Below the pieces are notes generated by a model. That model worked only from the letters and a program-made list of their open reading frames with translations. It searched no databases and was not told where the DNA came from. A stretch of DNA of 64,000 nt. Origin: Rickettsiales bacterium. GTDB lineage: Bacteria; Pseudomonadota; Alphaproteobacteria; UBA8366. Position numbers and translations under genes: made by a program. Positions 1 to 64,000 of the stretch are shown here, piece after piece; the stretch's first letter is position 1; each line of letters begins with the position of its first letter. Location: NCBI GenBank assembly GCA_002724555.1, contig PBOZ01000030.1:7799-71798 (forward strand), written 5' to 3'.

Positions 1-831
<831 letters not shown>

Positions 832-1374
832 CATAGGGGCAGCAGACAAAAATTTTAAAATGTGCGAATGCAACGTTCGAAATGCCAACGCCAATAGCGT
901 AAAATAGAGTGAGGTTATGTGAACGAGCATGTTTTCAAAGCCGCATGGAGTTTCGCTTTGTCGGTCCAAAATCGCATTTCACCTCGCTGCCACGGGTTTT
1001 ACCTTAGCTAAGGCCACTTAATTCGAGGGGCTGCCGAATTCGCGTGGGATAAACTTTGGTCATTACCTAGAAACGGATTTGTCTTGCATAGAAGCTAAAA
1101 ATTCTTTTAACAAAGGTATTTAAGGGACTATTCTTCATCTTGGGTCCGGGTTTATAGTACTGAGGCATTGTGATTCTTAACTCATAAGGCAGGGGTGGAT
1201 GTTGAGAGTAGTTTCATCCGTTGACTGAGAGTAACGGCGGAAGCTGTTTAATCATGGCGCAAAAAAGAAGTTTTATATTTGCGAAATTTTTTCACATTCA
1301 CCGCCATGCGGCGCGAGGTTCAGCCTAATCGGCTGCTGTGCGTCGCCGGACTGTGTGATCGGGAAGGGTAATAG

Positions 1375-2421
<1,047 letters not shown>

Positions 2422-2461
2422 AACACTCAAAATTTTCACAATTTAATGCTCAGGCGATATC

Positions 2462-3346
2462 GTGCCGGAAAATACAGGACCTAAAGTACGAACAGCAGCT
2501 CCACTGCGCGGATTTGCGCAGAGATGTGTTTTGTTGTTTTTACTTAGCGCATCTATCGGGCTTTTAATGCTTGGTCGGATGGACACTACGCTTCTCGAAG
2601 AGGCACGTATAGCACTCACTGATTCCACAGCCCCCATTCTTGAAGCACTATCTCGTCCAGCGGCAACTATCTCCGACATCGTTGGTAACGTGCGAGAGCT
2701 CACAAATTTGAGACAGGATAACTTAGCACTTAAGGCAGAAAATGCGCGCCTCTTGCAATGGCAACAGGTAGCAAGAACGCTTTTGGCTGAAAACGATCAG
2801 CTGCGAACGCTTATGAATTTTACGAGCGATGCCGTCGTCAAATCAGTTGTCGGACGAGTTATCGGCGATACCAGCGGTCCTTTTATTCGAAGCCTGTTGG
2901 TGAATGCGGGTCTTCGAGAAGGCGTCAAACCTGGCCATGCCGCCGTAACGGCGGGCGGCTTACTCGGACGCGTGGCATCTGCCGGTGAACGATCGTCGCG
3001 CATCTTGTTGATTAGCGACTTGAACAGTCGCATTCCTGTTCTAATCGAAAGCACTAGAGCCCGAGCCATGCTGACCGGCGACAATACACGCCGGCCACGC
3101 CTAACATTTTTTTCCGCAAATATTGAAATCGGAATCGGTTCACGTATCGCGACATCCGGCCATGGAGGTATGTTTCCAACCGGTATCGCCATAGGGACGG
3201 TAACTGAAATTGGAGATGCTGGCATCCGAATCGAGCCGTTCTCAAGCCCAGATCAATTAGAATATGTCCGCCTGGTGGACTTTGGTCTTAACGGGATTAT
3301 AAGCGAAAAGCAAACATCCCAATCACAGAGATTCGGCACTCCATAA
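2462..3346 (+). CDS. mreC: Rod shape-determining protein MreC
   Basis: N-terminal TM helix, coiled coil (LRQDNLALKAEN), TSGHGGMFPTG beta domain; follows mreB. Confidence 0.95.
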   Translation: MPENTGPKVRTAAPLRGFAQRCVLLFLLSASIGLLMLGRMDTTLLEEARIALTDSTAPILEALSRPAATISDIVGNVRELTNLRQDNLALKAENARLLQWQQVARTLLAENDQLRTLMNFTSDAVVKSVVGRVIGDTSGPFIRSLLVNAGLREGVKPGHAAVTAGGLLGRVASAGERSSRILLISDLNSRIPVLIESTRARAMLTGDNTRRPRLTFFSANIEIGIGSRIATSGHGGMFPTGIAIGTVTEIGDAGIRIEPFSSPDQLEYVRLVDFGLNGIISEKQTSQSQRFGTP

Positions 3347-3861
3347 TGAGGACGGCGGTCTGGCAAAGCCTGGACATTGCCGCACGCAAGTTCACACCAT
3401 TTCTGGTTGCACTTGCCCTTGTAATCGTCAATCTGGTTCCGCTGCATCTACCGGGATATGCAACCATCTCACCGGACCTAGTGCTCATGGCCGTTTATTA
3501 TTGGGCACTACACCGACCTTCACTGATGCCCGCGATTGCAGTATTTATTCTTGGCTTGTTTCAAGATTTTCTCTCGGGCGGTCCAATTGGACTGAGCGCC
3601 GGATCACTCATCTTAGTATTTGCCGTCGCCGTTTCACAAGCCCGTTTCTTTTATGGTAAATCCTTCCTTGTCGTATGGTGGGGCTTTATGATGGTGTCGG
3701 TCGGCGTGGGCATCATTCAGTGGAGTGTAGCCTGCATTTTCTTAGGAAGGTTAATATCGCCGGATCCCGCTTTATTTGAATGCGCGATGAATATCGCTGC
3801 CTATCCAATCTTAGGTTGGCTGTTTTTCCAGATACACCGCACTCTTCCTGCTGGAGATTAA
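3346..3861 (+). CDS. mreD: Rod shape-determining protein MreD
   Basis: Hydrophobic 171 aa with PDL..YW and GLFQD motifs; TAATG overlap with mreC. Confidence 0.93.
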   Translation: MRTAVWQSLDIAARKFTPFLVALALVIVNLVPLHLPGYATISPDLVLMAVYYWALHRPSLMPAIAVFILGLFQDFLSGGPIGLSAGSLILVFAVAVSQARFFYGKSFLVVWWGFMMVSVGVGIIQWSVACIFLGRLISPDPALFECAMNIAAYPILGWLFFQIHRTLPAGD

Positions 3862-3867
3862 ATAGAA

Positions 3868-5721
3868 ATGCAGCTGGAAAAACTGCGCTACAAAGCTTTT
3901 GGTCGACGGGCGGCTGTGCTGGGAATTGCCAAACTCCTCCTCTTAGGAGGTCTATGCGGCCGCTTGTATTATCTGCAGGTCGTTGAATCTAAGCGTTATA
4001 AGATGTTGGCTGATGAGAATCGAATCAACTTACGGCTCTTGGTACCGCCGCGCGGTCATATCGTTGACCGGTACGGCGCGCCGCTCGCCGTGAACATCCA
4101 GAACTACCGTGTCGTTATGGTGCCAGAGCAGGCGCTCAACGTCGAAGAATCATTAGCGCGCTTAAAAACCATCGTAGAGATCAGTGAGTATGATCGTCGC
4201 AACGTTCTGAAGGAGGCCCGCCGCCGTCGAGCCTTCATGCCGATTACTGTTCGTGAAAACTTGGAATGGGACGAAGTGAGTCGGATAGAGGTCAATGCCC
4301 CAGATTTACCGGGAATCAGCATTGATGTTGGCCAGTCGCGTTATTACCCCAACGGTAAAGTCGCCGCACATGTGGTGGGGTACGTATCCGCAGTTTCCGA
4401 AAAGGATTTAACCGGCGACCCTTTGCTTGAATTGCCCGGTTACCGGATCGGCAAAAACGGCATCGAACGCCAACATGAACTGGAGCTTCGGGGCACGGCA
4501 GGTAGCAGTCAAGTCGAAGTTAACGCCGTAGGCCGAATCATCAAGGAGCTTAAACGAACCGAGGGCAGACCCGGGCAACGTGTGGTTCTTACCCTGAGCT
4601 TAAACTTACAAAAATTTATCACCGAGCGGATCGCTCGCTATAGGCGCGCGTCGGTTGTCGTCATTGACGTTCGCTCGGGTGAAATTTTATCGATGGTGTC
4701 AGTCCCTGCCTTTGACCCCAACGGTTTTAATCTTGGCCTCGACGCAAAAGCATGGAATGCACTTGCAGAAAACTCGGATGCACCGCTAAACAACAAGGCT
4801 ATTTCCGGACAGTACGCTCCCGGCTCTACTTACAAAATCGCTGTTATGCTAGCCGCACTAGAACATGGTATTTCTCCTGATCATAATGTTTTCTGCACCG
4901 GCTTTAGCGAACTCGGCAGCCAGCGTTTCCACTGTTGGCACAAGCACGGACACGGTTTGGTATCGATGATTGATGCGATGCGTGAATCCTGCGACGTGTA
5001 TTTCTATGAGCTCGCACTAAAACTTGGCGTCGATCGCATCGCGCAAACCGCACGAAAACTGGGCCTGGGAGAAACTTTAGACCTCGAGCTGCCCGGTGAG
5101 AAGAATGGCTTAATCCCAACTCGGGCTTGGAAACAAAAGCACTTTGGAAAATCCTGGCTCAAGGGAGAAACCTTGGTTGCCGCAATTGGTCAGGGTTACG
5201 TGTTGACTACACCTCTTCAGCTCGCCGTTATGACGGCCCGTTGCGTCAACGGCGGGTACGCGGTGATGCCAAAGCTCACGCGCGATGCAATCGATGAGGG
5301 CAGCGACAGAGCAAATGCCGCAGATTTTCCGCCGGTTGGTATTTCAGCCCGGTCGCGGCAAATACTGATGCATTCACTTGACGAAGCTATGAACCATCCA
5401 CGCGGCACCGCCTATAGGTCCCGCATTTCTGAACCGGGCCGCGTCGCTGGCGGTAAAACTGGAACGGCTCAGGTTCGTCGAATTACGATGATCGAACGTG
5501 AAAGCGGGGTTAAAAAGAACAAAGAAAAGCCATGGCGTGAGCGCGACCATTCGTTGTTCGTCGGATACGCTCCGGTTGATCAACCGCGCTATGCAGTGTC
5601 TGTCGTAGTCGAACACAGCGGCGGCGGTTCGAGGACTGCCGCTCCGATCGCCCACGATGTACTAAAGGAAGTTCAGCGCCTATACGCGCCCAGTCAATTA
5701 GCGAAACGCGGAGCATCTTAA
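3868..5721 (+). CDS. mrdA: Penicillin-binding protein 2
   Basis: PGSTYK (SxxK), SCDVYFY and KTGTAQ transpeptidase motifs; operon position. Confidence 0.96.
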   Translation: MQLEKLRYKAFGRRAAVLGIAKLLLLGGLCGRLYYLQVVESKRYKMLADENRINLRLLVPPRGHIVDRYGAPLAVNIQNYRVVMVPEQALNVEESLARLKTIVEISEYDRRNVLKEARRRRAFMPITVRENLEWDEVSRIEVNAPDLPGISIDVGQSRYYPNGKVAAHVVGYVSAVSEKDLTGDPLLELPGYRIGKNGIERQHELELRGTAGSSQVEVNAVGRIIKELKRTEGRPGQRVVLTLSLNLQKFITERIARYRRASVVVIDVRSGEILSMVSVPAFDPNGFNLGLDAKAWNALAENSDAPLNNKAISGQYAPGSTYKIAVMLAALEHGISPDHNVFCTGFSELGSQRFHCWHKHGHGLVSMIDAMRESCDVYFYELALKLGVDRIAQTARKLGLGETLDLELPGEKNGLIPTRAWKQKHFGKSWLKGETLVAAIGQGYVLTTPLQLAVMTARCVNGGYAVMPKLTRDAIDEGSDRANAADFPPVGISARSRQILMHSLDEAMNHPRGTAYRSRISEPGRVAGGKTGTAQVRRITMIERESGVKKNKEKPWRERDHSLFVGYAPVDQPRYAVSVVVEHSGGGSRTAAPIAHDVLKEVQRLYAPSQLAKRGAS

Positions 5722-6872
5722 TGATCAGCCGTGACACTATTAATCCGGCTGTTATGACACTCGGCCAGCGACTTTGGCATTTGAACTGGTTTCTCATTCT
5801 TCTGATCTGCGCACTCGCAAGCGTCGGCTTCATGATGCTATATTCAGCTGGTAATGGCAGCTATTCGCCCTGGGCGGAGCGGCAAATGCTTCGATTTGGG
5901 CTCGGAATGTGTATCATGTTGGCGATTGCGTTGACGGATATCCGAATTTGGCTCAAATATGCATATTTATTCTATGCCGGTTCCTTGATCATGTTGATTG
6001 CCGTAGAGGCTGTCGGTACCGTGGGCATGGGTGCACAGAGATGGATCGACCTCAAAGTGTTTCACCTACAGCCGTCAGAATTAATGAAAATCGCATTAGT
6101 ACTGGCATTAGCACGTTATTTCCATGGATTGAGCTTAGACGAAGTTGCACGCCCGACCTACCTCGTTTTACCCACTCTTTTGGTAGCTGCACCTATAGCC
6201 TTGGTAATGCGCCAACCAGATCTTGGGACTTCCCTTTTATTACTCATGGGAAGCGGCGCGATGTTTTTCCTCGCCGGTGTACGTATGTGGAAATTTGTCT
6301 TGGTGGGCTTAACCTGCTTGTCCGCAATTCCAGTCATTTGGTCAATGCTGCATGTCTACCAGAAAAAGAGGATCATGACTTTCCTCTCACCTGAGAGTGA
6401 TCCCCTTGGCGCTGGTTATCATGCGTTGCAGTCATTTATAGCTCTTGGCTCGGGCGGCGTATCGGGCAAAGGCTTCCTGAAAGGAACGCAAAGCCACCTC
6501 TCTTTCCTGCCCGAGATGCAGACGGACTTTATCTTTACCATGTACGCAGAAGAGTTCGGTTTGATTGGCGGGATATTACTTTTGGCGCTTTACACAATAG
6601 TGGTGGCCTACACCTTCGCCATTGCAATGCGCTCACGCAATCATTTCGGACGGCTCGTTTGTATGGGTATCGCGACTATGTTTTTCCTCTACTTCTTCGT
6701 TAATATTGCGATGGTCACTGGCCTTACACCTGTCGTTGGTGTCCCGCTTCCACTCATCTCTTACGGCGGCACCGCCATGATGACTGTTTTGATCGGCTTT
6801 GGACTAGTTATGAACGTCTCTATACACCGGGATATGCTTATTAGCCGCCATGGTGAAGTTTCAAATACGTAA
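5721..6872 (+). CDS. rodA: Rod shape-determining SEDS protein RodA
   Basis: GAQRWI, QPSELMK, QPDLGT, TDFIF and PLISYGG SEDS motifs; coupled to mrdA. Confidence 0.96.
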   Translation: MISRDTINPAVMTLGQRLWHLNWFLILLICALASVGFMMLYSAGNGSYSPWAERQMLRFGLGMCIMLAIALTDIRIWLKYAYLFYAGSLIMLIAVEAVGTVGMGAQRWIDLKVFHLQPSELMKIALVLALARYFHGLSLDEVARPTYLVLPTLLVAAPIALVMRQPDLGTSLLLLMGSGAMFFLAGVRMWKFVLVGLTCLSAIPVIWSMLHVYQKKRIMTFLSPESDPLGAGYHALQSFIALGSGGVSGKGFLKGTQSHLSFLPEMQTDFIFTMYAEEFGLIGGILLLALYTIVVAYTFAIAMRSRNHFGRLVCMGIATMFFLYFFVNIAMVTGLTPVVGVPLPLISYGGTAMMTVLIGFGLVMNVSIHRDMLISRHGEVSNT

Positions 6873-6965
6873 GGCCTGTCGCAGCGGGCGGAAATGCGTG
6901 CCGAATCCTGATTCCGCTCTATCTACTATTCAGTTCAAAAATCAATTTCTAGACGGACGAATATT

Positions 6966-7754
6966 ATGCCTGACACCTCGAACACCGAAAACCTTGTCAC
7001 CTACACATCCAAAAATCAGATCGCGACGATCACGATCAATCGGCCGGACAAACTAAATGCATTATCGAACGGTGTCGTCGCACAGCTTCGCGATGCAATG
7101 TTGCGCCTCCAGGCAAGCAACGACATGTGTGCGATAGTCACCGCGACAGGCGACCGTGCTTTCTCAGTAGGGGCGGATTTACGGGATCCGCCGCGCGACC
7201 CCCAACTCTGGGAATGCATGCCCGGTGTTGGAGTTGATGTCGACAAACCGCTGGTGGCTGCAGTCTCGGGTTATTGCGTCGGCGGAGCCTTCTGCCTAGT
7301 TCAATTCTGCGATTTTGCCGTCGCCTCTGAAAGCGCCGATTTCTTTTATCCGGAAGCCCAGATTGGTTTCTGTGGAGGTTTGATTGCCGGCCTTGCAGCC
7401 CGGCTACCCCATAAGGTCGCCATGGAGTTCATGCTAACCGGCAAACATTTTAGCGCCGCGCGCGCCTATGAAGTTGGCATGGTGAATAAAGTCGTGCCGG
7501 TTGGCGAGCAAGTAAACGCAGCAATGGAATATGCCGAGATAATGAGAAATAGCGCCCCAATGGTGGTGCGCACCGTCAAACGCTTCGTGCGCGACACAGT
7601 CATCAACCGCGGACCATCCGAACAAAGTGCCCTGGCCCAACGCGAACTACTCTCGATTAGCCGTGGTGAAGATCAACAGGAAGGCGGGCGCGCCTTTAAA
7701 GAAAAACGTAAACCCATCTTCAAAGAAGATTGGAATAAGCCGCCCCTATCGTAA
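6966..7754 (+). CDS. Enoyl-CoA hydratase/isomerase family protein
   Basis: NRPDKLNAL, AFSVGADL, PEAQIG and EGGRAFKEKRKP crotonase motifs. Confidence 0.9.
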   Translation: MPDTSNTENLVTYTSKNQIATITINRPDKLNALSNGVVAQLRDAMLRLQASNDMCAIVTATGDRAFSVGADLRDPPRDPQLWECMPGVGVDVDKPLVAAVSGYCVGGAFCLVQFCDFAVASESADFFYPEAQIGFCGGLIAGLAARLPHKVAMEFMLTGKHFSAARAYEVGMVNKVVPVGEQVNAAMEYAEIMRNSAPMVVRTVKRFVRDTVINRGPSEQSALAQRELLSISRGEDQQEGGRAFKEKRKPIFKEDWNKPPLS

Positions 7755-7825
7755 GCATACGATCAAATACAAGAACCATCGTTAACCGTCCGGGTTTTCT
7801 GCATCCTCGCTTTTAAATTTGAACG

Positions 7826-7902
7826 GAGCGTATAGCTCAGTTAGCAATTCCGCTGACTTTGGAAATAAGAGTTCCAAAGTTCGAGCCCTTGTACGCTCAT
7901 CA
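7826..7902 (+). pseudogene. Degenerate full-length tRNA-like element (tRNA-Lys-derived pseudo-tRNA)
   Basis: Perfect 7-bp acceptor stem GAGCGTA/TACGCTC, then A-TCA where ACCA is expected. TAGCTCAGTT A-box start. GCTGACT matches the tRNA-Lys anticodon 5' arm. T arm is CAAAG-TTCGAGC-CCTTG. D-stem and anticodon-stem 3' strands no longer pair. Confidence 0.75.
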
Positions 7903-8080
7903 TGTTTAATAATTTAAACACGAATTTAATTTTTATGGATGTAGTGGTTGCTGAGGCTTCGAATGGGATGATTGTTAATTTGGGCGACGATTTAAACCAG
8001 AAACGCGCAAATTCATAGGTTTGTATCTTGCTGTCTTTGGCCGGTGTGAGCAGAATTCGGGACGTAAGGAGCCGAACACG

Positions 8081-9322
8081 ATGGCAAAATTAAGTGACTT
8101 CGACGAAATTGGTCGCGACTTCTACGAGTCGATGCCGATGCCCGAGTTTACTTACACACCTTGGGTAGTGCCTAAACCCATCGCTAAAGCGCGCGTCGCG
8201 ATTATCTCCACTGCAGGCCTGCAACTACGGGGGGACAGACCTTTTTCAGTTAATTCGACAGACTACCGAATTTTACCGAGTAATGCTTCGTCTGCGGATC
8301 TCGTAATGAGCCACATTTCAATCAATTTTGACCGAAGCGGCTTTCAAAAAGATCACAATGTTGCGTTGCCAATTGACCGGCTTAATGAGTTTGTTGCAGA
8401 TGGCAAGATCGGCTCGGCCGCCGCCTTTCATTACTCATTCATGGGGGCAACGCACCCAGATAAATTAGAGTATGCTGCTAATCAACTTGCTGATGTTCTC
8501 AAGAAAGATCATGTCGATTCAGTTCTGTTAGTGCCAATTTGACCAGCTTGCACGCGCGCCGTGGGCGGGCTCAGCCACTATCTAGAACGCGCCGGTTTTG
8601 CGACAGCAGGGATAAGTCTGATCCGACTGCACAGCGAAAGAATTCATCCGCCTAGGGCGCTTTGGGTACCGTTCGAACTTGGGCGCCCGTTTGGTGTTCC
8701 CCACAACGCAGCTTTTCAAACTCGCGTTTTGCAGAAACTGATAGATTTGTTCGATAGTTCTGAGGGTCCAGTGCTTGTAGATTACCCAGAAGATGCGCCG
8801 AGTAGTGGGTCCAAGGATATGGGGGGACTTGTCTGTCCAGTACAGTTTGATGCTTCTAACATTGAAGACGAAACGTTAGAAATGGCGGTAAACCGTGAAA
8901 TCATCGAATTGTTTCCTTGGTATGACCTCGCCCGTAAGCGGCGCCAGCGCACTACCGTCGGTGTGACAGGACTGGGAATAGAAGAGGTTGCTCGTGCTCT
9001 ATCTAGGTGGTTGACTTCGTCTCCGCCAGAGGACGTCGTAAATGATCAAACGCCAGCCGCCATGTTGAAACTCGCCGTTGAAGATTTGCGGGCATTTTAC
9101 TTTGAGGCCGCGGCTGGCCAGCCACACGGAGATTCAATCAGCAGCAAACAACTCGCTGATTGGTTCTGGGGTGAGACATCTGCAGCCAAACTGCTTTTGG
9201 CTTTGCGTGAGCGCCTTATCCTCGATGAAGATCCCGCGTTACAAATGTTAGGCCACAACAGCTTAGTTCCGCGGGAGCAGTGGACACGCTTCAACATTGA
9301 TGACCGCTGGTGGAATGATTGA
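8081..9322 (+). CDS. Selenoprotein of the glycine/sarcosine/betaine/D-proline reductase B (PrdB/GrdB) family with a C-terminal extension; Sec (UGA) at 8540-8542, codon 154
   Basis: ATG at 8081 with an AAGGAG RBS. ORFs 8021..8542 and 8561..9322 are in the same frame and joined by TGA CCA GCT TGC, giving VPI-U-PAC-TRAVGGLSHYLERAG. PrdB-like motifs lie on both sides (VAIISTAG, NVALPIDRL, HYSFMG; PPRALWVPFELGRPFG). Confidence 0.85.
8546..8575 (+). promoter_or_regulatory. Putative bacterial SECIS element
   Basis: Apical stem CGCC(8557-8560)/GGCG(8564-8567) closes a GUG loop that begins 19 nt after the UGA. A bulged lower stem GC(8554-5)/GC(8569-70) and GCU(8546-8)/AGC(8573-5) was folded by eye. 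Confidence 0.6.
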
Positions 9323-9673
9323 ATTGATCTGCTCTTCGAATTAATCGCGTCACTTTTCCTTAAAGCGATCTGCCTTTAACCATTAACTGGTGAATATAAC
9401 GAATAACCTATCTGCTAAGGGTAACTATTTAGGTGATTGAACACCGTAACAGGACTATCCGCACGTTCAGCCTATTTATTGAATAATTTACAAGATCTGG
9501 TACGCAAGGGATGGCTGAATAACAGACCATCATGAAGAATCGCAGTCCCGAGACAAGAGCAAGACCTTTTGACAGCCGCAAGTGTTGGAAAACAAATCCT
9601 TAGGATCCGCAAGAGAGGCGATCGCCTCTGGTCTGTTCTGTTGGTCACAGTAAAGGCAGCAACGCGTCACTGA

Positions 9674-10366
9674 CTAAACAAATCCCTCCGGGCTTTCCGG
9701 ATAGTCAGGCTGATTATAAGGCATCGCCTTTTCAAAAGCAGGGATTTCCTGACAACGTTGGTCAATGTCACATAATGTTGGATATGGAGATAAATCGATT
9801 TCAAACAAACGCGAATTATATAGTTGGGGAACAAGATAAATATCACCTATGGTTGGTTTATCATCATAACAAAAGGGCGTTTGCTCAGTACGCTGCGTCA
9901 TAAGCGTCTCTAGAGTTTTATACCCATGATGTAACCAGTTTTCGTACCAAAGCCTCAACTCCTCTTTGGAAAAGCCATGCTTTTCCATTAGGTTGCGCCT
10001 TATACGGCGGACCCCAACCGCATGCATCTCGCACGCAATAACCTGACTAAATGCACGCGATCTGGCACGGGCAATTAAGTCTTTGGGGAATAGAGACGGG
10101 CCTTCAAATGCATCCTCAATAAATTCAACTAGGGCAGAAGATTGCACAACACGCTCGCCATTTATAACTAGGGTTGGCATTAATCCCTGAGGATTTATCA
10201 AATGATAGTCTTCTTTACTTATAGATTTACCAGCTTGCGGAACTAAACTGTCAATGCCAACTGTCTCGACCACGATATACTCATAAGGAATATTTTTAAT
10301 ATTCAACGCGGTTCTAACTCGCTGACCAGCCGAGTTGCGATAGCGAGAATAAAGTTTCAAATCCAT
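9674..10366 (-). CDS. maiA: Maleylacetoacetate isomerase (zeta-class GST)
   Basis: NSAGQRVR, INPQGLMP, QSSALVEFI, DIYLVPQLYNSR and PYNQPD motifs. Confidence 0.82.
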   Translation of the reverse strand: MDLKLYSRYRNSAGQRVRTALNIKNIPYEYIVVETVGIDSLVPQAGKSISKEDYHLINPQGLMPTLVINGERVVQSSALVEFIEDAFEGPSLFPKDLIARARSRAFSQVIACEMHAVGVRRIRRNLMEKHGFSKEELRLWYENWLHHGYKTLETLMTQRTEQTPFCYDDKPTIGDIYLVPQLYNSRLFEIDLSPYPTLCDIDQRCQEIPAFEKAMPYNQPDYPESPEGFV

Positions 10367-10484
10367 AAGAGATTCATCCTAAAAATTCTAACGATAAAAT
10401 TATACTTACATTTCATATTGGATGGATCTTACCCACCAACTTTGGTACTATCGTATGGGCAAATTTCAAAGGATTTCTGATTAA

Positions 10485-10910
10485 ATGGAAACTCTCGATC
10501 CATCAATCTATGGCTTCAATGTATCGGATTTAATTTCCTTCATAAAATATTTTTGCACCGCAGCAATTTTGATAGCAATTTATATAGGAATATACATCGC
10601 AATAACGCCTCATGCTGAAATTAAACTCATAAAAGAAAACAATTCGTCTGCCGCAATCGCACTCTCTGGCAGCTTAATGGGATTTTCTTTACCTATAGCG
10701 ATCATCATTGCTCATTCATCAAGCCTACTAAGCTGTGTAGTATGGGGTATTATCGCACTAATAACACAGATAATAGTTTTCTATTTAGCCCGCTCTATTG
10801 TTCCCAAAATTTCCGATAAAATTGAAAATGGAGAAATCGCGAGTGGCATTTGGTTAGGTGCAGCGTCGCTTACTGGTGGAATTATTAATGCAGCTTGCAT
10901 GACATACTAA
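10485..10910 (+). CDS. DUF350 (YjfL-like) membrane protein
   Basis: ITPHAEIKLIKENNSSAA and KIENGEIASG repeats; 4 TM segments; ends in AACMTY. Confidence 0.85.
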   Translation: METLDPSIYGFNVSDLISFIKYFCTAAILIAIYIGIYIAITPHAEIKLIKENNSSAAIALSGSLMGFSLPIAIIIAHSSSLLSCVVWGIIALITQIIVFYLARSIVPKISDKIENGEIASGIWLGAASLTGGIINAACMTY

Positions 10911-11056
10911 TATTGTTTGCGCCAATAAATTTAAGGATGGAATAACGTCACGATTTCATCTCTTAGGAACAAGTGAGGTAATATTTCCGCTGCAGTGGCG
11001 ACCAGCAACTTTGAGATTGTTTGGCAATAAAATAAAGAGGGTGGAAGCAGAAAAAT

Positions 11057-11689
11057 TTATTTCCCCAACCGCACCGCGGTTTTGGCGTCTGCCGCAACCG
11101 TCCGCTCATAGGACGGAATTGCAGTTACCCGGTCGAATAAACCTTGCGCATAACTTGGCAAATCCGCCGTAACCATTCGGCAATATCCACGCATTGTATA
11201 GCAGATGCTGAGATCCGCAGCACTCATCGTATCACCTAAGAGGTAAGGCCGGTCCGCAACTGCGACATCGATAGCTTTAAGAGCCGAGGTCGCACGGCTT
11301 TTCATCTCTGCAACAACATCGTCGAGTTCTGGATTAAACTCACGACGGTGATTCACAATTTCACCAAGCGGGCGTGCGAAGGTCGCTTCAGCAAACCAAC
11401 ACCATTGCAGGTAATGCGCATAGACCGAATCATTCTTCAGAGGCTGAAGTTTGCCATCGCCATAGCGGTCGAGCACATATTGCATCATTGCGCAGGACTC
11501 GAACATCTTCATTTCACCATCTTTCATAACGGGCACTTTACCCGTTGAATTCATCGCTCGCCATTCCGGACGTGCACGATTTTCCGCCGAAAAATCGACT
11601 GGCTCGATCTCATACGGCACGCCTAACTCTTCGCAGGCCCAAATAACACGAAACCCGCGGGTTCCAGGGGAATGATAAATTTTTAGCAT
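11057..11689 (-). CDS. Glutathione S-transferase family protein
   Basis: GKVPV, FESCAM and SAADL GST motifs. Confidence 0.9.
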   Translation of the reverse strand: MLKIYHSPGTRGFRVIWACEELGVPYEIEPVDFSAENRARPEWRAMNSTGKVPVMKDGEMKMFESCAMMQYVLDRYGDGKLQPLKNDSVYAHYLQWCWFAEATFARPLGEIVNHRREFNPELDDVVAEMKSRATSALKAIDVAVADRPYLLGDTMSAADLSICYTMRGYCRMVTADLPSYAQGLFDRVTAIPSYERTVAADAKTAVRLGK

Positions 11690-11756
11690 GATCCTAGGCC
11701 TTCCAAAAAGTTGCGTTAGTCCAGTTCAATCACGGAATTAAGTGTTTCGAATTGCT

Positions 11757-12599
11757 TTAAACGACAGGGCTTCCGGCAATTTGGATACGCCGCATCAGAC
11801 GCTCCGCATGACGGACATCGTGGACGGCAATATGCTTGACGCACCTGTTATCCCAGAACGCAAGCGATCCTTTCTCCCAGCGAAAGCGGCAAGTAATTTC
11901 CGGGCGGTGGCCCCACTCCATGAGCCAATCGAGAAGTGGTGCACTCTCTTGCTCCGTCATCCCCTCAAATGCAACTGAATAGGAATGATTGACAAAAAGA
12001 CATTTCCGGCCTGTTTCCGGATGAGTGCGAATCACGGGATGGCTGTTCTTCGTCTCTCGCCATGCATCGTCGAGGCGGACAGCGGTGGACCGTTTGAATT
12101 TAGCTACCCGCGAACCCGGACCAGCAACCTTACGGTCGGTATGAATGCAACGCATTTCGCCAAGCAATGCCTTCATGCCTTCGGAGAGGCTTTCATAAGC
12201 GAGATACTGATTGGCAAAGAGCGTATCTCCACCATAATCTGGCACATCAAGGGCATAAAGTAAGGCACCCATCGGCGGCTCTGCCATCATCGTTGTGTCA
12301 GTGTGCCAATCCTCGCCGACGATCAACTCGTCCGTTGGCTTCCGATGGATGGTCACTACTTCCGGGTCATGGTCGCCCGTATTAAAGTTGGGGTGAATAA
12401 AGATTTCGCCAAACCGCCTTGCCAGGCATTTGTGCTGTTCGATGCTAATCTCCTGATCACGAAAGAAGATGACGCAGTAATCCAGTAAAGCTTGGCGAAT
12501 CTCTGCAATTACGTTTGCACTCAAATTTTTGCCAAGATCGACGCCAGAAATCACCGCCCCGATGGCGCTGGAAAGTGGCTTAATAGAGATTGTTGTCAT
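11757..12599 (-). CDS. TauD/TfdA family 2-oxoglutarate-dependent dioxygenase
   Basis: WHTD, GGDTLF, HPVIRTHPETGRK and WDNRCVKH motifs. Confidence 0.93.
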   Translation of the reverse strand: MTTISIKPLSSAIGAVISGVDLGKNLSANVIAEIRQALLDYCVIFFRDQEISIEQHKCLARRFGEIFIHPNFNTGDHDPEVVTIHRKPTDELIVGEDWHTDTTMMAEPPMGALLYALDVPDYGGDTLFANQYLAYESLSEGMKALLGEMRCIHTDRKVAGPGSRVAKFKRSTAVRLDDAWRETKNSHPVIRTHPETGRKCLFVNHSYSVAFEGMTEQESAPLLDWLMEWGHRPEITCRFRWEKGSLAFWDNRCVKHIAVHDVRHAERLMRRIQIAGSPVV

Positions 12600-12763
12600 G
12601 GCAATATCCGTTAAGTCTTATCGGTCTGAAAACAAACCCCATACCGACTAATGTATGAAAATTTCATTGTATTTTTTATTCCGCCGAAATTTTGCTGAAA
12701 CACAACAACTCTTTAAACGCAAATTAGCAAAATCGAAATGCTAAACATCCGATTCCATCTAGG

Positions 12764-14311
12764 CTATCTTGTAGCCAATACGGCGATCTCACCAACGACC
12801 CGCACCCGAGCCCTGACAGCATTACCAGGCAGATATGCAAGAGGCAGGTCTTCAACGTCGACCACTTCAAGCGTCGAAGGGTCAGCGCCAGCAAAAATCG
12901 CTCTATCACGCGCCATACGCTCGGCTTCCAACAAAAGTTCGTCGCGGGGCACGTCCCGGAAAACATGGTCCACTTCTCCACTTACCTGCGCCATAGCTGC
13001 GCCTACAGCATTAGCGACACCATGGTGAGGCACGCAGACGACTTCTGAAATACCATTCATTTCTTCGGGTGCAAGGACTGCGCCGCCGCCGACCGTAAGA
13101 AGTGGCTGTAAATTAGCGTTCGGCTTCATGCGATCTACACTTTCGAATATGCGCCGCTCTACTTCTTCGATTGTATTCTGAACCAGTTCGTAATCCAAAT
13201 GTCGCACCGCACGTCGGTCGCCAATCTCCGCCAGGCCGGCTGCCACGGCAATGTCCGTTAAAGTGATCGTATTCCCACCAAAGACGAGGGCTGCTTCAGT
13301 TAAATTATAACCAACGCTCGTAGGGCCAATTTGCCCCGTTTTAGCATTGACAATTGTGCCACCGCCAAGGGCGATTGACGTGACGTCCGGCATCCGGAAA
13401 AGGGTCCGCACACCTCCAATTTCAACAATATTGTTAGCCTCACGTGGAAACTTGCCAACAAGGCATCCGACATCACTTGTAGTACCACCAATATCGAGGA
13501 CCATCGCATTCTCAATACCAGCGAGGAACGCTGCACCCCGCATGCTATTAGTCGGGCCCGACGCAAAACTCAAAACTGGCTCACGCCGCGCAACATCGAC
13601 GGAAGCAACCGTACCGTCATTCTGCGTGATGTAGAGTGGGGCTGTAAGCCCACACTCCTTAAGCGCGTCTTCAAAAGCCGAAATGGTGAGGTCGGCAAGA
13701 TCGGCAAGGCTCGCATTCAAAAGGGTAACATTCTCCCGTTCGAGAAGGCCGATCCGGCCCAATTTGCTCGACAGAGTAATTCGCAGATTCGGCACTTCGC
13801 TCATAAGAATTTCGGCAGCTCGTTCCTCGAATTCAGCAGTGAGGGGCGAGAAAACAGACGTAACACCGACCGCATCGATGCCATCGGCCCTTATACTTCG
13901 GGCCGCTTCCACGATGGCCTTTTCGTCAAGCGACACGATCGGCTGGCCATTGTATTCGTGCCCACCTTCAATCAAATACACACCACCATTAACAAGTGCT
14001 GCAAGGTCTTCCGGCCAATCAACCATCGGTCGTAAACTGGCGCAAGCCGGCAAACAAATGCGGAGTGCTGCCGCCCGGTTAAGATGACGACGTTGCACCA
14101 CCGCATTGACAAAATGCGTCGTCCCAATCATCACGGCTACGACTTCCCTCACTTGATCGCCATGGGCTGCAACCAAGTCGCGCAGCGCTTTTGTGATCCC
14201 CGAGGTTACATCATCAGTTGTCGGTGTTTTCTTGCCGCCAAGCACCCTACTACCGTCGATCAATACCGCATCCGTATTAGTGCCGCCTACATCAATGCCG
14301 ATCCGGATCAT
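12764..14311 (-). CDS. Hydantoinase/oxoprolinase family protein
   Basis: IGIDVGGTNTD, SGPTNS, DIGGTTSD and ANAVGAA motifs. Confidence 0.9.
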   Translation of the reverse strand: MIRIGIDVGGTNTDAVLIDGSRVLGGKKTPTTDDVTSGITKALRDLVAAHGDQVREVVAVMIGTTHFVNAVVQRRHLNRAAALRICLPACASLRPMVDWPEDLAALVNGGVYLIEGGHEYNGQPIVSLDEKAIVEAARSIRADGIDAVGVTSVFSPLTAEFEERAAEILMSEVPNLRITLSSKLGRIGLLERENVTLLNASLADLADLTISAFEDALKECGLTAPLYITQNDGTVASVDVARREPVLSFASGPTNSMRGAAFLAGIENAMVLDIGGTTSDVGCLVGKFPREANNIVEIGGVRTLFRMPDVTSIALGGGTIVNAKTGQIGPTSVGYNLTEAALVFGGNTITLTDIAVAAGLAEIGDRRAVRHLDYELVQNTIEEVERRIFESVDRMKPNANLQPLLTVGGGAVLAPEEMNGISEVVCVPHHGVANAVGAAMAQVSGEVDHVFRDVPRDELLLEAERMARDRAIFAGADPSTLEVVDVEDLPLAYLPGNAVRARVRVVGEIAVLATR

Positions 14312-15399
14312 GGCAATTGGCCATCAAAGACGGATTTAAACTCAAGATCAAAGCCGAAGGCGCGCGGGCCAACATTGGCGAGACCTTTCGGGCTAAGAAA
14401 CACATTCGGGCTTGGCAGCGCCAAAACGGTAACCCGTTGGCCATACCGGATCACATCGGTACCAATTCCATCGCCACTAACCCTGTCGACAACGCAGATT
14501 AGATCCGGCGTCATCACGATAGGTTTGGCATCTCTGTAACCCACCGAAAACTCATTCTGGAAATGCACAGTGAACGTCTCGTTCACGTTACCATCAAGCC
14601 CTTCGATCCGCGCCTGGCCCCGCAGAAAACCTTCGGTCGCGCGCCGCTCTACATCGACGACCTTGCCATCAAACAGCCGAAGTCCGCCACCAATTTCAAC
14701 GATGGCTTCGACAGGGTCTGCGTGGACACGCCGCGCTTCCATCACGGCGACGCCCAGATCGATGGCTTTTGTCGTAGTGTAGTGGATTGCGTGATCTTTC
14801 ACTTCGCGCCCGGTACGCGGTGCCTTGCAGGTCGCAGCGATCGAGCCCACCTCGGCACAGGCCTTCCGGCTAATCCGTTCCATCCATTTCCAGCTGGCCG
14901 CTCGCGGAATAATTACTTCATTATCGCGGATATCAGCGAGCGCCAGCGGATAACATTGGAGACCCGCCACAGCGACGCTAGTCATCTGCGCTTCCGGATA
15001 AGCTCGGCCCATCGTGTCCGCATCAACTACAGGATAGCCGGTCAGCGCTGCCACCATCAGCGGGTGAACACCATTGCCACCCCCGATTTCAAGCGGCATC
15101 ACTGCATCAAACTTCCGTCCGAGGTAGGCCTCCATAGCGTGCAGGGGCTTTGTCGCAAATGCCGGGTCGGCCAACCGTTCTTGACCTACCAATGGTGCGC
15201 CCATATTGGAGAGCACAGCTACCAGTGCACTGTCAGGCAAGCTCATCGGATCAATCAGTGTGACTTCGTGACCCTCCCTATAAAGCTCCCGCATATTGAG
15301 AAGCCGGTGGTACGGTGTCCCACCACCACCAGTACCAAGAATCCAAGCGCCCAACGCTAGCGCTTCGATATCGTCGGACGTGAGAATTCGGGGATACAC
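14308..15399 (-). CDS. DUF917 family protein
   Basis: LGTGGGG, EIGGGNG, DADTMGRAYPE, FQNE and PDLI motifs; ATGA overlap with the hydantoinase. Confidence 0.9.
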   Translation of the reverse strand: MYPRILTSDDIEALALGAWILGTGGGGTPYHRLLNMRELYREGHEVTLIDPMSLPDSALVAVLSNMGAPLVGQERLADPAFATKPLHAMEAYLGRKFDAVMPLEIGGGNGVHPLMVAALTGYPVVDADTMGRAYPEAQMTSVAVAGLQCYPLALADIRDNEVIIPRAASWKWMERISRKACAEVGSIAATCKAPRTGREVKDHAIHYTTTKAIDLGVAVMEARRVHADPVEAIVEIGGGLRLFDGKVVDVERRATEGFLRGQARIEGLDGNVNETFTVHFQNEFSVGYRDAKPIVMTPDLICVVDRVSGDGIGTDVIRYGQRVTVLALPSPNVFLSPKGLANVGPRAFGFDLEFKSVFDGQLP

Positions 15400-15543
15400 A
15401 GAGGCCTCAAGCTGAAAGTAATACGAGTAATAATAGCGGGCACGGTCGTCGCTTCAAATCACGCGGCCAAAATCCGAAGATACCCTTGTCCTCGCTCTAC
15501 CAAGGTCGACATCCTTAACGTTATAGAATGATGGAGATTATGG

Positions 15544-15894
15544 ATGGCTTGGACGAGGATGGTTATAGAGATCGGTATGGGAACCGATATTCGGGGTACC
15601 GAACCCACAAAGGCAGCGGTGCGCGCATTGCGCGATGCGCTATGGCACAACTCGCTCAGCATAGCCAATGCCATTGGGCAGGATACCGACGCAATGAGGG
15701 TCGAGGTTAAAATTGGAGTCCCAAACCCGGAAAAAGTAGACGCCAAAAAGGTTATCGACATTCTGCCGCATGGAACGGGCACCTGCGAGGTGGTGGAAGG
15801 TGGCCTCAAAATTCCGAATGACACCGGCACCGATAATACACTAATCGCCCATGCCGCTGCTGTTGTCTATCTCGATCTGGCGGAGGGAGAATAG
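15544..15894 (+). CDS. Lin0512 family protein
   Basis: IEIGMGTDIRG..TKAAVRALRDALWHNS and LPHG...GGL motifs. Confidence 0.85.
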   Translation: MAWTRMVIEIGMGTDIRGTEPTKAAVRALRDALWHNSLSIANAIGQDTDAMRVEVKIGVPNPEKVDAKKVIDILPHGTGTCEVVEGGLKIPNDTGTDNTLIAHAAAVVYLDLAEGE

Positions 15895-15896
15895 TC

Positions 15897-16235
15897 ATGG
15901 CTTTACATCGTGCGATCCTAGAGATGGGCACCGGAAACGACCTCCATGGCGGAGACTACACGAAAGCGGCCATCCGCGCTGTAGAGGATGCATTGCATCA
16001 CTCATCTCTGACCTTTATCCGCGCGCTTAACATCGATAAGGACACGCTGCAGGTCGACGTAACCATCGGCGTGCAGAAACCTGAAGAGGTTAATACCCAA
16101 CAGGTGAAAGCCGCTCTCCCGGTCGGGAAAGTTTCCGTGCAAACCGTTAAAGGCGGGCTAGATGTAGAGGACGAGATCGCCGGCGACATTGTAGTAGTCG
16201 CCAGTGCCGCCATCGAAGTTCGTATAGAACGCTAG
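15897..16235 (+). CDS. Lin0512 family protein (second copy)
   Basis: LEMGTGNDLHGGDYTKAAIRAVEDALHHSS and LPVG...KGGL motifs. Confidence 0.87.
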   Translation: MALHRAILEMGTGNDLHGGDYTKAAIRAVEDALHHSSLTFIRALNIDKDTLQVDVTIGVQKPEEVNTQQVKAALPVGKVSVQTVKGGLDVEDEIAGDIVVVASAAIEVRIER

Positions 16236-16308
16236 ACATTCACGTCCCGATTTTTGATTTTGGAAAAGCGGTCTAACTCTCTTTACAGCAAAATTCGCGG
16301 GGGGCGTC

Positions 16309-17010
16309 ATGACAACGTTTTTATTGATCCACGGATCCTTTCAAGGTGGCTGGATTTGGCGGCCAACAGCAGAGGCCTTGCGCGCGAAAGGCCATACGGT
16401 CTACGCGCCCACAATGGAAGGCTGTGCCGAACGGAAGCATGCCCTTCGTGCCGGGCTCACCGTGACAAGTGCCGGGCAGGAGATGGCCGAATTACTACGC
16501 TATGAGGACCTGAACGACATCGTCTTGGTCGGCACCAGTTCTGGCGGCATGATCGCGGCAAAGACGGCCGAGCTCGCAAAAAGCAGGATTAGCCGTCTCA
16601 TCTTCGTCGACGCCCTAGTGCCGAAGTCGGGTGAAAGCACGAAGGACATCGTACAGCGCGGCAATGCCGATCCCTATGAAATGACGGAGTTTGCACGTGG
16701 GCCTACCCAGAATGACCTTGCAAACCGGCTTTTTGCAGAACTCGAGGGGACACAAAAGGATTGGACCCTGAAGCGTGCGACACCGCACCCAAACGGTTTA
16801 TCGGACGTAACCCCTAATGAATTGAAAACGTTTTGGTCATATAACTGGCCAAACAGTGCCGTTATCTACTGTATCCACAGTGAAAACCCACCAGAGGACC
16901 ACCAACGCCGCACAGCAGAAGCCCTGAATGCCCAGTGGATCGAAATGGATGCGGGTCACTACCCAATGTTAACCCACGGCGAAGAACTGGCTAACCTTCT
17001 CGCCAGCTAA
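16309..17010 (+). CDS. Alpha/beta hydrolase (esterase-like)
   Basis: HGSFQGGW, GTSSGG nucleophile elbow, AGHYP catalytic His. Confidence 0.88.
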   Translation: MTTFLLIHGSFQGGWIWRPTAEALRAKGHTVYAPTMEGCAERKHALRAGLTVTSAGQEMAELLRYEDLNDIVLVGTSSGGMIAAKTAELAKSRISRLIFVDALVPKSGESTKDIVQRGNADPYEMTEFARGPTQNDLANRLFAELEGTQKDWTLKRATPHPNGLSDVTPNELKTFWSYNWPNSAVIYCIHSENPPEDHQRRTAEALNAQWIEMDAGHYPMLTHGEELANLLAS

Positions 17011-17037
17011 TCAAAAGAGTTCAAAGAGGATAGCGCC

Positions 17038-18222
17038 ATGACGCTCGAACCCGCATCAACAGTATTATCAAAATACAAAGTCCTTGATCTCACGCGCGCG
17101 CGCGCTGGGCCAACGGCAGTCAAGCAACTGGCAGATTGGGGTGCTTCAGTTATCAAAATTGAATTACCTGACACCGGCGGGCCTTCTGATTTTGCGGAAC
17201 GCCATTCCCCGGACTTTCAAAATCTGCATCGCAACAAGCGCTCGTTGTCACTTAATCTAAAGGAGCCAAAAGGCATTGAAATATTTAAGAAGTTAGCAGC
17301 AAACGCAGACGTTATTATTGAAAATTACCGTCCGGAAGTTAAAAACCGGCTTGGGATTGATTACGATACAATTAAGGCGATTAACCCCCGCATCATCTAC
17401 GGTAGCATTTCAGGTTTTGGCCAATCGGGACCCTACCGCGATAGACCCGGCGTCGATCCAATCATACAAGGGATGGGCGGCCATATGTGGGTCACAGGTG
17501 AACCAGGACGCGGGCCAATGCGATCCGGAGCAGCGATCTCCGACGTCACGGCCGGCTTGCTGCTCGCCAACGGCGTTTGCATGGCGCTTATCGAACGTGA
17601 AACGTCAGGCGAAGGCCAATGGGTCCACACGTCACTCATTGAAGCGATGATCTTTTTACTAGACTTCCAAGCCGCACGCTGGACCATGAAAAAGGAACTT
17701 CCCGGTCAGGTCGGCAATAACCATCCAACCAATTCTCCAATGGGCGTCTTCAAATCCTCAGACGGCTATTTCACGATCGCCCCAACACCAGGGATGTGGA
17801 AGAAATTTTGCACGGCTATCGGGCGCGAAGACCTGATCAACCACCCCGACTATGGAACCGCAACGGACCGCGCAAAAAACCGGGAAAACCTAAACGCTGA
17901 AATTGATGCTGCAACTAGCCAAAAGAAATCGATGGATTGGATCGAAGTAATGAACGAGACCGGTGTGCCGTGCGGTCCAATCTATACATTGGCGGAAACG
18001 TTCGCTGACGCTCAGGTGCAGCATATTGGGATTGCGCAATCAGTACCCTCGGATTCACTTGGCGAAGTCACGCTGATCGGACAAGCCATACACATGAGCC
18101 GAACACCGAACAGGCTTGTTGCCGGGACTGCCGAATGTGGCGCCCATACGAAAGAAATACTAACAGAACTCGGGTACGACGACGAGCAAGTTTCGAGCCT
18201 ACGAGACGCTGGCGTTGTATAG
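17038..18222 (+). CDS. Family III CoA transferase (CaiB/BaiF)
   Basis: VLDLTRARAGP, NRNK-like HRNKRS, ENYRP and SISGFGQSGP motifs. Confidence 0.92.
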   Translation: MTLEPASTVLSKYKVLDLTRARAGPTAVKQLADWGASVIKIELPDTGGPSDFAERHSPDFQNLHRNKRSLSLNLKEPKGIEIFKKLAANADVIIENYRPEVKNRLGIDYDTIKAINPRIIYGSISGFGQSGPYRDRPGVDPIIQGMGGHMWVTGEPGRGPMRSGAAISDVTAGLLLANGVCMALIERETSGEGQWVHTSLIEAMIFLLDFQAARWTMKKELPGQVGNNHPTNSPMGVFKSSDGYFTIAPTPGMWKKFCTAIGREDLINHPDYGTATDRAKNRENLNAEIDAATSQKKSMDWIEVMNETGVPCGPIYTLAETFADAQVQHIGIAQSVPSDSLGEVTLIGQAIHMSRTPNRLVAGTAECGAHTKEILTELGYDDEQVSSLRDAGVV

Positions 18223-18240
18223 AACTATGCCCTCAAAAAG

Positions 18241-18280
18241 AAAAAGCCCCGCGTGAGAAATAACCACCCGGGGCTTTTTT
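18241..18280. terminator. Bidirectional rho-independent terminator
   Basis: AAAAAGCCCCG...CGGGGCTTTTTT between the convergent CoA transferase and cspA genes. Confidence 0.8.
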
Positions 18281-18296
18281 GTAACTTAGAACGTTT

Positions 18297-18506
18297 CTAG
18301 TCTGCGAGCTTCAAATTCTCTGCCGAAGACTTACCGTTGCGGCCCGGCTCCAAATCAAAAGAAACCTTCTGACCTTCATTTAATCCATTCAGGCCCGCAC
18401 GCTCGACCGCTGATATGTGCACGAACGCGTCTTTGCCACCATCATCCGGCTCGATGAACCCATAACCTTTGGTCGGGTTGAACCACTTTACTGTACCAGT
18501 CGCCAT
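18297..18506 (-). CDS. cspA: Cold-shock protein
   Basis: [18 protein letters not shown] (RNP1) and AFVHIS (RNP2); ATG at 18506 with a GAGG RBS. Confidence 0.95.
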
Positions 18507-18681
18507 AATCTTTACCTCTAACAATGTAAATTCCGGTCATGAGATCACTCTCATATTTCCGGCGTGCCAACGCTCACAATGTCAGGGGAAACCAAGCAAA
18601 CCCAAGCATGGGTTATTAGATATCTCTAACCATCTGCGAAACGTATCGAGTCACTTATAACGCAAATGCCAAAAAATTCAA
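18507..18681 (-). promoter_or_regulatory. Putative sigma70 promoter and long 5' UTR of cspA
   Basis: TTGAAT (18681-18676) and TATAAG (18659-18654) with a 16-nt spacer, giving a ~140-nt leader as is typical of cold-shock genes. Confidence 0.5.
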
Positions 18682-18746
18682 GGTATACACTTCATTGATT
18701 CTCACTTGGCTCATCGAACTGCTATTTAGAACCTTAGCACTGATAT

Positions 18747-19160
18747 TTAAGTGGAGTGCACTGATACCGACCCCTCAGCGGGATTGACTGTTACCCTATC
18801 GCCGGTATGAATTATTTGGGTGATGTCCATTTCAAAACGGTCAATCATCGGGAAATCAGCAAAGGCTGCGCCCTGTGCCATAATTGGGTTGGCGTAATTA
18901 AGCAAAAGCGCAAGCGGGGCCACACCTGTCTCCATCATCGCGCGAAGCATCCAAGCTGTTGCCACGCCGCCTTTTGCTATATTGAGCACCAACACCTTAC
19001 CGTCATAACTCTGCCCATATAGCGCATGGCTTTCTCGTGAAAATGTGCCATTAATGCGATCTAAATCATATCGTGCACTAAAATTATCCTGCGCAACAAG
19101 CGCCTCGCCGGTCACGGTAGCACCTATGCCGATATGTCCCTTGATCACACGTACGCTCAT
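18747..19160 (-). CDS. Aconitase X swivel-domain subunit (DUF126)
   Basis: GEALV, HALYGQSYDGKVLV, NPIMAQGA and TGDRVTV motifs; ATGA overlap with the large subunit. Confidence 0.85.
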   Translation of the reverse strand: MSVRVIKGHIGIGATVTGEALVAQDNFSARYDLDRINGTFSRESHALYGQSYDGKVLVLNIAKGGVATAWMLRAMMETGVAPLALLLNYANPIMAQGAAFADFPMIDRFEMDITQIIHTGDRVTVNPAEGSVSVHST

Positions 19161-20404
19161 TGGACGATTCTCCCTGCAACAGCAGATGCGACGCAATTCT
19201 CCATAGAAGACAACACCGGTTCATAACCGTACCCACCAAGAATATTTACGATCTTAGCCGAATTACTCATCAGCCGCCGCCATCCGTTCGCTTCTCCAAT
19301 CTCGCGCGCGTGCATATTATAAAAACAAACTCCTTCGAGAACGATACCGCCTGCATCCTCGATCTGAGCGGTGATACCCATCCTATCACAAGACTCCTTA
19401 ACCGCTGGCGCCGTGCAGGCAATCAATGCGACCTTCTCTGAGACACGCTGGTGATCAAGCAGATGGCCAAGCCGCCGCATCTCATCGAGAGACAGTTGCG
19501 GTGCTGCAAAAACCACGACATGAAGCACATCGTCGTTCGGTAAATATCTGCCGTAAAACCCTTTGACAGCTGCTTGATCCAACAAACGAGCGGTAGGCGG
19601 TGTACCGTCGACCACATCTCTTAAGTCTCGCGCCTCAGGCGTCACGCCAACCATATGAAATAGCGGTGTTGAGCCAAAAGATGCAAGTGCAGCGCCGAAA
19701 TGTTTGAGTTCATCAGAAGTCGGCATCGATTCAATTCCATCAATTACCGGTACCTCCCAATAGGATTGCATCTCCCGTCCAACAAGGCCGCCAAGCACTC
19801 CCCAATCGCTGTATGTTGTTGGCTGTGCTGCAATCTGGAATAGCGTCGTACCGCGGCGGCACGCGTCGAGATGATATCCGTAGCGCGGCGTATGGCCCGT
19901 TAAGGCCGCCGCTAACGCAGACGGTCCCCCTTCAAAATTAGTACGCGCCCCGAGTACACTATTTGTATAAATGCTTGATCCTGTGTCACCGAAAGCAACA
20001 TGCTCTCCAAAGACTGGCGGCATAAACACCTGATAGTTAATACAGGTATCGGTCATCATTACGTCGAGGAGACGGAGGGCGTTGACAGCACGCCGCTCAA
20101 GACCAATAAACCGTTCATCATGCCGAATGCGCTTAAAAGAATTAAAATCAGCCCCACGCGGGTCGGTGACTGTCGGCACGCGGACGCAGCGGTCTTTTTT
20201 CGGATAGGACGCTGTTTCTTCTAAAAAACGCACACCGGCTTCACCCAAGGCCTCCGTATCCGCCATAATATGCACGTGTCCTATTTCGACCGTGTCCTCG
20301 GCATCGAAGAAGCGACCGACCTGTAGCTGATGTTCCACCGCCTGGCGTCGTGGCTCGCCCATCTTTCCCGCCAACATTTCCTGTTCGATTTCGCTCAGTT
20401 TCAT
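19157..20404 (-). CDS. Aconitase X catalytic subunit (DUF521)
   Basis: EQEMLAG, NSVLGARTN, ALTGHTP.YG, HMVGVTPEA and NSAK motifs. Confidence 0.9.
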   Translation of the reverse strand: MKLSEIEQEMLAGKMGEPRRQAVEHQLQVGRFFDAEDTVEIGHVHIMADTEALGEAGVRFLEETASYPKKDRCVRVPTVTDPRGADFNSFKRIRHDERFIGLERRAVNALRLLDVMMTDTCINYQVFMPPVFGEHVAFGDTGSSIYTNSVLGARTNFEGGPSALAAALTGHTPRYGYHLDACRRGTTLFQIAAQPTTYSDWGVLGGLVGREMQSYWEVPVIDGIESMPTSDELKHFGAALASFGSTPLFHMVGVTPEARDLRDVVDGTPPTARLLDQAAVKGFYGRYLPNDDVLHVVVFAAPQLSLDEMRRLGHLLDHQRVSEKVALIACTAPAVKESCDRMGITAQIEDAGGIVLEGVCFYNMHAREIGEANGWRRLMSNSAKIVNILGGYGYEPVLSSMENCVASAVAGRIVQ

Positions 20405-20466
20405 TCTATTTCCCGTTGAGTATTCAACCGCCCTCTGGGGCGAAAGACTATCCTATGGAGGACAGA

Positions 20467-21435
20467 ATGGAAACGCGACAACTCGGCCAACTATGGCCGG
20501 TTAGTGCGCTCTCTTTGGGTGGTGGTGGCATTGGGCAACTCTGGGGGAAAACGACCCGCGATGAATGCATTGCTACTGTTCAAAAAGCGATCGATCTCGG
20601 CATTACACTTTTAGATATGGCGCCCAGCTACGGAAACGGCGAAGCGGAATTGGTTGTCGGTGCGGCATTCAATGGCAATCTGCCGGCCGGCGTTCGTGTT
20701 TCCACGAAACATAGGCTGGGCGAAACCAATCCAGACAAGATCGAACAGGATATCCGACGTGGGCTAACCGAAAGTTTAAAACGATTACGACTCGAGAGGG
20801 TCGATCTATTCTTCCTGCACTCGAACATCATTCCACACGACTTCGATGCCAGTGTCTACGTCACTCGCCCAGCGACGCGCTGGCGCGTTTATAAAGAACA
20901 TTTCATCCCTACCTGCAAAAAACTGGTTGCCGAGGGCAAAATCGGAGCCTGGTCGATTACCGGCATCGGCGTTCCAGAGTGTCTAATCGCGGCTTTAGAC
21001 CTTGATGATAAACCGGCCGCAGTTCAATGCATTGCCAATTTACTCGACTCGCCGGGGGACCTGAAATACTTCCCGGGGCCAAGCCGAGCACGTGAGATAA
21101 TCAAGAAGACGAAATCAGTCGGGGCCGGCGTTCTTGGCATTCGGCCAGTCCAAGGTGGTGCTTTGACAGATGCGATCGACCGGGCATTGCCGGCGGAACA
21201 TGGTGTTGTCACCGACTACGTCCTAGCAGCAGATTATCGTTTGCTCGCCAAGAAACTCGGCACAACACCGGCAGCTCTCGCGCATCGCTATGCACTTGCG
21301 ATGGAAGGCGTGGATACGGTTGTACTTGGGTGCAAGAATACAACGGAACTGCAAGAATGTGTCGCTGCAGCCACCCAAGGCCCGCTGGAACCGGAAATTA
21401 TTGCACAAATTGATGCATCCATATCTCACACCTAA
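20467..21435 (+). CDS. Aldo/keto reductase
   Basis: LDMAPSYGNGEAE, STK and SLKRLRLERVDLFFLH motifs; start chosen after a GGAGGA RBS. Confidence 0.9.
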   Translation: METRQLGQLWPVSALSLGGGGIGQLWGKTTRDECIATVQKAIDLGITLLDMAPSYGNGEAELVVGAAFNGNLPAGVRVSTKHRLGETNPDKIEQDIRRGLTESLKRLRLERVDLFFLHSNIIPHDFDASVYVTRPATRWRVYKEHFIPTCKKLVAEGKIGAWSITGIGVPECLIAALDLDDKPAAVQCIANLLDSPGDLKYFPGPSRAREIIKKTKSVGAGVLGIRPVQGGALTDAIDRALPAEHGVVTDYVLAADYRLLAKKLGTTPAALAHRYALAMEGVDTVVLGCKNTTELQECVAAATQGPLEPEIIAQIDASISHT

Positions 21436-21471
21436 AATCCCCCAGTTACCAATACCGAAAGGATTGCTTAG

Positions 21472-22269
21472 ATGTCCGACCTACTCATTGATGTCACCGA
21501 TGGTGTCGCCACCCTGACAATGAACCGGCCCAAAGCCCGCAACGCACTTTCGTTAGAAATGCGCAGCGACATGCATACGTTTCTTGACGAACACGAGAAT
21601 GACGACAGTGTGCGCTGCGTCGTGATAAAGGGCGCCGGCGAGCACTTCATGGCAGGAGGTGATGTAAAATCTTTTGCCCAGATGGCTAAGGAGCAGGAAC
21701 CCGATGAATTGCGCCGCCATTTTCTGCGTCGGATCCACGATTTGCATGGATTTATTTCTGCCATGCGACGTTTCCCGAAGCCTATTATCGCGTCAGTACG
21801 CGGTGCAGCCGCAGGTGCTGGCGTTAGCCTAGCCGCAGCCTGTGACCTAATAATAGCGTCCGAAGATGCATTTTTTACATTGGCCTACTGTCATATCGGC
21901 ATTAGCCCCGATGGTTCGGCAACATATGCGCTACCGCGCATGGTTGGTGTTAAGAAGGCAATGGAGATGGTCCTCCTCGGCGACCGTTTAAACGCGCAAG
22001 CCATGGCCAATGCTGGGTTGGTTAATATGGTGGTCTCAGATGCAGAACTTGATGCCGAAACCAATAAAATTGCCCAACGACTTGCGCAAGGCCCTACCCG
22101 CGCTTACGGTCACGCAAAACGACTGATGTGGGGTTCCGTTAATAACCAGCTAGAACATCAATTGCAGTTGGAAGCAGAAGCTTTTGCCGATTGTGCAGCT
22201 GGACACGATTTCCGAGAGGGCGTTACCGCTTTCGTTGAAAAACGAAGTCCTAACTTTAAAGGCAGCTGA
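21472..22269 (+). CDS. Enoyl-CoA hydratase/isomerase (PaaG-like)
   Basis: FMAGGDVK, AAGAG, GISPDG and DFREGVTAFVEKR motifs. Confidence 0.88.
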   Translation: MSDLLIDVTDGVATLTMNRPKARNALSLEMRSDMHTFLDEHENDDSVRCVVIKGAGEHFMAGGDVKSFAQMAKEQEPDELRRHFLRRIHDLHGFISAMRRFPKPIIASVRGAAAGAGVSLAAACDLIIASEDAFFTLAYCHIGISPDGSATYALPRMVGVKKAMEMVLLGDRLNAQAMANAGLVNMVVSDAELDAETNKIAQRLAQGPTRAYGHAKRLMWGSVNNQLEHQLQLEAEAFADCAAGHDFREGVTAFVEKRSPNFKGS

Positions 22270-22338
22270 ATTTCATAATCCTGCAACAGACTGCAAGAAT
22301 AATAGGCGCTTTCTTATTTCAAAACACGGATATACCCG

Positions 22339-23424
22339 ATGACTATTCGCGTTGGCATTAACGGCTTTGGCCGAATGGGCCGCTTGACGATGAGAGCCGC
22401 ATGGGGCTTCGATCCATCTAAACCTAAGAGCCTTACCCAGCAAAGCGGCCTATGGGGCGGTGGCGCCTTTGAAATCGTCCATGTCAATGAAATTAAAGGT
22501 GGCATTGAAACGGCAGCGCATCTTCTAAAATTCGATAGCGTGCACGGTACTTGGCCAGTCGACGTTGCAGTTGACGGTAACAACATTCGTATTGGGGACC
22601 AAAGGGTTAGCTTTTCCGAAGCAGCTACGCCAGGCGATGTCGATTGGGCGGCGCAGGGCGTAGACTTGGTAATTGAATGTACAGGCAAATTTAAATCGAT
22701 GGAAACGCTATCGCCGTATTTCACGCGTGGCATCCAAAAAGTCATCGTTGCCGCTCCGGTCAAGGAACCAGAGGTTTTGAATGTTGTCATGGGCGTGAAC
22801 GACAACCTATACAATCCAGAAAAACACGCTGTGCTGACAGCCGCGAGTTGCACGACCAATTGTCTCGCACCGGTGATCAAAGTGGTGCATGAAGGGCTTG
22901 GTATCCGCCACGGCAGCATTACGACTATTCACGATGTTACTAACACTCAAATGGTGGTCGATGGACCGCATAAAGATTTACGGCGTGCCCGCTCCTCACT
23001 TATGAACCTAATCCCGACTTCGACGGGGTCCGCGACTGCCATCGGCATCATTTATCCAGAACTTCAGGGTAAGTTAAATGGATTGGCAATTCGGGTTCCG
23101 CTGCTGAATTCATCTTTGACAGATTGCGTCTTCGAGGTCGACCGCGAGACAACACCCGAAGAGGTTAATGAACTCATCAAGACCGCTGCAGAAGGCGCGC
23201 TCGCAGGCATCCTCGGATATGAAGAACGGCCCCTTGTTTCAACTGATTTTGTAAACGACGAACGGTCGTCTATTGTGGATGGTTTATCGACCATGGTCGT
23301 AGACGGCACCCAGCTGAAGATACTTGCCTGGTACGACAACGAATATGGCTATGTTTGCAGAATGGCGGAATTGACTAACAAGGTAGCCGTAAGTCTGAGT
23401 ACTCCGCAGGCAAGAGTGGAGTAA
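22339..23424 (+). CDS. gap: ArsJ-associated glyceraldehyde-3-phosphate dehydrogenase
   Basis: [24 protein letters not shown] and [10 protein letters not shown] motifs; directly upstream of arsJ. Confidence 0.92.
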
Positions 23425-23437
23425 ACCGCGGCAAATT

Positions 23438-24667
23438 ATGGTCGACATTAAACACTATCTCGTCGTCACAACGGCTTATTGGGGTTTTACCTTGACGGAC
23501 GGCGCGCTGCGCATGCTCGTCTTACTCCACTTTCACACACTGGGTTACACACCGCTAGAACTCGCCTTCCTATTTCTGCTCTACGAATTTTTCGGTGTTG
23601 TTACCAATTTGCTTGCTGGTTGGATAGGCTCCCGTTTTGGACTGAAATTAACATTATATAGCGGACTTGGCATACAGGTCTTTGCCCTTTGGATGCTTTC
23701 GATGCTCGACCCCACGTGGGGAAAGGTGTCGGCTGTGACGTTTGTCATCGCGGCACAAGGTCTCTCAGGCATTGCCAAAGACTTAACCAAGATGAGTTCC
23801 AAAAGCGCGATCAAACTGATGATACCGAGCGACGCTCACTCCACCCTTTTCAAATGGGTCGCATTATTGACCGGCTCGAAAAATGCCCTGAAAGGCATTG
23901 GTTTCTTCATGGGTACGGCTTTACTTACGAGTCTCGGTTTTGAGCAAGCCCTCTGGGCGATGGCGGCTGGTCTCTTCGTTATTCTCGTCACATCGATTTC
24001 TCTTTTACCGAGCGGTATTGGCAAGTCCAAGGCGAAGGTGAAGTTTACGAAAATACTATCGAAGACCCGCGCTATAAACCTATTATCTGCCGCTCGCTTC
24101 TTTTTGTTCAGTGCCCGCGACGTCTGGTTTGTGGTCGGAGTCCCAATCTTTTTGCATGAAGTGATTGGTTGGGGCTTTATGCAGGTCGGTACTTTTATGG
24201 CCTGCTGGGTTATCGGCTATGGCGGCGTCCAAGCCATCGCGCCGAAGATCATCCCTCGTTCGGAAGATGGCCGGTCCAATGAATCCCGCGCCGCGCAGTT
24301 GTGGGCCTTCATCCTCGCTGCTATTCCAATTACAATCGCGGCCTTAGTTGAAAGCAATGTCGCGCCATCAGTGACTATTGTCGTCGGCCTCGCATTGTTC
24401 GGCATCATCTTTGCTATCAATTCATCGGTTCATTCGTACCTCATCCTCTCTTTTTCAGATACGGAGAAAGTCGCCCTCAATGTAGGCTTCTATTACATGG
24501 CAAATGCCGCTGGCAGGCTCGTCGGATGTCTCTTTTCCGGCCTTTCATATCAACTTTGGGGCCTAACTGGCTGTCTCATAACAGCCAGCGCCATGGTGCT
24601 CGCTGCCGGGGCTTTCACGATAGTCCTCGCTGGCACACAGCGTAACAACAGCGCTGAGAAAGTATAG
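23438..24667 (+). CDS. arsJ: Organoarsenical efflux MFS transporter ArsJ
   Basis: YWGFTLTDGALRMLVLLHF, AKDLTKMSSKSAIK, TGSKNALKG, ARDVWFVV and GFYYMANAAGRL motifs. Confidence 0.93.
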   Translation: MVDIKHYLVVTTAYWGFTLTDGALRMLVLLHFHTLGYTPLELAFLFLLYEFFGVVTNLLAGWIGSRFGLKLTLYSGLGIQVFALWMLSMLDPTWGKVSAVTFVIAAQGLSGIAKDLTKMSSKSAIKLMIPSDAHSTLFKWVALLTGSKNALKGIGFFMGTALLTSLGFEQALWAMAAGLFVILVTSISLLPSGIGKSKAKVKFTKILSKTRAINLLSAARFFLFSARDVWFVVGVPIFLHEVIGWGFMQVGTFMACWVIGYGGVQAIAPKIIPRSEDGRSNESRAAQLWAFILAAIPITIAALVESNVAPSVTIVVGLALFGIIFAINSSVHSYLILSFSDTEKVALNVGFYYMANAAGRLVGCLFSGLSYQLWGLTGCLITASAMVLAAGAFTIVLAGTQRNNSAEKV

Positions 24668-24762
24668 CACCCAGCCCCTTTCCGAAGCCGCGGCTAAACT
24701 CATATTAGTCAACGATGCGCCCTGGCCGCGGTGCGCTAATATTTCCAACTAGGAGCGAGTGC

Positions 24763-26403
24763 ATGAAAGGCGGAGAAGCCGTTGTCGAGACCTTGATCAC
24801 GCATGGTGTGGATACCGCATTTACGGTACCAGGCGAAAGTTTCCTTTATGCCCTCGAAGGGATGCGAAAAAATGCCGATAAGATACGTGTTGTGTCCGTT
24901 CGGCAGGAAGGCGGTGGTGCCTTTATGGCAGAAGCTTATGGGAAGCTCACAGGTCGTCCGGCCGCGGTTTTCGTAAGCCGAGGTCCGGGATCCTCGAATG
25001 CCGCAATCGGCATTCATACGGCCATGCAGGATTCAACACCAATGGTCGTCTTCGTCGGACACGTGAATGCGAAATCAATGGGCCGGGAATCCTTTCAAGA
25101 AATTAATCAACACGCTTTTTTTGGCGAAGTGGCAAAGGCCGTGCTTTCACCGAAGAACACTGACGACATCCCCCACGCCACAGCCGAAGCGATTCGTCTT
25201 TCAACGGATGGACGCCCGGGCCCAATCGTCGTTCAGATCCCTCGGGACGTATCCTCCATGGAGACCCACACGGCAATACCGGAGCCGACACCAAGAACGC
25301 CTCATACTCCTGACCTCAAACTGATTGATCAGGCAGCCAAAATAATCGATGCAGCGGAAGCCCCTTTGATCATCGCCGGAGAGATGATATCGAACCAAAA
25401 TGCATCCACCGAATTGACCGATTTCGCTGCGACCGGAAGCCTACCAGTAATGAGCGCCTACCGGCGCCTCGATGTGATGGCTAATAGCCACGTTTGCTAT
25501 GCTGGTCATCTCGAGATCAACCGGTTCGAGAGCCAACTGGCCGCAATCGAGGCTTGCGATCTGGTGGTCGCTATTGGCTCAAGATTGGACGGGATTACCT
25601 CCGCCGACGAAACGATGCTTTGCGTTGGCAAACCATTGGTTCACATTTATCCCGACTCAAATATCCTGGCTCGCTTTGAAAGCGATGTCTCCATTGATTC
25701 CGACATGAAGCCCGCCCTCGATGCATTACGAAAGAAACTCGCCCCACCCAGTGCTGCCCGCATCGCACGCACTCAAGAATTGCACAACTCATTCCTGACC
25801 TTCTCTCAACCGGGCAATTTTACCGCCTATGGTGCCGTCGACCTTGCCCGTGTGATCGACACCATGGACCGGATAATCGACCAAGAAGCCACCATCGTCA
25901 CAGATGCCGGAAGCTTCTCACGATGGATACATCGCTATCGACGGTTTGAACGGCCCCACACTAAAGCAGGCCCAATGTCAGGGGCCATGGGCTATTCAGT
26001 GCCCGGAGCTGTCGGCGCCAAGTTGGCGCGACCGGACCACGAAGTTATCGCCTTCGTTGGTGATGGTGGCTTCATGATGACGGGGCAAGAACTGGTGACG
26101 GCTGTCGAACAGAAACTACCAATCCGCATTATTGTTTGTGATAACGCCGTCCATGGATCAATCCTAGCTGGACAGGATAAAACTTTCGGGCCCGGGAACG
26201 AGATCGCCACGGTCCTGCAAAGCCCCGACTTCGCGGCGATAGCCATCGCTTACGGTGCCGAAGCATATACTGTCACTCGGTCCGACGATTTTGAGGTCGC
26301 ATTCCAAAATGCGCGGGCGGCCAAAGGTCCATCCCTCATTCACCTGCTCACCGACCGGCGTGATATTGCGCCCTATGGCGAAAGCCGAGAGGCGGTACAC
26401 TAA
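24763..26403 (+). CDS. ThDP-dependent enzyme (acetolactate synthase-like)
   Basis: VPGESF, RQEGG and GDGGFMMTGQEL...DN motifs; AGGAG RBS. Confidence 0.9.
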   Translation: MKGGEAVVETLITHGVDTAFTVPGESFLYALEGMRKNADKIRVVSVRQEGGGAFMAEAYGKLTGRPAAVFVSRGPGSSNAAIGIHTAMQDSTPMVVFVGHVNAKSMGRESFQEINQHAFFGEVAKAVLSPKNTDDIPHATAEAIRLSTDGRPGPIVVQIPRDVSSMETHTAIPEPTPRTPHTPDLKLIDQAAKIIDAAEAPLIIAGEMISNQNASTELTDFAATGSLPVMSAYRRLDVMANSHVCYAGHLEINRFESQLAAIEACDLVVAIGSRLDGITSADETMLCVGKPLVHIYPDSNILARFESDVSIDSDMKPALDALRKKLAPPSAARIARTQELHNSFLTFSQPGNFTAYGAVDLARVIDTMDRIIDQEATIVTDAGSFSRWIHRYRRFERPHTKAGPMSGAMGYSVPGAVGAKLARPDHEVIAFVGDGGFMMTGQELVTAVEQKLPIRIIVCDNAVHGSILAGQDKTFGPGNEIATVLQSPDFAAIAIAYGAEAYTVTRSDDFEVAFQNARAAKGPSLIHLLTDRRDIAPYGESREAVH

Positions 26404-27458
26404 TGGCCATCAATAGATTTCCTTTATTTTACTTCAATCGATGGCAGCACCCGATCGGTCAAGAACTCCTTGATGAAACGGATGCATTTGACATCCGCTT
26501 CTTGAAAACCGAAATGCCCGAGACGGAGACTTGGCCTAAGATTGAAACGTCGCTCGGCTTCCAGATCGGGTCCGCACGTGACGAGTTGCCGGCGCAGTAC
26601 CATGTCAGCACAGCATTTCTAAAGAGAGCACCCACGCTGATTGCTATCTGCACGCATGGCGCCGGATACGATACAGTCGACTTGGACGCCTGTGCGCAAG
26701 CCGGGGTGCTGGTCTGCAACCAAACAGGCAAAAATGGTGAGGCGGTTGCAGAACACGCGCTTGGCATGATGCTATCGCTCGGCAAGAAGATCTTAGAAGC
26801 TGACCGACGGATGCGAAGCGATCGTGATTGGGACCGCAATCTGTTCATGGGCCAGGATATGCTTGGCAAGACGGTTGGTGTTGTTGGACTTGGTAATATA
26901 GGCCGTCGGGTGGCTGAGCTGTGCGGACAATTGTTTCGAATGCGTGTTCTTGCTTACGACCCCTATCTTTCGCCTGCCGATTTCAAGGAACGAGGGGCTG
27001 AGCCGGTGCAGCTCGACGAACTCTTGCGCGAATCAGACTATGTCACCGTTCATACCCCGCGGACTGAAAAAACAAAGGGCATGTTTAGCACAAAAGAATT
27101 CAGTCTCATGAAGAAGAGCGCTTATTTCGTGATAACCGCCCGAGGCGGTATTGTCGATGAGGCAGCGCTTGCCAATGCTCTGAAGTCGGGCGGTCTTGCT
27201 GCTGCAGGGATCGATGTTTTCGAAGTCGAGCCGCCACCGCTTAATGATCCACTTATCGGATTGACCAACGTAATACTCACGCCGCATACAGCCGGTGTAA
27301 CGTTGGACGCGCGTATGAATTGTGCACGGGGCGCGGCAGAGCAATGGATTGCACTTTCCGAAGGTCGCCGTCCAGATCGGATCGTCAATCCAGATGTGTG
27401 GCCTAAGTTCTGCAAACGATACGAGGCACATGTTGGTAAGCCGATGCAGCAAGGCTAA
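26403..27458 (+). CDS. D-isomer-specific 2-hydroxyacid dehydrogenase
   Basis: GLGNIG, TARGG, DVFEVEP and TPHTAG motifs. Confidence 0.92.
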   Translation: MAINRFPLFYFNRWQHPIGQELLDETDAFDIRFLKTEMPETETWPKIETSLGFQIGSARDELPAQYHVSTAFLKRAPTLIAICTHGAGYDTVDLDACAQAGVLVCNQTGKNGEAVAEHALGMMLSLGKKILEADRRMRSDRDWDRNLFMGQDMLGKTVGVVGLGNIGRRVAELCGQLFRMRVLAYDPYLSPADFKERGAEPVQLDELLRESDYVTVHTPRTEKTKGMFSTKEFSLMKKSAYFVITARGGIVDEAALANALKSGGLAAAGIDVFEVEPPPLNDPLIGLTNVILTPHTAGVTLDARMNCARGAAEQWIALSEGRRPDRIVNPDVWPKFCKRYEAHVGKPMQQG

Positions 27459-27815
27459 CAACAAACCTTAAAATGCTCATAGAACTGTCCATATTTGGAT
27501 ACTCAAAGGCGACTGCTTATCACACGTCAATTGTGTGGGGTGCCGTCTCATGAAAAATACTAATAACATCACCTTATTACTGCAGTCTTTACCCCTATTT
27601 GTTGGCTCCCCAGCGGGCGACCATCGTTTGGCTACATGCGGCTATACTTGGTTCGTTTCAAATTTTTTCAGAAACCAACATGACGGCGATCGCACTTCAG
27701 CTAAATTAATTTAAGCTTGGTAATTTGCTGGATTGACGCGGCTATCGCTTTTGCCGAATGTACATCCGATCGGCCGAAAAAAAGGGCCGCTCTAGTTCAC
27801 TCTGCGAGGCATTCC

Positions 27816-29051
27816 ATGTATGCGGAGATTCTAGCTCTGGGAGCCCTGATGGTTGGCATGTGTGGTCTCCTGTTGGGCAATGGTCTTTTTGGGACGCTCA
27901 CCGCTTTGCGCATGACAGAGGAGGGTTTCGATCCGACAATTATCGGTGCCGTCCTATCCTGCCATTCGATCGGGTTCATTGTTGGCTGTCTTTACGGCCA
28001 ACGCATTATTCAACGAACCGGCCATATCCGCTGCTTTGCCGCCTTCGCGGCAATGCTCGCCGTCGTCTGCCTGGTCCTTCCAATGATGATAGAATGGTTC
28101 ACGTGGATCCCACTGCGCCTCGTCTTCGGTTTCAGTTCTGCCATGGTCTTCATGGTAGCAGAAAGCTGGCTGACAGGCGCCGCTTCCAGCGAGACTAAGG
28201 GCCGTGTGTTTGCCGTTTATATGGTAATCAACAAAGGGTCGTTTGGCGCCGGACAACTCCTGCTACTGCTTGGCGATCCGTCCGGCGACCGGCTCTTCAT
28301 GCTGACCGCCATCTTATTCGGCATCTGTCTTGTCCCAATCGCACTCAGCGGCAAAGGTGCTCCGCCGAATATCGATACCGAGCGGATTGGTCTCCGCGAA
28401 CTCTACCAACTTTCACCGGTCGGCGTAGTTGGGGCTGCGACTGCCGGTTTCACGAATGCGCCGTTAATGGGACTCGGTCCAGTCTTTGGTGCACAAGTAG
28501 GCCTCGGGATCGAAGGCGTTTCGTATTTCATGGCGATCTTCCTACTTGGCAGTCTCGCCTTACAGGTGCCGATCGGCCGTTTATCAGATAAATACGACCG
28601 ACGCGGTGTCTTGATTGGGGTCGCGGTCGCCTCGGCCATCTCCTGCGGAACCATGACGCTCCTTTCGACATTGGGTGCCTGGCCCATCCTGTGTATGAGT
28701 TTCGTCATTGGCGGCTTGAGCGCCGTCGTTTATCCAATCGCTATGGCGCACGCGAACGATCACACAAACCCGGAAGCGATGGTATCGATCATGGCCGGTC
28801 TCTTGCTTGCATTTGGCATCGGCGCCAGCATTAGTCCCTTCTTTGCGGCACTCGCAATGAAATGGATGGGACCAATCGGGTTATACCTATACTGCGCCAT
28901 GGTTTACGCATCGCTTGCGGGTTTTATCATCTATCGGCGGACACGACGGGCACCAGTTTCCGAGACAACAGATTTCGTGGCGCAACCACAAACCTCACAG
29001 TCAAGTGCCGTTGTTGTTGGCTTGGACCCAAGGACAGATGACACTGAGTAG
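27816..29051 (+). CDS. MFS transporter (YcaD-like)
   Basis: About 12 TM segments; GHIRCFA, AESWL and PIGRLSDKYDRR motifs. Confidence 0.88.
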   Translation: MYAEILALGALMVGMCGLLLGNGLFGTLTALRMTEEGFDPTIIGAVLSCHSIGFIVGCLYGQRIIQRTGHIRCFAAFAAMLAVVCLVLPMMIEWFTWIPLRLVFGFSSAMVFMVAESWLTGAASSETKGRVFAVYMVINKGSFGAGQLLLLLGDPSGDRLFMLTAILFGICLVPIALSGKGAPPNIDTERIGLRELYQLSPVGVVGAATAGFTNAPLMGLGPVFGAQVGLGIEGVSYFMAIFLLGSLALQVPIGRLSDKYDRRGVLIGVAVASAISCGTMTLLSTLGAWPILCMSFVIGGLSAVVYPIAMAHANDHTNPEAMVSIMAGLLLAFGIGASISPFFAALAMKWMGPIGLYLYCAMVYASLAGFIIYRRTRRAPVSETTDFVAQPQTSQSSAVVVGLDPRTDDTE

Positions 29052-29079
29052 GACAGGAATGTGCCTACCTAAGTGTTAA

Positions 29080-29862
29080 CTATTCTTTGTAAGAGGGATC
29101 GAGGCGATCAGCCAATCGAATACAAGCTTCCCAATCTTTTCCGCCTTTCAAAAAATCGCCCGCGTCCATAAATTGGGAGTGTGCGTATTCGCAAGCTTCT
29201 TTCGTCGGAACAATGTAGTTCCCCTCGCCTGCCGCCAGAGCCGCGATCTGTCCCTGACAGGCCATTTCGAGCCAGTGATGATTAACAACACATTCCGGTG
29301 CGCTTTCGCCGCAGACCAATGCCCCATGGCTCTTCAGCAACATATATTTTCCGCCTTCAAGGTCACGCATTAGTTTACCCGTCATGTCCGGATCAAACTC
29401 GAACCCTTCGAACTCGTGATACTTCATCTCACCATAGAACCGCATGGCATGTTGATTAATTGGAAGCAGCCCAAATTTATGCGCGCAAACTCCCATCACA
29501 TTCGGCGTATGCGTATGTAACACAGCATTCAGGTCAGGACGCCCCTTTAGCAGTCCGGCATGGATAATCAGGGCACCACCACGAATTTGTGGACCGTCTT
29601 CCGGGATAAGCGGGTTGCCATCGAGATCACACTTGATCAGGGAGGACGCGGTAACTTCCATAAACATCCAGTCGGTGCGTTTTACAAGCATGGCTTCCGG
29701 CTCACCTGGCACGCGCAGACTAAAATGGTTGTAGGTCATATCATTAACACCGTAGTAAGCCAGGACACGGTGTCCAGCAGCTAACTCAATGCGCGCTTGC
29801 CATTCCTCCGCACTCACTTGGTCCTCAACAGACCCTTTGCCTTTCACTAGTTGAACCGACAT
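29080..29862 (-). CDS. Class II aldolase/adducin family protein
   Basis: YNHFSLRVPG, IH, HTHT and HG metal-binding motifs. Confidence 0.9.
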   Translation of the reverse strand: MSVQLVKGKGSVEDQVSAEEWQARIELAAGHRVLAYYGVNDMTYNHFSLRVPGEPEAMLVKRTDWMFMEVTASSLIKCDLDGNPLIPEDGPQIRGGALIIHAGLLKGRPDLNAVLHTHTPNVMGVCAHKFGLLPINQHAMRFYGEMKYHEFEGFEFDPDMTGKLMRDLEGGKYMLLKSHGALVCGESAPECVVNHHWLEMACQGQIAALAAGEGNYIVPTKEACEYAHSQFMDAGDFLKGGKDWEACIRLADRLDPSYKE

Positions 29863-30175
29863 TGTTGTCTCTCCTGTTGCAGTGCGGGTTTTCCCATGAA
29901 TATGAATTTAGAAACAACCTATGCCGACATCAAAATTGGAAAAGCGTAAGACACAGCGTGCACCGCACGAAAGAACGCAAAAAGTCCTTCGTTCAAAGCC
30001 GAATAGGCTTATCAAAGAAAAATTCAACAGTGGGCTCTTCAACCATATTTTAATCAAAATCATCGAGTAGGTTAGTTTCCGCTGGACCCGAAGAGCTAGG
30101 CCCCTATCTTTCCTATCAAATGCTAGCTGGAAAGCTGGCACTTATCGCAATTCAATTTCAAGGATCACGCGGATC

Positions 30176-31354
30176 ATGAGTATTAAGGGCAAGGCCTATA
30201 TTGCGGGGATATATGAACATCCCACGCGAAAGGCGATTGATAAGTCCGTCGCCCAGTTACATGCGGAGAGCGCTGCTGGTGCACTTGCAGATGCAGGACT
30301 GGGACCAGATGACGTCGATGCGTATTACTGTGCAGGCGATGCGCCGGGCCTCGGCCCGCTATCTATGATTGACTACATGGGGCTTAAGAATGTCCGCCAT
30401 ATGGATTCGACGGAAACCGGTGGCTCCTCCTACGTCGTCCATATCGGCCACGCAGCCCAGGCCATCGCTATGGGAAAAGCAAACGTCTGCCTGATCACTT
30501 TAGCTGGACGCCCGCGCGCCGAGGGTATGGCGACCGGGACCGCACCACGGAACTACGGCTCGGACGCCCCGGACGTGCCGTTTGAGTATATTTATGGCCC
30601 CACCGTGGTAAATATGTATGGAATGGCTGCCCGTCGGCACATGCACGAATATGGCACAACCAGCGAACAACTCGCCTGGATCAAAGTGGCCGCCTCACAC
30701 CACGCACAACACAACGAACACGCTATGCTCCGCGATGTCGTCTCAGTGGAAGACGTGGTCAGTTCACCGATGATTGCCGATCCGCTGCACCGTCTCGATT
30801 GCTGCGTGATTTCAGATGGCGGCGGGGCCTTCCTTGTTGTCAGTCCGGAAATTGCTAAATCCCTCGACCGAGATTGCGCAAAAATTTTAGGCCACGGCGA
30901 ATCGCCAAAAAATATTATAAATGGTCAGGTTGACCTTACCTACACTGGTGGACATTACTCTGGGCCCCAAGCATTCGAAGAAGCAGGCATTAAGCCAGGT
31001 GACATTGACTATGCCTCAATCTATGACAGTTTCACGATCACGGTGCTAGAGACAATTGAAGACCTCGGCTTCTGTGAAAAAGGCAAAGGCGGAGCCTTTG
31101 TATCCGACGGAAATCTGATTTCGGGCCAAGGCAAGCTCCCATTCAACACCGACGGCGGAGGGCTTTGCAATAACCACCCAATGAACCGGGGTGGTCTCAC
31201 CAAAGTCCTGGAAGCAGTCCGCCAATTGCGTGGTGAAGCGCATCCAGCCGTGCAGGTAAATGACTGCCAACTGGTATTGGCGCACGGCACCGGCGGCTCA
31301 CTTGGCACCCGCATGGGGAGTTCAACCGTTATCTTGGGGAGGGAAGACGCATGA
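30176..31354 (+). CDS. SCP-x/Ltp2-like thiolase-domain protein
   Basis: DCCVISDGGGA, YDSFTITV, NTDGGGL and EAVRQLRGEA motifs; no Cys in the ETGGSSY loop. Confidence 0.88.
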   Translation: MSIKGKAYIAGIYEHPTRKAIDKSVAQLHAESAAGALADAGLGPDDVDAYYCAGDAPGLGPLSMIDYMGLKNVRHMDSTETGGSSYVVHIGHAAQAIAMGKANVCLITLAGRPRAEGMATGTAPRNYGSDAPDVPFEYIYGPTVVNMYGMAARRHMHEYGTTSEQLAWIKVAASHHAQHNEHAMLRDVVSVEDVVSSPMIADPLHRLDCCVISDGGGAFLVVSPEIAKSLDRDCAKILGHGESPKNIINGQVDLTYTGGHYSGPQAFEEAGIKPGDIDYASIYDSFTITVLETIEDLGFCEKGKGGAFVSDGNLISGQGKLPFNTDGGGLCNNHPMNRGGLTKVLEAVRQLRGEAHPAVQVNDCQLVLAHGTGGSLGTRMGSSTVILGREDA

Positions 31355-31743
31355 GCGCGGAACGCGTCATTCCGGCACCGCCGGAAAATATTGAACACAC
31401 AGAGTTTTGGGCCGCTTGCAACAACGGCAAACTGATGCTGCCCCGATGCAAAGACACGAATCAATTCTTTTGGTACCCACGCAAGACCAGCCCATTCACG
31501 CTCAGCGGCAATGTCGAATGGGTGCAGGCCTCGGGCAAGGGTGAAATATACACCTACTCCGTGATGCGTCGCTCCGACCCGCAATACGTCATCGCCTATG
31601 TGCGCTTGGAGGAAGGGATCACGATGATGACCAATATCGTCCAATGCGATCCCGACACCCTCTCAGTCGGTCAAAAGGTCGAATTGGTTCTGCAGGAATC
31701 GGAAGGCGGCCAAAAAGTTCCAGTCTTCAAGCCTGCAAACTGA
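31351..31743 (+). CDS. DUF35/ChsH2-like OB-fold protein
   Basis: ASGKGEIYTYSV, YVIAYVRLEEG and TNIV motifs; ATGA overlap with the thiolase. Confidence 0.88.
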   Translation: MSAERVIPAPPENIEHTEFWAACNNGKLMLPRCKDTNQFFWYPRKTSPFTLSGNVEWVQASGKGEIYTYSVMRRSDPQYVIAYVRLEEGITMMTNIVQCDPDTLSVGQKVELVLQESEGGQKVPVFKPAN

Positions 31744-31770
31744 TCCGCGGATAAAATCGGAGACCGGCGG

Positions 31771-32187
31771 ATGAAACGCGTGACATATGAAAACCCGGAG
31801 GGCGCAGCACCGGCGCAAGGCCTGTATTCGCATGCGGCGCGCGTCACCGCCGGTGACCTCCTCTTCGTTGCCGGCCAACTCGCCGTGGCGCCCGACGGCG
31901 GCGTTGTTGGCAAGAATGACTTTGCTGCACAGTTCCAATGCGTATTCGACAATCTCGGCGACGTGTTGGAGGGTCTTGGTGCGGGATGGACAGATGTTGC
32001 GAAATTTACAACCTACATGGTGCATTCGCAAGATTTGGAAGAGTTCATGAGCTTAAGGGAAGAATTGTTTCCCAAATTGTTTGGCGGCACTATTTTCCCA
32101 CCAAATACACTTCTGATGGTCGACCGGCTGGTCAAAGAAGAGTTCCTTTTTGAAGTCGAAGCGATCGTCGCCGTACCAGGTGCATAA
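31771..32187 (+). CDS. RidA/YjgF family protein
   Basis: YSHA, LFVAGQ, PPNTL and FEVEAI motifs. Confidence 0.85.
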   Translation: MKRVTYENPEGAAPAQGLYSHAARVTAGDLLFVAGQLAVAPDGGVVGKNDFAAQFQCVFDNLGDVLEGLGAGWTDVAKFTTYMVHSQDLEEFMSLREELFPKLFGGTIFPPNTLLMVDRLVKEEFLFEVEAIVAVPGA

Positions 32188-32190
32188 TAC

Positions 32191-32664
32191 GTGATCAGCG
32201 GACTCAAAAAACTACTGTTTGGCAACGATGACGATGCAGAAGCGGTCGCACCAGGAGCCCATGCGGATCCAGCATTGCATCATGCCGCAGCAGGCCTCTT
32301 AGTCGAGGCAGCACTGCTGGACGGCGACTATCACGATGAGGAAAAACAGCGTATCGAAATCCTTCTGCGCGAGCGTTTCGAGCTTGAACAATCGGCAACC
32401 AGCAAGTTGATGGCAGCGGCTGAAGAGGCTGCAGCGGATCGCGTCGAGCTGCATACAATTACAAAGACCGTGCGCAATCACTTTTCCGAAGAAGAACGTG
32501 TAAAGATGATCGAGATGCTATGGGAAGTCGTCTATGCGGATGGGGGTTTAGACGATTTCGAAGCCAATATGATGCGTTCTGTTACTGGCCTTCTATATGT
32601 AAGTGACCGTGAAAGTGGCGACGCCCGCAAACGCGTCTTGGCGCGCCGACCTCCGTCAGCGTAA
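32191..32664 (+). CDS. TerB family tellurite-resistance-like protein
   Basis: EAALLDG and LWEVVYADG.LDDFE motifs. Confidence 0.85.
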   Translation: MISGLKKLLFGNDDDAEAVAPGAHADPALHHAAAGLLVEAALLDGDYHDEEKQRIEILLRERFELEQSATSKLMAAAEEAAADRVELHTITKTVRNHFSEEERVKMIEMLWEVVYADGGLDDFEANMMRSVTGLLYVSDRESGDARKRVLARRPPSA

Positions 32665-32675
32665 CGGCCACCACA

Positions 32676-33650
32676 ATGCGTTTCATTATTTACGGCGCAG
32701 GTGGGGTCGGCGGCACAATTGGCGCAGAGCTCTTCATGTCAGGTGAAGATACTGTTTTGATTGCGCGCGGTGCCCATCTCCGGGCCATCCAACAGAATGG
32801 TCTTCGCTATATGACGCCGTACCGCGAGGAAACACTGCAAATCCGCTCGGTTGGCCACCCGGACCAGATTGAGTTTCTAAAAGATGACATCATTATCCTT
32901 ACTGTAAAATCGCAACATACACTCGGAGCCTTGGAAGACTTACGGGCGGTCGCCGGCGACAGTATTCCTATCATTTGCTGCCAAAATGGTGTTGCAAATG
33001 AAGCCATGGCGTTACGCCGCTTTAATCGTGTCTACGCAATGGCGGTCTATTTGCCGGGCGAGTTACTGGTCCCCGGTGAAGTGCGGTGTCATTCGATTAA
33101 AAAGATCGGTATTCTCGATGCAGGTGTCTACCCGCATGGCACTGACGACCTGATCACTGAGGTCGCCGCTCGATTGGAAAAAGCGAATATCGTCAGCGTT
33201 CCCACGGCTAATACGATGGCTTGGAAATACGCCAAGCTTGTAATCAATACAGGCAACTCGCTCGGTGCCGCATTCCCAAAAGGAACAGATACCAAAGCGC
33301 TGCGTGAACGTCTAAACGCAGAAGCCTTCGCCACCTTCGACGCCGCCGGTATCGAGTATAAAACTTTGGAAGATATGCGCGAACGTCGCAAAGGCCTTAT
33401 GGAGACTGGCAAAATTGATGGGGTTGGACGTGCTGGCGGCTCGACGTACCAATCCATCGCCAATGGTAAAGCTGATATCGAGACTGATTACTTGAATGGC
33501 GAGATCGTCAAACTTGGCCGTCTTCACGGCGTCCACACACCGGCTAATGCGGCGATGCAGAAGCTGATGACGCGGATGATCCACGAACGCATGGAAGCGC
33601 GCCGGTTCAGCCTAGAAGATATCGACGCATTGATTTCAGCCGAAGGATAG
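32676..33650 (+). CDS. Ketopantoate reductase family protein
   Basis: YGAGGVG, TVKS, QNG, KYAKL, GGSTYQS and ETDYLNGEI motifs. Confidence 0.88.
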   Translation: MRFIIYGAGGVGGTIGAELFMSGEDTVLIARGAHLRAIQQNGLRYMTPYREETLQIRSVGHPDQIEFLKDDIIILTVKSQHTLGALEDLRAVAGDSIPIICCQNGVANEAMALRRFNRVYAMAVYLPGELLVPGEVRCHSIKKIGILDAGVYPHGTDDLITEVAARLEKANIVSVPTANTMAWKYAKLVINTGNSLGAAFPKGTDTKALRERLNAEAFATFDAAGIEYKTLEDMRERRKGLMETGKIDGVGRAGGSTYQSIANGKADIETDYLNGEIVKLGRLHGVHTPANAAMQKLMTRMIHERMEARRFSLEDIDALISAEG

Positions 33651-33735
33651 ATTTTCGATCAAATTATTATAAACTCGTTACAATTTATTTTGCCGAGAGA
33701 CCGACACGACAAACACAGTGACGAAGGGAAGTTTC

Positions 33736-34761
33736 ATGCAAATTGACAGCATGATGTGGGATATCGGACTTCAAGACGCTGCCAGCTACGGGCAGATGTG
33801 CGAGCGGATCGGTTATGACTGCGTCTGGACCTACGAGGCGGCTCACAACCCATTTATGCCCCTGGCGCAGGTCGCAGCGGCCACAAAGAACATCCATATA
33901 GGCACCAATATCGCCGTAGCCTTCGCCCGCAGCCCCTATGCGATGGCTCAAGCCGCCTGGGATCTGGCCGATGTGAGTAACGGCCGCTTTCACCTCGGCG
34001 TCGGCAGCCAGGTGCGAGCCCATGTAGAACGTCGGTTCTCCGCCGAATTCGATCGTCCCGCCGCGCGTCTCACCGACTACATTAAATGCGTGAAAGCCAT
34101 CTGGGACAGTTTTCAGAATGGTACTAAGCCGAACTATCAAGGCGAGTTTTACCGCTACGTCCTAAACAATCCGATGTTTAACCCAGGTCCAATCGACCAT
34201 CCAAACATCCCAGTCTATGTTGCCGGTGTTAATCCGCGTATGTGCCAAGTCGCCGGTGAAGCCGCGGACGGCATGCATGTCCATCCGATGCATTCAGTCT
34301 CATACCTCCGTGACGTCGTTCGCCCTGCTGTGGAGAAAGGCGCTAAGCTAAGCGGTCGTAACATACAGGATATCGCTTTTTTTGCGCCAGTCTTCGTTAT
34401 TACCGGCGAGAACGAGGCGGAAAGAGCGGAAGCCGAAAAGAATATTCGTTATCAGATCGGCTTCTACGGATCGACCCCGAATTACCGTGCCCTATTAGAG
34501 CATCATGGCTACGACACGCTCGGCAAGGAACTAAGCGCAGCCACCCGCGCAGGTGAATTTGACAAGCTGCCCGGCCTCGTACCGGACGAACTTCTTCAGG
34601 CTTGCTCTGTCACTGGTGAGCCAACGGAGATCGCCCCAATCCTTCGCAAACGCTACGAGGGTGACCTGATGCAGCGCGCGTCATTGTACTTCTCGATGGG
34701 GAAGGATGCGCCCGAAGGTAAATGGCGTGAATTCATACAGGCCTTCAAATTGGCGGTATAA
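33736..34761 (+). CDS. LLM-class oxidoreductase, TIGR03617-like (probable F420-dependent)
   Basis: EAAHNPF, IAVAFARSP, LGVGSQVRAHVERRF and FYGSTPNY motifs. Confidence 0.85.
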   Translation: MQIDSMMWDIGLQDAASYGQMCERIGYDCVWTYEAAHNPFMPLAQVAAATKNIHIGTNIAVAFARSPYAMAQAAWDLADVSNGRFHLGVGSQVRAHVERRFSAEFDRPAARLTDYIKCVKAIWDSFQNGTKPNYQGEFYRYVLNNPMFNPGPIDHPNIPVYVAGVNPRMCQVAGEAADGMHVHPMHSVSYLRDVVRPAVEKGAKLSGRNIQDIAFFAPVFVITGENEAERAEAEKNIRYQIGFYGSTPNYRALLEHHGYDTLGKELSAATRAGEFDKLPGLVPDELLQACSVTGEPTEIAPILRKRYEGDLMQRASLYFSMGKDAPEGKWREFIQAFKLAV

Positions 34762-35037
34762 ACGCCCTACCCTACCGTGGATTTGTTCCAGTTATTTAGA
34801 CGGAGCCAGGCTACCACCGTAACAGCCGCCGGTGAGGTGCGAACTGGGCCCAGCCAATGCCGTCACAAGAACGACGTTTTTCTTTTTTAGCCGGCAGCCA
34901 TTGCGCCCCAGTGCGATGCCGTCTTCGATCATTAAGTTAGACGGTCAATCTGATTGTTGATTACCACCCAGCATGGTCGGAACGGTCCCGCGACACAACT
35001 TAATATAGACAGTTGGTGTGCTACTTACCGCGAATAG

Positions 35038-36054
35038 ATGGACCCCAGTGACCACAGTGTTCAAATGAAATTTGGCTTGTTTATATCGACGCAATTCAAC
35101 GCAGACCAGAATTTAGGCGGCGCGATAAAGTTTATGACCGAAGAAGCCCAAATGGCTGCCGATTGCGGCTTTGAATCAATCTGGTGTCCACACCACTACG
35201 TCACCGACCCAATTCGGATGTTCCAACCACACGAAACCCTGGCGCGCCTCTCAGCCAGCGTTCCAAATCTAAGGATTGGGACCGGGATCCTGCTTCTATC
35301 AATGATGAATCCAGTCCAAGTTGCGGAGCAGGCAGCAACGCTCGATTGGATGACGGACGGTGGTTATGTATTAGCCGCCGGTTTGGGCTACCGCCAGGAA
35401 GAATTTCAATCTATGGGCGTAAATCCGAAACATCGCCTAAGCCGCTTTGTTGAGGCCATCGAAGTAATTCGCCGCCTCTGGACAGAGGAACGCGTCACCC
35501 ACCATGGTCAGCATTTCCACTTGGATCAGATAGGCCTTTCCGCCCGCCCAAAAAAACCAGAGGGCTGTCCTATCTGGATCGGCGGGGCTGTCCCGCCTGC
35601 AGTGGAACGCGCGGCAAATCTTGGGGATGCCTGGCTAGCTAGTTTTACAACCGAACCCAATACCATGCGGGCCCTCTTTGAGATCTATCGCAAAGCTCTT
35701 CCGAAGAGTAAAACTCCAGAAATGCCAATGTGCCGGGAATGCTTCCTCGGCGATAGCGAAGCCGATGCACTTGATAAATGCGCAGAGACCTTGATAGAAA
35801 AATACGCAGCCTACGCTTCATGGAACAACCAACATGTCGCCAATGAACGACCGTTTGCAGAACGATTTGACGAGTATCGACGTAACCGGTTCTTGATTGG
35901 TGACGCCGCCCAGTTAACGGACGAGGTCGCCCGTTACCGCGATGAACTTGGCGTAACAACTCTAATGTTACGTATGAATTGGCCAGGAACTAATTTCGCG
36001 GATTCGCTCTCAAGCATCCGCCGTTTCGAGACCGTAATTAAGCAGTTCGCATAA
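35038..36054 (+). CDS. LLM-class flavin-dependent oxidoreductase (start may be 35065)
   Basis: MKFGLF, AEQAATLD, GLGYR and PIWIGG motifs. Confidence 0.88.
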   Translation: MDPSDHSVQMKFGLFISTQFNADQNLGGAIKFMTEEAQMAADCGFESIWCPHHYVTDPIRMFQPHETLARLSASVPNLRIGTGILLLSMMNPVQVAEQAATLDWMTDGGYVLAAGLGYRQEEFQSMGVNPKHRLSRFVEAIEVIRRLWTEERVTHHGQHFHLDQIGLSARPKKPEGCPIWIGGAVPPAVERAANLGDAWLASFTTEPNTMRALFEIYRKALPKSKTPEMPMCRECFLGDSEADALDKCAETLIEKYAAYASWNNQHVANERPFAERFDEYRRNRFLIGDAAQLTDEVARYRDELGVTTLMLRMNWPGTNFADSLSSIRRFETVIKQFA

Positions 36055-36135
36055 CAGAAACGGACTTTAAAAATGCTTGTTATTCCACCCGAAGAAACTC
36101 ATTACCCACCTCAAGCTGATGGAAGGATTAAGGTC

Positions 36136-37149
36136 ATGTCCCAACACGACAAATGGCTCGCACAAGTACAAGAAGAGACGCTGGAGCCGACCCTGCCAAT
36201 CATCGATCCACATCACCACCTTTGGCATTTTAAACATCCGGATGGCGAGCACCGTTATCTCTTGGAGGACCTCCTGGAGGACACGAGTTCCGGACACAAC
36301 ATTTTAGCAACAGTATTTATTGAGTGTTCGGCCATGTGGCGCGCAGATGGACCAGAAGAAATGAAGGTCGTCGGGGAAACCGAGTTTGTGAACGGTATCG
36401 CCGCCATGAGCGCTTCCGGCACATATGGCGACACTCGTGTAGCAGCCGGCATAGTCGGCACTGCTAACTTAAATGTCGGAACGCGCATCAGCGAGGTGTT
36501 GGACGAACACATGAAGATCGGTGGTGATCGGTTTCGCGGCATCCGATATCTGTCTTCTGCCGATCCACATCCCGACATCCGAAACGGCTACACCAACCCA
36601 CCACTCGGGATGTTCGGTGAGGCGAAGTTCCGGGAGGGATTTGCCGAGCTTGGCAAGCGCAATATGAGCTTCGAAGGTTGGCTGTTTCACCCACAAATAC
36701 CGGATCTCACCAGTCTAGCGAAAGCCTTCCCCGACACAGTGATCATACTCGATCATTTCGGCGGGCCGCTCGGTATTGGTCCCTATGCAGGCAAACAGGA
36801 CGAAGTTCTGGAAGTTTGGAGGAAGAACATTGCGGAATTGGCGGAGTGCGAAAATGTAGTAGCCAAACTTGGTGGCATAAATATGAAGGTCAATGGATTC
36901 GAATGGCATAAAAAGCCCAAACCGCCGACCAGCAAAGAACTCTGTGAAGCAACTCGCCCCTATTACGAGTACACTATTGAACAGTTCGGTGTGGACCGCT
37001 GCCTGTTTGAGTCGAACTTTCCAGTCGACAAGATCAGCTGCAGCTACAATACACTGTGGAATTCATTCAAGGTATTGACGGCCAACTATTCTGCAGACGA
37101 GAAAGCAAAATTGTATCATGACAATTCCGCCCGGGTGTACCGGCTCTGA
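36136..37149 (+). CDS. Amidohydrolase_2 family protein (lactonase-like)
   Basis: IIDPHHHLW, LDHFGGP and FESNFPVD motifs; GGAAGGA RBS. Confidence 0.88.
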   Translation: MSQHDKWLAQVQEETLEPTLPIIDPHHHLWHFKHPDGEHRYLLEDLLEDTSSGHNILATVFIECSAMWRADGPEEMKVVGETEFVNGIAAMSASGTYGDTRVAAGIVGTANLNVGTRISEVLDEHMKIGGDRFRGIRYLSSADPHPDIRNGYTNPPLGMFGEAKFREGFAELGKRNMSFEGWLFHPQIPDLTSLAKAFPDTVIILDHFGGPLGIGPYAGKQDEVLEVWRKNIAELAECENVVAKLGGINMKVNGFEWHKKPKPPTSKELCEATRPYYEYTIEQFGVDRCLFESNFPVDKISCSYNTLWNSFKVLTANYSADEKAKLYHDNSARVYRL

Positions 37150-37167
37150 GAAGGAAAGGCGAAGACA

Positions 37168-38190
37168 ATGGTTGAAAAGGCAACAAATCAGAAATGGCTC
37201 GACAGTGCAGAAGAAGAAGCGCTAGAGCCGGACCTACCAATCATCGACCCGCACCACCACCTCTGGGATTTTAAGGTTGAACGCGTAAACCCGCGCTATT
37301 TCCTTGAAGAGATGTTGGAAGACACAAATTCAGGCCACAACATCCTTGCCACAGTTTTCATCGAATGTGGCGCGATGTTCCGCGAAGACGGGCCGGATGA
37401 GGAAAAGCCACTTGGCGAGACAGAGTTCGTTAATGGGATCGCAGCGCAGAGCGCCTCCGGCCTTTACGGGCCAACACGTGTCGCTGCCGGAATTGTCGGC
37501 ACAGCACCGCTGCACATCGGCGAGCCGGTAAAAGATATCCTCGAGCAACACATCCAGCTTGGTGGCGGCCGTTTTAAGGGTATCCGCGTAGGTGTCACCT
37601 GGGACGCGAGCCAGGAAGTAGAAAACCATAGAACAGCTCCACAGCCCAACATTCTGATGGGCGAAAAATTCCGTGAGGGCTTTTCGCAGCTCGCGCACTA
37701 CGACCTCAGTTTTGAAGCGTGGTGTTATCACCCCCAAATTCCCGAAGTTACCGATCTGGCCCAGAAATTTCCAAACAACCGAATTATTCTGGACCACTTC
37801 GGCGGTCCCATCGGCATAGGCCCATATGCGTCACGCAAAGACGAAGTATTCGAAGAATGGAAAAAAAGTATCGACCACCTTGCCAAATGCGAAAACGTTT
37901 CGGCAAAGCTTGGCGGTCTGAATATGTTCGTCAATGGATATTTCTGGCAGGACAAGCCCAAACCGCCTAACAGTGAAGAGCTTTGTGAAGCAACACGCCA
38001 CTACTTCGAATATACGATTGAAAAGTTTGGCGTCGAACGCTGCCTATTTGAGTCCAATTTTCCCGTCGATAAGCTGAGTTGCAGCTACGTTGTGTGCTGG
38101 AACTCATTCAAGCGGCTTACCGCAAACTATTCGGCAGGTGAAAAAGCAAAGCTATATCACGACAACGCCAAACGCATTTACAAGCTCTAG
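37168..38190 (+). CDS. Amidohydrolase_2 family protein (tandem paralog)
   Basis: Same motifs as the upstream gene: IIDPHHHLW, LDHFGGP, FESNFPVD. Confidence 0.88.
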   Translation: MVEKATNQKWLDSAEEEALEPDLPIIDPHHHLWDFKVERVNPRYFLEEMLEDTNSGHNILATVFIECGAMFREDGPDEEKPLGETEFVNGIAAQSASGLYGPTRVAAGIVGTAPLHIGEPVKDILEQHIQLGGGRFKGIRVGVTWDASQEVENHRTAPQPNILMGEKFREGFSQLAHYDLSFEAWCYHPQIPEVTDLAQKFPNNRIILDHFGGPIGIGPYASRKDEVFEEWKKSIDHLAKCENVSAKLGGLNMFVNGYFWQDKPKPPNSEELCEATRHYFEYTIEKFGVERCLFESNFPVDKLSCSYVVCWNSFKRLTANYSAGEKAKLYHDNAKRIYKL

Positions 38191-38195
38191 AAGCA

Positions 38196-39251
38196 ATGCG
38201 GGTCGTATATCACATCCCAAACAACGATCTTAGAGTTGCAGCGGAAGCAGCCCGGGCAGCTGAAACAGCTGGTTTTGATGGTATCGTCGCCCTGGAGAAC
38301 GCCCACGGACCCTTCCCACCCCTCTCGGTCGCTGCCATGGCGACAGAACGCATTCAGATTGGAACTGGCGTTGCTATCGCGTTTCCGCGCAGCCCAACCA
38401 TTATGGCCCATGCCGCTTGGGACCTGCACAAGGCAAGTGGCGGACGGTTTTATCTTGGGATCGGCAGTCAGGTGAAAGGTCATAATGAGCGCCGCTACGG
38501 CATTGAGTGGACGCCACCCGCCCCCCGAATGAAAGACTATATTGGCGCGGTGCGGGCGGTGTGGCAGGCCTGGGAGACGGGCGCGCAGATCGATTATCAC
38601 AGCAATCATTACACTCTAACGCTGACAACACCGAATTTCGCACCGCGCCCATCTGAGCTACCGGCAATACCAATCGCCATGTCCGCAGTCGGCCCCGCCA
38701 TGCTACGGGTGGCCGGTGACACAGCAGATGGCGTCCGATTGCACCCATTCAGCACGAAGAAGTACCTAGCCGAAGAAAGCCTGAAACATATTAGTGAGGG
38801 CCTAACGCGCAGCGGTCGTTCACGCCAAGACATCGAAGTCGTGTCCGGCGCCTTTCTCGCTACAGGTAAGGACGAAGAAGCAGTCTCGAAGATGCGGGAG
38901 TATATCCGCTTCCGCATTTCGTTCTACTGTTCGACCCGCTCCTATTGGCACGTGCTTCGCCTTCACAATTTGGAAGAGCTTGGCGAACGGCTTCGACCTT
39001 ATCCAAAGGAGAACCGGTGGGACAAAATGGCAGCGGAAATTTCTGACGATGTGTTGGAGTTATTCGCCACCGTTGGCACTTATGACGAAATCGGCAGTAA
39101 GATCGCGAACCGTTACAAAGGTCTTGCCGACACGTTATCGCTGTTCGTACCGACAGACACCATGCCAGGACCTCTAGGTGAGATTTTACAAGACATACAA
39201 AAAATTCCATCCCAATTTTTGGCTCATAGGTCGAAATGGGGCACTGCGTAG
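38196..39251 (+). CDS. LLM-class oxidoreductase, TIGR03617-like (probable F420-dependent)
   Basis: ENAHGPF, IAFPRSP, LGIGSQVKGHNERRY and FYCSTRSY motifs. Confidence 0.85.
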   Translation: MRVVYHIPNNDLRVAAEAARAAETAGFDGIVALENAHGPFPPLSVAAMATERIQIGTGVAIAFPRSPTIMAHAAWDLHKASGGRFYLGIGSQVKGHNERRYGIEWTPPAPRMKDYIGAVRAVWQAWETGAQIDYHSNHYTLTLTTPNFAPRPSELPAIPIAMSAVGPAMLRVAGDTADGVRLHPFSTKKYLAEESLKHISEGLTRSGRSRQDIEVVSGAFLATGKDEEAVSKMREYIRFRISFYCSTRSYWHVLRLHNLEELGERLRPYPKENRWDKMAAEISDDVLELFATVGTYDEIGSKIANRYKGLADTLSLFVPTDTMPGPLGEILQDIQKIPSQFLAHRSKWGTA

Positions 39252-39289
39252 TTATTTGAGTTCGAACCGGAACCGGGCAACCTCAGACC

Positions 39290-40087
39290 ATGAAACGGCA
39301 ATATAAAAGAGCTCTGATAACGGGTGCCACAAGCGGGATCGGCAAAGCCTTTGCCGATGTAATTCCCACAAGTACCGACCTATTTCTGACCGGGCGCAAT
39401 ACAAATATGCTTCAAGAATTGCAGACCCGCCTGGCAATCAACGGGCGAGCGGTCGAAGTCTTAGAAGCGGATCTCCGTGTAAAGGCTGATCGACGGTTAC
39501 TCATCGACCAAAGTGAAGCCCTTGATATCGATCTGTTCATCAATAATGCCGGACTTGGATATTTTTCGAATTTCACGGAGACGTTGTCCGAAGATGAATC
39601 TGCCATGGTCGACGTCAATGTTGTTGCGGTCCACGAGCTGACCCATGCCCTCCTCCCCGGAATGATCAAACGAGCAAAAGAGAATGGGCAGCGAGCGGGG
39701 CTAATTGTCGTTTCCAGCGTCGTCGGCCATTTGCCAATGCCCTATTTCGCAACCTACGCCGCGACAAAAGCCTTCGATTTGGCTTTTGCGGAAGGTCTAG
39801 CGGAAGAGTTGTCCCAAGAGCCGATAGATATTCTCGCTCTATGTCCGGGCGCTACAGCGACTGACTTCCAAGCTCGGGCCGGCGCGCCCAATGACATGTT
39901 TGACCGCGCTGAATCGTCAATCTCGGTTGCGCGAAAAGGGATGCGGGCGCTCGGTCGTCGACGCGTTCTCATCTCACAGATCCCAATGCGGTTCGGTTTA
40001 TTTTATAACACCGCAATACACCGTATAGCCTCCACCGGAGCGAATGCCTATTTCAAGCGATTAATGCGCCACGGCTCTAAACAATGA
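39290..40087 (+). CDS. Short-chain dehydrogenase/reductase
   Basis: TGATSGIG, NNAG and YAATK motifs. Confidence 0.9.
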   Translation: MKRQYKRALITGATSGIGKAFADVIPTSTDLFLTGRNTNMLQELQTRLAINGRAVEVLEADLRVKADRRLLIDQSEALDIDLFINNAGLGYFSNFTETLSEDESAMVDVNVVAVHELTHALLPGMIKRAKENGQRAGLIVVSSVVGHLPMPYFATYAATKAFDLAFAEGLAEELSQEPIDILALCPGATATDFQARAGAPNDMFDRAESSISVARKGMRALGRRRVLISQIPMRFGLFYNTAIHRIASTGANAYFKRLMRHGSKQ

Positions 40088-41730
40088 ATTTGGTTGCTAT
40101 CGATTACATTCCGCCAAATCGCAACAAGGATGGCCAAATTATTGGTATCGACGTTGCTGTCCGTACTTTTTTGGACGCATATTTACGTTATTCACGCGCC
40201 GAAACCATATACTGTCGGACGCACGAACACGGGGCTTTCGACCAATTCCAAAATCGCATGATCGAAATTGGCGTCGACCCAGCTCGTTGCCAGTTTCTGG
40301 CAGAGGGCGACGTCAATACAATGGCTAACGTCTCGACCCTTTTCCGCGCAGACCCTAATATCAACACCGCACTTTCCAGGAGACTAAACGCAAATGCCTA
40401 TAGCATTTGCGGCTTAAGCCACACAATGTCTTCTATGCAAGTGATGAGCACGGTTGCAACAGCCATCACAGAGCAACTGTCACCTTGGGACGCTATAGTC
40501 TGTCCATCCAACGCGATCCGCTCGGTAGTCGAAGCGCTTTGGGATTCGGCCGGGCAAGGTGCCCCGCGTCCACCAGCCCAGTTACCCGTCATACCACTCG
40601 GTATTGACACCTCTCACTTCACTTCATTAATTGATGCGAATAAACGCTCAGCGCAACGAAACGTGCTCGGTATAGGCGAAAATGACACAGTAGTCCTGGC
40701 GTATGGGCGCCACTCATATCACAATAAATCACATCCATTACCCCTTATGCTCGCCGCCGAAGCCATTGCGAAAAAACGCACTGCGGCCGGCAGAGCCGGC
40801 AAGATTGAAATTATCTTCTTCGGGTATTTCACCGCAGAATCATTTCGTGATGACTACGCCAAGGCAGCAAGCAGTATCTGCCAGACAGCCAATGTCACGT
40901 TCATTGAAAATCATGACCCACGCTTTCCGGACGCACTCTGGGCCGGTTCCGATATATTCGTCTCTCTGGTCGATAATATTCAGGAGAGTTTCGGTTTAAC
41001 ACCGATCGAAGCGATGGCCTGTGGATTGCCAGTATTGGTTGCTGATTGGGATGGATACCGAGATACGGTGCGAGACGGCATCGATGGCTTCTTGGTGCCC
41101 ACCCTTGCGCCACCACCAGGCAGCGGGCAAGAATTGGTCCGGCGATACTTGGCAGAAGAAGACGTCTACGGAGAATATCTTGCCGGAGCGAGCCAATCAA
41201 TCGCCGTTAACGTGGATGCGACAACAACACATCTGGAACGCTTAGTCGAAAGCCCCGCGTTGCGCCGCGAGATGGGTGCCACGGCGCAAGCTCGTGTCCG
41301 CGCAGACTACGATTGGGCAACAATAATTCCCACTTATGAGGACTTGTGGCAGGAGCTTGACGTCATACGTCATACAGACGCATCCAGCCCGCGCCATGTG
41401 GAACATGCGATAACTGGCCCCAAGGAGCTTGATCCCTACTTAGTGTTCCGTTCATTCCCAACACACACGCTGCTCGAATCGGATCGTATCCAACTTGTCG
41501 ACCGGGCCGCAGTTCTTCTTACAGAGCGATTGCAGCACAGGATGAATATGATTGCGCCAGTAAATCTTATAACACCGGACGAATTACCACGGCTTCTTGC
41601 TACATTAAACCGCACACATACAGTTGGCGGGACCTTGGCCGAATGGCCAGATGCCGTCCGTAGCCGACTACTGCGTACACTCGTCTGGCTCACAAAGATG
41701 GGGGTTGCGCGCCATTATCCCGCTGAATAA
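40084..41730 (+). CDS. Glycosyltransferase family 4 protein
   Basis: IPLGID and QESFGLTPIEAMACGLPV..DWDGY GT-B motif; ATGA overlap with the SDR. Confidence 0.88.
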   Translation: MNLVAIDYIPPNRNKDGQIIGIDVAVRTFLDAYLRYSRAETIYCRTHEHGAFDQFQNRMIEIGVDPARCQFLAEGDVNTMANVSTLFRADPNINTALSRRLNANAYSICGLSHTMSSMQVMSTVATAITEQLSPWDAIVCPSNAIRSVVEALWDSAGQGAPRPPAQLPVIPLGIDTSHFTSLIDANKRSAQRNVLGIGENDTVVLAYGRHSYHNKSHPLPLMLAAEAIAKKRTAAGRAGKIEIIFFGYFTAESFRDDYAKAASSICQTANVTFIENHDPRFPDALWAGSDIFVSLVDNIQESFGLTPIEAMACGLPVLVADWDGYRDTVRDGIDGFLVPTLAPPPGSGQELVRRYLAEEDVYGEYLAGASQSIAVNVDATTTHLERLVESPALRREMGATAQARVRADYDWATIIPTYEDLWQELDVIRHTDASSPRHVEHAITGPKELDPYLVFRSFPTHTLLESDRIQLVDRAAVLLTERLQHRMNMIAPVNLITPDELPRLLATLNRTHTVGGTLAEWPDAVRSRLLRTLVWLTKMGVARHYPAE

Positions 41731-41767
41731 TCCACCAGCGTAGAGATCGCGTTCAATCGCAAAAAAC

Positions 41768-41986
41768 TTACTTAAAGCGGTAAGAAATACGACCCTTCGA
41801 CATATCGTAGGGGGTCATTTCAATAGTCACTTTGTCACCTTGTAGGATTCGAATGCGATGTTTACGCATTTTCCCCGACGTATGGGCGAGTATTTGGTGT
41901 TCATTTTCGAGTTCTACTCGGAACATAGCATTCGGCAACACCTCGGTCACCGTGCCATTGAATTCAATGGGTTCTTCTTTAGCCAC
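41768..41986 (-). CDS. infA: Translation initiation factor IF-1
   Basis: [17 protein letters not shown] and TPYD..KGRI motifs; GTG start with GGAG RBS; 72 aa. Confidence 0.97.
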
Positions 41987-42086
41987 GTAAACTCCAAAAG
42001 TCATGGTTGACGCTGCGAAAGCAGCGCCACATATACTTCAAATATAAGTCCGAACCTGACCAAAAAGCAAGGCCACGTGCGTCAAA

Positions 42087-42572
42087 TCAGCCGGATTGAT
42101 TATCAAAAACAGGTAGGGCTGTTCGGTATTTCACCTGCTTCAAAGCGAAACTAGAACGGATATTGGCGACCGCAGGCACCCGCGTTAGGTGGTCCATCAG
42201 AAAGCGCTCGTATGCTTCGAGGTTGGCTACAACAACACGTAACATGTAATCTGCATCACCTGTCATCAGATAACACTCCATCACTTCCGGGCGCTCAAGT
42301 ATGGCGTCCTCGAAGACTTCAAGCGCGTATTCAACTTGTTTTTCAAGCGAAACCTGTATGAAGACGCTCACTGGCAGGCCCACGGCAGCCGGATTGACGA
42401 GGGTCACATACTGCGAAATGACACCGGCGCGCTCCAACTCGCGGACCCGGCGCCAGCAAGGCGACGCGGAAACACCGGATAACTCGGCAAGTTCGACATT
42501 GGAAACACGTGCGTTATCCTGGAGTACCGCCAAAATCCGACGATCTATCGCATCTAAAGACATTTCAGGCAT
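42087..42572 (-). CDS. Lrp/AsnC family transcriptional regulator
   Basis: [20 protein letters not shown] and [11 protein letters not shown] motifs. Confidence 0.95.
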
Positions 42573-42696
42573 ATTCTTTCTATTATTAGATAATAATTAG
42601 CATATTTTACCTCTAATTGAACAAATTTACGCAATATCCGCAAGGATCATCCATGGGAAACAGGATATTCTTAAATGAAGTAAAGGGAGCGCTTCC

Positions 42697-45072
42697 ATGT
42701 CCTCGCCACCGCAGCTCGTCGAGCCCAATAGCAACGCAATCGTGCCGGCGCAGCGCCTCCAAATGTTACGGGAATTAGAGAAGAAAGTACTCTGGCTCTC
42801 TGCATGGATGATACACAATGCCAATCATGTGCGCCCGGCGCGCGATGGCTTAAAAGTGGGAGGACACCAAGCGAGCTGCGCTTCAGCAGCCACGCTCTTA
42901 ACAGCGCTCTACATGGACGTGCTTCGCCCGGAAGACCGTGTCGCCGTCAAACCACATGCCAGCCCGGTCTTTCATGCCATCATGTACCTGCTTGGCCGCC
43001 AGACACAGGAGAAGATGCAGGATTTCCGAGCACTTGGCGGCGTGCAGTCCTATCCCTCTCGAACAAAAGATACCAATGACGTTGACTTTTCGACTGGCTC
43101 AGTCGGACTTGGCGTCGCAACCACGCTGTTCGCCTCCTTGATCCAAGACTACGCAGAGGCCCATGGCCAAATGGCAGAGGGAGTACGCAAGGGTCGAATG
43201 GTCGCCCTCATGGGTGACGCGGAGTTAGACGAAGGCAATGTCTTCGAAGCACTGCTCGAAGGTTGGAAGCAGAAAGTTGGAAATCTGTGGTGGATCATCG
43301 ACTACAACCGTCAGAGCCTCGACGGTGTCATCAACGAATTTCTATTTACAAAAATTCAAGACTTCTTTGGCACAATGGACTGGAACGTCGTAACTCTCAA
43401 ATACGGAAAAAAGTTGGAGACGGCATTTAAAGGACCAGCCGGTGAAGCCCTAATGCGCTGGATCGACGAGTGTCCAAACGATCTATACTCCGCCCTTACA
43501 TTCAAAGGCGGCCCTGCCTGGCGAGATCATTTGAAGCGGGACCTCGGCGGAACATCCGGACTGAAGGTGTTACTCGATAGCCACGACGATGACAGCCTGC
43601 ATACGCTTATGACAAACCTTGCCGGCCATGATATGGAATCAATCCTGGAGGCGTTCTACGCCGCCGACCAGGAAGATCAGCCACAATGTTTCGTCGCATA
43701 CACAATCAAAGGCTTCGGCATGCCGTTGCAAGGCCATAAGGACAATCACGCCGGCCTGATGAGCCCGGAACAGATGGCCGAGTTCAAGGAACACATGGCT
43801 GTTTTGGACGGAGAGGAATGGGACCGATTCGCCGGTCTCTCTTCTGACGCGAGCAAGCTTTCTAATTTCTTGGAATCCGTTCCCTTCGCGGCTTCGGGTG
43901 AGCGCCGGCACAATGCGCCAAAGGTACACATCCCCCGACGTTTTGAGACGAAGCCAACAGAGAGGGCGGCAACCCAATTCGCATTTGGCCAAATTCTTTA
44001 CGATATTGCTCGCCACGATGATGCGTTAGCAGATGCAATCGTCACAACTTCGCCGGACGTTACGGTTTCAACTAATCTTGGCCCTTGGGTCAATCAGAAA
44101 GGTATCTTCAACCGGATAGAGCGCGCCGACGTCTTTCGGGAAGAGCAGGTTGCGTCAGCCCAGAAGTGGGTAAGGACGCAGAAGGGAAAACATTTTGAAC
44201 TCGGCATAGCCGAGAACAACTTATTCCTAATGCTGTCCGCTGCTGGGTTATCTGAACCTCTGTTTGGCGCGCGTGTGCTGCCGATCGGCACGCTCTATGA
44301 CCCCTTTGTAAATCGCGGCCTCGATGCTCTCTTTTATGCTTGCTATCAAGACTCCCGTTTTATGGTGGTCGGCACACCCTCCGGAATCACACTCGCGCCG
44401 GAAGGTGGCGCACACCAATCAGTCGGCACGCCGCTTGTCGGTATAGGCCTCGATCGGCTCGCCTATTTCGAACCAGCATATGTCGACGAATTGGCTTCGA
44501 TCATGGCCTGGGGGTTTCGGCACATGCAGGAGAAGGACGGAGGCTCAGTCTATTTACGCCTCGCTACACGGCAGATCACGCAGCCGCAGCGTGAGATAAC
44601 GGATGCGCTCCACGAAGATATCTGCCGCGGCGGCTATTGGTTGAAGCCGCCAGCCCCCGGTTCGGAGCTCGCGATCGTCTACACGGGCGCCATCGCGCCC
44701 GAAGCCACGGAAGCGCATGAATCATTATTAGAAGATGTGCCCGGCGCAGGATTACTTGCAATCACGTCGCCAGACCGCCTGCACGACGACTGGATGGGTG
44801 CACGCCGACAGCGTGAACAAGGAAACCCTACGCGTGCGCATATCGAAAAACTACTCTCGGATCTTGACCCTCGGGCAGCGCTCGTGACCGTTCTAGACGG
44901 CCACCCGGCGACCCTTTCCTGGATTGGTTCCGTTGGTCGCCAGCGGGTAGCCCCCCTTGGTGTTGAGAGTTACGGCCAATCGGGTGATATCCCAGATCTC
45001 TATAAGGCGGCCGGTATCGACGTTGATGCAATTATCGATGCCGCAGCGTCGGCCTGTTTGGCGCGTTTATAG
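42697..45072 (+). CDS. AceE-like homodimeric 2-oxoacid dehydrogenase E1/transketolase-family ThDP enzyme
   Basis: GGHQASCAS, STGSVGLG, GDAELDE...NRQSLD, GIAENN and EGGAHQ motifs. Confidence 0.88.
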   Translation: MSSPPQLVEPNSNAIVPAQRLQMLRELEKKVLWLSAWMIHNANHVRPARDGLKVGGHQASCASAATLLTALYMDVLRPEDRVAVKPHASPVFHAIMYLLGRQTQEKMQDFRALGGVQSYPSRTKDTNDVDFSTGSVGLGVATTLFASLIQDYAEAHGQMAEGVRKGRMVALMGDAELDEGNVFEALLEGWKQKVGNLWWIIDYNRQSLDGVINEFLFTKIQDFFGTMDWNVVTLKYGKKLETAFKGPAGEALMRWIDECPNDLYSALTFKGGPAWRDHLKRDLGGTSGLKVLLDSHDDDSLHTLMTNLAGHDMESILEAFYAADQEDQPQCFVAYTIKGFGMPLQGHKDNHAGLMSPEQMAEFKEHMAVLDGEEWDRFAGLSSDASKLSNFLESVPFAASGERRHNAPKVHIPRRFETKPTERAATQFAFGQILYDIARHDDALADAIVTTSPDVTVSTNLGPWVNQKGIFNRIERADVFREEQVASAQKWVRTQKGKHFELGIAENNLFLMLSAAGLSEPLFGARVLPIGTLYDPFVNRGLDALFYACYQDSRFMVVGTPSGITLAPEGGAHQSVGTPLVGIGLDRLAYFEPAYVDELASIMAWGFRHMQEKDGGSVYLRLATRQITQPQREITDALHEDICRGGYWLKPPAPGSELAIVYTGAIAPEATEAHESLLEDVPGAGLLAITSPDRLHDDWMGARRQREQGNPTRAHIEKLLSDLDPRAALVTVLDGHPATLSWIGSVGRQRVAPLGVESYGQSGDIPDLYKAAGIDVDAIIDAAASACLARL

Positions 45073-45463
45073 CGCAAGCGTTTCATGATAGGCTTCTTAG
45101 CAATGCATTTAGACCGTCAATTCTCCGCCTCATGATGCAAACGAACAATGCGCAACGCAATCTGGACAGATTGAAGTGAGTTCGCGCCTGAAACACCTAG
45201 CCACCTTCGTCATTCTCATCGCAGCCTGCGACCAATACTCCTTAGCGACTGATGAGTTCCACCCAACGTTAAAGGAAAGAGCGCTTATTTAACTAAGCTG
45301 TGAGTGCAATTGAAATGAGTTGGCCCAACCAATTGCGTTTCGCAATCTCGTAGCGATCAATTAAAAAGGCCTTACGCTAAAAAACCTCTCTGATAGCCCA
45401 GAATTTCCTGCAAACTGGATTCCCGAAAAACCGGCTTGTTAAAGGGACATTATCTATTCTATT

Positions 45464-47125
45464 TTATCGCGCTTCCCGACTAATCGTAATTCGCGGCGGG
45501 CGTGCTTCAGGATCGATGATGACGTCGATGATGGAGGGCTCGCCTGACGCCAGTGCACCTTTTAAGGCATCGCCGAACTGTCCTGGCTTATCTACACGAA
45601 AACCTCGGCAGTCAAATAATTCAGCAAGCTTTGCAAAATCAGGATTGCCATGGTCGACGCCAATAACAGGGCCATAGGCTTCCACTCGTTTCCTTTGCGA
45701 GCCAAGCCTAAAATTGTTAAAGACAATGAGGATGGCGTTCAAGCGTTCACGTGCCATAGTTTCCAAATCGCCAAGCTGAAGCATTAGGTCACCATCCCCA
45801 ATACAAGTAATCACCGGCTGGTCAGGTCGGGCCCATTTAGCCCCCATTGCCATGCCAAGAGCACAACCCATGGCGCCGAGGCGCGTTGAAACGAGATGGG
45901 CGCCTGGCGGGTCGACCGGCGCCATGAAACCGTAAAAACCGTGATCTCCAGCCCCATGGGTGTAAATAGTCTCCGGTGGCTGCCGGCACAAAGCAGCTAC
46001 GATCTCCTGTGGTTGGACGTGCCCATTTTCAGGCGACGACGCCAACCAGGCGTTACGCCAGGCTGTATATCGATCGGCCAAGGAAGCCGTCCAGTGCCGC
46101 CGTGCGTCCGGGATCGGTGAAGGGTCGGCCTCAAGAATTTCATTAAGCGCATCCGCAAACGCTTTCGCATCGGAGACGATTCCAACCATTGGCGGGTATT
46201 CTTTTCCGAGCGCTACCGCATCGATATCGACTTGTATGATAGGTGCATTCGCGGGCAACAGTTCTCCGCGCGACGTTTGAATGTCGGACAATCGAGAGCC
46301 AATTGCGAGCACAAGATCTGCTTCACGAATCGCATCGCCGACAGGTTCGTACCCGATAATCCCGGCACAGCCGAGAACGAGCGGATTCGATTCCGGGAGC
46401 ACGCCGCGCGAGGTTGGCGAATTGACGACGGGCGCACCCATCCGTTCGGCAAGTTGTATTAAGGCGGTACCTGCGCCGGAATAATTCGCGCCACCACCGA
46501 TCAAAAGAACGGGCCGGGCCGCCTTTCGGAGAAGTTTTGCAGCTTCTTCCACCAAGGCTGGGTCCGGAAATAAGCGAATGTGTGGTGTGGTCACACGTAC
46601 CGGCTTTGGGACATTATCGGCGCCAAGTTCTTCTGTCGAAACATCGATGGGAATGTCAATCTGCGCGACACCAGGTTTGCCGCTGACACTTTCACGAAGC
46701 GCATCCCGCACCGCCGCAACGGCCTGATCGGGCCGCTCAACCCGAGTCTGAAACTTAACAAAATCGGCGACGGGCTTCTGTACGTCTAACGTCTGCCACC
46801 AGCCGTTCTCCATTGCCTTCCGCTCTTGCGTCGCGCTGAGAACGACCATCGGCGTACAATCCAGCGCAGCCGACCCGATTCCAAGACTGGCCGCGAGCAA
46901 ACCGGAGCCACCATGGACCATCAAACAACCAGGCTGACCGGTGAGACGGGCGGTTGCATCAAGGATTGCCGCCGCCACCTGCTCGTGCCGAATGCCCACG
47001 TAGCGAGCCTGATTCTGTGCGGCAAGTGCGGACGCATAAGGGGCCGAAGTCGAGCCCACCATACCAGCGAAGTGTGTAAGCCCCGCGCCGAGTAATTGAT
47101 CCAGTACTGCTTCATAAACTTTCAT
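45464..47125 (-). CDS. ThDP-binding protein
   Basis: RHEQ, GAMG and GDGD...FNN motifs. Confidence 0.88.
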   Translation of the reverse strand: MKVYEAVLDQLLGAGLTHFAGMVGSTSAPYASALAAQNQARYVGIRHEQVAAAILDATARLTGQPGCLMVHGGSGLLAASLGIGSAALDCTPMVVLSATQERKAMENGWWQTLDVQKPVADFVKFQTRVERPDQAVAAVRDALRESVSGKPGVAQIDIPIDVSTEELGADNVPKPVRVTTPHIRLFPDPALVEEAAKLLRKAARPVLLIGGGANYSGAGTALIQLAERMGAPVVNSPTSRGVLPESNPLVLGCAGIIGYEPVGDAIREADLVLAIGSRLSDIQTSRGELLPANAPIIQVDIDAVALGKEYPPMVGIVSDAKAFADALNEILEADPSPIPDARRHWTASLADRYTAWRNAWLASSPENGHVQPQEIVAALCRQPPETIYTHGAGDHGFYGFMAPVDPPGAHLVSTRLGAMGCALGMAMGAKWARPDQPVITCIGDGDLMLQLGDLETMARERLNAILIVFNNFRLGSQRKRVEAYGPVIGVDHGNPDFAKLAELFDCRGFRVDKPGQFGDALKGALASGEPSIIDVIIDPEARPPRITISREAR

Positions 47126-47245
47126 CACTCACTCCAAAATTCCACACCGCTTACGCTCTTAGTATCGCTTCAACGGCAATCTCACCAGACACCGTGGTTA
47201 TTTCTGCCACTCGCGCATAAATAATTTAGAAGGAGGACTTCAACT

Positions 47246-48880
47246 ATGGAATGGTACGCAAAAAGGCGCTTCGGGGATTTAGCTGATGATGCCGCAGAAA
47301 AATTTGGTGACCGCGAAGCATTGGTCTTTAAAGACCAACGCTACAGTTTCAACGAACAAGCGCAAGAGATCAATCGCACGGCAAAAGCGTTGATCGCCAG
47401 CGGGGTCCAGCACGGCGACCATGTAGCTCTCTGGCTCAATAATTGCGCGGATTGGGTTTTCTTTAATTTCGCGCTCGCCAAGATCGGCGCCGTAATGGTG
47501 CCCATCAACACGAGATTCCGAACCAACGACCTCGACTACGTGCTGCGACAGTCGGACAGTCGCTTCTTGATTACCCACGACACGTCGGGGCCCATCGGCT
47601 ATCTCGAAATGGTTCGTGAAGTTATCTCTTTACCAAACACAGGCGACTCTGTCGACGATCCGAGTTTCCCCAAGTTGCGGCGTGTCTTAATCACCGAAGA
47701 GGTCGAGCCAAATGGTGTGATGACCTGGACCGCCGCTTTGAAAGCCGGACAGTCGGTCAGCGATGACCAATTAGCGGCACGATCTGCCGCCGTCGATCCT
47801 GATGATCCCGTATTCATAATGTACACGTCCGGCACAACGGGATTCCCGAAAGGCGTCGTCCACAGCCACAAACTTATACGAAATGTCGAGGAACGCGGCT
47901 TTCGTATGGCGGTCTCAGACCGCGATACGATACTGAATTACCTTCCAATGTTTCACGCCTTTGGCTACTCGGACGGAATTCTGATGGCGCCGATCACCGG
48001 AGCCCGCCAAATCGTCACAGAGACTTTCGATTCAGATGAGTGCCTCGACCTTATTGAGAGCGAAGGCGCTTCAATAATGCATGGATTCGAGGCGCACTTT
48101 AAGGCGTTGACGGAAGCACAAGAGGCGTATCCACGGGATGTCTCATCACTCCGCACTGGCATATTTGCGGCAGGCATGCACAGCGCCACACCGGTAATAC
48201 GGCAAGGCAATCAGGTCCTCTCGCCGATACGTTCGGTTTCCGGCTACGGCATGACGGAAATTTGGCTTGGCGCCGCGATTGGTGCCCTGGACGAAGACGA
48301 GACGTTGCGCTGGGAATCTTCAGGTGAAACGGGTCTCGGCTACGAATTAAAAATTGTTGATCCAATCACGCGTAAGGATCAACCGGTAGGCGTGCCAGGC
48401 GAACTTCTCGTAAAGGGCTACAGCCTTATGCTGGAATATTACAAGAAGCCCGAGGAAACAGCGGCCGCTTTCGATAAGGACGGCTGGTTCATAACAGGCG
48501 ACTCCGCCGTTTGGCTGGAAAATGGCTACATGCGGTTTTTGGGCCGTTATAAAGATATGCTAAAGGTTGGCGGCGAGAATGTTGATCCGATGGAAGCGGA
48601 GGGCTTGCTGCTCGAGCATCCGGAAATCCACCAAGTCGCCGTAGTGGGGATGCCGGATGATAAACTATCGGAAGTTGGCGTCGCATATGTACAACTCGTC
48701 CCCGACTCTTCGATGGATGCTGAAGCCGTCATCGCGCATTGCCAAGGCAAACTTGCGAGTTTCAAGATTCCTCACCATGTTGTCTTCGTCGAAGATTTCC
48801 CGATGACCGCAAGTGGTAAAATACGCAAAGTGGAATTGCGCGAAGACGCAAAAAAGCGCGCTTCGCAGAATGCAGAGTAG
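47246..48880 (+). CDS. Acyl-CoA synthetase (AMP-binding)
   Basis: YTSGTTGFPKG, GYGMTE, TGD, GGENV and SGKI motifs. Confidence 0.93.
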   Translation: MEWYAKRRFGDLADDAAEKFGDREALVFKDQRYSFNEQAQEINRTAKALIASGVQHGDHVALWLNNCADWVFFNFALAKIGAVMVPINTRFRTNDLDYVLRQSDSRFLITHDTSGPIGYLEMVREVISLPNTGDSVDDPSFPKLRRVLITEEVEPNGVMTWTAALKAGQSVSDDQLAARSAAVDPDDPVFIMYTSGTTGFPKGVVHSHKLIRNVEERGFRMAVSDRDTILNYLPMFHAFGYSDGILMAPITGARQIVTETFDSDECLDLIESEGASIMHGFEAHFKALTEAQEAYPRDVSSLRTGIFAAGMHSATPVIRQGNQVLSPIRSVSGYGMTEIWLGAAIGALDEDETLRWESSGETGLGYELKIVDPITRKDQPVGVPGELLVKGYSLMLEYYKKPEETAAAFDKDGWFITGDSAVWLENGYMRFLGRYKDMLKVGGENVDPMEAEGLLLEHPEIHQVAVVGMPDDKLSEVGVAYVQLVPDSSMDAEAVIAHCQGKLASFKIPHHVVFVEDFPMTASGKIRKVELREDAKKRASQNAE

Positions 48881-49101
48881 CCCCTTCCTTGACATTGTTA
48901 TCAAGAAGGCGCATTCAAAGCGTCAGAATCGCCCAGATCGCGCGAACCGCTGCGATTTTTGATAAGAAGAACAAAGCAACGAGTCCGGGCCGTTCCTCAT
49001 TTTGACATACCGTTATGTCCAGTTGCGCGTGGATGACGGCGACGCGGCAGATTTGCGTGCGCTCTCGCGACCGTCTGTTTGACGCAAAGGAATATACCGA
49101 T

Positions 49102-50373
49102 TTGACAAAGACTGACTTCACGGGTCTCGGCTTAATCGAGCCCCTCACCCGCGCCTTGGCGGCGCAGAATTACTTAACGCCGACACCGATTCAGGAAAAA
49201 GCAATCCCGCAGCTCCTAGAAAATGCCGACCTTCTCGGCATTGCACAAACTGGCAGCGGTAAAACGGCCGCATTCGTTCTTCCAATACTACAACACCTTA
49301 GCAGCGATGGTCTGCGCCCTTCGCCGAAAGGCACGCTTGCTCTCATTCTCGCACCAACCCGGGAACTAGCGCTACAAATTGGGAATTCGGTAAAAAATTA
49401 CGCCAACCATCTCCCAATTCGCCATACGGTGATCCTCGGCGGCGTCAATCAAAATTCGCAAGTAAAAGCGCTGGCGAGAGGTGTAGATGTCCTCATTGCA
49501 ACACCGGGTCGGCTGCTCGACCTCATGGATCAAGGCTACGTTCATCTGAACGATGTAGAACACCTAGTTCTAGATGAGGCCGACCGGATGCTCGACATGG
49601 GTTTCATTCACGATGTTCGTAAGATAGTTAAGGCAGTGCCAGATGAGCGCCAGACACTCCTTTTCTCCGCAACCATGCCGAAGGAAGTGGCCAAACTTGC
49701 CAATAAAATTCTTTTCGCCCCAGTACGGATAGATATCGCACCGAAAACCGTTGCACCGGACCGGATAAAACAACGCGTCATCCACGTCCCGGCCTCCAAA
49801 AAGGGAGCGCTTTTGCAGGACTTGTTAGCGGACCCCTCCTTCTACCGAGTGATCGTCTTCACACGCACCAAACACCGGGCGAACCGGGTAACAAAGCAGT
49901 TAGGACAGGCGGGTATTGAGGCGGCGGCCATTCACGGCAACAAATCGCAGGCAGCCCGCCAAAGGGCCTTGGATGGTTTCAAAGCCAACAGAGTGCGGGT
50001 CCTTGTCGCAACGGACATTGCGGCGCGTGGGATTGATGTCGACGGCATTACCCACGTCATCAACTTTGATTTACCGAACGAAGCGGAAAGCTATGTCCAT
50101 CGAATAGGCCGCACCGCCCGTGCAGGCGCGAAAGGAATGGCCTACTCGTTCTGTGATCAGGCAGAGCAAGCCCACTTCCGTGGAATTGAACGCCTCATTA
50201 AGCGGACAATCGAGGTTCAGGAGCATAACCTAAGCGAACTGACAGCCAATCAAAGCCAACCCGAACGACAACGTACAAACCGGAAACAGAAGCCGCACGG
50301 AAATCGCCCAGCAAACGGAAACAGCAGGCCACGTCGACGCCGCCGAAACCGTAAACCCGCAAAGGCAGCCTAG
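49102..50373 (+). CDS. rhlE: DEAD-box RNA helicase RhlE-like
   Basis: AQTGSGKT, PTRELA, DEAD, SAT and HRIGRTAR motifs; Arg-rich tail; TTG start after an AAGGA RBS. Confidence 0.88.
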   Translation: MTKTDFTGLGLIEPLTRALAAQNYLTPTPIQEKAIPQLLENADLLGIAQTGSGKTAAFVLPILQHLSSDGLRPSPKGTLALILAPTRELALQIGNSVKNYANHLPIRHTVILGGVNQNSQVKALARGVDVLIATPGRLLDLMDQGYVHLNDVEHLVLDEADRMLDMGFIHDVRKIVKAVPDERQTLLFSATMPKEVAKLANKILFAPVRIDIAPKTVAPDRIKQRVIHVPASKKGALLQDLLADPSFYRVIVFTRTKHRANRVTKQLGQAGIEAAAIHGNKSQAARQRALDGFKANRVRVLVATDIAARGIDVDGITHVINFDLPNEAESYVHRIGRTARAGAKGMAYSFCDQAEQAHFRGIERLIKRTIEVQEHNLSELTANQSQPERQRTNRKQKPHGNRPANGNSRPRRRRRNRKPAKAA

Positions 50374-50380
50374 TTAAAAA

Positions 50381-50440
50381 CGGCCTCATCTGCCGTCCGC
50401 CTACCTTGGAACAGGATCATGGATAGGCAGGTAGAGGCCG
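50381..50440. terminator. Long imperfect hairpin directly downstream of rhlE
   Basis: CGGCCTC-ATCTGCC-GTCC pairs with GGAT-a-GGCAGGT-a-GAGGCCG; a preceding AAAAA gives a U-tract on the minus strand. Confidence 0.55.
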
Positions 50441-51003
50441 AATGTATCGTACCTTTTTGAATAGCTTCTAAATCCTGAAAACTGCCGAGAGGACGCTGAA
50501 TAACATTTATCAACTGATGGTATTCAAGTCCCCAATTGCAGCCGGCAGGCTGGCGAGATCGACGGCAGCAACTCGGTTTTTGTAGTCCCTCATCAGAGTG
50601 CATCCAGTCTTGATATTTGCAGCAGGCAGTAAACGCGGGGCTTCACGACCATGCGAGCCGCACGAGTGGTGCCGATTCTGGCCATTCCCGCGCCATTAAA
50701 TAAAAACTACGACCGGACCACGTCTGGTAACTTGCGGATAAGTCCAATTGGCGGGTGAAGTTTTGCAAACCCTTACTACAATCTAACCATCAAATCATCA
50801 TTACAATGACGATTGTGCTAAGATACTGAACTGATAGTTGGGGAATATACACCTTTTTCCCCTCTGGCTATTGGTCGGATTACGCGAATTCGTATCCGTA
50901 ATCGTTTTTTCACGCGAGGAACAAACGACAAGGAGCTGAAAAAATTAAAATACTTTATCGCATACTCTGCGTTTGCAGGGATTTCACATCATAACGGATC
51001 ACA

Positions 51004-51990
51004 TCAAATATCCAAAACAGCGAGATCATCTTGATCCGCGGCGTTGTAGTTCGCATCGTACCACCAAGTCATATAGTCGCTATAGGTGATTGGCGGGTAC
51101 CTCGGCGGGTTTCCATTATTGGTACAGGTTGGCAGACAGGCGATCTCCGTATTCAAATGTGGTCCCAGAAAAAAAGGAATTGCGTATCGATGTCGGTCGA
51201 CCGGTGGCAGCGCACGGTGCGGTGTCGAGAGATAACGCCCATTGCTCCATCGGTGCAGCGTATCTCCAGTATTTATAACGAACGAGTTTGGTACGTAGGG
51301 GACATCAAGCCACTTGCCGGGCGCCGTCGCAATCTGCAAACCCGGTACCTCTGATTGCGGCAAAAATGTCATGAAGTTCAAGTCTGTGTGCGGTGCTATG
51401 CCGTAAAGGCCCTCTGTGCGCTCAACAGGCGGATAGTGCGATAGCCGGAACGAAAACTGACTCTCTTCGAAGGGCTGTTCGAAGTAGTCGGCTTTAAGAT
51501 TAAGAGACAACGCCAGGGCGGGCATCAACCGTTTTGCCATCGCATCTATTACATCACAGTATTCTAGGACGTTCTCACGGAATCTCGGAAGATTTTCAGG
51601 CCAAATATTTGGCCCAGCAAATCGCCTTTTGGTCAAAACCAACGGGTCATCAGCCGGGCGTTCGCGCTTCAAAAAAAATGCTTCATTCGCATCCGGTTTG
51701 ACCGATTTTTCACTCACGCGCGACGTGCGAACGTTGTAACGTCCTTCCGCCATGTAACCGTTATTGTGTCCGTTCATCCGCAATGCGCGCTTTTCCTCTA
51801 TTGCCTGTGCATGGAAACGCCGGGCCTCATCGAAGGTTCGCGCGATGAGGCCCGGCGGGACACCATGATTAACGATTATCAAGAAACCAACATTCTCAAG
51901 CGCATGATTCAACGCACTTGCAACTCGACGCGCTCCGTCCAAACCATCGCGCAACGGCGCTAGATCAATCAAAGGAATGCCATCGCTCAC
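51004..51990 (-). CDS. Isopenicillin N synthase family 2OG-Fe(II) oxygenase
   Basis: GFL.IVNHG, HYPP, HTD, NTGD...WSNG and STPHR motifs; GTG start. Confidence 0.9.
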   Translation of the reverse strand: MSDGIPLIDLAPLRDGLDGARRVASALNHALENVGFLIIVNHGVPPGLIARTFDEARRFHAQAIEEKRALRMNGHNNGYMAEGRYNVRTSRVSEKSVKPDANEAFFLKRERPADDPLVLTKRRFAGPNIWPENLPRFRENVLEYCDVIDAMAKRLMPALALSLNLKADYFEQPFEESQFSFRLSHYPPVERTEGLYGIAPHTDLNFMTFLPQSEVPGLQIATAPGKWLDVPYVPNSFVINTGDTLHRWSNGRYLSTPHRALPPVDRHRYAIPFFLGPHLNTEIACLPTCTNNGNPPRYPPITYSDYMTWWYDANYNAADQDDLAVLDI

Positions 51991-52086
51991 ATAGGTTCTC
52001 CCGTAGATGTCGCAAATAGTGCGTTCTTGCCGCAAGCCAAACAAGCATCTTAAATTAACCAAGTAAGCTATATAGGAGCGAAAAAC

Positions 52087-52587
52087 ATGTCCGAACTAGA
52101 CGCCTGCCGCGGCCATGCGGTCGTCATGCAACCAGATGAAGGCCCTTCTTATTGGCAGCCAAAACCAGCCAATGGCTATTCCAGTCCAAAACTCTTTCCT
52201 GAGCTTACAAAATTCAACGGATTCTCAATGGGCTATCAATCGATCGCGCCGCATAGCAATATTCGGGCGCATTCACACACGGATCAGGTCGAGTTGCAGA
52301 TATGCTTCTCCGGTCGCGGCTATGTACTCGTCGACGGAAAGCGGCATGAGCTAGTGCCAGGGACCGCCTGTTTCATTGGACCAGATGTCACTCATGAAAT
52401 CTTTAACGATAGGGAGGAAGATCTGGTGCAACTCTGGGTGATCGGTCCTGCTGGGCTTGAAGATTTCTTTAAGACCATTGGCCGCGACCGCGCACATGGT
52501 GACGCCGCACCCCAGAATTTCGACCGTCCGGACGACGTCGCCACCATCGAGCGCCACATGGGATTTGATAAAACGGCGGCCAGCTAG
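52087..52587 (+). CDS. Cupin domain protein
   Basis: HSH...E and H metal ligands (AHSHTDQVE; VTHEI). Confidence 0.85.
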   Translation: MSELDACRGHAVVMQPDEGPSYWQPKPANGYSSPKLFPELTKFNGFSMGYQSIAPHSNIRAHSHTDQVELQICFSGRGYVLVDGKRHELVPGTACFIGPDVTHEIFNDREEDLVQLWVIGPAGLEDFFKTIGRDRAHGDAAPQNFDRPDDVATIERHMGFDKTAAS

Positions 52588-53798
52588 GCGAGCTGTCCCT
52601 GGCGCAATTTCAGGATTGTGAAAATCGCCAGCGCGTAAAGGCCGCCGATCACAAGAAATACTTCGTTATATAGCCCGCCATCCATCAAATAACCAAAATA
52701 TAGTGGCCCCAAGGCACCACCGAGATCCAGACCAGAATAGACGAAGCCGAATGTCTTACCCGATGCACCAGTGGGCGCGGCGCCTTTAACTAAAATATCG
52801 CGGGACGGCTGGGTAATGCCGCTCCAAAATCCAACGGCACACATAATGCCAATGATCATGGTAATCGACATGTCAAAGAGGCCAATGCTAAACATCAGAG
52901 CGGCTGCGAGCGCCAATCCACTGCTCGCAATTAGGGCAGGATAACGGAACCGGTCTGCAATCTCGCCACCCAATAAAATTCCGACGGCACCACCGAAAAA
53001 ATACGCCGTCACGCCAGCTGCCGCGAGATGCAGTGGGGTGTCGAAGCGCTCCACAAGCGCAGTCACCGTAAATCCCTGCATCCCAGCCAATGCCGCTGCG
53101 ACTAGCACAAAATAGAAGAAGGCCGACATCAAGGGGACGCTTGTAACGAGATTACGATAGAATTTGATATCCGCTTTCCCACCGCGCTCTTTCACGTGCC
53201 CTGGATTTTGGCGCGTTATCTGAAGGACAAAACGGTAACGCCAAATAAGCAGCGCTGCTGCAAGGCCAATAAGACCCGCAACGATCAGTCCAGACCGCCA
53301 ACCCGCAATACTGGTCACGCCGTAGTAGACGACAATCGGAGAGAAAAAATAGCCGCACGTGCCGCCAAATCCATGAATAGCAAACGCCCGCCCGAGGCGG
53401 CTTGGATGAACTTTTTGGGACAGGATCGATAGGTCAGCCGGATGAAAGACGCTATTGCCAAGCGCCGCTAGTGCCACAAGCGGCAGCAGCACCCAAAAAG
53501 CCGGCGCAAAGCCCATTAAGAGGACCGCGGTCGACATAACCACGACACCTAAAAGCATCAGCCGGTCGCCACCGTAGCGGTCAACTAAAATTCCTACAAA
53601 CGCCTGACACACACCAGACACGCCATAAAGAACGGATATCGTCAGGCCAAGTTCAGTATAACTTACACTGAATTCTTCTTTTAATAACGGGAAGAGTGGC
53701 CCAAGGACAACTTGATAGAAATGCGATAACAAATGTGCGAACGCAACCAAACTAATGACAAGCGTATCGGAACGTCCCGTAACTTGGGGGCCGGTCAT
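52584..53798 (-). CDS. MFS transporter (Fsr-like)
   Basis: SHFYQ, GNSVFHPAD and GFVYSGLDLG motifs; about 12 TM segments. Confidence 0.88.
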   Translation of the reverse strand: MTGPQVTGRSDTLVISLVAFAHLLSHFYQVVLGPLFPLLKEEFSVSYTELGLTISVLYGVSGVCQAFVGILVDRYGGDRLMLLGVVVMSTAVLLMGFAPAFWVLLPLVALAALGNSVFHPADLSILSQKVHPSRLGRAFAIHGFGGTCGYFFSPIVVYYGVTSIAGWRSGLIVAGLIGLAAALLIWRYRFVLQITRQNPGHVKERGGKADIKFYRNLVTSVPLMSAFFYFVLVAAALAGMQGFTVTALVERFDTPLHLAAAGVTAYFFGGAVGILLGGEIADRFRYPALIASSGLALAAALMFSIGLFDMSITMIIGIMCAVGFWSGITQPSRDILVKGAAPTGASGKTFGFVYSGLDLGGALGPLYFGYLMDGGLYNEVFLVIGGLYALAIFTILKLRQGQLA

Positions 53799-53920
53799 TT
53801 ACAATATCGTTGGCAAAGGTGATCCAGAAACAAAACTTTCTCCTCATATAGAGCGTTCGCTCTTCCCATCAGGATATTTTTCGATAAGGTCCTAAAAACG
53901 ATAATTCCAGGGAGCAATCG

Positions 53921-54556
53921 ATGGCAGAAGGTATCCAAGTACAAACCGTGGCGCACGTCGTTTTCGAAGGGTTTACGACACTCGATATGTATGGTCCGGT
54001 CCAAGCATTTGCCAGCTGCCGCGTCCCCGATGGCGAAGGTGGTTGGCATCGTTTCTTTAACCAATTCACCATAGGTTCCAAAACTAACGCTGTGAAATCA
54101 GGTGAGGGGCCCTTAACAATGGTCGACTACAGTTTTGAGGACGCGCCCGACTTTGATATTCTGCTAATCCCGGGCGGATTTGGAACCCGAGCGGCTGTCT
54201 CAAACGATGCCTTGTTGGGAAAGATCGCAGCAATGAGTGAAAAAGCGCGCGTTACCGCGACCGTATGCACTGGTTCCGCTGTCCTCGCGCGGACCGGCCT
54301 TCTCGACAGCCGCCCAGCAACATCTAATAAATTGGCTTGGGACTGGGTTCTGGAACAAGGTCCCCACGTTGATTGGAAACGACAGGCTCGTTGGGTCGAT
54401 GACGGCGATATCATTACTTCATCCGGTGTTTCTGCCGGGATCGATATGACCCTCGACCTGATTGCCCGCTTGCGCGGTGAGGAAACCGCCACTAATTCCG
54501 CAAAATTTATGGAGTACATCTGGAACCGAGTGCCTACCAACGACCCATTTTCCTAA
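53921..54556 (+). CDS. DJ-1/PfpI family protein (isonitrile hydratase-like)
   Basis: LDMYGP, PGGFGTR, VCTGS nucleophile and TSSGVSAGID motifs. Confidence 0.9.
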   Translation: MAEGIQVQTVAHVVFEGFTTLDMYGPVQAFASCRVPDGEGGWHRFFNQFTIGSKTNAVKSGEGPLTMVDYSFEDAPDFDILLIPGGFGTRAAVSNDALLGKIAAMSEKARVTATVCTGSAVLARTGLLDSRPATSNKLAWDWVLEQGPHVDWKRQARWVDDGDIITSSGVSAGIDMTLDLIARLRGEETATNSAKFMEYIWNRVPTNDPFS

Positions 54557-54617
54557 AAACCTAAAACATCGCCACAAAGATCGTCGCTCACATTCGTATA
54601 ACGAGGAGGCAAAGAAA

Positions 54618-55223
54618 TTGGAACGATCCCAGCAACTTCAAAAATTTCTTAAAGCGACCCAGAACGCGTTCTCGGCCTCTGGTGCAAAAATGGATGCACT
54701 AGTGGTCGCAGATAAGATTTTCTCAATAGCAGATGCAAAATCCGGCGTAGCGGCAAAACCAGATGCGGTTGAGTTACCCGCTTGTAAATACCTTGGCGTC
54801 GCTTTGGAAAGTGCTAAGGCGGAAGGCGGACCCATAGCGAATCTCGCTCTCGCACTTGAAGGCATTGCTCCTCATCTAAAGTGGGGCTTGCGTCCAAATG
54901 GCGAAAATGACGACGCGACGTTCAAAGCATGTCATGCAAATGCCGTTGTAGTTGGCAAAGATGGCCTCGAAGAACGTTACGATATCCGTATCGGCATGAG
55001 CCTATTGGCGCCCGAAACCAGGTATCCGGACCACCGTCATCCCCCAGAAGAAATATACACCGTCCTGACACCTGGCGAATGGAAACAAGGTACAGATGGC
55101 AAATTCAAATCGCCCGGTATTGGCGGTTTCGTTCACAACGTACCTAATATCGTGCACGGTATGCGTTCGAAGGATGTGCCGTTATTGGCCGTCTGGAGTT
55201 TATGGATGGGAGACAACGCATGA
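54618..55223 (+). CDS. DMSP lyase family (DddQ/DddL-like) cupin
   Basis: G.SLLAP..RYPDHRHPPEEIY and HN.PN..HGMRS...PLLA.W motifs; TTG start after GAGGAGG. Confidence 0.75.
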   Translation: MERSQQLQKFLKATQNAFSASGAKMDALVVADKIFSIADAKSGVAAKPDAVELPACKYLGVALESAKAEGGPIANLALALEGIAPHLKWGLRPNGENDDATFKACHANAVVVGKDGLEERYDIRIGMSLLAPETRYPDHRHPPEEIYTVLTPGEWKQGTDGKFKSPGIGGFVHNVPNIVHGMRSKDVPLLAVWSLWMGDNA

Positions 55224-56104
55224 GCCTTACATCACCAAATGATGCCCGCGTCACGCACCATTATGCCGACGTAGGAGATGTACTCTTACACTATGTAACG
55301 GCGGGCGATGGCTTCCCTGTCGTAATGATCCACGGGTATCCACAAACTTGGTGGGAATGGCGCCATCAAATCCCAGTACTGGGGGAAAAGTATACCGTAA
55401 TTACACCAGACATGCGAGGTCTTGGCGACAGTTCCCGTCCAATCTCAGGTTATGATAAAAAAACCATTTCAGACGATATTTGGCGTGTCGTAAACAGTGA
55501 ACTTGGGCATGAATCGTTCTATTTAGTTGGCCATGACTGGGGCGGACCAACAGCCTATGCACTTGCCGCGGCCCATCCAGAAGCGGTAAAGCGTCTCGTT
55601 ATCATCGACGTACCAATCCCCGGATGCGGCGGCGATTTCTCACAAGGCGGCCGCCGCTGGCACCATCAGTTCCATATGACACTCGATTTACCGGAAGCAC
55701 TCACCGCGGGACGAGAAGACATCTATCTATCGTGGTTCTATCGTACTTTCGCTTATCGCCCCGATGCGATCGACCAAACCGATCTTAAGGAATACGTGCG
55801 CACTTATTCGCAGCCCGGCGCTATGCGGGCCGGTTTCAACCTTTACCGGGCGGCTGTACAAGACGTTGAAGACAATCAGGCCAACATCGCACGACAAAAA
55901 CTGGCCATGCCGGTTCTGACCATCTCCGGTGGGAAAAGCTATCCCCACGCCCGCGGCCGAATAAGCGAGACCGAAGATTCATTAAAACGCGTGGCAACCG
56001 ATGTGCGAGGGGAAATCGCTCCAGAAAGCGGCCATTTCGTACCTGAGGAAGCGCCAGATTTCCTAAATGAGCGGCTTTTGTCGTTCTTCGCAGAAGACGA
56101 CTAA
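55220..56104 (+). CDS. Alpha/beta hydrolase (epoxide hydrolase/dehalogenase-like)
   Basis: HGYP, GHDWGG and SGHFVPEE motifs. Confidence 0.9.
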   Translation: MSLTSPNDARVTHHYADVGDVLLHYVTAGDGFPVVMIHGYPQTWWEWRHQIPVLGEKYTVITPDMRGLGDSSRPISGYDKKTISDDIWRVVNSELGHESFYLVGHDWGGPTAYALAAAHPEAVKRLVIIDVPIPGCGGDFSQGGRRWHHQFHMTLDLPEALTAGREDIYLSWFYRTFAYRPDAIDQTDLKEYVRTYSQPGAMRAGFNLYRAAVQDVEDNQANIARQKLAMPVLTISGGKSYPHARGRISETEDSLKRVATDVRGEIAPESGHFVPEEAPDFLNERLLSFFAEDD

Positions 56105-56123
56105 ACTGGGCAGAAGATTCGGT

Positions 56124-57269
56124 ATGCAAATATCCCTCGACCCAGAGCTTTGCGAAGCTATCGCCGCCGCCGCGGCTGGGATAGAAGGGACGCGCCGAAT
56201 TCCTGCTCACCTGATGAAGCGTATTCATAGTGCCCGGCTGGGCCGTATGCTCTTACCGCGTGCCTATGGCGGCGACGAAGTCGATCCCGGCCTCTATCTT
56301 AAAACCATCGAAGCCATTGCGCGGTGCGATGCCTCGGTCGCTTGGAACCTATTCGTAGCCAACAGCGCAGCCCTGATAGCTCCGCATTTAGAGCCCGAAA
56401 CAGCACGGACAATTTTCGCTCCGCCGAACGCGTTGGTCGCCTGGGGACCTCCCAATGCAACAATCGCGATCACAGAAGATGGAGGCTACCGTGTCACAGG
56501 ACGATGGGATTTTGCCAGCGGCTGCAGACAAGCAACCTGGATGGGCGTACATTGCCGTGTTCAAGAGCCGGACGGAACTCTCCGCCAGAACCAATTCGGT
56601 CAATCGGCGATCCTAACCATGCTTTTCCCTGCCGATGAAGCAGAACTTATCGACACATGGGACACTATCGGTCTGAAAGGAACAGCCTCGGATTCCTACA
56701 CCGTCGACAACCTTTTCATAAAAGAAGCCTTTACCGGCACCCGCGAAGCTCCTGAAGCGCGGCGCGATCCAAACCCACTCTATGCATTTCCTATGCAAGG
56801 CATCTACGCGGTTGGCGTCGCTGGCGTGGCCCTTGGGATAGCCAACGCCATGCTCGACGATTTCAAGGGGCTTGCGGATCACAAGACACCACGCGGCTAC
56901 AAAAAACTATCTGATAGTGCCACGATCCAGGCTGGTGTTGCCCAATCCGAGGCAAAACTCGGCAGCGCACGCGCATTCGCGCTCGAAACGTTAGCTGAAA
57001 TTTATAGCCGCGCCAGCTCCCAAGGAGCAATTGATATTGCAGACCGGGCCCGCGTCCGACTCACCACTGCCAACGCCATACATCTCGCTATTGAAGTCGC
57101 CGACTGGATCTACAAACAGGCGGGCGTCGATGCAATATTTGCGAATAGCGTTTTTCAACGCCGCTTTCGCGACATTCATACCTTATCACAGCAAATACAG
57201 TCCCGAGATGCGCATTTCGAAGCCGTTGGCCAAGTCCTCATGGGTCGCCCGCCTGAAGTCTTCTTTTGA
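56124..57269 (+). CDS. Acyl-CoA dehydrogenase-fold flavin-dependent monooxygenase (HsaA-like)
   Basis: GRWDFASGC, DTWDTIGLKGTAS and QRRFRDIH motifs. Confidence 0.85.
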   Translation: MQISLDPELCEAIAAAAAGIEGTRRIPAHLMKRIHSARLGRMLLPRAYGGDEVDPGLYLKTIEAIARCDASVAWNLFVANSAALIAPHLEPETARTIFAPPNALVAWGPPNATIAITEDGGYRVTGRWDFASGCRQATWMGVHCRVQEPDGTLRQNQFGQSAILTMLFPADEAELIDTWDTIGLKGTASDSYTVDNLFIKEAFTGTREAPEARRDPNPLYAFPMQGIYAVGVAGVALGIANAMLDDFKGLADHKTPRGYKKLSDSATIQAGVAQSEAKLGSARAFALETLAEIYSRASSQGAIDIADRARVRLTTANAIHLAIEVADWIYKQAGVDAIFANSVFQRRFRDIHTLSQQIQSRDAHFEAVGQVLMGRPPEVFF

Positions 57270-57408
57270 GCTTTTTGCCCCGGCCCTATAACCGCAAATA
57301 TTGCAAAATTTTAGAAGTGCTGGTGGTTTAAAATCACAACCTCTGCCTTCCGAAAGCCCCAAATGAATATGCCGGCTAATTAAGAGGCGAGAAAGGGGTT
57401 TTGGACCA

Positions 57409-58173
57409 TTAGCTATTCCACCACGGCATGTCGCTAAAGGACCGCATATCAATCTCATGCGTCCAGGTTGAGCGGTGCTGCTGAGAAATATGATAGTAGG
57501 TATCGGCGATCTTCTCAGGCAGCATGAGGCCGTCATGCTCACGCCCACGTGTCGCCCGCAAGTTCTCATATTTCTCAGGCCCCAGCATCTTACCTAACGT
57601 GTCTGGTGCGTCCACTGCGCCATCTACCACAATATGTGCAACATGAATCCCCTTAGGGCCTAATTCTGCATTCAGCGATTGGCACAACATGCGCCGTCCA
57701 CCCATTGAGGATGCATGGGAGTGCTGCCCCTTATTTCCTCGCACGGCCGCAGTCGCTGATGTAACAAGGATTGTGCCGCTGCCGCGTTCCTCCATAAGTG
57801 GACCAACCGTCGACACCGCTCGAAAAAGCCCAAACGTCGCCAAACGCCAACCCATTTCAAACGTCTTGTAGCTGGTCTCTTGAAGGCTCCGATTACCGAC
57901 TTGTGACCCCAGATTATAGACCAAGACTTGGATTGTTCCGATATCCGCCTCTACCTTGGCAATCAAGTTTTCAATACTGTCCGCGTCCACCGCATTCAAC
58001 AGAAAACCGGTCGCCGAGTTGCCTGCCTCCTCGATTTCGCGGACAATCTTGTCCAGACCCTCCTGGCCAGTGCGCCGGCACAATACCGCATGATAGCCCT
58101 CGCGTGCGAAACGCTTCCCGACTGTACCACCGATGCCGGCACCCGCACCAATAACAAGGCAAACTGGCTTCAT
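57409..58173 (-). CDS. Short-chain dehydrogenase/reductase
   Basis: GAGAGIG, SATAAVRG and HVAHIVVDG motifs; ATG after a GGGAG RBS (alternative GTG at 58209). Confidence 0.88.
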   Translation of the reverse strand: MKPVCLVIGAGAGIGGTVGKRFAREGYHAVLCRRTGQEGLDKIVREIEEAGNSATGFLLNAVDADSIENLIAKVEADIGTIQVLVYNLGSQVGNRSLQETSYKTFEMGWRLATFGLFRAVSTVGPLMEERGSGTILVTSATAAVRGNKGQHSHASSMGGRRMLCQSLNAELGPKGIHVAHIVVDGAVDAPDTLGKMLGPEKYENLRATRGREHDGLMLPEKIADTYYHISQQHRSTWTHEIDMRSFSDMPWWNS

Positions 58174-58208
58174 TTTATAATTGCTCCCATACTGTGTGGC
58201 GGTGACCA

Positions 58209-59363
58209 CTAAGCTCGTTGCTGGGCCTCCGCAAGTTTCCGTCTGTAAATCACCATTTTTTGTATTTGCTTTGTACCGTCACCAATATGCAAGCCCATGA
58301 CCTCGCGCAGGCGTTGCTGAAATGGCATATCCTTCGAATAACCACCGTGACCATGAAGCTGCAAACATTGATGAATGGTCTCAAACGCGATTTGCGGCGG
58401 CCACCATTTGCACATTGCCGCTTCCGCCGTATGCGGCCGACCTTGGTCTCGGAGCCATAAAGTTTTGTAGCATAGCAGACGAGCCGCTGTTAGTTGAGTT
58501 TCCGCAACAGCGAGCGGCTCAGTCACGCCTTGGTTCTCGGCAATTGGTTTGCCAAAAGCTTCACGTTCGAGGCTATAGGACCAAGTTTCATCCAACGAGG
58601 CTTGTGCCGGCGCTATACACTGTAGACCGATCAACGCCCGGGAAAAATCAAACCCACCCATAACTTGTTTAAAGCCCATGCCTTCGTCGCCAATCATGTT
58701 TTGCGCTGGCACCTCAACATCATCAAAGAATATGGAACCACGCCCTACAACGCCCGAGCCGACATCCGTAAAGGTCGTACGCCTGATGCCAGATTGATCT
58801 AGATCGACCAGAAAGGCAGTAATGCCATGGGCCCGTTCATCTTGGGTTCCGGTCCGAGCGAATACAATGCCAAGGTCTGCCTGATGCGCCATCGAAATCG
58901 ACGTCTTTTCGCCGTTCAATATAAAAGTATCGCCTTTGCGATTCGCACGAAGACGGATGTTCGCAGCATCAGAGCCTGCGCTTGGTTCGGTTAGAGCAAG
59001 GCAACTCGTCGTCCGGCCGCTACAAATCGCGGGGACGAACTTCTCAGACATTTCGCGAGAACCGTGCTCGGCTATAATCCCGGCATTCAGGGTATTCAAC
59101 AACAGTATGTAGCCGACATTAAGGTCTTCCCGCGATAAAGCCTCCATGACAATACCCTCTGTAACAAAGTCTTGTCCAAGACCACCAAGATCTTCCGGCA
59201 GCGATGTACCGATGAACCCAAGTTCACCCATCTCTAGGATCAGTTGCTTATCGAATGCCACTTGACCATCATGCGCCAGATAACCAGGCGCCAACCGCTC
59301 TGATGCAAAGCGCTGCGCTGCCTCTCGGATCGCCTCCTGGTCTTCCCTAAAATCAAAATCCAT
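58209..59363 (-). CDS. Acyl-CoA dehydrogenase, cyclohexanecarboxyl-CoA dehydrogenase-like
   Basis: LTEPSAGSD, NGEKTSIS, GFDFSRALIGLQC, AMCKWW and IGDGT motifs resemble AliB. Confidence 0.8.
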   Translation of the reverse strand: MDFDFREDQEAIREAAQRFASERLAPGYLAHDGQVAFDKQLILEMGELGFIGTSLPEDLGGLGQDFVTEGIVMEALSREDLNVGYILLLNTLNAGIIAEHGSREMSEKFVPAICSGRTTSCLALTEPSAGSDAANIRLRANRKGDTFILNGEKTSISMAHQADLGIVFARTGTQDERAHGITAFLVDLDQSGIRRTTFTDVGSGVVGRGSIFFDDVEVPAQNMIGDEGMGFKQVMGGFDFSRALIGLQCIAPAQASLDETWSYSLEREAFGKPIAENQGVTEPLAVAETQLTAARLLCYKTLWLRDQGRPHTAEAAMCKWWPPQIAFETIHQCLQLHGHGGYSKDMPFQQRLREVMGLHIGDGTKQIQKMVIYRRKLAEAQQRA

Positions 59364-59417
59364 GCTTCATCCGTTCTTTAGAGATATTTGCCAACCGGAC
59401 CGATCTCATGACGACTA

Positions 59418-60080
59418 CTACGCCGTTGTTATTGATGCACCACTTGCTTTTGTTTCCGCTGCCGTTCGGGTCGGCGGCGGCACGCGTACTCCACGTTGGC
59501 ATCCAGGTCGAGCTGCCATCGAAGCCATCCAGCGCTCGAGATGTGCCAGTCCGTCTGTCGGCACCCGCGCCCACTTATGACTTCGGATCCAAGCCCAATT
59601 CGCCATATCAGCGATGGTGTATTCATCCGCCAACCATTCGTGATCAGCGAGATGCCGGTCCAAAACTTCATAAAGACGACGGGTTTCATTGTGATACCGT
59701 TTGCGAGCCGCCGGCACATCTTCTGGGAAATAGCGTTCGAAAGCAACCGCTTGTCCCTGCATAGGCCCAATCCCGGACATCTGAAACATTAGCCACTGCA
59801 TTGCCGCATACCGACGCTTGAAGTCGCTCGGCATGAATTTTCCACTCTTCTCCGCGAGATAGAGCATGATGGCACCTGTCTCGAAGATGGTTAGGTCTTC
59901 CACATCGTGATCGACAATGACCGGTATCCGGCCATTCGGATTCATTTGGTAGAACCATTCCTCATGCTGCTTCCGCTCGCTGAGCTTCAGCACGATTGGG
60001 TTATAAGGCAATGCCATTTCCTCAAGGGCAATCGACACTTTCCATCCGTTCGGCGTTGCCGCCGTATATAAATCAATCAT
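59418..60080 (-). CDS. Glutathione S-transferase, Nu class (YfcG/YghU-like)
   Basis: TPNG, NPNGRIP and FQMSGIGPMQGQ motifs. Confidence 0.9.
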   Translation of the reverse strand: MIDLYTAATPNGWKVSIALEEMALPYNPIVLKLSERKQHEEWFYQMNPNGRIPVIVDHDVEDLTIFETGAIMLYLAEKSGKFMPSDFKRRYAAMQWLMFQMSGIGPMQGQAVAFERYFPEDVPAARKRYHNETRRLYEVLDRHLADHEWLADEYTIADMANWAWIRSHKWARVPTDGLAHLERWMASMAARPGCQRGVRVPPPTRTAAETKASGASITTA

Positions 60081-60081
60081 A

Positions 60082-60789
60082 TCACCAGGGCTCTTCAAAG
60101 GGTCGTATTTCATGTAGATAGGACCAAGTCGATCGCGGCTGATGGGCGATATGATAGACCTCCCCCGCAATCTCCTCTGGTTGTGCAAAAAACTTCGCTG
60201 GCTTGTCTGGCATGCTTTTCCGCACCATCGGCATGTCGATCATCGCATCGATGATGACATAGGCGACATGTACCCCCTGCGGCCCTAATTCACGCGCAAG
60301 ACTCTCGCCTAGAATGCGTTGTGATGCCTTCGTCGGTGCAAACCCTACAAAACGAGCGGTCCCCCGACGGGCGCCCGTATTACCCGTAATCACAATGGCA
60401 CCGCCGCCCGCTTCGACCATTGAAGGTCCGAAAGCCTGTGCCGTCATCAAGAGGCCCGTTGTGTTGGCCCGAAAATTCCGCTCGAAATCCTTTGGGTCTA
60501 GTTCGCTATAATGCTTAAAGGTCGCCAACGAAGCATTGTAGACAATCACCTTCGGGACACCCTGATCGGAATAAATTTGTGCTAACGTGCTTCGGAAACT
60601 CTCAATATCCGTTATATCCGCGGCATATGGCGCGGCATAGGTAATCTCATTCGCCCACGTATCGAGGCGTCCTTGATGCCGTGCGATCATCGATACCTTG
60701 TAGCCTTCAGCTACAAAACGGCGGACACAAGCAAGGCCAGTCCCGGCACCAACGCCCACGACGAGACAATGCGGACGATCCTTTATCAT
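60082..60789 (-). CDS. Short-chain dehydrogenase/reductase
   Basis: GVGAGTG, YNA, FAPTK and HVAYVIID motifs. Confidence 0.88.
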   Translation of the reverse strand: MIKDRPHCLVVGVGAGTGLACVRRFVAEGYKVSMIARHQGRLDTWANEITYAAPYAADITDIESFRSTLAQIYSDQGVPKVIVYNASLATFKHYSELDPKDFERNFRANTTGLLMTAQAFGPSMVEAGGGAIVITGNTGARRGTARFVGFAPTKASQRILGESLARELGPQGVHVAYVIIDAMIDMPMVRKSMPDKPAKFFAQPEEIAGEVYHIAHQPRSTWSYLHEIRPFEEPW

Positions 60790-60960
60790 ATTTGCACCTT
60801 CCACATTTGATCGAGTGAGTTATGTTCTGCGTCCCTGGGTCGATAAACGACTTTGGTCGATACACCCAAGTTTTCAACGGTTGCAAAAATCCAGTAAACA
60901 TTACCCACAGCCCGATTTATGTTAGCTGTCGATCAAACCTAACCAAAAATGTGCAAACAA

Positions 60961-61779
60961 ATGAAAACACTTCACGTTAACGAATACGACATGGCCTATC
61001 TCGATATTGGAGAGGGATTGCCGATCATCTGCATACACGGCTCACTCAACGATTTTCGGGCTTGGAACGCTGTATTAGGACCTTTTTCTGCTTCCAATCG
61101 ATTAATCGTGCCAAGTATGCGCCACTATTTCCCGGAGCAATGGAACGGGCAAGGTGGCCATTTTCGAATGGATCAGCACATCGAAGATACCATCAGCTTT
61201 ATTGAAGAATTGGACCTGGGCCCTGTCAACCTCATTGGGCATTCGCGCGGCGGCCATATTTCGTTTCGTGTTGGGCTTCAAAGGCCTGATCTCATTCGAA
61301 AGCTGGTCTTGGCGGAACCTGGTGGCACGTTAGAAGAAGACCTGATGCCGGCGGATGCCGCAATGCTGTCCGAGGGTGCCGGCTCACGTGCACATGTCGC
61401 CCAATCAGCAAAACGGATTGCGGCTGGCGACCTTGAAGGCGGACTTCGAAATTTTATCGATGGGATCAATGGGCCCGGTGCCTGGGAAAAGCTACCGCTG
61501 GTGGATCGACAAATGCGTGCAGACAATGCGTATACGTTACTGGCTCAAGTAAATGAAGGCCGCCGCCCTTATTCGAAAGCCGACGCGGAGGCTTTGTCTC
61601 TTCCAACTCTATTTATCGGTGGCGCAGATACGACAGGCCTATTGCCAGTTGTCTTGCAGGCCCTGGCCGGGCATGCACCCCATGCGGAGATCGCCATCAT
61701 TCCTAACGCAGGCCACAGCATGTTTCGACAACAACCTAAAGCGTTTTGCGACGCGGTATTAACGTTTCTTGCAGTTTAA
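60961..61779 (+). CDS. Alpha/beta hydrolase
   Basis: HGS, GHSRGG and AGH motifs (alternative start 60949). Confidence 0.88.
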   Translation: MKTLHVNEYDMAYLDIGEGLPIICIHGSLNDFRAWNAVLGPFSASNRLIVPSMRHYFPEQWNGQGGHFRMDQHIEDTISFIEELDLGPVNLIGHSRGGHISFRVGLQRPDLIRKLVLAEPGGTLEEDLMPADAAMLSEGAGSRAHVAQSAKRIAAGDLEGGLRNFIDGINGPGAWEKLPLVDRQMRADNAYTLLAQVNEGRRPYSKADAEALSLPTLFIGGADTTGLLPVVLQALAGHAPHAEIAIIPNAGHSMFRQQPKAFCDAVLTFLAV

Positions 61780-61797
61780 AACCCATTCGTCAGCCGC

Positions 61798-62823
61798 TCA
61801 AAGCGACAAGCGGACCGCTTCGGCACCCGCAACCAAGGCATGCATTTTCTGACGTGCCAGATAACGCGGCAATGCCGAGAACCCGCAATCACCGGTAACT
61901 GAAAGTTTTTCTGCCGGCACAAATTCCAAGCAACGCCGAATGCGGGTAGCTACTTCCTCCGCGCTTTCCAGGTAAAAATTCTTCACGTCAATCACACCGG
62001 CCGCAATTTCAAATCTTTTGGATAACGGACCGAGCAACTCCACATCTGCCATCTGGCGGTTTGCAAACTCCAGGACGAGCTGATCACATTCGAGTGACGT
62101 CATCGCATCCATAAGCCGGCCAAACCCTCGGTCGGCAAATGGTCTACCCGCATTATTGCCAAAACATACATGCACCGCATACTTGCCACCGAACCCATCC
62201 GCCACTCGGTTAATGAGGTCGGCGGCCTCGGCATGGCTATATCCAAGCGGCGGGTGTGGGAGCGCCGGTTCATCCAGCTGAACATAATCAGCACCGGCCT
62301 CAGCAAGCGCCAAAACTTCGCCACGCACCATTTCTACAATCTCGTCGAGGACATCGTCACGATTGCGATCGCCCAACTCCATTGGCATTGCAAAGGTAAG
62401 TGGCCCCGGCATGGCAACTTTTAGGAGCCGATTGGGCGCTAAAGCCTTTAGGGCAAGAAAGTCCTCTACGACACCGAAACCGTCCGGCGCTTCAACCCGT
62501 CCAATCACTTCAAAGCGCGGCGCCATATCATAACCCGGAACACCAATTTTGCGGCCAGGCACGATTCGGGATAATCCAGTAACGCGATCGAACATCTCAT
62601 AGACAAAGCGCTGTCGACGAAGCTCGCCATCGCTAAGAATATCGACACCCGCCTCCATCTGGTCCAAAACAGCGATCCGCGTGGCGTCATCCAAAGCCTC
62701 CTGGATGTCTGCTTCCCCTACTGATCCATCCCGAATTTTTTTCTGGAACGCGATAAACCAGCCCGGCGCGGCATAGCTGCCAACACCCATAGCAGGTAAT
62801 AGTGGTGTCTTTTCCAACGCCAT
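61798..62823 (-). CDS. Cobalamin-independent methionine synthase II family (core MetE-like) protein
   Basis: SDGE.RR, QLDEP, HVCFGN, LEFAN and DCGF Zn-ligand motifs; single domain. Confidence 0.87.
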   Translation of the reverse strand: MALEKTPLLPAMGVGSYAAPGWFIAFQKKIRDGSVGEADIQEALDDATRIAVLDQMEAGVDILSDGELRRQRFVYEMFDRVTGLSRIVPGRKIGVPGYDMAPRFEVIGRVEAPDGFGVVEDFLALKALAPNRLLKVAMPGPLTFAMPMELGDRNRDDVLDEIVEMVRGEVLALAEAGADYVQLDEPALPHPPLGYSHAEAADLINRVADGFGGKYAVHVCFGNNAGRPFADRGFGRLMDAMTSLECDQLVLEFANRQMADVELLGPLSKRFEIAAGVIDVKNFYLESAEEVATRIRRCLEFVPAEKLSVTGDCGFSALPRYLARQKMHALVAGAEAVRLSL

Positions 62824-62836
62824 ATTTATTGTTGTC

Positions 62837-63880
62837 CTAAAGAAATTTAGGCATGACCTTTTCCGTAAACGTAACAAAGGAACCATGACTCAGAGGGGCG
62901 ACCATCAAGTATTCAAGCGGCACGGTCTCTTCCAACTCTTGCAGCTTATCGACCACTTTTATCGGGTCACCGCAGATCGCGACTTCGTCAACATATTTGG
63001 CGACCGGATCCCCGCCTTCTCGGATAGTTTTGTTGAGCGCGTCCATCTGCATAGTCTTCTCTCCACCTGCGTCTTTACCATAAATATTTTCCTTCTTGCG
63101 CAGATAGGAGCCAAACATGAATTCAGCACCGCGACGGCCCACCTCTGTAGCCTCGCTGGAGGTCTCCGCCATCGCCAAAGTCCGCGCCATTGGAATATCG
63201 TGCCCATTGGTCGGATGCCCACTAGCAGACAGTTTATTCCGATAATAGCTCCGTTTTCCTGCCAACTCCTCAAAAGTTGCATGCGGATCCATCATGATCG
63301 AGTAACCCTCTTCACCTGCCCAATCGAGCGCGTTTTCAGACGACGCCGCCACCCATACTGGCATCGGTTTCTGACGCGGCTTAGGGAGAACCTCAACATC
63401 TTGGAAATTCCAAAATTGTCCCTCGTAGCTAAATTTATCGTTTTGCCAAGCCGTAAGAACGATATCAACGGCCTCGCGAAACCTAGGATAACTCTCACTC
63501 GGCTCAACCCCAAAGATACGGTGTTCGGTCGGATCGAACCCGCGACCAGCACCCCAATTCACGCGTCCGTTTGATAATTGATCCAGCAGCGCCACTTCTT
63601 CAGCAAGGCGCAGCGGATGATAGAATGACGCAAGCGAGACCGCCGTTCCGATTCGAATATTCTTTGTATGAGCAGCGATATGCGTACCCATCATGTGCAC
63701 AGACGGGCAAACGCTGTAGGTGCTGAAATGATGCTCCGCGAGCCAGACCGCGTCGTAGCCACACTCGTCCATCATACGGATACGATCAAAGGCTCGGTCG
63801 TAAACTACTTCCAGAGGGTTCCGCCGACCGGGCCAGCTAAAGAATTGTAAAACGCCAAACTTCACTGTCTTTTCCTTCAA
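62837..63880 (-). CDS. LLM-class flavin-dependent oxidoreductase
   Basis: WLAEHHF, HPLRLAEE.A.LD and PKPRQKP motifs. Confidence 0.9.
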   Translation of the reverse strand: MKEKTVKFGVLQFFSWPGRRNPLEVVYDRAFDRIRMMDECGYDAVWLAEHHFSTYSVCPSVHMMGTHIAAHTKNIRIGTAVSLASFYHPLRLAEEVALLDQLSNGRVNWGAGRGFDPTEHRIFGVEPSESYPRFREAVDIVLTAWQNDKFSYEGQFWNFQDVEVLPKPRQKPMPVWVAASSENALDWAGEEGYSIMMDPHATFEELAGKRSYYRNKLSASGHPTNGHDIPMARTLAMAETSSEATEVGRRGAEFMFGSYLRKKENIYGKDAGGEKTMQMDALNKTIREGGDPVAKYVDEVAICGDPIKVVDKLQELEETVPLEYLMVAPLSHGSFVTFTEKVMPKFL

Positions 63881-63892
63881 TCTAATTTTGGC

Positions 63893-64000
63893 TCAGGCGT
63901 AGCCAAACTCTATTTCCATATCACCGATCGCGCCATCTAGAATTTCAATGATACGGTCCACTTCATCCTCACTGATGCAAAGGGGAGGGGAAAGAGAAAT
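63893..64000 (-). CDS. C-terminal fragment of a probable class III PLP aminotransferase (truncated by the window)
   Basis: Reverse strand reads ISLSPPLCISEDEVDRIIEILDGAIGDMEIEFGYA-stop. Confidence 0.65.
   Translation of the reverse strand: MSLSPPLCISEDEVDRIIEILDGAIGDMEIEFGYA

Follow-up and report, generated by a model that had tools for sequence, protein, structure and literature searches.

Among the closest described relatives of the gene reported here are the selenoprotein subunits of two clostridial enzymes, D-proline reductase (PrdB) and glycine reductase (GrdB). According to published tables, a U-x-x-C motif (U, selenocysteine, Sec) is common to both families, and attack by a selenolate, followed by formation of a selenenylsulfide, is described for glycine and D-proline reductases (PMC10298544). 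'Proline reductase PrdB' has also figured since 2005 as a major selenoprotein family in marine surveys, namely those of Zhang, Fomenko and Gladyshev (2005; PMC1088965), Zhang and Gladyshev (2008; PMC2398784), and Xu et al. (2021; PMC9402790). In these surveys, 42 Sec genes and one Cys homologue were reported from the Sargasso Sea (PMC1088965), 235 Sec and 110 Cys genes from GOS (PMC2398784), and a share of 6.4% of selenoprotein genes in the later marine survey (PMC9402790). Five 'proline reductase' selenoproteins are given for the Olavius Delta-1 symbiont (PMC1976440). Functional studies of the family were searched for in the literature, with subscription journals and supplements outside the scope, and none was found. 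'PrdB-like' was not found as a literature term, and 'GrdB-like' was found for Synergistota only.

Here, we describe a gene at 8081-9322 of the window (the whole 64-kb stretch of DNA that was analysed). On comparative sequence evidence, it is read as a single selenoprotein gene with a probability of about 0.95. The initial annotation had presented it as a 'hidden' selenoprotein. This wording was given up: since the marine surveys have counted 'PrdB' from 2005 onwards (PMC1088965, PMC2398784, PMC9402790), the gene adds a member to a known family.

Reading frame and gene boundaries

The sequence was read directly from the ATG at 8081 to the TGA at 9320-9322. This stretch forms one frame, and its sole interruption is the TGA at 8540-8542. 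The two ORFs in the table-11 ORF listing (8021..8542 and 8561..9322) share that frame. The join across the internal TGA reads ...VLLVPI-U-PAC-TRAVGGLSHYLERAGFATAGISL, and the read-through product is 413 aa long; its residue 154 is U and its residue 157 is C. Homologues begin with M-[AV]-R-L, and the ATG at 8081 falls at this start when they are aligned. The 18 nt 5' of the GTG at 8561 contain no Shine-Dalgarno-like purine run. The initial annotation had described two ORFs in one frame separated by a single TGA, the same string of residues at the join, an AAGGAG ahead of the first ATG, and a GTG with no obvious ribosome-binding site; each of these readings was reproduced (Table 1).

The arrangement goes beyond chance. 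All six frames of the 64 kb were scanned for TGA codons that have Cys, Ser or Thr nearby and are flanked by open frame, 40 codons or more on the 5' side and 25 or more on the 3' side. The scan returned 48 candidates, of which the TGA at 8540 had by far the longest flanking frames (187 + 259 open codons). Two other in-frame candidates were translated and set aside, as they look like non-coding frames. Of the 54 open frames in the window that reach 200 codons or more, 14 end in TGA, the gene at 8081-9322 included.

Table 1. Coordinates of the features of the gene and its downstream hairpin in the window
Feature	Position	Strand	Remarks
Shine-Dalgarno-like AAGGAG	8066..8071	+	spacing of 9 nt to ATG 8081
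CDS, predicted PrdB/GrdB-superfamily selenoprotein, 413 codons + terminal TGA	8081..9322	+	conserved on both sides of the TGA
PrdB/GrdB-like domain, residues ~11-221	8111..8743	+	PF07355 and TIGR04483 matches
UGA, predicted to be read as Sec, U154	8540..8542	+	TGA in homologues, Cys in distant full-length relatives
TGC, Cys157, partner in U-x-x-C	8549..8551	+	invariant in both alignments
Candidate SECIS-type hairpin, 17 nt, 6-bp stem	8554-8570	+	starts 11 nt past the UGA
Stem pairs			G8554-C8570, C8555-G8569, C8557-G8567, G8558-C8566, C8559-G8565; G8556/G8568 mismatch
Hairpin loop C-G-U-G-G	8560-8564	+	
GTG (Val161) in the hairpin loop	8561..8563	+	false start of the 'second ORF' in gene calling
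C-terminal domain without a named family, residues ~236-413 (~180 aa)	8786..9319	+	kept in all full-length homologues
Invariant Cys252 (TGT), in the C-terminal domain	8834-8836	+	
Terminal TGA, functions as stop	9320..9322	+	read from translation

Conservation of the internal TGA

Homologous loci were chosen by protein similarity, with search patterns that were neutral or Cys-favouring, and the TGA-bearing homologues derive from many assemblies. Codon 154 was TGA in all 84 copies, which represent 80 loci from many phyla, and in these copies the second half always followed the first without a gap or a change of frame. One of the 80 loci (L077) belongs to an Olavius-associated Delta 1 bacterium. 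Across 41 related genomes, each of the 65 strong matches (E up to 4.2e-68) contained exactly one TGA. C-x-x-C was found at the site in rare or more distant full-length relatives (P0023, P0032, P0058, and P0093) and in 17 of the 19 representatives fetched; the Cys-bearing relatives are single full-length proteins. The site is translated as W in one database entry (P0086). The initial annotation had suggested that homologues be inspected for TGA or Cys at codon 154, and had named a TGA unique to this strain, together with a complete genome devoid of Sec machinery, as grounds for dropping the Sec reading. The TGA is kept across many phyla and distant relatives have Cys, which contradicts a strain-specific event. 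The proposal itself, a UGA read as Sec within one 413-aa protein, gains support from the conserved TGA, the Cys relatives, and the tRNA-Sec described below.

Conservation at the protein level was followed in alignment A2, made of 30 of the 77 protein references, picked for diversity. It has 59 invariant columns, on both sides of the TGA. Four loci were left out of the reference list: L066, L071, and L075, with N or a second stop in the match range, and L078, which duplicates L012.

The stretch of the gene was also present in marine metagenome runs. A 198-nt contig from a separate marine run covers 8425-8622 with zero differences. Parts of the stretch lacked cover in the four runs examined, 7900-8409 in every one of them; marine runs with cover shares under 0.2 were left unused. 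Contigs from RNA libraries, which may contain DNA, are confined to the 3' half of the gene, and none extends over the TGA. No weight is given to these gaps in cover. Among the 120 best database matches, 115 were C-terminal fragments, and approximately 124 of the best 150 database representatives were fragments of ~245 aa, most of which start at profile position 161-162.

A conserved hairpin downstream of the UGA

A candidate SECIS-type stem-loop lies directly downstream of the UGA (Table 1). Third codon positions are constrained where the stem is formed: at codons +4, +5, +6, +8, and +9, entropy was 0.42, 0.38, 0.63, 0.49, and 0.15 bits, respectively, vs 1.5-1.98 bits for most of the other four-fold sites. 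Variation is free at codon +7, in the loop (1.55 bits), and at codons +1 (1.75 bits) and +10 (1.71 bits), which flank the stem. Over the 6-bp stem, 89.4% of the cells in the alignment were paired, and four pairs were changed on both sides (compensatory). This level of pairing was equalled in none of 500 shuffles, and slid registers gave at most 66.1% paired. G22 and U23, numbered from the U of the UGA, were the same in all 85 sequences. In 46 of the 85, the window among them, a G/G mismatch takes the place of the third stem pair.

Folding of the single sequence 8540-8585, which is G+C-rich, was unexceptional (z = 0.40; 131 of 200 shuffles folded as well or better), so the case for the hairpin rests on comparative evidence. 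The minimum free energy structure of the single sequence is a longer fold that differs from the conserved hairpin, and RNAalifold recovered the stem only in part from the 85 sequences. A search of 8440-8700 against Rfam returned no SECIS family and one chance match (E 5.6).

Domain organization and family placement

Residues 11-151 match PF07355 (GRDB) with 37.3 bits (cut-off 22), which is over the gathering threshold, and three relatives likewise exceed it. The match ends at position 345 of the 347-position model, at residue 151, three before U154. The best NCBIfam match was TIGR04483 (PrdB; E 6e-27), in which residues 24-221 align to profile positions 19-215 across the TGA; the motif U154-P-A-C157 is of the U-x-x-C type and lies inside this span. 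The score of 94.6 bits is below the curated cut-off of 300, and the three paralogues in the same genome scored 103.4, 126.7, and 66.4 bits with this model. The GrdH, GrdF, and GrdB models rank after PrdB. Scores and cut-offs were 37.9 vs 602.2 (TIGR01917), 50.5 vs 800 (NF040794), 56.3 vs 775 (NF040795), and 47.6 vs 65.45 (TIGR01918). In the GrdB/F/H models, which have 431-435 positions, residues 11-204 align to the C-terminal half (~197-403).

The C-terminal domain matched neither a Pfam nor an NCBIfam family, even with E values up to 10 allowed. Two candidate origins, a circularly permuted N-terminal half of GrdB and a PrdA/GrdE-like domain, were therefore rejected, as far as HMMs see. Searches of the PDB with the protein sequence and with the profile returned chance-level matches only. 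PF09338 (PrdA/GrdE) was not found in five near-complete relatives or in the genome of the window, nor PF04723 (GrdA) in the five near-complete relatives, in searches in which the control genomes were also matchless. No PrdA-like recurrent neighbour was seen in 81 contexts. Related marine alphaproteobacteria have up to nine matching loci per genome, long and short forms together. The label PrdB/GrdB-like, given in the initial annotation, was retained in part: the superfamily domain and the U-x-x-C motif are present, and the protein is not an orthologue, with scores below the cut-offs, an extra C-terminal domain, and no PrdA/GrdE found.

Selenocysteine machinery and genomic context

A tRNA-Sec was detected in the window's own metagenome-assembled genome (MAG) with 79.8 bits (cut-off 47), and ARAGORN also called a tRNA-SeC with anticodon tca. 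No selA, selB or selD was found over the cut-off in this MAG, which is 64.9% complete. selA was present in five of five same-genus genomes searched, and selA, selB, and selD together in five of five near-complete same-family genomes searched. Over 41 genomes, selA was found in 26 of the 30 relatives with the long family vs one of the 11 without it. The initial annotation had proposed searching the genome for the Sec genes; the outcome was mixed, with a tRNA-Sec in the MAG itself and selA, selB, and selD in its relatives, the latter three not being found in the MAG.

Sec genes also recur next to the family. selD lies within ~6.5 kb in nine of the 80 loci, all nine over the TIGR00476 cut-off, and the neighbour clusters represented by SelB and by SelA occur at seven loci each. 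At least one of selD, selA, and selB is within ~6.5 kb in 11 of the 80 loci. This link suggests that the family helps explain the persistence of the Sec trait in these lineages. No other neighbour recurs in more than six of 81 contexts; those that recur up to this number are a luciferase-like monooxygenase, a MEDS/HTH regulator, an ABC ATPase, MurJ, a Cys/Met PLP enzyme, a 3-hydroxyisobutyrate-dehydrogenase-like protein, and an amidase. These neighbours pointed to no substrate. A neighbour cluster seen in 35 loci proved to be an antisense ORF that overlaps the gene and was dropped as an artefact. In the window, an O2-dependent TauD-family dioxygenase is encoded near the gene, at 11757-12599.

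Discussion

The whole account, in which UGA is recoded as Sec and the product is a non-canonical selenol/thiol reductase-like protein of the PrdB/GrdB superfamily, is considered highly probable. During translation, the UGA at 8540-8542 would be decoded as selenocysteine to give the 413-aa product, and the mRNA hairpin at 8554-8570 would recruit SelB carrying Sec-tRNA(Sec). By analogy with glycine and D-proline reductases, the selenolate would most likely attack a carbon or heteroatom of the substrate. Cys157 may then resolve the adduct to a selenenylsulfide, which a dithiol donor could re-reduce. We put such redox-pair chemistry of U154 and C157, modelled on these enzymes, at even odds.

The locus would be a pseudogene if the TGA had arisen by nonsense mutation or by an error of sequencing or assembly. 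A lone internal stop is typical of a fresh pseudogene, and the MAG itself is without detectable selA, selB, and selD, yet this explanation has next to no probability in view of the TGA shared by every copy across phyla and by all strong matches in relatives, the strong conservation of both halves, the identity of 8425-8622 in an independent marine run, and the tRNA-Sec. A genome-wide reassignment of TGA to an ordinary amino acid, e.g. Trp or Gly, would account for the W in the one database entry; it is hardly conceivable in a window where TGA closes more than a dozen long frames, this gene included, and where a dedicated tRNA-Sec is present in the genome and many phyla have homologues that share the TGA. 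In addition, a local hairpin is needed for Sec insertion and is superfluous for genome-wide reassignment. Nearly all public gene calls, including the many C-terminal fragments among the best matches, imply instead a split protein, in which the TGA terminates a piece of 153 aa and GTG 8561 starts another of 253 aa, and partial termination at UGA under scarce selenium is plausible for any selenoprotein gene. Two separate products are nevertheless very improbable. The GTG has no ribosome-binding site and is the codon of the conserved Val161, inside the hairpin loop; the pieces are always in the same frame and gapless; and the Cys relatives are single full-length proteins. Moreover, the six codons that separate the TGA from the GTG, that of the invariant Cys157 among them, would go untranslated, yet they are conserved at the protein level.

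The remaining alternative accepts the selenoprotein and takes it for a true PrdB or GrdB/F/H subunit of a D-proline or glycine/sarcosine/betaine reductase, with the partner genes elsewhere in the genome. It draws on the ranking of the NCBIfam matches (PrdB, then GrdH, GrdF, and GrdB), on the U-x-x-C motif common to both families, and on one source in which the Cys relatives are labelled 'D-proline reductase (dithiol) PrdB'. Against it, every score is far under the curated cut-off, and PF09338 and PF04723 were not found in the five near-complete relatives or the MAG, in searches run with no positive control. The sel genes are the only conserved neighbours in 81 contexts, and the architecture differs, the N-terminal part of GrdB (~200 aa) being missing and a C-terminal domain of ~180 aa added. 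This alternative is judged very improbable. The protein is distinct from the B subunits of canonical D-proline and glycine reductases and apparently needs no pyruvoyl PrdA/GrdE partner to act.

The non-canonical selenoprotein reading can be extended in a speculative direction that we regard as unlikely in its full form. The long form, in which the PrdB-like domain is joined to the C-terminal domain with its invariant Cys252, might be a self-contained, PrdA-independent, and obligately Se-dependent reductase that is no proline reductase, and a main reason why such aerobic or facultative bacteria keep the costly Sec machinery. Its paralogues might cleave different small N or S compounds reductively, e.g. 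osmolytes, and the C-terminal domain might replace PrdA/GrdE, through substrate binding or a Cys-derived carbonyl.

This gene and hundreds like it are stored publicly as 'hypothetical proteins' of ~245 aa, with a Val start in the putative SECIS loop, plus a stub of ~153 aa. As a result of this split annotation, metabolic and proteomic analyses of these marine bacteria miss one of the commonest selenoproteins. For twenty years, surveys have ranked 'proline reductase' as one of the most abundant selenoprotein families in the sea, and the architecture seen here differs from it. With PrdA not found in the relatives (no positive control), the role of a Sec enzyme in oxygenated seawater is now a well-posed question.

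Comparison with known systems

The gene fits the 'PrdB' family of the marine surveys, as described in their accessible text, by pfam07355 homology, Sec in a U-x-x-C motif, marine occurrence, and Sec being far commoner than Cys. In that text, the surveys say simply proline reductase and do not mention the C-terminal domain, the missing PrdA, or the long and short subtypes. The long subtype is likely to be included in the 'PrdB' numbers of these surveys.

PrdB of Clostridium sticklandii and Clostridioides difficile shares the U-x-x-C motif with the protein, and the HMM match spans the Sec site. The differences are in length (413 aa here vs a 238-position HMM), in the C-terminal ~180 aa, which are absent from PrdB, in the score (94.6 vs 300 bits), and in PrdA (PF09338), which was not found here in a search without a positive control. 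The anaerobic setting of clostridial PrdB does not fit the O2-dependent TauD-family dioxygenase near the gene. GrdB, GrdF, and GrdH have PF07355 in common with the protein, yet ~200 N-terminal positions of GrdB are without a counterpart here, scores are 38-56 bits vs cut-offs of 602-800, and GrdA and GrdE were not found. The motif of GrdB is U-x-x-C-x-x-C; here it is U-P-x-C-T, with the third Cys missing.

For the hairpin, the reference is the minimal SECIS rule of the E. coli fdhF type, reportedly set out by Liu, Reches, Groisman and Engelberg-Kulka in 1998. The fdhF element has a bulged U, whereas position 17 here is a G, placed in a G/G mismatch or a G-C pair. The geometry agrees with the E. 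coli rule: a 17-nt hairpin that starts 11 nt past the UGA and has G and U in its apical loop.

Reading frame and deposited fragments

Comparison with relatives shows 8081-9322 to be one gene, in which UGA154 is predicted to be read as selenocysteine (Sec) by means of a hairpin, SelB, and tRNA-Sec. The initial annotation had interpreted the UGA as a Sec codon giving one 413-aa protein and was right: the TGA is conserved, and both the hairpin and tRNA-Sec were found. From the ATG, which is preceded by AAGGAG, the frame is open to the TGA and continues in the same register to a terminal TGA; with the first TGA read as U, a 413-aa product is obtained (...VLLVPI-U154-P-A-C157-TRAVGG...). Two ORFs are given in its place by translation table 11. 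This reading agreed exactly with the earlier description of two ORFs in one frame, a single TGA between them and AAGGAG before the ATG, and also with its remark that the GTG of the second ORF has no obvious ribosome-binding site, as no Shine-Dalgarno-like run was seen upstream of that GTG. The window was scanned for TGA-interrupted frames with Cys, Ser, or Thr close by, and among the 48 obtained, the gene's pair was the longest by far (187 + 259 codons); two other matches, when translated, looked like non-coding frames. TGA is an ordinary stop in the window, where it terminates 14 of the 54 open frames of ≥200 codons, this gene included.

The GTG start chosen by gene callers is the G-U-G of the hairpin loop and encodes the conserved Val161. 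Because it is taken as the start of a "second ORF", the family is present in public collections as fragments. In the first protein collection, 115 of the 120 best matches were fragments (~250 aa, 57-61% query coverage), mostly unnamed or called hypothetical. The second collection yielded 3710 proteins at E ≤1e-3 (2110 at 1e-10 and 586 at 1e-30), and roughly 124 of its 150 best representatives started at profile positions 156-197, mostly 161-162. The family is deposited mainly as ~245-aa "hypothetical proteins" beginning at Val161, and it is of interest that this misannotation persists.

Coordinates and loci of the features (window positions unless a contig, C, or fetched locus, L, is named; G, related genome)
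Feature	Location	Strand	Remarks
mreB-mreC-mreD-pbp2-rodA	1381-6872		cell-shape cluster
Enoyl-CoA hydratase	6966-7754		flanking gene
First ORF, table 11	8021..8542	+	
AAGGAG	8066-8071	+	
Selenoprotein gene	8081-9322	+	ATG at 8081
U154 (TGA)	8540-8542	+	
Cys157 (TGC)	8549-8551	+	
Hairpin	8554-8570	+	17 nt, begins 11 nt past UGA
Val161 (GTG)	8561-8563	+	called start
Second ORF, table 11	8561..9322	+	
Terminal TGA	9320-9322	+	
Own-genome paralogue, C109	L111:1344-2555	-	
Own-genome paralogue, C51	L112:1272-2165	+	
Own-genome paralogue, C100	L113:1080-1955	+	
Own-genome tRNA-Sec gene	C64:5603-5693; L006:1497-1591	- (L006)	
selD with in-frame TGA, two relatives	G022:C1:990879-991805; G008:C2:1344342-1345265		L023, L024
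Tandem long-type pairs	L083, L091, L095, L096; G022:C1:319610-322044; G013:C197:4500-6941		
Loci with sel neighbours	L042, L044, L045, L048, L059, L062, L063, L066, L075, L087, L102		
MEDS/HTH regulator directly downstream	L080, L084, L106, L107		same strand as gene
MEDS/HTH regulator upstream	L051, L053		same strand as gene

Conservation of the TGA

A whole-genome search gave matches in 33 of 41 related genomes, and exactly one TGA was present in each of the 65 matches with E ≤4.2e-68. Several of these genomes had many matching loci (up to 9), long and short forms together. A pattern-based scan, with each species represented by a single genome, collected at least 561 stretches encoding relatives, and the best 80 loci were analyzed. 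Locus selection was not biased toward TGA, because the patterns were either neutral (WVPF[EDQ]LGRP) or favoured a Cys codon (PVCP[NR]CT[RC]A). A tandem second copy was present in four of the 80 loci, and the aligned codon was TGA in 84/84 copies. The MAG labels of these loci were Hyphomicrobiaceae (75-79% identical, likely orthologues), Rhodopila, Rhodospirillaceae, Geobacter, Desulfobacterales, Entotheonella, Dehalococcoidia, Binatia, Betaproteobacteria and Gammaproteobacteria, and the Olavius-associated Delta 1 bacterium. Relatives with Cys do occur and are rarer or more distant: the site reads CPGCTRDG in the database entries P0023, P0032, and P0058 and CPACTRAV in P0093, and C-x-x-C was present in 17 of 19 fetched representatives, the remaining two being aberrant. 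The choice between TGA and Cys at codon 154, raised by the initial annotation, thus fell to TGA in all copies and strong matches, with Cys in distant relatives. In the tandem long-type pairs, each copy had its own TGA, and the hairpin of the second copy was differently registered (GCGCGCGG UCG GUGCGGCCGCGC).

Parts of the stretch were found in marine metagenome runs from several studies. A 198-nt contig, from a run other than the best holder, matched 8425-8622 with zero differences and spans the TGA and hairpin. Contigs from two metatranscriptome libraries covered 8828-9301 and 9090-9374 with zero differences, which hints weakly at expression, since DNA may also be present in libraries of this kind. 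Short, deep contigs from two marine DNA runs (depth 12.7 to 53, above neighbouring contigs) matched, with 3 differences, only the 34 nt of the hairpin stretch at 8548-8581; X3, one of these contigs, continues upstream unlike the window, into sequence again reading ...TGACC... At the nucleotide level, the hairpin stretch seems to be common to many other family members in the marine community.

Recoding hairpin

The window and the 84 copies (85 sequences, -60 to +210 nt relative to the TGA) were aligned gap-free in codon register, and third-position entropy was computed among the sequences carrying the consensus residue. It was 0.42 bits at codon +4 (Thr), 0.38 at +5 (Arg), 0.63 at +6 (Ala), 0.49 at +8 (Gly), and 0.15 at +9 (Gly); at +1 (Pro), +7 (Val), and +10 (Leu) it was 1.75, 1.55, and 1.71 bits, and four-fold sites elsewhere in the stretch had mostly 1.5-1.98 bits. 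The constrained bases are those of a hairpin with the pairs G15-C31, C16-G30, G17-S29, C18-G28, G19-C27, and C20-G26 (U of UGA = 1) and the loop N21-G22-U23-N24-N25, in which G22 and U23 were invariant (85/85). In the alignment used for pair counts, 89.4% of stem cells were paired and both sides had changed in four of the six pairs (A-U and C-G in place of C-G and G-C in L099; U-A in place of G-C in L109). These values were reached by 0/500 shuffles, and pairing fell to ≤66.1% when the 3' partner was shifted by 1-3 columns. Some observations weaken the case for the hairpin: pair 17-29 was a G/G mismatch in 46/85 sequences, the window among them; the single-sequence fold was no stabler than shuffles (z = 0.40) and favoured another register; and no Rfam family matched the region. 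The hairpin's spacing and length match the geometry of the minimal E. coli fdhF SECIS.

Protein domains and paralogues

The Pfam family GRDB (PF07355) covered residues 11-151 (37.3 bits vs a cut-off of 22), stopping at profile position 345/347, three residues short of U154. The top NCBIfam match, D-proline reductase PrdB (TIGR04483, E 6e-27), covered residues 24-221 and thus crossed the TGA; at 94.6 bits, it was far under the curated cut-off of 300. It was followed by GrdH (56.3 bits vs 775), GrdF (50.5 vs 800), the "various selenoprotein B" subfamily (47.6 vs 65.45), and GrdB (37.9 vs 602.2). For residues ~236-413, no Pfam or NCBIfam family was found at E ≤10, and no solved structure was detectable by sequence. 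From these matches, the predicted architecture is a PrdB-like domain and, C-terminal to it, an unnamed one of ~180 aa. In the latter, Cys252 is invariant and part of a [WLM]-x-C-P motif, and the motifs PWY and DWFW are conserved; across 30 sequences (46-79% identical to the window protein), 59 columns were invariant, on both sides of the TGA.

At least three further PrdB-superfamily genes, with one in-frame TGA each, were found in the MAG that holds the window. One is a second long type (404 aa, 45% identical), and two are short types (298 and 292 aa, U-P-[VI]-C-H-Q-T) without the C-terminal domain. All scored under the TIGR04483 cut-off (103, 127, and 66 bits).

Selenocysteine machinery and gene neighbourhood

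The MAG (2.56 Mb, 110 contigs, 64.9% complete) contained tRNA-Sec (Rfam, 79.8 bits vs 47; ARAGORN tRNA-SeC, anticodon tca), and no selD, selB, or selA match in it exceeded the cut-offs. Among the Sec genes named in the initial annotation, the tRNA was therefore confirmed here, and selA, selB, and selD were present in relatives: selA in 5/5 same-genus genomes searched, and all three in 5/5 near-complete same-family genomes. The selD of two of these relatives has an in-frame TGA, and therefore SelD would be Sec-containing there. The five near-complete relatives searched each had a second selD-like match as well, inside an open frame of far greater length (763-819 aa). Across the 41 relatives, selA was found in 26/30 genomes carrying the long TGA-containing family (the four others being 65, 75, 92, and 94% complete) and in 1/11 genomes without it. 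As the genomes are related and hence non-independent, this amounts to a pattern rather than a test.

The tRNA-Sec gene is solitary, with no selB-like ORF overlapping or adjoining it in the 3 kb fetched. In some alphaproteobacteria, by contrast, selC is reported to lie inside selB (Mukai 2021, as cited in a review).

The gene lies downstream of mreBCD-pbp2-rodA, an ordinary cluster unrelated to it, and is flanked by an enoyl-CoA hydratase gene and, on the other side, by two GSTs, DUF350, and a TauD-family dioxygenase; none of its flanking genes was conserved, closest orthologues included. When all ORFs within ~6.5 kb were clustered (81 contexts), the sole recurrent neighbours were selenocysteine genes: selD in nine loci (all passing the TIGR00476 cut-off), clusters with SelB and SelA representatives in seven loci each, and any of the three in 11/80 loci. 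In L042, L062, L063, and L075, selD was immediately upstream on the same strand, and in the relative G038, the gene and selA were 2.3 kb apart. Paralogue multiplication, strict Sec retention among close relatives, and this physical link to sel genes are of interest.

In L045 and L087, SelD was a fusion protein with a pyridine-nucleotide-disulfide oxidoreductase (TIGR03169) at its N terminus. A MEDS-domain/HTH regulator was present in six loci, ~0.8 kb downstream or 2.3 kb upstream of the TGA (labels: Desulfobacteraceae, two; Desulfobacterales, Desulfoarculaceae, Deltaproteobacteria, and Proteobacteria, one each).

Comparison with known selenoproteins

By analogy with glycine and D-proline reductase chemistry, as described in PMC10298544, the U154 selenolate may attack a substrate, Cys157 would next form a selenenylsulfide, and a dithiol donor would regenerate it. 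That no pyruvoyl partner was detectable and that the architecture differs both speak against the name proline or glycine reductase; PrdA/GrdE (PF09338) and GrdA (PF04723) were not found in five near-complete relatives and the same MAG, in searches run without a positive control.

No functional study of non-clostridial PrdB members was found in the literature search, and the question is raised of what a "proline reductase" without a findable PrdA does in marine alphaproteobacteria. Selenoproteome surveys already contain this kind of gene, and their counts likely include the long subtype. In the Sargasso Sea, "proline reductase (PrdB)" ranked third in abundance among known selenoprotein families (42 Sec genes, 1 Cys homologue; PMC1088965); GOS had 235 Sec genes vs 110 Cys homologues, under pfam07355 with U-x-x-C (PMC2398784); five "proline reductase" selenoproteins were reported for the Olavius Delta-1 symbiont (PMC1976440); and the family made up 6.4% of selenoprotein genes in a later marine survey (PMC9402790). 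In reviews, PrdB and GrdB are given with U-x-x-C. The window gene belongs to this known selenoprotein family and is not a new kind.

Follow-up and report, generated by a model that had tools for sequence, protein, structure and literature searches.

A PrdB-like marine selenoprotein family with a conserved C-terminal helical domain and no PrdA or GrdE partner in the carrier genomes searched

The closest described relatives of the protein analysed here are the selenocysteine (Sec)-containing B proteins of clostridial reductases, namely PrdB (TIGR04483) of Clostridium sticklandii and Clostridioides difficile, and GrdB, GrdF and GrdH (PF07355). For D-proline reductase, the accessible part of one study describes how the Sec of PrdB attacks the carbon through which the substrate is attached to the pyruvoyl group of PrdA; binding of PrdB depends on a C-terminal segment of PrdA, and the U151C variant of C. 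difficile PrdB is inactive (PMC11229817). Genes assigned to the same protein family have been counted in the ocean since 2005. In the available portions of the surveys, ‘PrdB, UxxC, pfam07355’ is filed among the most abundant ocean selenoproteins (PMC1088965, PMC2398784, PMC9402790). The Sargasso Sea data contain 42 ‘proline reductase PrdB’ genes (PMC1088965), the GOS survey counts 235 Sec and 110 cysteine (Cys) forms (PMC2398784), and in the enlarged GOS set 6.4% of all selenoprotein genes belong to the family (PMC9402790). The three surveys and two reviews (PMC9312934, PMC13188914) describe the family, in the portions at hand, by the clostridial reaction. Neither an extra domain nor a missing PrdA is mentioned in the accessible sections of these five articles (PMC1088965, PMC2398784, PMC9402790, PMC9312934, PMC13188914), and a full-text literature search for PrdB-like or GrdB-like proteins returned only unrelated rumen work.

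Here, we analysed a gene of this kind in a window of 64,000 nucleotides, by which we mean the whole stretch of DNA under study. The gene is located on the forward strand at 8081..9322. The list of open reading frames splits this region at an in-frame TGA (8540..8542) into the frames 8021-8542 and 8561-9322, but reading the TGA as Sec (U) yields a single protein of 413 codons with the motif U154-P-A-C157 and a terminal TGA stop. We favour ATG 8081 over the listed TTG 8021 as start codon because a Shine-Dalgarno-like AAGGAG (8066..8071), read from the sequence, is located 9 nt upstream of it; the aligned full-length homologues all begin at the equivalent M-A/V-R/K-L. An alpha/beta core domain of the GrdB/PrdB superfamily (residues 1 to about 240; 8081..8800) is followed by a flexible linker, which carries Cys252 in a ‘CP’ motif (codon 8834..8836), and by a family-specific domain of six helices (residues 256-413; 8846..9319). 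An initial annotation, made from the sequence alone, had drawn attention to 8780-9322, i.e. to residues 234-413 and the stop codon, and the peptides it quoted from there (GLVCPVQF, PWYDLARKRRQRTTVGV, LKLAVEDLRAFYFEAAAGQP and LADWFWGET) are all present in the read-through translation. It took the protein for an orphan architecture and for the best candidate of an undescribed system. In the following, we refer to proteins with this additional domain as the long form.

The comparison with homologues indicates that 8081-9322 is a single Sec-containing protein of 413 residues. Full-length homologues with 36-54% identity comprise 18 genes with TGA and 5 with Cys at column 154, i.e. U or C is found in 23/23, while P155 and C157 are invariant and the frame is conserved through the TGA. 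In a class sample of 301 genomes, we found 26 long-form genes in 23 genomes; 22 of the genes hold exactly this one TGA, and four have no TGA. RNAalifold applied to the 18 Sec-form genes revealed a shared hairpin at positions 15-31 counted after the U of the UGA. In the window, its SECIS-like core is located at 8554..8570 within a wider minimum free energy helix (8545-8571), and the spacer of 11 nt between UGA and hairpin equals the spacing of the Escherichia coli element. All 18 Sec forms use GCC for the Ala of the stem, compared with 0/3 Cys forms, and 15/18 Sec forms use GUG for Val. The folding energy of the window’s own copy was no better than that of shuffled sequence, and no bacterial SECIS model of Rfam matched around the gene at E ≤ 10; a match of the eukaryotic SECIS_1 model on the minus strand (9485-9541, E 3.7) was discarded as chance. 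The genome to which the window belongs encodes a tRNA-Sec (contig C64, 5603-5693; 79.8 bits versus an Rfam cut-off of 47), while SelA, SelB and SelD were not found in its assembly, which is 65% complete.

Such conservation is hard to reconcile with the TGA being a true stop, in which case the region would be a pseudogene in decay or consist of two genes of 173 and 253 codons. It is true that gene callers split the family, with 115 of the best 120 of 2119 relatives starting past the TGA, and that the gene’s own terminator is a TGA as well. Moreover, metatranscriptome contigs identical to the window cover both halves of the gene at 8048-8214, 8828-9301 and 9090-9374 (three RNA libraries from two studies; DNA carry-over possible), a weak sign of expression, with none of them bridging the TGA. 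Against this stand the five homologues with Cys in the TGA column, the invariant P155 and C157, the 22/26 long-form genes across the class with exactly one TGA at this place, the conserved hairpin, the tRNA-Sec and a structural model that predicts a single folding unit for the full-length protein and places the TGA position within a strand-helix junction. We thus give the true-stop reading next to no chance.

What kind of protein does the read-through gene encode? PF07355 (Pfam GRDB) is its sole Pfam match and scores 37.3 bits against a gathering cut-off of 22, with residues 11-151 aligned to profile positions 199-345 of 347. The top NCBIfam model is TIGR04483 (PrdB), which aligns residues 24-221 to model positions 19-215 of 238 and reaches 94.6 bits, far from its equivalog cut-off of 300. 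TIGR01918 (selenoprotein B subfamily) remains at 47.6 bits below its cut-off of 65.45, and the GrdH, GrdF and GrdB models likewise stay below their own cut-offs. Since the Pfam cut-off is passed and the equivalog cut-offs are missed, we place the core in the GrdB/PrdB superfamily but not with any characterised B protein. The alignments, PF07355 to residue 151 and TIGR04483 to 221, agree with the end of the PrdB-like part proposed in the initial annotation.

The likeness to both B proteins is centred on the core. With PrdB, the long form shares a homologous alpha/beta core with U-x-x-C at the same place and, by analogy, probably the chemistry, i.e. selenolate attack followed by resolution through a nearby Cys. 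In contrast to PrdB, it scores only one third of the equivalog cut-off and adds a helical domain of about 160 residues, no PrdA, PrdC or PrdH context was found in its carriers, it occurs in marine Pseudomonadota instead of amino-acid-fermenting Firmicutes and its family includes natural Cys forms, whereas PrdB U151C is inactive according to the accessible part of PMC11229817. With GrdB, GrdF and GrdH it has membership in PF07355 in common, scoring above the Pfam cut-off. For a direct comparison, a canonical grdE-grdB-grdA cluster was available from one genome of the class sample (G223), in which GrdB (443 aa, U-x-x-C-x-x-C) is encoded between GrdE and GrdA. D91, P97, G108, G111, E130, U154, C157, E169, G172, R192, G201 and P207 are common to this true GrdB and the long form. 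However, the long form corresponds to GrdB in the C-terminal half alone (profile positions 199-345) and lacks the N-terminal half, and its motif is U-x-x-C instead of U-x-x-C-x-x-C.

Beyond the core, the similarity to characterised B proteins ends. TIGR04483 (238 positions) ends near residue 244, and the 413-residue protein exceeds the length typical of PrdB (about 240 residues) by about 170 residues. The true GrdB and two short paralogues from the long form’s own genome end or diverge right after a shared P-L-G-x-P, with GrdB stopping about 30 residues past this motif; the C-terminal tail is therefore without counterpart in these proteins. Assignment of the tail to a family, which the initial annotation could not make, was not achieved by our searches either. 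Pfam and NCBIfam gave no match beyond about residue 240, and 21 tails scanned singly against Pfam at E ≤ 10 did not yield any family matched by more than one of them. In the ESM Atlas, only unnamed ‘hypothetical protein’ clusters were found. A displaced N-terminal half of GrdB as origin of the tail was excluded (hhalign probability 0.13%).

Lack of a name does not mean lack of conservation. The tail is kept in 23/23 full-length homologues with E273, R290, Y340, T366 and P397 invariant, and the invariant polar residues ascribed to it include R290-T-T, D335, E342 and W363 as well. A tail profile matched 969 cluster representatives (50% identity) at E ≤ 0.001 among 1.84 billion, 628 of them at 1e-10. 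In all of the best 150 of these 969 matches the tail is C-terminal to the same core architecture; most of the 150 are fragments of about 245 residues starting just past the Sec codon, and a single one, of 411 aa, is clearly full-length. Thus, the tail is a real, conserved and family-specific domain that is undescribed in the databases searched.

Structure prediction with AlphaFold2 (AF2) and comparison by Foldseek, both proposed in the initial annotation, gave a consistent picture. The full-length model, based on the 23-sequence alignment, was obtained with a pLDDT of 89 and a pTM of 0.89 and consists of the alpha/beta core, a disordered linker (244-250) and six helices (266-393). Confidence is low in the linker, with a pLDDT below 50 at residues 244-250 and a mean of 65 at 251-260. 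Modelled alone, the tail reached a pLDDT of 90.7 and a pTM of 0.86. The pTM of the full-length model points to a tail that would fold confidently against the core, with both forming one unit. In the model, a strand (147-151) leads to U154, which opens a helix (155-170), and C157 follows a turn later, as is usual for redox C-x-x-C pairs.

Foldseek found no match in the PDB at E ≤ 0.001, neither for the full-length model nor for the tail model. In an exhaustive VIA fold search, the matches of the core did not go beyond generic Rossmann-like folds (best Z 8.8, with an rmsd of 3.2 over 134 aligned residues), and the best Z of 5.4 for the tail is within noise for helical bundles. As a search of PDB sequences with the family profile found no relative (top match: glyoxylate carboligase, E 0.53), a PrdB or GrdB structure was not at hand for comparison. 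A match of the tail to an already characterised domain, which the initial annotation had named as an argument against its interpretation, was hence not found by sequence or fold searches of the PDB or in Pfam and NCBIfam.

If the long form were an ordinary B subunit of D-proline reductase, or of glycine or betaine reductase, its carriers should encode PrdA/GrdE, GrdA and PrdC elsewhere in the genome. We consider this explanation very improbable. In the window, none of the 58 ORFs scanned (21 + 37) is a PrdA/GrdE, GrdA, thioredoxin or PrdC gene, which confirms the absence of partner genes already remarked in the initial annotation. PF09338 (GrdE/PrdA) was not detected in the window’s own genome (65% complete), whose incompleteness leaves some room for the explanation, but none of the 23 long-form carriers in the class sample gave a match either, and 17 of these carriers have a completeness of 90% or more. 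Out of 301 genomes, the search matched one, namely G223, which does not have the long form, with an E value of 1.4e-140. The result for selenoprotein A was similar, as GRDA (PF04723) was found in 0/5 carriers tested, four of them 98-100% complete, with G223 as positive control (E 1.2e-39). With neither GrdA nor GrdE in the carriers tested, the long form also differs in its context from the glycine reductase complex. A co-occurring prd or grd operon, which would speak against a partner-free enzyme, was accordingly not found by either search (PF09338 in 0/23, GRDA in 0/5 carriers).

The ordinary-subunit explanation can draw on the top NCBIfam model being TIGR04483 PrdB, on the name ‘D-proline reductase (dithiol) PrdB’ given to Cys homologues by JGI and on the classification as proline reductase in the accessible parts of the surveys (PMC1088965, PMC2398784). 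Yet, 94.6 bits compared to a cut-off of 300, the scores of the other B-protein models, which also fall short of their cut-offs, and the roughly 170 extra residues absent from canonical GrdB weigh against it. Together with the missing PF09338, they largely refute it.

Gene neighbourhood did not reveal any substitute partner. The comparison covered 101 loci, of which 22 stem from genomes and 79 from metagenome contigs that are often short. No neighbour is conserved among them: no family is present in more than 8 of the 101 loci, and the adjacent up- and downstream genes vary from locus to locus. This neighbourhood analysis had likewise been proposed in the initial annotation, and heterogeneous surroundings were its outcome. 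Commonest were enoyl-CoA hydratase, acyl-CoA dehydrogenase and histidine kinase (8 loci each), followed by response regulator (7), selB (7), selA (6) and TauD (6, in two clusters), with GST in a few loci. A carnitine-like CoA pathway (CoA-transferase III, acyl-CoA dehydrogenase, enoyl-CoA hydratase and AMP-ligase) was considered and dropped because its generic families are found together in one locus only (L009). In the window itself, the gene is flanked by a tRNA-Val gene (7826-7899) on one side and by a convergent GST gene on the other; a scan for promoters and terminators returned nothing exceeding chance. As judged from genome content, the long-form protein is self-contained, i.e. it has no PrdA/GrdE, no selenoprotein A and no fixed gene partner. 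The term ‘undescribed system’ used in the initial annotation therefore does not fit, as we are dealing with a single gene without conserved neighbour in 101 loci.

Neither is the architecture an orphan. A word-indexed protein search yielded 7999 candidates, 2119 of which scored as relatives at E ≤ 0.001, and a metagenome scan confirmed at least 507 of 599 candidate stretches. Among the best 120 of the 2119 relatives, the 115 that begin after the Sec codon are unnamed or ‘hypothetical’, while a few full-length Cys forms carry the JGI label ‘D-proline reductase (dithiol) PrdB’. The closest named relative among the matches listed originates from the alphaproteobacterial metagenome-assembled genome MarineAlpha4 (84% identity over the part after the TGA); other relatives belong to Hyphomicrobiaceae, Deltaproteobacteria and Desulfobacteraceae. 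More than 2100 relatives, 969 tail clusters and the presence of the family in published surveys, as far as their accessible portions go (PMC1088965, PMC2398784), are at odds with the word ‘orphan’. The survey family resembles the long form in being marine, in its UxxC motif and in having more Sec than Cys forms, to the extent described in the available parts of the Sargasso Sea and GOS reports. The long-form family is almost certainly identical with this ‘proline reductase PrdB’ family. What is new is thus not the family, which has already been counted, but its extra domain and its partner-free state. Its current name ‘proline reductase’ is probably wrong, and a large share of the marine selenium demand is tied to this likely misnamed enzyme. 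On the whole, the observation made in the initial annotation is confirmed, and its interpretation is partly supported.

But what could a B-type protein do without its partners? We consider it reasonably probable, from sequence conservation, the structural model and the analogy to clostridial enzymes, that the long form is a self-contained Sec/Cys reductase whose helical domain stands in for the missing PrdA/GrdE subunit. The number of invariant polar residues in core and tail (D84, N93, H117, E169, R192, Q213, E273, R290, Y340 and T366 in the 23 homologues) suggests a substrate pocket; among the best 120 of the 2119 relatives, R192, E273, R290 and T292 are kept in 120/120, and Y340 and E342 in 119/120. 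According to the proposed mechanism, a small polar substrate would be bound where the core meets the helical domain; the latter would stand where the PrdA/GrdE subunit sits in clostridial enzymes and most likely build the substrate site. The selenolate of U154 would then attack the substrate, C157 would resolve the adduct to form a selenenylsulfide, and a general thiol system (thioredoxin or glutathione) would re-reduce the enzyme. Cys252, which is located on the flexible linker, may serve as relay in most members. As Cys forms persist in the absence of selenium machinery, Sec would be a catalytic improvement and not a requirement. The inactivity of the U151C variant of PrdB, as given in the available part of the study, sits uneasily with natural Cys forms that are presumed to be functional (PMC11229817).

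The initial annotation suggested that the tail and its CP motif may replace the partners. The part of this proposal that refers to the tail is consistent with our results, since the tail is conserved and the partners were not found; the part that refers to the motif is weakened, as C252 is present in only 17/23 of the broader full-length homologues and missing in 6/23. For this reason, it cannot be an indispensable replacement of a partner. Among the best 120 of the 2119 relatives, by contrast, it is kept in 116/120, and both counts together are compatible with a relay that is possible in most members but not essential. Methionine sulfoxide reductase A uses a catalytic Sec or Cys, a resolving Cys and another Cys located in a flexible segment; thioredoxin recycles the enzyme. 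To the proposed relay of the long form it offers a functional analogy only, as there is no relation in sequence or fold.

An alternative function is suggested by the surroundings of some of the genes. A selA, selB or NADH-oxidoreductase::SelD fusion gene is located within 8 kb in 9/22 genome loci, sometimes directly adjacent (the count refers to BLAST clusters, with Pfam checked for representatives only), and U-x-x-C is a typical thiol/selenol redox motif. Rather than a metabolic enzyme, the protein could hence be an auxiliary factor of the Sec machinery, namely a redox carrier or a protein of selenium handling that would, e.g., provide SelD with reduced selenium. We judge this unlikely. Adjacency to sel genes is expected of any ‘client’ selenoprotein, sel genes are absent from the vicinity of most of the 101 loci, and the number of invariant polar residues suggests a substrate pocket. 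In addition, Cys forms are kept in three complete genomes (G085, G251 and G010; 100% complete) and in one of 83% completeness (G183) without SelA or SelD above cut-off, whereas both were detected in a carrier of a Sec form (G098; SelA 545.6 bits, SelD 272.6 bits). Since these carriers of Cys forms do without SelA and SelD, the function of the protein does not depend on the handling of selenium, and its clustering with sel genes identifies it as a client of the Sec machinery.

Coming back to the self-contained reductase, its reaction can be sketched further, if only tentatively. It is conceivable, though in our opinion a long way from probable, that the long form is a one-polypeptide, selenium-dependent reductive lyase, whose selenolate directly displaces a good leaving group from an osmolyte abundant in the sea or a derivative thereof (e.g. 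a quaternary amine, namely a betaine, or a sulfonium compound), without pyruvoyl group or selenoprotein A, in a pocket provided by the helical domain and with Cys252 relaying electrons from thioredoxin or glutathione. If true, the long form would represent a new class of enzyme, and the cycling of carbon, nitrogen and sulfur in the ocean would include a selenium-dependent route that has so far gone unrecognised. The new chemistry on C-N or C-S bonds put forward in the initial annotation is speculative. The natural Cys forms and the carriers with complete genome assemblies make direct tests practical.

Besides the long-form gene in the window, which encodes a GrdB/PrdB-superfamily core followed by a predicted six-helix C-terminal domain, we found a second long-form paralogue in the same genome (contig C109:17846-19054, minus strand; equivalent to locus L001:745-1956 and to L051). 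The encoded protein comprises 404 aa, carries the motif U-P-N-C and shows 44% identity. Two short-form PrdB-like selenoproteins, both devoid of the helical tail, are encoded on contig C51 (17271-18164, plus strand; 298 aa, U-P-V-C) and on contig C100 (locus L141:1080-1955; 292 aa, U-P-I-C). With two long and two short forms, this small genome thus harbours four UxxC proteins of the superfamily.

Downstream of the PrdB-like gene in the window, the minus strand (9674-10366, 11057-11689, 11757-12599 and 12764-15399) carries two GST genes, a TauD-family dioxygenase gene, a hydantoinase-A-like gene and an S-Me-THD/DUF917-like gene. A Cys-form gene in another locus (L059) is likewise flanked by a GST and TauD pair. 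The paralogue on C109 heads a co-directional gene row, the other members of which encode four TauD-family dioxygenases, an FAD_binding_2 flavoprotein, an AMP-ligase and a carboxyl transferase. A divergent hydantoinase gene is located upstream. Since TauD genes were found near PrdB-like genes in only 6 of the 101 compared loci, their association with the PrdB-like gene is local.

The tRNA-Sec of the genome (contig C64:5603-5693, minus strand; Rfam score 79.8 bits) is isolated, with a Fur-family gene on one side and a GST gene on the other, and no sel genes were found in its vicinity. In four genomes (L040, L052, L054 and L056), a PrdB-like gene adjoins a gene of about 750-810 codons encoding a fusion of an NADH-oxidoreductase (Pyr_redox_2) to SelD (AIRS), the domains of which were checked against Pfam for L054 and L040. 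Besides the TGA, one long-form copy (L021, G033:C4:226389-227567) contains a TAG in frame, which may mean either that the copy is decaying or that the sequence is in error.

Elsewhere in the window, a cupin-type DMSP lyase family gene (54462-55220, plus strand; PF16867, E = 4e-39) overlaps the end of a DJ-1/PfpI gene; the gene after it encodes an alpha/beta hydrolase. At 33718-39248 (plus strand), genes for three luciferase-like monooxygenases stand in a row with two Amidohydro_2 genes, followed by an SDR gene, in what looks like an uncharacterised catabolic cluster.
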